DNA from: Peribolospora baueri
Lineage: Eukaryota
DNA: 20,000 nucleotides
NCBI GenBank assembly: GCA_029717555.1
Contig: JAMDHS010000102.1
Location: 49,313 to 69,312 of the forward strand
Direction of reading: 5' to 3'
Positions within the stretch are counted from its first letter, which is position 1. The number at the start of each line of letters is the position of its first letter. The notes beneath the pieces are model-generated. The model was not told the DNA's origin, ran no database searches, and saw nothing but the letters and a program-made list of their open reading frames with translations. Below, piece after piece: positions 1-20,000 of the stretch. The position numbers and the translations under genes were made by a program.

Positions 1-1921
1 TGCTCCATCTGGTCGCCTAATCCCGCCGCTCCACCTAGCCCTCGCGCCCCCGCTTCGCCCGCTTTGGGTCTTCTCAACGTTCCCCCTATGCCCACCTCCA
101 TGCGCCTCCTTCCCCTACCTTTCCCCTCGGCCCATTTCCACCGACACCGCTCCGCCCACTCCTCGTCTCCTTGCCCGCCTAACCCTAACCACTCGCCCTA
201 CACCCGTTCCTACTGGTCCTCCCCTGGCCTCTCCCACGACTCGATACCCCATCTCTCCTCCTCCTCCTCCACTGCCTCCTCTTCTCCTCACCACACCCGT
301 CCCTCTTCTCCCTATTCCCACCGTCGGCCCTGTTTGTCTTCCCCCGGCCCTTCCCATCCATCTCTCCCCACCCGCTCCCACGCTCCCAGCCCCGAGTCTC
401 TGCCCTCGCCCTTTCGTCGCAACAGTGCTAGCTCCCGCGACGACATTCCACCTCACCAGCTGCCTCCGTCCGCACAGACCGCGCCCGCTTCCCAGGCCCT
501 CCCCGGACCTTACCCTCCCCTTGACCTCCAGTACATCTACGGCTGGAGTTCTGATTCTATCCTTCCCCGATCCCGTCCCGATGATGTCCTCAGGCCCACC
601 GACGTCGTTGAGCCGCTGGACGACGACCCAGTCGACTATGATCCGGTCGACTACGGAAATATCTTTCAAGACGCCCTCACCGAGCCTTTGAGGTCCCTCT
701 GGGGCGACCGCGGCCAAGAGTGAGCAGTGAGCCCTTGCCTTCGTCAGCTCGTGTCCAACCCTTTCCCTCACATCCTTTTATCCCTCCAGACTCCGAGTCG
801 CTCTCGAAGCGACATGCCTCAAAGACCGCTTTGACGGAAACGACATCTTCGTCGCTTACCGTCGCAACTATTCCACCATCGTCTGCCGCCTCCATCTGGC
901 GCCTTCCTCTTCGACTGGCCTCTCGCCCCAGAGCGACTCGCACGGCTCCTCCGGCATCCCCGACATCTACCTCAGCCGCAAGATCCGCAACCCGTCTTCG
1001 TCAGGCAGGGTGTCATGGGCCAAGAGCAAGCTGCTCAGCTCGCCCAACTCTGACGAAGACGAACCCAAGATCATGCAGCTCGTCAAAGGATTCAGCGTCG
1101 GCTTGGACGCCTTTGTCCTAGGTCAACGCGACACCGACGGTTCTTTTCGCCGCGAAAAGACGAGGGACAAGAACGTCCCCCTCGTCAGGTACTCTTCCCT
1201 CCGCGGTGAGTCACGCCGCCTCGTCGCCGCCCGTGGGCGTAGCCTACGCTCATCTTCGCTCCTCGGGCTTCCTCCCCCCCTCCGCTCGCCGGTAGAGAAT
1301 GCAGCGCCGCTCCCTCTCGAGACGGAGCCCGTCACTCCGGGAGACGAACCAGGATCCGAGGCAGTGTTCGAGCGGATTCAGTTCGTGAGCATGTCTGCTC
1401 CACTCCAAGTGGCCGTCGGTCGTCCAGCCTACCTGTGCGACGGCTGATCCATGTCGCGTGTCCTCTTCGTTCCGCCTCACAGAAATCGGCTACTCCCGGT
1501 AACGGAAAGAACAGGAAGCAGCAGCTGTGAGTCCCGTGACCTCTTTCCAGAGCTTGTCAGCCTCGACGCTCTCTCACACCTACTCTCGACGATCGCTTCA
1601 TTGCACCGCTTCGTTCGCCGGCAGCAACGCCTACCGTCTCGTTTTGTATGCCCATGTCGCTCATTGGCCTGGCGCTGAAGGAAGCGCGGGCCGCCGCGGC
1701 AGCGGCTTTGCTAGCAGGAAAGCGGGGCCGAGGGCGGATGCGATCGATACCGTGCCCATAGCGTGAGTGTCTCAGTGCTTTGTGCTCCGTGCTCTAGGGA
1801 GAGCGGACGACGTTTCCTAACCCCCCATTTTACTCGCAGTTCCATCGTCTCCAAAGGCATCGTCGTTCGCGGCCGTTCCAGGGGCCAGTATCCGCTCGAC
1901 GGCTTTCGACGTCCCACGTAG
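1..1921 (+). CDS. NDT80/PhoG-family (p53-like fold) transcription factor, 6 exons; 5' end uncertain
   Basis: Exons <1(or ATG 88)-719, 790-1205, 1296-1384, 1483-1526, 1625-1762, 1840-1921. All introns are GT..AG. From ATG 88 the CDS is 1401 nt (466 aa + TAG). The spliced protein has Ndt80-family motifs in the expected order: VAYRRNYSTI, PLVRYSSLRE, FERIQF|KSATPGNGKNRKQQL|NAYRLVLYAHV and SKGIVVRGRSRGQY. The frame is open back to base 1, so the start may lie upstream of the window. Confidence 0.85.
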
Positions 1922-2477
1922 ACCGCCTTCTTTTCGCAGTCCACCCACCGTTGACTCGCCTCTCCGCATTCGCCGCCTCGTCCGATCAACCTCACTCTTG
2001 GGATTTCGCTAGCTCTTCTCCCTTTCATTCCGCCAGCCTCTCCCGCTCTTTCGAGTGCTCCGAGTGCCCAGACTGCCCACCCAGACTGCCCCCCCCCCCC
2101 CCACCCATGCTTCTATTTGTCGTTCTGCTCTCCTCGCTTCCTTCCTCGCCCGCCTTTCCACCATTCATCTTTTGCCGCGCCTCGTCGACGTGCACTCGAT
2201 TTGCGGTCCGCTTCGCGTTCGATCGTCGCTGCCGCTCGCCGCTGCTTTGCTCTAACTAGGGTCGCCTCCTTCTCCAGCATGCTTCGTCTTCTCCCGCCCA
2301 CTCGGGCCTTTCCCTTCGCATCCCAAGCCCGTGTCCTCGTTAGCGCTCTTCGGCGATGCCCCATCACCACCAGCGTCGCATCCATGCTAGACACAAGTTT
2401 GCCAAAGCGAAACGCCGTGTGTGTAGTCGAGTATTCCTGCAACCTGTTCCACCGCATGCTCGATCTATTCCTACCTA

Positions 2478-4214
2478 TCAAGTCATCTCGGCCAGCATGC
2501 TCTCGAGACGTAACCGCTGCTCGTGTCGATGGAGCTCGTCGATGAGATACTCCAACCCACTCCCGTCGTCCTCTGACCCCTCGAGAACCTTTTCGAGACC
2601 CGAGAGGGAGACGCCGATGCGATGGTCCGTGATACGGTCCTGTTGCCCGGCGGGCGTATGAAGAGAGCGACGGACGGACGAGATCAATCCATCTCCCGTT
2701 GCGTTCCTACACCTTCCTTCCTAACCCCGGAAAGCCCTCCGGACCGGGACCGGGATGCTCACCTGCGCATAATTATACGTCCGTACCTTATCACTCCGAT
2801 CCATCCCCGCCACCTGACTCCTCTTCGCCGCCCGCTTCGACGCCACTTCATCTCGCATTTTACGATCTGCCAGACGCGCGCGCAGGACGGCCCATGCTTT
2901 TGCTCGATTCTGGAGTTGGGCGGAAGGGATGGAGAGGGTGAGGACCGGCATATGTGTGTGTGTGTGGGGGTGTTCACTTACCTGATGCTGCGAGCGCGAG
3001 TCTTGCATCGAGACCGAGATGCCCGTCGGCTCGTGCGTCAGACGCACGGCCGATTCCGTTCGATTGACGTGCTGCAGGAAGAACCAGTAAGCGCGTCGCC
3101 CGCCCGACCATAGACGATGGCGATCGAGTAATGAACCTCACCTGTCCTCCGGCTCCTCGAGACCTCATGACTTCCAGCTTGACCTCCTTGGGGTCGACGT
3201 AGAAATCGTCGTTCTTGCCGTTGCCCGTCTCTTCCGACAACGGAAGGACGACCATGGCGACGGTGGACGTGTGCACCCTGCCCTGCGTCTCCGTCAGCGG
3301 CACGCGCTGGACCCGGTGCACGCCTGCCTCAAACTTGAGCTTGCCGTACGCGCCCTCGCCTTTGACCTCGAGGATGACCTCCTTGAGCGCCTCGCCCCCC
3401 GCGCTCCCTCCTCGAGCCCCTTCGGCGACGGTACGGGAAAGCGCCTCGACGGACCAGTTCCTCGGCTCCGACGCGCACCATCGCGCGTACATGCGCGCCA
3501 GGTCTCCCACAAACAGCGCCGCCTCGTCTCCTCCTACGCCGGCTTTGAGCTCGAGGAGGGCAGAGGAAGAGTCGAGCGAAGAAGGGGCGAGGAGATGTCG
3601 TCGGAACGCCGAGCGCAGGGTCGTCAGTGAATCGCGGAGCGTCTCGGCCTCCTCGGCAGCTAGTGTGCGCATCGAAGCGTCGGGATCGGACTCGGAGAGA
3701 GCGAGCGTGGCCTCGAGTTGCTGAGATCACTTGCCGGCAAGAAAGAGGCGGGCGTCGAGTGAGACGGTGGGCGGACGAACGGAGGGAAGCTCTACAACGG
3801 TCCGCGCTCACCTCCTGCGTATCCTTCCATGCCCTCCAGGACTGATGAAGAGGCTCGAGCTCCTTGACCTGGCGTGCTCGACTTATTTGCTCTGAAGGAC
3901 TGCCGTTTGGCTTTTGCCGACGGACGTGAAGCCAGAGACGTCAGCCGGCTCAGCACTTCCGATGGGACAAAATAAAAGAAAAAGAGAGGCGTCCGGCCTC
4001 TTACCTTGTCCAGTAGACTCGCCCTCTCCTCCATCATGCGGGCCACCAGGGCCACCACCTTGTCGTCCTTCTCCTCTTCAGCGCCCCGCCCGGTCGCCTT
4101 CTTGGCCGCCCAGAGGGACGAGGAGCTGGTCATCCCCCGTCGACAAGACGGGGAGAAAAAGAGAGCTGTGGCACCGCGCCGACATGCATTTCCGGCGGTC
4201 GGGAGGACGTACAT
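2478..4214 (-). CDS. MRF1: Mitochondrial peptide chain release factor 1 (class I, bacterial RF1 type), 6 exons, 428 aa
   Basis: Exons 4214-4005, 3910-3812, 3720-3142, 3071-2982, 2909-2763, 2639-2478, all phase 0. Motifs: [37 protein letters not shown] (PxT of RF1), [18 protein letters not shown] (GGQ), [20 protein letters not shown]. The N-terminus is Arg/Ser-rich and lacks acidic residues, like a mitochondrial presequence. Confidence 0.95.
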
Positions 4215-4584
4215 GGCCGCTGGATCGTCTCGTGGGTGCGAAGCATCTCGGTGCGCCTTCACTTGGCGCTCGAGCCATCCGACCGGCTTCTTCTTGCCGC
4301 AGCAAGTCATTTTGCGCACTCGGATACTTTCAATCGTCGACGCGAGGCGTCCACGCACGACGTTCGTTCCAAGTCTGCCATCTCGGTTAGGGTGGTCGAA
4401 GGCGAGGGCGCCAGCGAGACGCAAACACGGGTCATGCAGGCGAGGCAGAATGCGCAGAGAGACAGAGAATGGAAAGACGAGCGGTGCCGACGGACCACAG
4501 GAGAGAAGGTCTTGCTGCGGCGTTAAGCGGTCCCGCTTCGACCGCGCACTGACCTCGTCGACTCCTCTCCTCTCCACTTCAGTC

Positions 4585-6170
4585 ATGTTCTTCGACCTCA
4601 ACCTCCCATGGCCCACCTCCTCCAGCTTTCCCCGCGGTCCCAGCAGCTCCAAGGCCGGGGGAGGCGCTTCCGGGAAGAAGAGCAAGGCCAAAGCGCTGCC
4701 CGCTTCCCCGGCGCCGGGCGACGACGTCAAGCATGACGCGCTTGCCGCTTTGAGGTCAGAGGAGAGGGAAGAACTGGTTCAGAGCTTGGAGATGATGATT
4801 CACAGTAAGCGTCATGGCCTCCTTCGATAGCATCGACGAAGCATTCACACGAAGAGCCAGTAGAAGCTCACAGTGTCTCGTAATACGCATTCGGCCGCTT
4901 CAGTGGGATACTCTGTCGTCGCCTTTAACCACGTCGTTCATTCGCGCTTTGACTCCTCCCGGCACCGCAACCCGTTCTCGGATGGCCCTCCATTCCCAGA
5001 AATGGACACCCGAAGTATCCCAAAGCCACATCGAAATATTCTGCAGTTGAGCAGGATGACGCTCGTCATGGACGATGGCGGCGGTGGACACGGACTGGTG
5101 AGCTCTTCTTTCCTCGTCGCACCAGACACGCGAACTGTTCCGCCGGCCGCTCGTCGTCACCTGGAACACGCTGACTCGCTCTCCTTTGTCCTGAATTTGC
5201 GCTCGCCGTGTACCTCGCCCTGCAGGTAGCATCCAATGCGTTGGCGCTTCAATCCTACGACATTCTCGCCGTACGGCCCTTGAACGAGTCTGCCTTCCAG
5301 ACCGCCTGCCTCACCCTATCTGCTCCGAAAGCCTTCGCTATCGATATCATTTCCCTCGATCTCGCCGCATCTCCCCGATTACCCTTCTACCTCAAGCGGT
5401 CAACCGTCGGCGCGGCCATCGCAGCTGGCGTCGTCTTTGAGGTCTGCTACGGTCCAGCCGTGGGTGCCGGCTCGGGAGATGCCTGCAAAGCCGAAGGGGG
5501 CATTGGCATGGCGGCGAGGAGGAACGTCATCGCTGGTGCAAGGGAAATCATGCGCGTCACTGGCGGCAAGGGAGTCATCATTAGCAGCGAGGTGAGGCGA
5601 ATGATGGAGTTCCGGGGACCATTCGATGTCATCAATATGTGAGTCTGGTTCATCGTCTAAGGCGAGGCGCGGCCAGCCATCGGTTCCCCGACGCACTGAT
5701 CGACGGTTTCCTTTTCTTCGCACCGCAGGGGCACTCTATTTGGGATGAACCAAGCGCTCGCTCGAGATGCCATCTCGAAGACCTGTCGATCGCTCGTGTA
5801 CAAGGCCGGTGAGTCCTCTTCCCGTTCCAGCTATGTTACCTCCCTGCGACCTTGGTCGCTAGTCTCCATCTGAACGGTCGTCCAGAGCTAAACAACGTTC
5901 TTTTTCTGGCGCTCTTCTTCGGGTTCATGTGTTCCAATCACGGTCCCAGAGACGCGCAAAACGTATGGTGGCGTACTCGCGAACCCGGTCGTCGTCACGT
6001 CGACGATACCATCCGCCCCTTCGGCGGAAGCCGACGCCATGGCGGATGGATCGCTCTCAACCGAGGATGGAACTGCAGACGACGGCGAGGCAAAGAAGGG
6101 GAAACGTGGGGGTGAAGGGGGCGGCGGTGGCGTTCAGGGTCGCCAGGGAAAGAAGAGGAAAGTCAAGTAG
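4585..6170 (+). CDS. RPP1: RNase P/RNase MRP protein subunit p30 (Rpp1, PHP-like fold), 5 exons, 375 aa
   Basis: Exons 4585-4804, 4904-5097, 5226-5638, 5729-5808, 5950-6170 (1128 nt). Motifs: MFFDLNLPW, GYSVVAFNH, LSRMTLV, YDILAVRP, IDIISLD, GVVFEVCY, GKGVIISSE, FRGPFDVIN. The protein ends in GKKRKVK. Confidence 0.92.
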
Positions 6171-6890
6171 GCATTAATGCTTCGCTTGCGTCTATCGCAG
6201 TGTGCCTGTGGAGCAGCCTTTGGGAGGCGCGGCCGAGTCTACCCAGATCAAAATGGAAACCGGAGATGTCTGCCTCACGACGTTGCGTTCCAGGTCTTCC
6301 TGCGTTATCCGCATCTCCTTCCCGAGTCTTACCCATTGCCGGTGCTGTTGCTGTACAATAAGAACAAGCAAATAAACGGCACGTGCTCAGTCCCAGGCCT
6401 GACCGCGCGGAGCCATCTATCTCTCGAGAAGCCGTGGCGGTTGTCGACACAAAGACTGCGTTTTAGCGTTCCTATCGACGATAGAATGAATCTTGACGAG
6501 TGATCTCGAACCGGTGCTCGTCTCCCGTTCAGCTCATTGACGCCCGGTATTTGCGCTCACATGAACAAGGAGCACGCGAACAAGACGAGCCAACGCCTCC
6601 AGAGGGAGATGAAGAAGAGCAACCAAGGGTATATTCACAATCAGATGTCATAGAACGGGGCAACAAGGGATGCGACGAGAAGGGTAGCTGTCGTCCACCA
6701 GTCCAAGCACCGTAGCGGAAGGCGAGGCGCGAGAAAGCGGGCGAAGGTGTAAGCAGCAAATGCATAAAAAAGAATGCCGAACCAAACCGAAGGGCGGCTT
6801 CCAACTGAGACGATACGAGCACGGAATGCGCGAGCGAGATATGAGTTGCGGGGAACGAGGTGAAACGATTCCGGACGCTTGCGTTCCATC

Positions 6891-9823
6891 TCATCCGTCA
6901 AGAGGCCTCTCTCCCATCCATCCCACAAAGTCTTGAAATCCGAGTACGGCAGTGACACCGCCTGGGGCAGCAGTCTGTCGTTTCCGGTGTGCGTCCTTGT
7001 CGCGATTACCGGTCTTCTCTCCGTCGTACTCGCCGTAGTCCTCGTCCTCGTCCTCCTCATCCTCTTCCTCTCCGTACTGACGCCTGCTTTTAGATCGATC
7101 TTGCGCACCTCCAGCGACGTCGGCGCCGACACCAGCGATGGGCGCGGCCTGATCACGACCTCCTTTCCCGTCTCTTTCTCCCTCCGCGTCTGTACCAGCG
7201 CTTTCTGAGTCTTCACCGTCAATCCCCGTCCCAGAGGCGAAGCTTGCGCCTCCCGCGCTCATCGACCGAGGCAGACCAGCAGAGCCCGCAGCAGAGGTGA
7301 AGGAGCCGCCCGCAGATCCGCCTCCGCCCACTGCGGTCTCCGCACCAGGTCCAGCGCCATCTCCCGCACCTGAGACGGCGCTCATCTTCCTCCTCCTCTC
7401 GGCCAGCTTCCTTCCCTGCACGCTCAGCTCCTCTCCACCCTCCCTCCAACCGAGGAGCCGCGAGACGATAGAAGCCATATCCGCCTTCTTCTCCACGTCT
7501 GATACCCAGCTGTCCACTGTCCGCTCAAAGTCAGCACGGTTGCGGAAAGGAAGAAGGTAGCCAGCCGTGTGGTGCGGATTCTCGGCCCCACCGGAGACGG
7601 ACTGCTGGTGGTGATGGTGATGATGGTGAGCCGAACCTCCGGCCTGAAGCGAATTCTGCCTAGTCCTCTGCGCCGATCCGGAAGGATCGGGGACGCCCCT
7701 GGATGACGAGGCGTTGGGAACTTGAGCCGAGGCGAGAGCGGCTTGGATCGCTCGTCGTTCTTCCTCAGCCTCTTCCCATACAAGCTCACGAGCGGCTGAG
7801 AAGGTGCGCACGTTGTTGAGCAGAAGTATCGCGCGCAGCGTCGCGTGATCCGGCACCACAAAGCTGGTGGTCGCCCCGTTGCGGCTGTGCCCTTGGCCTC
7901 GACCGTCTGTAGGGATGACGAACGGAATGACATGCCGATGAAGAAGGGTGAGCACGGCCACAGCAGAGGAGAAGGCCGAAGGAGCAAAGATAACTCACGC
8001 GCCCAAATCGGCTCTTCCGCGTTCATAGGCGCACCGTCCTTGTACCCGTTGGAGAGCTCGGCTAGGATAGGAACGTGCTTTGGTGTGCCCAAGTTGGTGT
8101 TGGTGAGGTTCAGGAGGAGCTGAGAGGGGATGGTGCTGATCGCGTTCGGGTTGATGAACCTGACAGGAAGAGCAGAGCGTGTCAGGCCGACGTGACTCCT
8201 AACAACGCGAGAGAAGATCACGGACTCGCTACGCAACCGCACCTTCGGTACAAAACCTGATCGTAAGCCGTCTCGACGGCGCTGTAGTCAGGTCCGTCTC
8301 TGATGACCTTGGAATGGCGCGAGCGCCTCTCCGTGATCGGGTCGCCTCCCAGTCCCATACTGCTCGCGCTCGCCCCGCTGCGAATCTGCCCCATGATGAC
8401 GCTCCGTGGCGGAGCGTTAGGCCCCGCCGCGAAAAGGGCGTTCAGACTTGCGCTAGGCACCTCCTTGGGTGATCCGAAGAAGACGTGGTTCGTCTCCACA
8501 AACTCGAGCGTCGCGCCCGGCCTAAGCACGCGCACGCACTCCTCGATCAGAGGGCCCCACCGGTCCTCCGGGACGCCATCGCCGAGAAAGCGCAGGTGGA
8601 CAAAGTCGAAGCTAGCGTCCGGAAATGGCAGGCCTTCGAGGAAGTTGTTCACTACCCAAGTCACCCGTCTCGCCAGATCCGGATCGGACTCGCGGAGGGG
8701 AGCGAGCGAAGGTTGGATGGGCACAAGGTCCAGCCCCATAAACTCGGAGTGAGGCCACGCCGACGCCGACTCGAGACACCACGCGCCCGTACCCGTGCCT
8801 ACGTCTAGGACGCGGGCGGGTACGACGTCCGGAGAGAAGACGGGCATGCCGTGGGCGTCCTTGACGGCGTCCATTATTGAGTGCATGTTGAGGTCACTAA
8901 GTGCAAGAAATCGAAGAGCGACAAGCGTAAAAAATGTATGCGTGGCGGAGAAGTAAGGGTTCAATCAGCACGCAGCCGCCCGGTCCGACTCTTGGAAGGT
9001 GAACGCACTTCTCCAAGTCCTCCCTTCCGTAACTCCTCCAATACGGCGCCCTCTCTCTCTCGTACCCGTGATACCTCCGAAGCTTGCTCGACTTTGTCCT
9101 TCTGTACAAGAAATAGTCCTCTTTCTCCCACCTCCTCGAGCGCTGCTGGCTTTCCTTGCTCCCGTCGGTCTTGGCGCCCCCGCCTTCGGCCTCAGACGTG
9201 GCGCTCGCCATGGCGTTGGATATTGAAGCGGCACCGAAGAGAAACGACGAGCTGATGCCTCCCGTTCCCGCGAACCTGGATCCATGCAAGGCGGGAAAAG
9301 ATGGCTCGACATCAGAGAGCGCGATGCCTTGGTCTCCTCCTCTGGAGGACGCCTCCTGTCGAAGGAGACTACGTCGGTCCGGCGGAGGCGTGCAGAAGAT
9401 GTACCCTTCCGAGGCGTACAGGTGGCTCTGAGGAGGTTGCTGGAGATTGGGGGGCAGAGGCATGGTGGGAGGCCACGACGGAGAGGACGATGATTGGGGC
9501 CGACTACCGGGAGGCGATGGCGACGGGGCACCCGATTGCGGGGCCGCCCCGGACTTGCGGCCCTTCTTGTCTAGGCCGGCAGCGGAGGCCTTGGAGACCG
9601 AGGACGCGGGAGAGGTGGAGGCTGGAGTGGACAGCCATGGCGGCGGAATGAGACCGAGACGGTAAGGGAGGGGAAGCGTCTGCCAGCGCTCATCGAGTGC
9701 CTTGGAGCTGTCGCCGAGTCCACCGCCGTGACCATCTGCGCTCGGGCGCTTGGAGCCGGTCGTGGAAGAAGGATGTTCGTTGGAGGTTGCTGCTGGCAAG
9801 CCCCTCGTCGAAGGGGTCGTCAT
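6891..9823 (-). CDS. Class I SAM-dependent methyltransferase-domain protein with long low-complexity arms, 4 exons, 881 aa
   Basis: Exons 9823-9009, 8896-8243, 8159-7999, 7906-6891 (2646 nt, in frame). SAM motif I RVLDVGTGTGAW, motif II region FMGLDLVPIQ, NFLEGLPFPDASFDFVH, RVLRPGATLEFVE. ATG 9823 is the first ATG downstream of the putative TATA box. Confidence 0.85.
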
Positions 9824-10302
9824 CGTCGTCCGAGCCCTTCGAGACGGGCCAGACGGGACGAGACGGCGATGAGGGCGATTTGATCGGCAATGATCGGAGC
9901 GAGGAGCGAAGTGCCGCCCAGTCGAGCGCAGAAAGAGAAGCGAAGTAGGAGAAGCGCTAAGAAGACGGGAAGAAAGAAAAGGCGGACGAGAAGAAATGCG
10001 AAGAAGAGACAGAGGGGCGGGGTATCGGGTTGCTGGTTGGAGGGGGGCCGGTGAGCCGGGGGGGGGTGGTATATGCGCCTCTGGAGCGCGTAGGTGGGCG
10101 GCGAGCCGGCGGGTAAGCGAGAGGGGAGGATATGGAGTGCGAGACGAAGGCAGCTGGCAAACCAAACCAGACGAGGCCCTTCTCGCTGGGTGACGAGATG
10201 AAGATGAGCTGTCGTCGACGTTGTCGTCGTCGTCGTCGGCGGTGACGGGGCCTCTTTTTCGTTTGTCCCCTCTTGTGGAACCTGAGGCTGAACGAGGATT
10301 GA

Positions 10303-10309
10303 TTATATA
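10303..10309 (-). promoter_or_regulatory. Putative TATA box for the methyltransferase gene
   Basis: TATATAA on the minus strand in an otherwise GC-rich region about 480 nt upstream of ATG 9823, followed by a pyrimidine-rich leader with no ATG. Confidence 0.4.
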
Positions 10310-10642
10310 ACCCTAACCGCTCCCTCGCCTTCCCACAGCACATCGTCCACCTTCCCTTTCCCTGTCCCTGTGTCCTCGTTCTCGTCTTCCCGATCCACCA
10401 AGCGCTCGCCAGTGCACCATGGAAAACGTAATGGGGCCAGAGGAAGCGGTGCACAGGTGCGAGTGCCGCTATTTTCCGACACCTAACCTCCCCCATGGCG
10501 TCCCGTCTTTCCTTTTGGACCACGAATCGAGCGATCGATCTCGCACATCCTGAACAAATCCTCAAATCCCTAGTAGGCAGCCATAGAAACAAAGAGCGAG
10601 ATGTAAACAGACAGCGTAGTCGTACGATTCCGCCCCATTCCT

Positions 10643-11468
10643 TTACCGCTCTTTCTTCTCCATCAGCCGCTCCTTGCCTCCAGTGACCGGCGTGCTAGGC
10701 ACCTCACCCCCTCCCTCCCCCTCAAGGTTTCCTTCCTCCGGCACCGTATTCGTGCTGGCGTTCGGAGTGAGCGCTCTATCCTTGAAGAGCGGAGGGAGAA
10801 AGATGGCCGGGTGGCGGTTGTAGATGGGATAGGGTGGTACAATCGCCTGTGGGACGAAGAAAAGGGGCGAGTGAGGACGTGGGCGATGAGAGGAGCACCG
10901 TCAATTCGATCCTCCTCCGGCATGCGACGAGACACGCCACTGATATCCCGAGAGCGCCAAGAAAGGGGGAGAAGACTAACCACCAGCGCGACGGCAACCC
11001 CGACGGCAAAGACGATAAGACAAATCAACAACGACTGGAGCACGAAACCGATAGAGAAGCCAGCGACCTGCAAGCACATATGATGGAAGACAACAGGAAA
11101 CAACAGCGACGCGGGAGTGAGGTCCACCAAGCACAAAGAGACGATGCAGGCCAGATCGCCGGTCGCACTCACGGCAGAGCCGATGATAATCTGCTGTGAG
11201 AGCTTTTCGACGACCCGTTGTCCCTCGTAGTCCTGCCGGTAAGAAAGAACACGATTGATGATTGAGAGGGGCTGAAACAAACCAAGCGGGCGCAAAGGCG
11301 CAAAAGTAGCAGCAAGTCCTGCCTCGCGTCGCCTAGAAGGCTTGGCCCGGCGCCAGGACTTCGGCCGTCCATCAAGCATTGGCAATCGTAGACTGGCGTG
11401 AAGCTACTCACGATCTTGCCCTCTACCACCCTGTTCACCATATCCTTCAGTGAGTTAAAAGGGTCCAT
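10643..11468 (-). CDS. SPC1: Microsomal signal peptidase complex 12 kDa subunit (Spc1/SPC12), 4 exons, 135 aa
   Basis: Exons 11468-11412, 11232-11173, 11067-10981, 10846-10643, all phase 0. Motifs: EGKI|DYEGQRVVE, two hydrophobic TM segments, and IVPPYPIYNRHP (compare family VPPWPxYNRHP). Confidence 0.92.
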
Positions 11469-12375
11469 TGCATCGGCCGAGATAGCCAGGTCGCAAGTGT
11501 TGTTGACGAAGCGACGTCGTCTGATGAATCCTAGGATGCGGAAAAAAAGAGATTAGATTCGACTCGTCCGCGGTGACGAGGAGGACGACTCGTCCTCGGT
11601 CGCGAAACAAGCGATCTACCTTACACGTATTTGCACGTGACACAAGGCACGTGGTTTTTCAGCCGTATAGTTACGCATATTGCCCTCTTTCATCGGCCGC
11701 GGCGCGCTGTTCGATGAGTTGATGTTGCCGCCGCTCGTCCCCCGCAAGAACTCAAGAGATTCCCTTGCGGGAAGTGGAGGCCCACATGTCGAAGACGCGA
11801 GACGCCGGGAAAGGATAAAAAAACGGCGGGAAAAGTCACGGCTCACTCTACGCTGTTCTACCTTCCCGAAAGCGGTCACAGAACTCGTACCCACCACCGC
11901 GCCTCTGCTTATGACGAAGCAGAACGCGCCCACCGGGACGGCGAAGGAGACCCAATAAGCGCTCTGAGCTCAGTTCTCTCAGCTTTTACTCCAAATTCTC
12001 TACTCCCAGGTCCCCTGAAATCCCACTTGTCCTTTCCCCAGCGTTTCTGCATCTGGTTGTGCTTTGTTTCACACTGCACCGTGAACCGCTTCATGCCTGA
12101 GTTACCTCTCCGCCCGGGTGCATTACCAACTGCGCTCACGACCACGGCAGCGCCCATATGCTCACTGCTTGCTCCGATGCCCTAGAAGAAACTTCCGTGG
12201 CGAGCTTGAGCATGGCAAGAAGCATCGACATTCAAGAAGCGTTTTGCCCGTCCTGCACCTGCAAGCCAAAAGGGGTAGCTAAGCCTAAGCAGTATCGTTT
12301 GACCGAACGGGCCCCGTTCCCGGCCGTGGTCACTCGTCGTATAGCGCCTTTGTTCACCATTGCCTTCCTCCACAG

Positions 12376-13055
12376 GCATGCTGCTGGCTGGAAAGGGACT
12401 CGTATTCTGGGGCGAGCGTCAGAACCGACTAATGAGACGGCGGCGAGTTCAACATCGAGCAATGGGGCGCGTGGCGTTAGCTGCTGGTGAGTTCTTGGGG
12501 ATTTGTTGTGAGCAGCGGGGCGTTTTAAAGTTGTGTGAGCGGCAGGACAATTAGAGGGCCGTCGTGTGTGACGTGATGGCGACTCTTCTTCAGTTTCATT
12601 CCTCCCGGCATACCCTATGTCTGGGTGTGGATTGAGCATGATATCATGACAGGAGGCCGGCCAGCGCTTTCATGTTCACCTGGATCTCATGGCGGAGTCA
12701 AGGGCGCTGCAGGTGACACCAAGGGTACACGCGGACGTCGACCGGACGCTCCTCTCATATGCCTCGTGGCTTTCGACCTTACCATCGGAAGGGGAGTCAT
12801 GATGATGGTTGTGCTCACTATAGTGTGGCTGATCACCTTGGAGTCTCCCCAGATATCACGCTGGTCGACCACAGGGGCCTGTTGGCGCTGGCAAAGATGC
12901 TGGAGGCATCTGTATACGCTAAGGAGGCCCAGGATTTGTTGCGGAAGATCGGCATGGAGGTCCACAAGAACGGCGACGCACAGGAATGGCGATTGAAGGA
13001 GAGGAGGAGGAAAGGCGGAAAAGCCGGAGAGCAGAGAGCCACGAGGAGTATGTGA
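12376..13055 (+). other. Possible exons of an uncharacterised spliced gene; full model not resolved
   Basis: Candidate exon 12376-12486 lies between a CACAG acceptor and a GTGAGT donor. Candidate terminal exon 12853-13055 follows a GCTGAT branch site and CCCCAG acceptor and encodes (D)ITLVDHRGLLALAKMLEASVYAKEAQDLLRKIGMEVHKNG...*. The two are phase-1 compatible. No homology recognised. Confidence 0.3.
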
Positions 13056-13178
13056 GAGGCGCCCGGTCGAAGTCCGTATGAGACGTGGGCGCCCCGCCTT
13101 TTAGGCAAAAATCCATAGCACTGCATTGCATTGCAGCCGAGATATCTATTTGTCACAGTCACTCGTTAGAGATCACAG

Positions 13179-14236
<1,058 letters not shown>

Positions 14237-14515
14237 GGTTGCGAGTCTGCGAGTGGAGCTGAGCACGAAGAGGGAGGAGCGAAGAGAGGGGAGGAGGGTT
14301 ATTGTGGGCCACGCACGGTCTCCGAAGCCTCCTCGTTGGCTGCTCACAGAGGCGCCTCCCGGTCCGCAGCCGCACCGAGCACGTGCTGAGCGGCACAGCG
14401 CGGCGAAAAGCGGAGCCATGTAGCCGCTGGTCGACGTAGCGGTTGGTACATGTAAGCCAGGTGCCTCCCTCCACCACCTCAACCGGCCTTCCCCTCTGCA
14501 TACTCTTCTTGCACC
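14237..14515. promoter_or_regulatory. Compact divergent promoter region between TPI1 and profilin
   Basis: 279 bp separate two head-to-head ATGs, and each gene has a pyrimidine-rich leader on its own strand. Confidence 0.6.
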
Positions 14516-15681
14516 ATGTCTTGGCAGGTGAGTTTGCTCTCGGTGGCCCCATTCCACATCAACAGTGGTTGGGTGTCTTAATTGTGCTGGACATAGCGAC
14601 GGCCAGCTCGTGACGGCCCGAGCGGGCCCGGCCGCTTGTTGTTCGTGGGTCTGACGACATCTGCTTGTTTCCTTTTCCTCGATTGCAGGCGTACGTCGAC
14701 TCCAACCTTGTGTGAGTAATTGCAACTAATTTAAAAAAAAATTGTGCTGCCAAGAACCGCTTGAATGTGTTGGCCGACATGGCAATAGATGCGGTCGTCT
14801 GGCGATCGTGACCCTGTGTCGCGGTGCATGTCACCATCTCATGCTGACATTACACGGATTCCTCGCCTCCAGCGGTACCGGCAAGATTACCAAGGCTGCC
14901 ATCTTGGGCATCAAGGGTGGCGTCTGGGCCTCTTCCGCTGGCTACCAGGTAAGTGTGTCTTGCATCGTAGAGCCTTGTGTAAATTCTAGGAATACGGTAC
15001 CCCTGCGTTTCACGCCGCGGGAGATGCGTGGCCGCCGCAGCGTGAAGCGCTTTGTAGTCGCTCTTGCTTTCGTTCGTGAGAAATCTTTTGCAGGGCGACT
15101 GCTCACAGCACGTTTCTTTTCTTGCTTTGTCCCGCTTGTCATCTCCTGCTCCGGTTTGCCTAGATCGCGCCGGCGGAGCAGCAAACCCTGACGGCTGGCT
15201 TCACGGACCCAGCGACCTTGCAGGCGAGCGGCATTCATTTGTCTGGCAGCAAGTTCTTCACGCTGCAGGCCAATGAGAGGAGCGTGTACGGGAAGAAGAA
15301 CGTGAGGTTGTTCGGCGTTCCGTCGGGTTTGAGAACCATGGTCGACGCGTCTGGCCGTCTATGAATATCTCTTTGCTCACCTCTTGTGTCGTCTTCATTT
15401 GACGATTACCCTTCCGCCTCTTTCTGCACTTGCCCCGTACGTGTCTGTTCTGTCTACTCTCCAGGACACTGGCGTGATCTGCGTCAAGACCAACCAGGCT
15501 ATCCTCGTGGGCGAGTACGGTTCGGGCACTGCGCCTGGCGAGGCGACCAAGATCGTCGAGGCGCTCGCGGACTATCTCATCGGTAGCGGTTACGTGAGTC
15601 AGCTAGCCTTTGTTGCTAGGTTGGAACGGCAAGTCTGACTCTCTTCATCCCCCCCGTCACCCGTCTCCCGGGCTGTAGTAA
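14516..15681 (+). CDS. PFY1: Profilin, 6 coding exons, 126 aa
   Basis: Exons 14516-14527, 14689-14711, 14873-14948, 15164-15301, 15465-15593, 15679-15681 (381 nt). Protein: [33 protein letters not shown]...SVYGKK...[11 protein letters not shown]...[13 protein letters not shown]. Confidence 0.96.
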
Positions 15682-15932
15682 GATTTCCCTGTCGCCGTGG
15701 TGCCGCTCTTCCCTGTCTGGAGGCGCTTCCGTCCTGCAATACCAAAGCATCCTTGCACTTCCTTAGTCCTTCTCCTTTCATCCATCAGATCTTTGAACAT
15801 GTGATTTCGAGAACATCCGAGAACAATTTACGTGATTTGCCAATACGAAATCCTTCCAGAGACCGGAAGAATCTCACCATGAGAATGCCGATTTTGCCTG
15901 TTTCTTCAACCGCCGGTCGCTCGCCCGCGCTT

Positions 15933-17056
15933 ATGGATGGATGGATTAATCCGCTTATCAAGTCCGTATACAGGTCGTGGACAGCCTAGAGGGAATATAA
16001 AGAGACGCAACAGCGGGAAGGGTTTACTGCGGTAGGGCGACTGCGGTAGCCGTCGCCAGCCGACGGCGGGTGTAAAAAAGGGGGGAAACAGAGAAGTGGA
16101 AGGTATCTACCAGAGGCGACACGTAGGAGTCGGCCCTGTTCGAGCTAGGCAAGAGGGACACTTCAGGACTCAAAACGTCTGTACGGCATACCCCAAAATG
16201 GAGATCGCAGGGGAGCGCAAATTGGTGTTGGTGTCGCAGGCAGGGTCGCCACGGAGTGAGTGGGCAATCGGTGCGAGGGAGGTATTGCAGCTCCTAGGCG
16301 GCATCGGTGATGAAGCGGGCGCCTGACCCTTCTCCAAAGGAGAGGAGAAAGCGGCCAGTGTCTCTGAGGAACCGGGCCGTCAAGGGAAGGGCGAGGGGAT
16401 CGAAGAGGAGTGTGTGTAGGTCCTGGGTGGGGAGTCGGCGCGCAGCGAGGGATTCTCTAAGGCGACGGCGATGTTCTCGCCACCTGGGGCAGAAGAGGAG
16501 AAAGTGCGCTACAGTCTCAGTTCTCTGGCAGGAGGGACACATGTCAGAATCGGCGGCCTTGACTCTGTGCAGGTAGCTGCGTAGAGGACAGTGCCCAGAG
16601 CGAAGCTGGACGATGAGAGCGGCCGCGCCCCTTCCCAGGCGGGCTAGCGCGTCAAGGGAGTCCTCAGAGGAAGCGTCGCGGCGGAGGTGAGCGTGCCACC
16701 CTCCGGCCGTTTCGTTGCGCAGGCCGTAGGACGGTCCTGGTCTCTTGGCAGAGGCGACTTGCGAACGCATCATCTTGGCGGCCGCTGGAGAGCGTGGAAG
16801 ACTCCGCAGGAGATCGTTGAGGGCCGCGTCCCAGGGTCCGGTGTTTTCCCCGGGCCTCCCAGCCGCCGCCGCCTTGGCGAGGGCATCGGCGAGCTCATTG
16901 CCGGCGACATCGGAGTATCCAGGGCACCAGCGTGCGTAGATTTTGACTTTGTATTGGGAGCGGAGAAGTAGAGCCGAACGGTGGATGGCCATGAGGAGGG
17001 TTTGACCGGCGCGACATCTGGGGGGCCCGTCTAGGACACGGAGAACTGCCTGGTTG
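15933..17056 (-). mobile_element. 3' end of a Tad1-like non-LTR retrotransposon (LINE): partial RNase H, C-terminal zinc finger, 3' UTR and (ATCC)n tail
   Basis: The reading frame from 17055 to the stop at 16294 gives NQAVLR...GQ...RWCPGYSDVAGNELADALAK (RNase H C-terminal half), then QLRSGHCPLRSYLHR...CPSCQRTETVAHFLLFCPRW (Cx2Cx7Hx4C). A pyrimidine-rich 3' UTR ends in GCGGATTA(ATCC)3AT at 15946-15933. The tail and 3' boundary are inferred. Confidence 0.88.
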
Positions 17057-17444
17057 TGTCAGGGAGGACTTACCTACTCAGTCGGGTCACGAGCGAAGGA
17101 CGCAGGACGGAATGGAGGTCCACCGGAAGTCGAGGCAAAGCAAGGAGCAGGCAAGTCGGGTACAGGGATGAGGACAGGAACGAGGGTGGGGCGGAGGCTG
17201 GGGCTGATGCTGGACGGGGAACTCTGGAGGAAACCTGAGCGGTGACAAAAGTATTCTTAGCTTGGGGAGGAAAGATGCGGACGCCCTGTCGGGCTCTCTT
17301 TATATACACGTTCATGAACCGGTGCAGCACCGTAGCTCTTATGTTCTACCCTTGCAACGCCACAGCTCCTATGTTCCAACCTCGCAACGTCACAGCTCCT
17401 TTGTTCGAGCCTATGAGCACGAGGTTCTGCGGAGCTTTGTGACA
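17057..17444 (-). mobile_element. 3' LTR (388 bp) of a Ty3/Gypsy chromovirus
   Basis: Bounded by perfect 5-bp terminal inverted repeats TGTCA (17057) and TGACA (17444). On the minus strand it is preceded by a PPT-like GGGGGTAT and lies 12 nt after the chromodomain ORF stop. Internal TATATAAA at 17306-17299 (-). The second LTR is not seen in the window. Confidence 0.8.
17324..17411. repeat. Three imperfect 30-bp tandem repeats in the LTR U3 region
   Basis: Units start at 17324 (gcagcaccgtagctcttatgttctaccctt), 17354 (gcaacgccacagctcctatgttccaacctc) and 17384 (gcaacgtcacagctcctttgttcgagcc). Confidence 0.85.
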
Positions 17445-17456
17445 ATACCCCCGGGG

Positions 17457-18105
17457 CTAAGCGTGAGCTCCGCGAGCGCGGTTGAGACGTCGTTGGCCTG
17501 GCTTCTGGGGGTAAGCCGTGTAAAAGTCAACCACAAGGCTGTCGTCGTCGTCAAAGTCACGCGCATCCACCCAGGAGCGCTCCTCAGGACCGTATCCGAC
17601 CCAGTCTACAAGGTATTTCAGCTTGCGGCGGAAGAAACGCGAATCGAGTATCTTGGCAACCTCATACTCTTCTTGCCCCGCCTCGATGATGACGGGAGGT
17701 GGGGGTGAGGCAGAGGGGCGAGAGGACAGAGTGTTTGGGACGAACGGCTCCAGAAGCGAGACATGGAAGACGGGATGGACCTTCATGGAGGCAGGAAGGT
17801 TGTCTTAAAGGCCGAGCTTGAGATCTTCCTGTAAATGGTGAAAGGGCCCAGGCGCTTGGCATCCAGCTTGCCGCTGGGTCATGCCGTCGAGATATGGCGC
17901 CGCATGAGCCACACCTTGTCCCCAGGCTCGAAAGGAGGGGCTTCAGACCTAAGCCGGTTCGCATACTTGGCGTGCCTGACGAGAGCCGTTCGGATAATGT
18001 CCGCTGCCTACCGATGCGTCTCCTGAAGCCGTCTCGAGTCGCTAAGGGTCACCTCTAGTCTCCGGTGATATCCATAATTCGCGAAGAAGGGAGTCATGCC
18101 GATGA
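17457..18105 (-). pseudogene. Degenerate Ty3/Gypsy pol 3' end: integrase C-terminus (GPY/F region) and chromodomain
   Basis: GMTPFFANYGYH...THR*AADI...FEPGDKVWL...STA*PSGKLDAKRLGPFTI...AFK, a frameshift near 17804, then [18 protein letters not shown]...[12 protein letters not shown]...[15 protein letters not shown]. In-frame stops at 18010-18008 and 17881-17879. Confidence 0.92.
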
Positions 18106-18579
18106 ATAGCATAGACATGGCGGAGGGCTGAGAAAAGGGAGGTGGCGGCGTCGGTTCGATCAGAAGGTGGCGGCCGCTGACGGGAAGACGACCAGGCCGG
18201 TGGTGGTGGGGGCGTCACTGAAGAGGGAGGGCTACTCCCAGGTCGCCACTGGTGATGGTAGTAGAAGTACTTCCTGAAAACAGGCCCTTGCGCGTCGCCG
18301 TCGCCGTCATCGTCGCCGCGAAGCTTCCACACGCGACCGGACCGGACTCGACGTCGCCCGAGCGGTGAGCGCCGACCACAGCAAGGCGGAGGCAACGGGA
18401 AAGCCACGTGGAAAGCGGCAACTCGTCCGTCACGCCCTTATATTCACAAACTTTATTTGTCCACTCCGCAGCAGAGCCTCATTCGACACACGTACCATTC
18501 TTCCTCTCCACAACCTTTCTTCTTCTTATCATGGCCTGACCTCAACCAGCACAAGCTCCAACACCAAAACCAACAAACC

Positions 18580-18984
18580 ATGAGCCGGTCCCACTCCTCC
18601 GACACGTCTTCGCAGTTGGGCGCGCTCGCCACTCTTCGCGCACACATAGATCTCACCGCACTGGTGTAGGTCGCGTCTGCACTCCGCGGCGACGGCATCT
18701 TGTGTCGTCTTGCAAACGAAGAGCCGGGTTACGGGGCTTTCAACGCGGTCTCGTGTCTCGAGTTCGCCGACGGCGTCAGGTGGCCGGCGAAGATGCCGCT
18801 CGTCTACGATGAAGAATGGATGCAGAAGCGAGGGATGAACAGAGAACCGGCCCACGCGTCAGTAAGGGTGGATTTAGAGCGCATACGAACAAGGCGGGAA
18901 TCATCACGCCGATACCAGAGGGGAGGGGTGACACCACTTGCGACCGTCTGCGATCCTCACGGTTGGATGAGCTCTTGGAGGTGA
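18580..18984 (+). pseudogene. Fungal APH/phosphotransferase (kinase-like) family N-terminal fragment, disrupted
   Basis: From ATG 18580: ...HIDLTALV*VASALRGDGILCRL...GYGAFNAVSCLEFADGVRWPAKMPL, which resembles the fungal APH-like N-lobe pattern (LxxxASxLRxGxxC...GxFNxVxxLxFxDGxxWxxRxP). In-frame TAG at 18667-18669; similarity fades downstream. Confidence 0.6.
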
Positions 18985-20000
18985 TCGACATCTGTCTGAT
19001 GACCACACGAGTCATTCGCCTGATAGCAGTCGAGGCGGCCGATGAGATGACTCACTTCGATCCACTTTGATACCAACGTTTGGTATACTCAAAAATCGAA
19101 CGATGACCACGTTAATCGATGGCATTTAACAGGCTCATGGCATCAAACCCCCGAAAAAAAGGAGACGTTTGAAGGAAGGGACGTGGCACGTTCGTACACG
19201 TTGTGGCCGTCTACTGGCCCTCGGGAGAAATTCGGCACCGTCAGCACCCTGAAATAAGAGACTCATGCAGTTGTTCAAGGCGCCCAGGACTACTAGGACG
19301 AACATGCCCTTGGAAAACTGGATACAGCCGGAAGATTGGACGTCCCCAAGGTATTTGGCGAGCAGCTTCTAAAACCTATTGGCGGTAGTTTCCCTACGGA
19401 CTGTCGCCAGTTGCTCCCTACCTTTTCTAGTTTTGGTGTGTCTGATCGAAGGCTATACGGCCAAAGACGAGCTATGCATTGTTGCGACCGCCAGTTTGCC
19501 ACTGAAACAGAAAGTGGAACGGAGGATATGATCGCCGTCGATTGACGGACTTGGCAGCAGTGTCGACAATCGTAAACTTTTCGGAGCTCGAGGCAAGTTT
19601 GCCGGCTGTTGTAATTCGCCTCAGGTGAACGAGGGGCCCGCTATTCTGTCGTTGACAGACCCGGCCAAATGTATCAAAGACGATCATCAGCACAGAGGTA
19701 CTGCACGTACTGGCATAGAGTAAGCAATAGAGTCGGTCCAGGCTCAAAATCAAGGCAACTGGATAACTCTGCGCCACGACAACGTACTCAGAGCCGAAAG
19801 CGTCTGGTCAAGTTGCAAAACCTTGATGGAGCCAGCGCCTACGTTTATGCCTAGGGCCATTTAAATTTTTTTTTTTTTTTCAATTTTGCAGAAGCGGCAT
19901 TGAATTCTGCGATCCTGTTGCGGGACTGAGCGCCATATGCAGTGTGCACGGGATCGCTTGCCGCCACACCAACGTCTGACGTCTGAATACAATTCATTCA

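Follow-up and report, generated by a model that had tools for sequence, protein, structure and literature searches.

A divergent NDT80/PhoG-family gene of at least six exons in a probable basidiomycete

Introduction

In ascomycetes, Ndt80-like factors govern meiosis and sporulation, starvation responses, cell death, and biofilm formation; in Ustilago, they govern teliospore development. The stretch of DNA analyzed here (the window, 20,000 nucleotides) opens with a region in which a sequence-only reading had recognized the DNA-binding domain of this family, cut into six exons, in an apparent basidiomycete. Is there such a gene, and how unusual would it be in its host? Table 5 of PMC3821154 and passages of PMC4683649 report no Ndt80-like gene in Cryptococcus, Coprinopsis, Phanerochaete, Postia, or Puccinia and one in Ustilago. 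In the part of PMC5415576 that bears on the family, it appears in a table only, without distribution data, and none of the papers listed in our literature search on further basidiomycetes used the term Ndt80-like. We conclude, with a probability of about 0.85, that positions 1 to 1921 of the plus strand contain, whole or in large part, a functional nuclear gene with six or more exons, and that its predicted product, a member of the NDT80/PhoG (p53-like, Ig-fold) family, would bind DNA in a sequence-specific manner.

Gene model

The sequence-only reading had described the gene as invisible in any single open reading frame (ORF), and none of the window's ORFs contains the whole of it. Joining the five GT-AG introns that had been proposed gave one open frame of 495 codons with all four of the motifs quoted at the time. 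The spliced model is 1488 nt long, and its frame 0 stays open to a TAG stop. Its parts are as follows.

1..719, plus strand: exon 1; Ser/Pro-rich N-terminal region and, from nt 679, the DNA-binding domain's first strand block; 5' edge open
720..789, plus strand: intron 1; 70 nt, GTGAGC...CTCCAG; the profile alignment crosses the junction
790..1205, plus strand: exon 2; YRRNY block, then about 110 residues without detectable family similarity
1206..1295, plus strand: probable intron 2; 90 nt, GTGAGT...CGGTAG; in frame and stop-free, GC 0.72
1296..1384, plus strand: exon 3; ends in FERIQF (1367-1384)
1385..1482, plus strand: intron 3; 98 nt, GTGAGC...TCACAG
1483..1526, plus strand: exon 4; 44 nt, encodes KSATPGNGKNRKQQ, extending FERIQF into the family's FK.AT.NNGK block
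1527..1624, plus strand: intron 4; 98 nt, GTGAGT...CGGCAG
1625..1762, plus strand: exon 5; NAYRLVLYAHV, a 28-residue Gly/Arg-rich insert and DTVPIA; end of profile block 2 and start of block 3
1763..1839, plus strand: intron 5; 77 nt, GTGAGT...TCGCAG; branch-point-like CTAAC 19 nt before the acceptor
1840..1921, plus strand: exon 6; SIVSKGIVVRGRSRGQY (VVRGRS at 1862-1879) and 9 more residues, TAG stop at 1919-1921

The spliced translation thus carries YRRNY (nt 857-871), FERIQF|KSATPGNGKNRKQQ (1367-1384 plus 1483-1524), RLVLYAHV, and VVRGRS. The donors of introns 1 to 5 read GTGAGC, GTGAGT, GTGAGC, GTGAGT, and GTGAGT, and AG is present at all five acceptors. The introns measure 70 to 98 nt, similar to those of the TPI gene in the same window (71 to 91 nt, plus one short in-frame intron). 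The six exons proposed earlier were recovered as a minimum. Frame 0 is still open at window base 1, which makes six exons and 495 codons lower bounds and leaves the choice of start codon free, with in-frame ATGs at 88-90 and 100-102.

The codon-usage score was best in the model frame for all six exons. In exon 2 it reached +37 bits, compared with -45 and -49 in the other two frames. The third codon positions of the model are 71% GC, with 52% C and 8% A.

Family membership and splice junctions

A reference set was assembled from 118 metagenomic loci with the family motif, 65 of them with long ORFs, which reduced to 47 nonredundant sequences. All 47 match Pfam NDT80_PhoG, at 96.8 to 169.5 bits (cut-off 27), and a profile built from them recovers yeast Ndt80 (1mnn_A) at E 9.4e-32. 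The spliced protein scored 57.1 bits against this profile (E 1e-19 for one sequence), whereas none of 1000 shuffles exceeded 2.7 bits and the reversed sequence scored -2.6. By sequence, the predicted protein therefore belongs to the NDT80/PhoG DNA-binding family, to which the sequence-only reading had assigned it. The alignment begins at codon 227 (nt 679, in exon 1), and the match consists of three collinear blocks of 13.0, 28.5, and 11.3 bits. The 28.5-bit block (hmm 166-207) spans exons 3, 4, and 5, and the 11.3-bit block (hmm 214-236) lies in exon 6. The references were chosen by a motif overlapping YRRNY, a selection that favors block 1 but has no bearing on blocks 2 and 3.

Of the 118 loci, 74 gave single high-scoring segment pairs (HSPs) in tblastn with the spliced domain as the query. 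Scores for the top 12 loci were 52 to 57 bits at 26 to 28% identity, and their alignments ran from residues 3-18 to residues 267-270 of the 276-residue query. Each of the three nearest ESM Atlas clusters carries PF05224 (scores 0.88, 0.84, and 0.80).

Unspliced pieces of the gene fall short of the Pfam cut-off of 27 bits for PF05224: exon 2 scored 12.2 bits (E 0.22), 791-1384 scored 14.1, and 731-1444 scored 15.3. NDT80_PhoG was the sole Pfam family matched by the ORF at 731-1444, at E 0.025 and over profile positions 2-124 of 180. With our own profile, the same contiguous piece scored 15.3 bits and the spliced protein scored 57.1, and the predicted spliced protein is expected to pass the PF05224 cut-off. 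At E ≤ 10, Pfam matched none of exons 3, 5, and 6 (the last also with an upstream extension), nor a 21-residue piece whose end lies in exon 4.

The model junctions at introns 1, 3, 4, and 5 are supported by homology: the matched blocks extend over all four, and each is the best open GT-AG option. At intron 1 the model junction is the best of three open alternatives (57.1 bits, against 53.2 and 52.7), at intron 3 the best of 29 (57.1, runner-up 42.4), at intron 4 the best of five (57.1 against 54.8), and at intron 5 the best of six (57.1 against 51.8). The fifth proposed junction is left unsettled by homology: with intron 2 removed the score is 57.1 bits, with it retained the score is 56.8, and the 46 open alternatives range from 46.1 to 60.6. 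Since intron 2 is in frame and stop-free, the sequence alone does not force its removal. It is probably real, to judge from a consensus donor like those of the other four introns. The TPI gene in the same window provides a precedent for an in-frame intron of this kind, since it contains an in-frame GTGAGT...CAG segment and skipping the 21 read-through residues lifts its TPI profile score from 409.3 to 421.4 bits.

The junctions were first chosen by eye, and every contiguous piece lies under the Pfam threshold, as would be seen if splice sites had been picked to create the motifs and no Ndt80-like gene were present. Several results make that explanation hardly credible. When all 337 window ORFs of at least 40 amino acids were compared with the profile, the top two (17.3 and 10.7 bits; next, 6.0) were both unspliced pieces of this gene, and they are collinear. 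The 28.5-bit block needs three exons to be joined exactly, the model junctions outscore all other open GT-AG options at four introns, and divergence from a related organism tracks the exon/intron boundaries.

The sequence-only reading had also called the protein divergent, and this holds: the unspliced ORF is unmatched in 1.84 billion representative proteins, and its Pfam score is below threshold. An exhaustive phmmer search with 791-1384 over these representatives returned nothing at E ≤ 0.001. In word-indexed searches of longer proteins, exon 2 gave 404 candidates, none at E ≤ 0.01, and 791-1384 gave 4415 candidates, none at E ≤ 10. The unspliced ORF had no phmmer match in the PDB at E ≤ 10, and a direct sequence search with it does not find yeast Ndt80. 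A metagenome scan with exon 2 peptides produced 245 pattern matches, none of which was upheld by tblastn, and literature matches to the domain motifs concern a connexin peptide only. In the references, 48 columns reach 90% conservation or more; the gene is identical in 29 of these and differs in 19, among them the RGRSP proline, replaced by arginine in the gene. We regard the predicted protein as a new, very divergent member of the known Ndt80 family.

DNA-contact residues and structure models

The conserved blocks of the domain are collinear with those of yeast Ndt80 (PDB 1MNN, 2ETW), in which YKRNYF, YERVQF, and IIRGRSP..Y correspond to YRRNY, FERIQF, and VVRGRS..Y of the gene. A passage of PMC5473870 names R111, R177, and R254 of Ndt80 as major-groove contacts. 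In the 1mnn_A alignment, R111 lies within YKRNYF and R254 within YERVQF. Their equivalents in the gene are the second arginine of YRRNY (nt 863-865) and the arginine of FERIQF (nt 1373-1375), both inside significant blocks. The predicted protein therefore keeps counterparts of R111 and R254, out of the three arginines through which yeast Ndt80 contacts the major groove.

The Ndt80 loop HT.KRDKGPQ, which carries R177, has no significant counterpart in the gene. Two MAFFT alignments pair R177 (in KRDKGP) with the residue at which exon 2 ends (SSLR|E), where the HMMER score is insignificant. No significant match was found in the middle third of the domain, at profile positions ~69-165; a 60-residue segment scored 0.5 bits there, and its shuffles, 649 of 1000 of which received a score, reached up to 5.1. 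A by-eye pairing of KGFSVGLDAFV...EKTRDKNVP with the FA.SISA...KRDKGP loop was rejected as unsupported by HMMER (0.5 bits). MAFFT favors another pairing, of LVRYSSLR|E with LVQHTPKRD, and neither is established. Skipping a putative 54-residue insert raised the total only from 57.1 to 57.4 bits.

Structure models covered the first two-thirds of the domain, with intron 2 read through. Single-sequence AlphaFold2 of 791-1384 was unusable (pLDDT 36.8). A model guided by the family alignment, and so not independent of it, reached a pLDDT of 66.4 and a pTM of 0.58. With this partial, alignment-guided model, the top five Foldseek matches were all Ndt80, weakly (E 0.15 or worse). A VIA-align search of 48,161 chains placed Ndt80 and MYRF in the top four positions (Z 5.6 to 4.1; next, 3.8). 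The structural comparison with yeast Ndt80 that had been suggested earlier thus returned Ndt80 as the top match (rmsd 4.1 over 122 residues), a match that is weak (Z 5.6, E 0.15), covers part of the domain, and depends on the alignment.

Under our reading, codons 227-486 (nt 679-1891) would fold as an Ndt80 beta-sandwich, and contact with the major groove would be made through the YRRNY arginine (Ndt80 R111) and the FERIQF arginine (R254).

Selection on the reading frame

A contig of a related organism (organism B) covers positions 1-2300 with 71 substitutions and 53 gap letters. The counts below refer to the 40 of these substitutions that were listed, all at or before nt 1144, and to the 12 of 20 indel rows that were listed. 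Selection was therefore seen through substitutions up to nt 1144; exons 3 to 6 and intron 2 lie outside them.

Codon position 3 held 21 of the 32 listed exonic substitutions, and all 21 were synonymous (binomial P 1.9e-4). In exon 1, 19 of the 27 listed substitutions fell at that position, and when exons 1 and 2 were counted jointly from nt 300, 19 of 26 did so, all 19 synonymous. The lowest divergence seen was in exon 2, with five substitutions listed at nt 790-1144. Intron 1 had eight listed substitutions and eight indel rows in 70 nt, compared with 32 listed substitutions in 1074 nt of exon, so that the rates among those listed were 11.4% and 3.0%, respectively (Fisher P 0.002). None of the 12 listed indel rows was exonic: eight fell in intron 1, one in intron 3 (a 2-nt deletion at 1458), one in intron 4 (a 1-nt deletion at 1535), and two after the stop (4 nt at 2080 and 7 nt at 2089). 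This shows that the predicted reading frame, over the part covered by these substitutions, is under purifying selection.

These data bear on whether the locus could be a decaying or nonfunctional relic, transcribed weakly or not at all or with its DNA binding lost. Such a relic might be expected from the loss of mid-domain similarity, from the change of 19 of 48 conserved columns, and from the absence of the C-terminal region that all 47 references possess (at least 146 residues). It is nevertheless improbable, since the frame is intact over six exons with five consensus introns, 21 of the 32 listed exonic substitutions are synonymous, exon 2 is the least diverged, no listed indel row is exonic, and the equivalents of R111 and R254 and the RGRS block are kept. 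We therefore favor a functional gene.

Other candidate features of the window

A hidden seventh exon was sought with the 47 reference tails and rejected; they gave 14 HSPs below nt 3000 (E ≤ 10), and the best (E 0.39) lies inside the gene on the opposite strand, not downstream of the stop. Codon-usage scores for 1922-2300 were negative in all three frames. Overlapping genes were likewise rejected. Pfam was silent at E ≤ 1 for the minus-strand ORFs 115-777, 1711-2112, and 2113-2706 and for the alternative plus-strand ORFs 2-691 and 1955-2545, and ORF 1798-2259 had a PRIMA1 match only at chance level (E 0.67). Coding by the minus-strand ORF 115-777 also misfits the substitution pattern, since the position-3 excess of the plus frame falls at its codon position 1. 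No tRNA genes or Rfam families were found across the window, and ESM Atlas gave no usable match for an unexplained minus-strand ORF at 6894-7994.

Host placement

The host was placed through the TPI gene. The first ascomycete among the TPI matches comes at rank 23, and all named matches ahead of it are basidiomycetes. The best identity is only 71%, which points to a host without a close annotated relative, and the host TPI is missing from the protein collection, so that the genome seems to be wholly absent from it. The TPI tree places the host outside Pezizomycotina (99/95) and outside a supported Ustilaginomycotina clade (99/95). The window falls in no supported clade; it sits in a backbone polytomy together with a long-branched budding yeast, in a tree with no Taphrinomycotina and no Pucciniomycotina sequence. 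The basidiomycete host named by the sequence-only reading therefore agrees with the TPI ranking and with the exclusion from Pezizomycotina, and lacks a supported clade in the tree. We consider the host to be probably a basidiomycete without a close annotated relative.

This placement bears on how ordinary the gene is. It could be a Unh1 orthologue in a related lineage, or its host could come from a group that commonly carries Ndt80-like genes, for example an early-diverging ascomycete. Ustilaginomycotina (Violaceomyces, Malassezia, Ceraceosorus, Acaromyces, and Kalmanozyma) are among the best TPI matches, and Table 5 of PMC3821154 records one Ndt80-like gene in U. maydis. The backbone polytomy with long-branch budding yeast, in a tree without Taphrinomycotina or Pucciniomycotina, also leaves room for such a host. 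Against this, the TPI lies outside both supported clades and has no close annotated relative at 71% identity. A close Unh1-type relative is further opposed by the first two-thirds of the domain, which matched no protein in word-indexed and exhaustive searches at stringent thresholds. We regard the ordinary case as possible, though not probable. If the host does prove to be near Ustilago or not a basidiomycete, the gene is merely one more member of the family.

The gene might instead represent a cryptic, fast-evolving basidiomycete Ndt80 lineage, whose domain is divided among small exons, one just 44 nt long, and scores under the Pfam threshold in a fragmentary model. We think this rather unlikely. 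If it were true, gene-calling and detection artefacts would account for part of the family's published absence from most basidiomycetes, and the lineage would define a minimal factor that ends at the DNA-binding domain without the usual C-terminal part.

Discussion

The predicted protein has an unusual architecture: a Ser/Pro-rich region of about 200 to 226 residues, the domain, and 9 further residues. Because it stops so soon after the domain, an activating or regulatory role, if there is one, has to be filled by the N-terminal region or by a partner protein. By analogy with characterized members, our guess is that its likeliest roles would be in sexual development or sporulation or in nutrient-stress control.

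Confirmation of the gene in another basidiomycete lineage would provide a data point on loss and retention of the Ndt80 family and would mean that small exons can hide an Ndt80 domain from domain-based counts. A naturally minimal protein, with an N-terminal low-complexity region and the domain, could, if confirmed, also serve as a probe for what the C-terminal region does elsewhere.

Factors of the XprG/VIB-1 and NdtA types are represented here by the 47 metagenomic ORFs that pass PF05224, with no names attached. Their predomain region of 92 to 316 residues is similar in length to that of the gene. The references have W-T-C before YRRNY, where the gene has F-V-A, and relative to them the gene has large inserts of ~54 and 28 residues. 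Its domain is cut by five introns, whereas the references were selected for having the domain in one ORF. All 47 references continue for 146 to 344 residues after the domain (median 183), whereas the gene has its stop 9 codons past the last conserved tyrosine; yeast Ndt80 likewise has a long C-terminal region. Such a region is a usual, not a defining, feature of the family, and the gene lacks it.

Unh1 of Ustilago maydis, the studied basidiomycete member, is likewise an Ndt80-like factor, and the host of the gene is probably a basidiomycete too. Its deletion affects teliospore formation, maturation, and pigmentation, according to a passage of PMC6462984 that cites Doyle et al. 2016. Unh1 belongs to Ustilaginomycotina, whereas TPI puts the host of the gene outside the sampled clade of that group.

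MYRF/MrfA (PDB 5H5P, 5YHU, 5ZHU) shares the Pfam family and fold class of the gene. The portion of PMC5473870 that deals with MYRF describes it as a self-cleaving trimer tethered to the membrane, with an ICA domain at its C terminus, whereas the gene has nothing like the ICA domain after its DNA-binding domain. In the structure search with the gene's model, MYRF/MrfA ranked third and fourth (Z 5.0 and 4.1), and the 47-reference profile finds the MYRF/MrfA domain at E 8.6e-11.

Exon structure and reading frame

The window has a GC content of 59%, and the ORF listing showed no recognizable gene in a single ORF within its first 1.9 kb. The sequence-only reading had proposed that five GT-AG introns join this region into one continuous frame carrying motifs of the NDT80/PhoG family. 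The exons of that model are listed below.

Exons of the Ndt80-like gene (window positions)
1-719, + strand, exon 1
790-1205, + strand, exon 2
1296-1384, + strand, exon 3
1483-1526, + strand, exon 4
1625-1762, + strand, exon 5
1840-1921, + strand, exon 6

The joined exons total 1488 nt and are open in frame 0 up to a TAG stop codon at 1919-1921, and the joined translation contains every motif that had been quoted. Each of the five donors reads GTGAG[CT], and each acceptor ends in AG. Since the frame is still open at window base 1, with in-frame ATGs at 88-90 and 100-102, the exon count and the position of the start codon are minima. Removal of intron 2 (90 nt) leaves the frame unchanged, and this intron contains no stop, so that 791-1384 forms one continuous genomic ORF; introns 3, 4, and 5 shift the frame. 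Within exon 1, a TCC-rich 35-nt stretch (254-288) encodes a serine run. It also aligned to a second contig, with 5 mismatches, in each of the runs compared, as a low-complexity repeat common to another locus.

Composition and comparison with a related organism

The gene model is real, as seen from composition, comparison with a relative, and homology across the junctions, all of which stand apart from the motifs. Third codon positions of the gene are 71% GC, 52% C, and 8% A. When scored with a codon table derived from Pfam-matched genes in other parts of the window (648 codons), the model frame was the best of the three frames in all six exons; for exon 2, it scored +37 bits, versus -45 and -49 bits for the other frames.

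The stretch was present in four sequencing runs, all of DNA; organism A and organism B, a related organism, contributed two each. The runs containing the locus amount to about 23 million letters. The organism B contig over 1-2300 differs by 71 substitutions, 53 gap letters, and 20 indel rows. The listing covered 40 substitutions, none of them beyond nt 1144 (exon 1, intron 1, and most of exon 2), together with 12 indel rows. Among the 32 listed exonic substitutions, 21 fall at codon position 3 (binomial P = 1.9e-4), and all 21 are synonymous. Intron 1 carries 8 listed substitutions in 70 nt, versus 32 over 1074 nt of exon sequence (Fisher P = 0.002). None of the 12 listed indel rows is exonic: 8 are in intron 1, 1 (2 nt) is in intron 3, 1 (1 nt) is in intron 4, and 2 lie past the stop codon. 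Downstream of the stop, 4- and 7-nt deletions in a poly-C tract (2080-2103) distinguish organisms A and B, and part of this tract (2089-2106) matches another contig in one run.

Family membership

Pfam was used to score contiguous genomic pieces only, with a cut-off of 27 bits for NDT80_PhoG (PF05224).

Contiguous pieces against Pfam NDT80_PhoG (all below the 27-bit cut-off)
Exon 2: 12.2 bits, E = 0.22
ORF piece 791-1384: 14.1 bits
ORF piece 731-1444: 15.3 bits, E = 0.025, profile positions 2-124 of 180

NDT80_PhoG was the sole Pfam family matched by contiguous pieces; exons 3, 5, and 6 gave no Pfam match at E <= 10, nor did a 21-residue piece that ends in exon 4. No relatives of the contiguous ORF pieces were found in protein collections, the PDB, or a metagenome scan. 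The three nearest ESM Atlas clusters are all PF05224 (scores of 0.88, 0.84, and 0.80) and served as a lead only.

References were collected with a degenerate DNA pattern for W-T-C-Y-R-R-N-Y-F, an Ndt80-family motif. A long-ORF filter (>=90 residues before the motif and >=300 after it) kept 65 of the 118 listed loci and dropped 53; once 18 near-duplicates had been taken out by a k-mer filter, 47 references remained. All 47 passed Pfam NDT80_PhoG at 96.8 to 169.5 bits over essentially the whole profile, and their own profile matched the yeast Ndt80 DNA-binding domain chain 1mnn_A (E = 9.4e-32) and MYRF (E = 8.6e-11). In public metagenome contigs, this one nine-residue pattern picked out at least 118 genes of Ndt80-like type, with several of the loci on 100- to 600-kb contigs resembling pieces of fungal genomes.

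Against the 47-reference HMM, the spliced protein scored 57.1 bits (E = 1e-19, one sequence), the part from FERIQF to the end scored 43.2 bits, and contiguous 791-1384 scored 15.3 bits, while 1000 shuffles reached at most 2.7 bits and the reversed sequence scored -2.6. Among 337 window ORFs, the top two (17.3 and 10.7 bits) were pieces of the Ndt80-like gene, and the next scored 6.0. The sequence-only reading had called for a search of the spliced model with the Pfam NDT80_PhoG HMM or HHpred; a search against this profile of verified members supports the assignment to the NDT80/PhoG family.

Blocks matched by the spliced protein in the 47-reference HMM
Block 1: hmm 13-68, codons 227-282
Block 2: hmm 166-207, codons 395-435
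Block 3: hmm 214-236, codons 464-486

The three blocks are collinear and cross the junctions of introns 1, 3, 4, and 5. Block 1 is favored by construction because the motif used to pick the references overlaps YRRNY; blocks 2 and 3, which are not favored in this way, contribute 40 of the 57 bits. Each intron was also varied over all nearby frame-keeping GT-AG pairs and rescored by HMM. The proposed junction was the top choice among 3, 29, 5, and 6 alternatives for introns 1, 3, 4, and 5, respectively; intron 2 was not discriminated by score (46.1 to 60.6 bits over 46 alternatives; 56.8 bits when retained). In tblastn searches, the spliced domain gave single HSPs in 74 of the 118 listed loci, and the 12 best spanned nearly the whole query at 52 to 57 bits and 26 to 28% identity. 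At the 48 reference columns conserved in >=90% of sequences, the Ndt80-like gene is identical at 29. The Ndt80-like locus is a selected, spliced gene of the NDT80/PhoG family.

Neighboring genes and host lineage

Besides a retroelement fragment, the Pfam-matched neighbors in the window are ordinary eukaryotic housekeeping genes.

Neighboring features (window positions)
2721-3940, - strand, mitochondrial-type peptide chain release factor (PCRF domain, E = 5.8e-45)
13188-14236, - strand, triosephosphate isomerase (TPI), ATG at 14236
16297-17058, - strand, retroelement fragment ORF (zf-RVT, E = 0.0014, and RNase H, E = 0.0067, both weak)
Elsewhere in the window, RNase P p30
Elsewhere in the window, methyltransferase
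Elsewhere in the window, SPC12

The release factor gene runs toward the 3' end of the Ndt80-like gene, with several hundred C/T-rich bases between them. From its domain matches, the ORF at 16297-17058 is probably a fragment of a non-LTR retrotransposon. The long ORFs at 6894-7994 (- strand, 367 residues) and 8900-10312 (- strand, 471 residues) matched no Pfam family, and the former had no usable ESM Atlas neighbor; both could encode proteins that are lineage-specific or of low complexity, or could be no genes at all. TPI needs three introns, of 71, 80, and 91 nt. A further GTGAGT...CAG segment, at about 13990-14055, is short, in frame, and free of stops; when translated with the ORF, it adds 21 residues, and removal of these residues raised the TPI profile score from 409.3 to 421.4 bits. 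This rise indicates that short in-frame introns occur in this genome and that a reading based on ORFs would translate straight through them.

In TPI searches, all named matches listed above the first ascomycete (rank 23) were basidiomycetes (Rhizoctonia, Ceratobasidium, Violaceomyces, Malassezia, and Ceraceosorus), with identities of at most 57% for the ORF piece and 71% for spliced TPI. The window's own TPI was missing from the protein collection searched, so the host genome is apparently absent from it. A tree of 36 TPI sequences was built, with Pucciniomycotina and Taphrinomycotina absent among the 120 matches listed. The window TPI did not group with any of the supported clades (Pezizomycotina, 99/95; Ustilaginomycotina, 99/95; Tremellomycetes, 98/96) or with a trio of Agaricomycetes that had full support. 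It lay on an unresolved backbone, and its five nearest rows are all basidiomycetes. Identification of the host from TPI, as earlier proposed, separates it from Pezizomycotina but places it in no supported clade; the suggested basidiomycete affinity is carried by the top named matches and nearest rows. We estimate a probability of about three in four that the host is a basidiomycete lacking any close annotated relative.

Table 5 of PMC3821154 gives 0 Ndt80-family genes for Cryptococcus, Coprinus, Phanerochaete, Postia, and Puccinia and 1 for Ustilago maydis, and a passage in PMC4683649 describes most basidiomycetes as apparently without them. A phenotype of Unh1, the U. maydis Ndt80-like protein, is stated in PMC6462984.

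Predicted DNA contacts and fold, and divergence

Major-groove residues of Ndt80 given in a passage of PMC5473870 are R111, R177, and R254. With the 340 chain positions of 1mnn_A read as residue numbers, the profile alignment places these in YKRNYF, KRDKGP, and YERVQF, respectively. As in yeast Ndt80, the Ndt80-like gene encodes arginine at two of these sites, each within a significant block: nt 863-865 correspond to R111, and nt 1373-1375 correspond to R254. The R177 loop maps to the middle of the domain, which is unmatched; in two alignments, MAFFT paired it with the arginine at the very end of exon 2, a pairing that HMMER did not support. A candidate loop picked by eye in mid-domain was likewise without HMMER support. 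Modeling of 791-1384 with the family alignment gave a pLDDT of 66.4, and the best structural neighbors of the model were solely Ndt80 and MYRF (Foldseek E = 0.15; VIA Z = 5.6 to 4.1; next, 3.8), in matches that are weak and alignment dependent. Judged from its sequence, the product would bind DNA as an Ndt80-type Ig-fold domain; any biological role is a guess.

The Ndt80-like gene is an unusually divergent, C-terminally minimal new member of a known family. Compared with the 47 references, the middle third of its domain has no detectable similarity, and the alignment calls for insertions of roughly 54 and 28 residues. The family W-T-C ahead of YRRNY is replaced by F-V-A, and RGRSP is replaced by RGRSR. 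Codon-usage scoring and a search for reference tails downstream gave no sign of a further exon past the stop. The protein stops 9 residues past the domain in this model, whereas all 47 references extend 146 to 344 residues beyond it.
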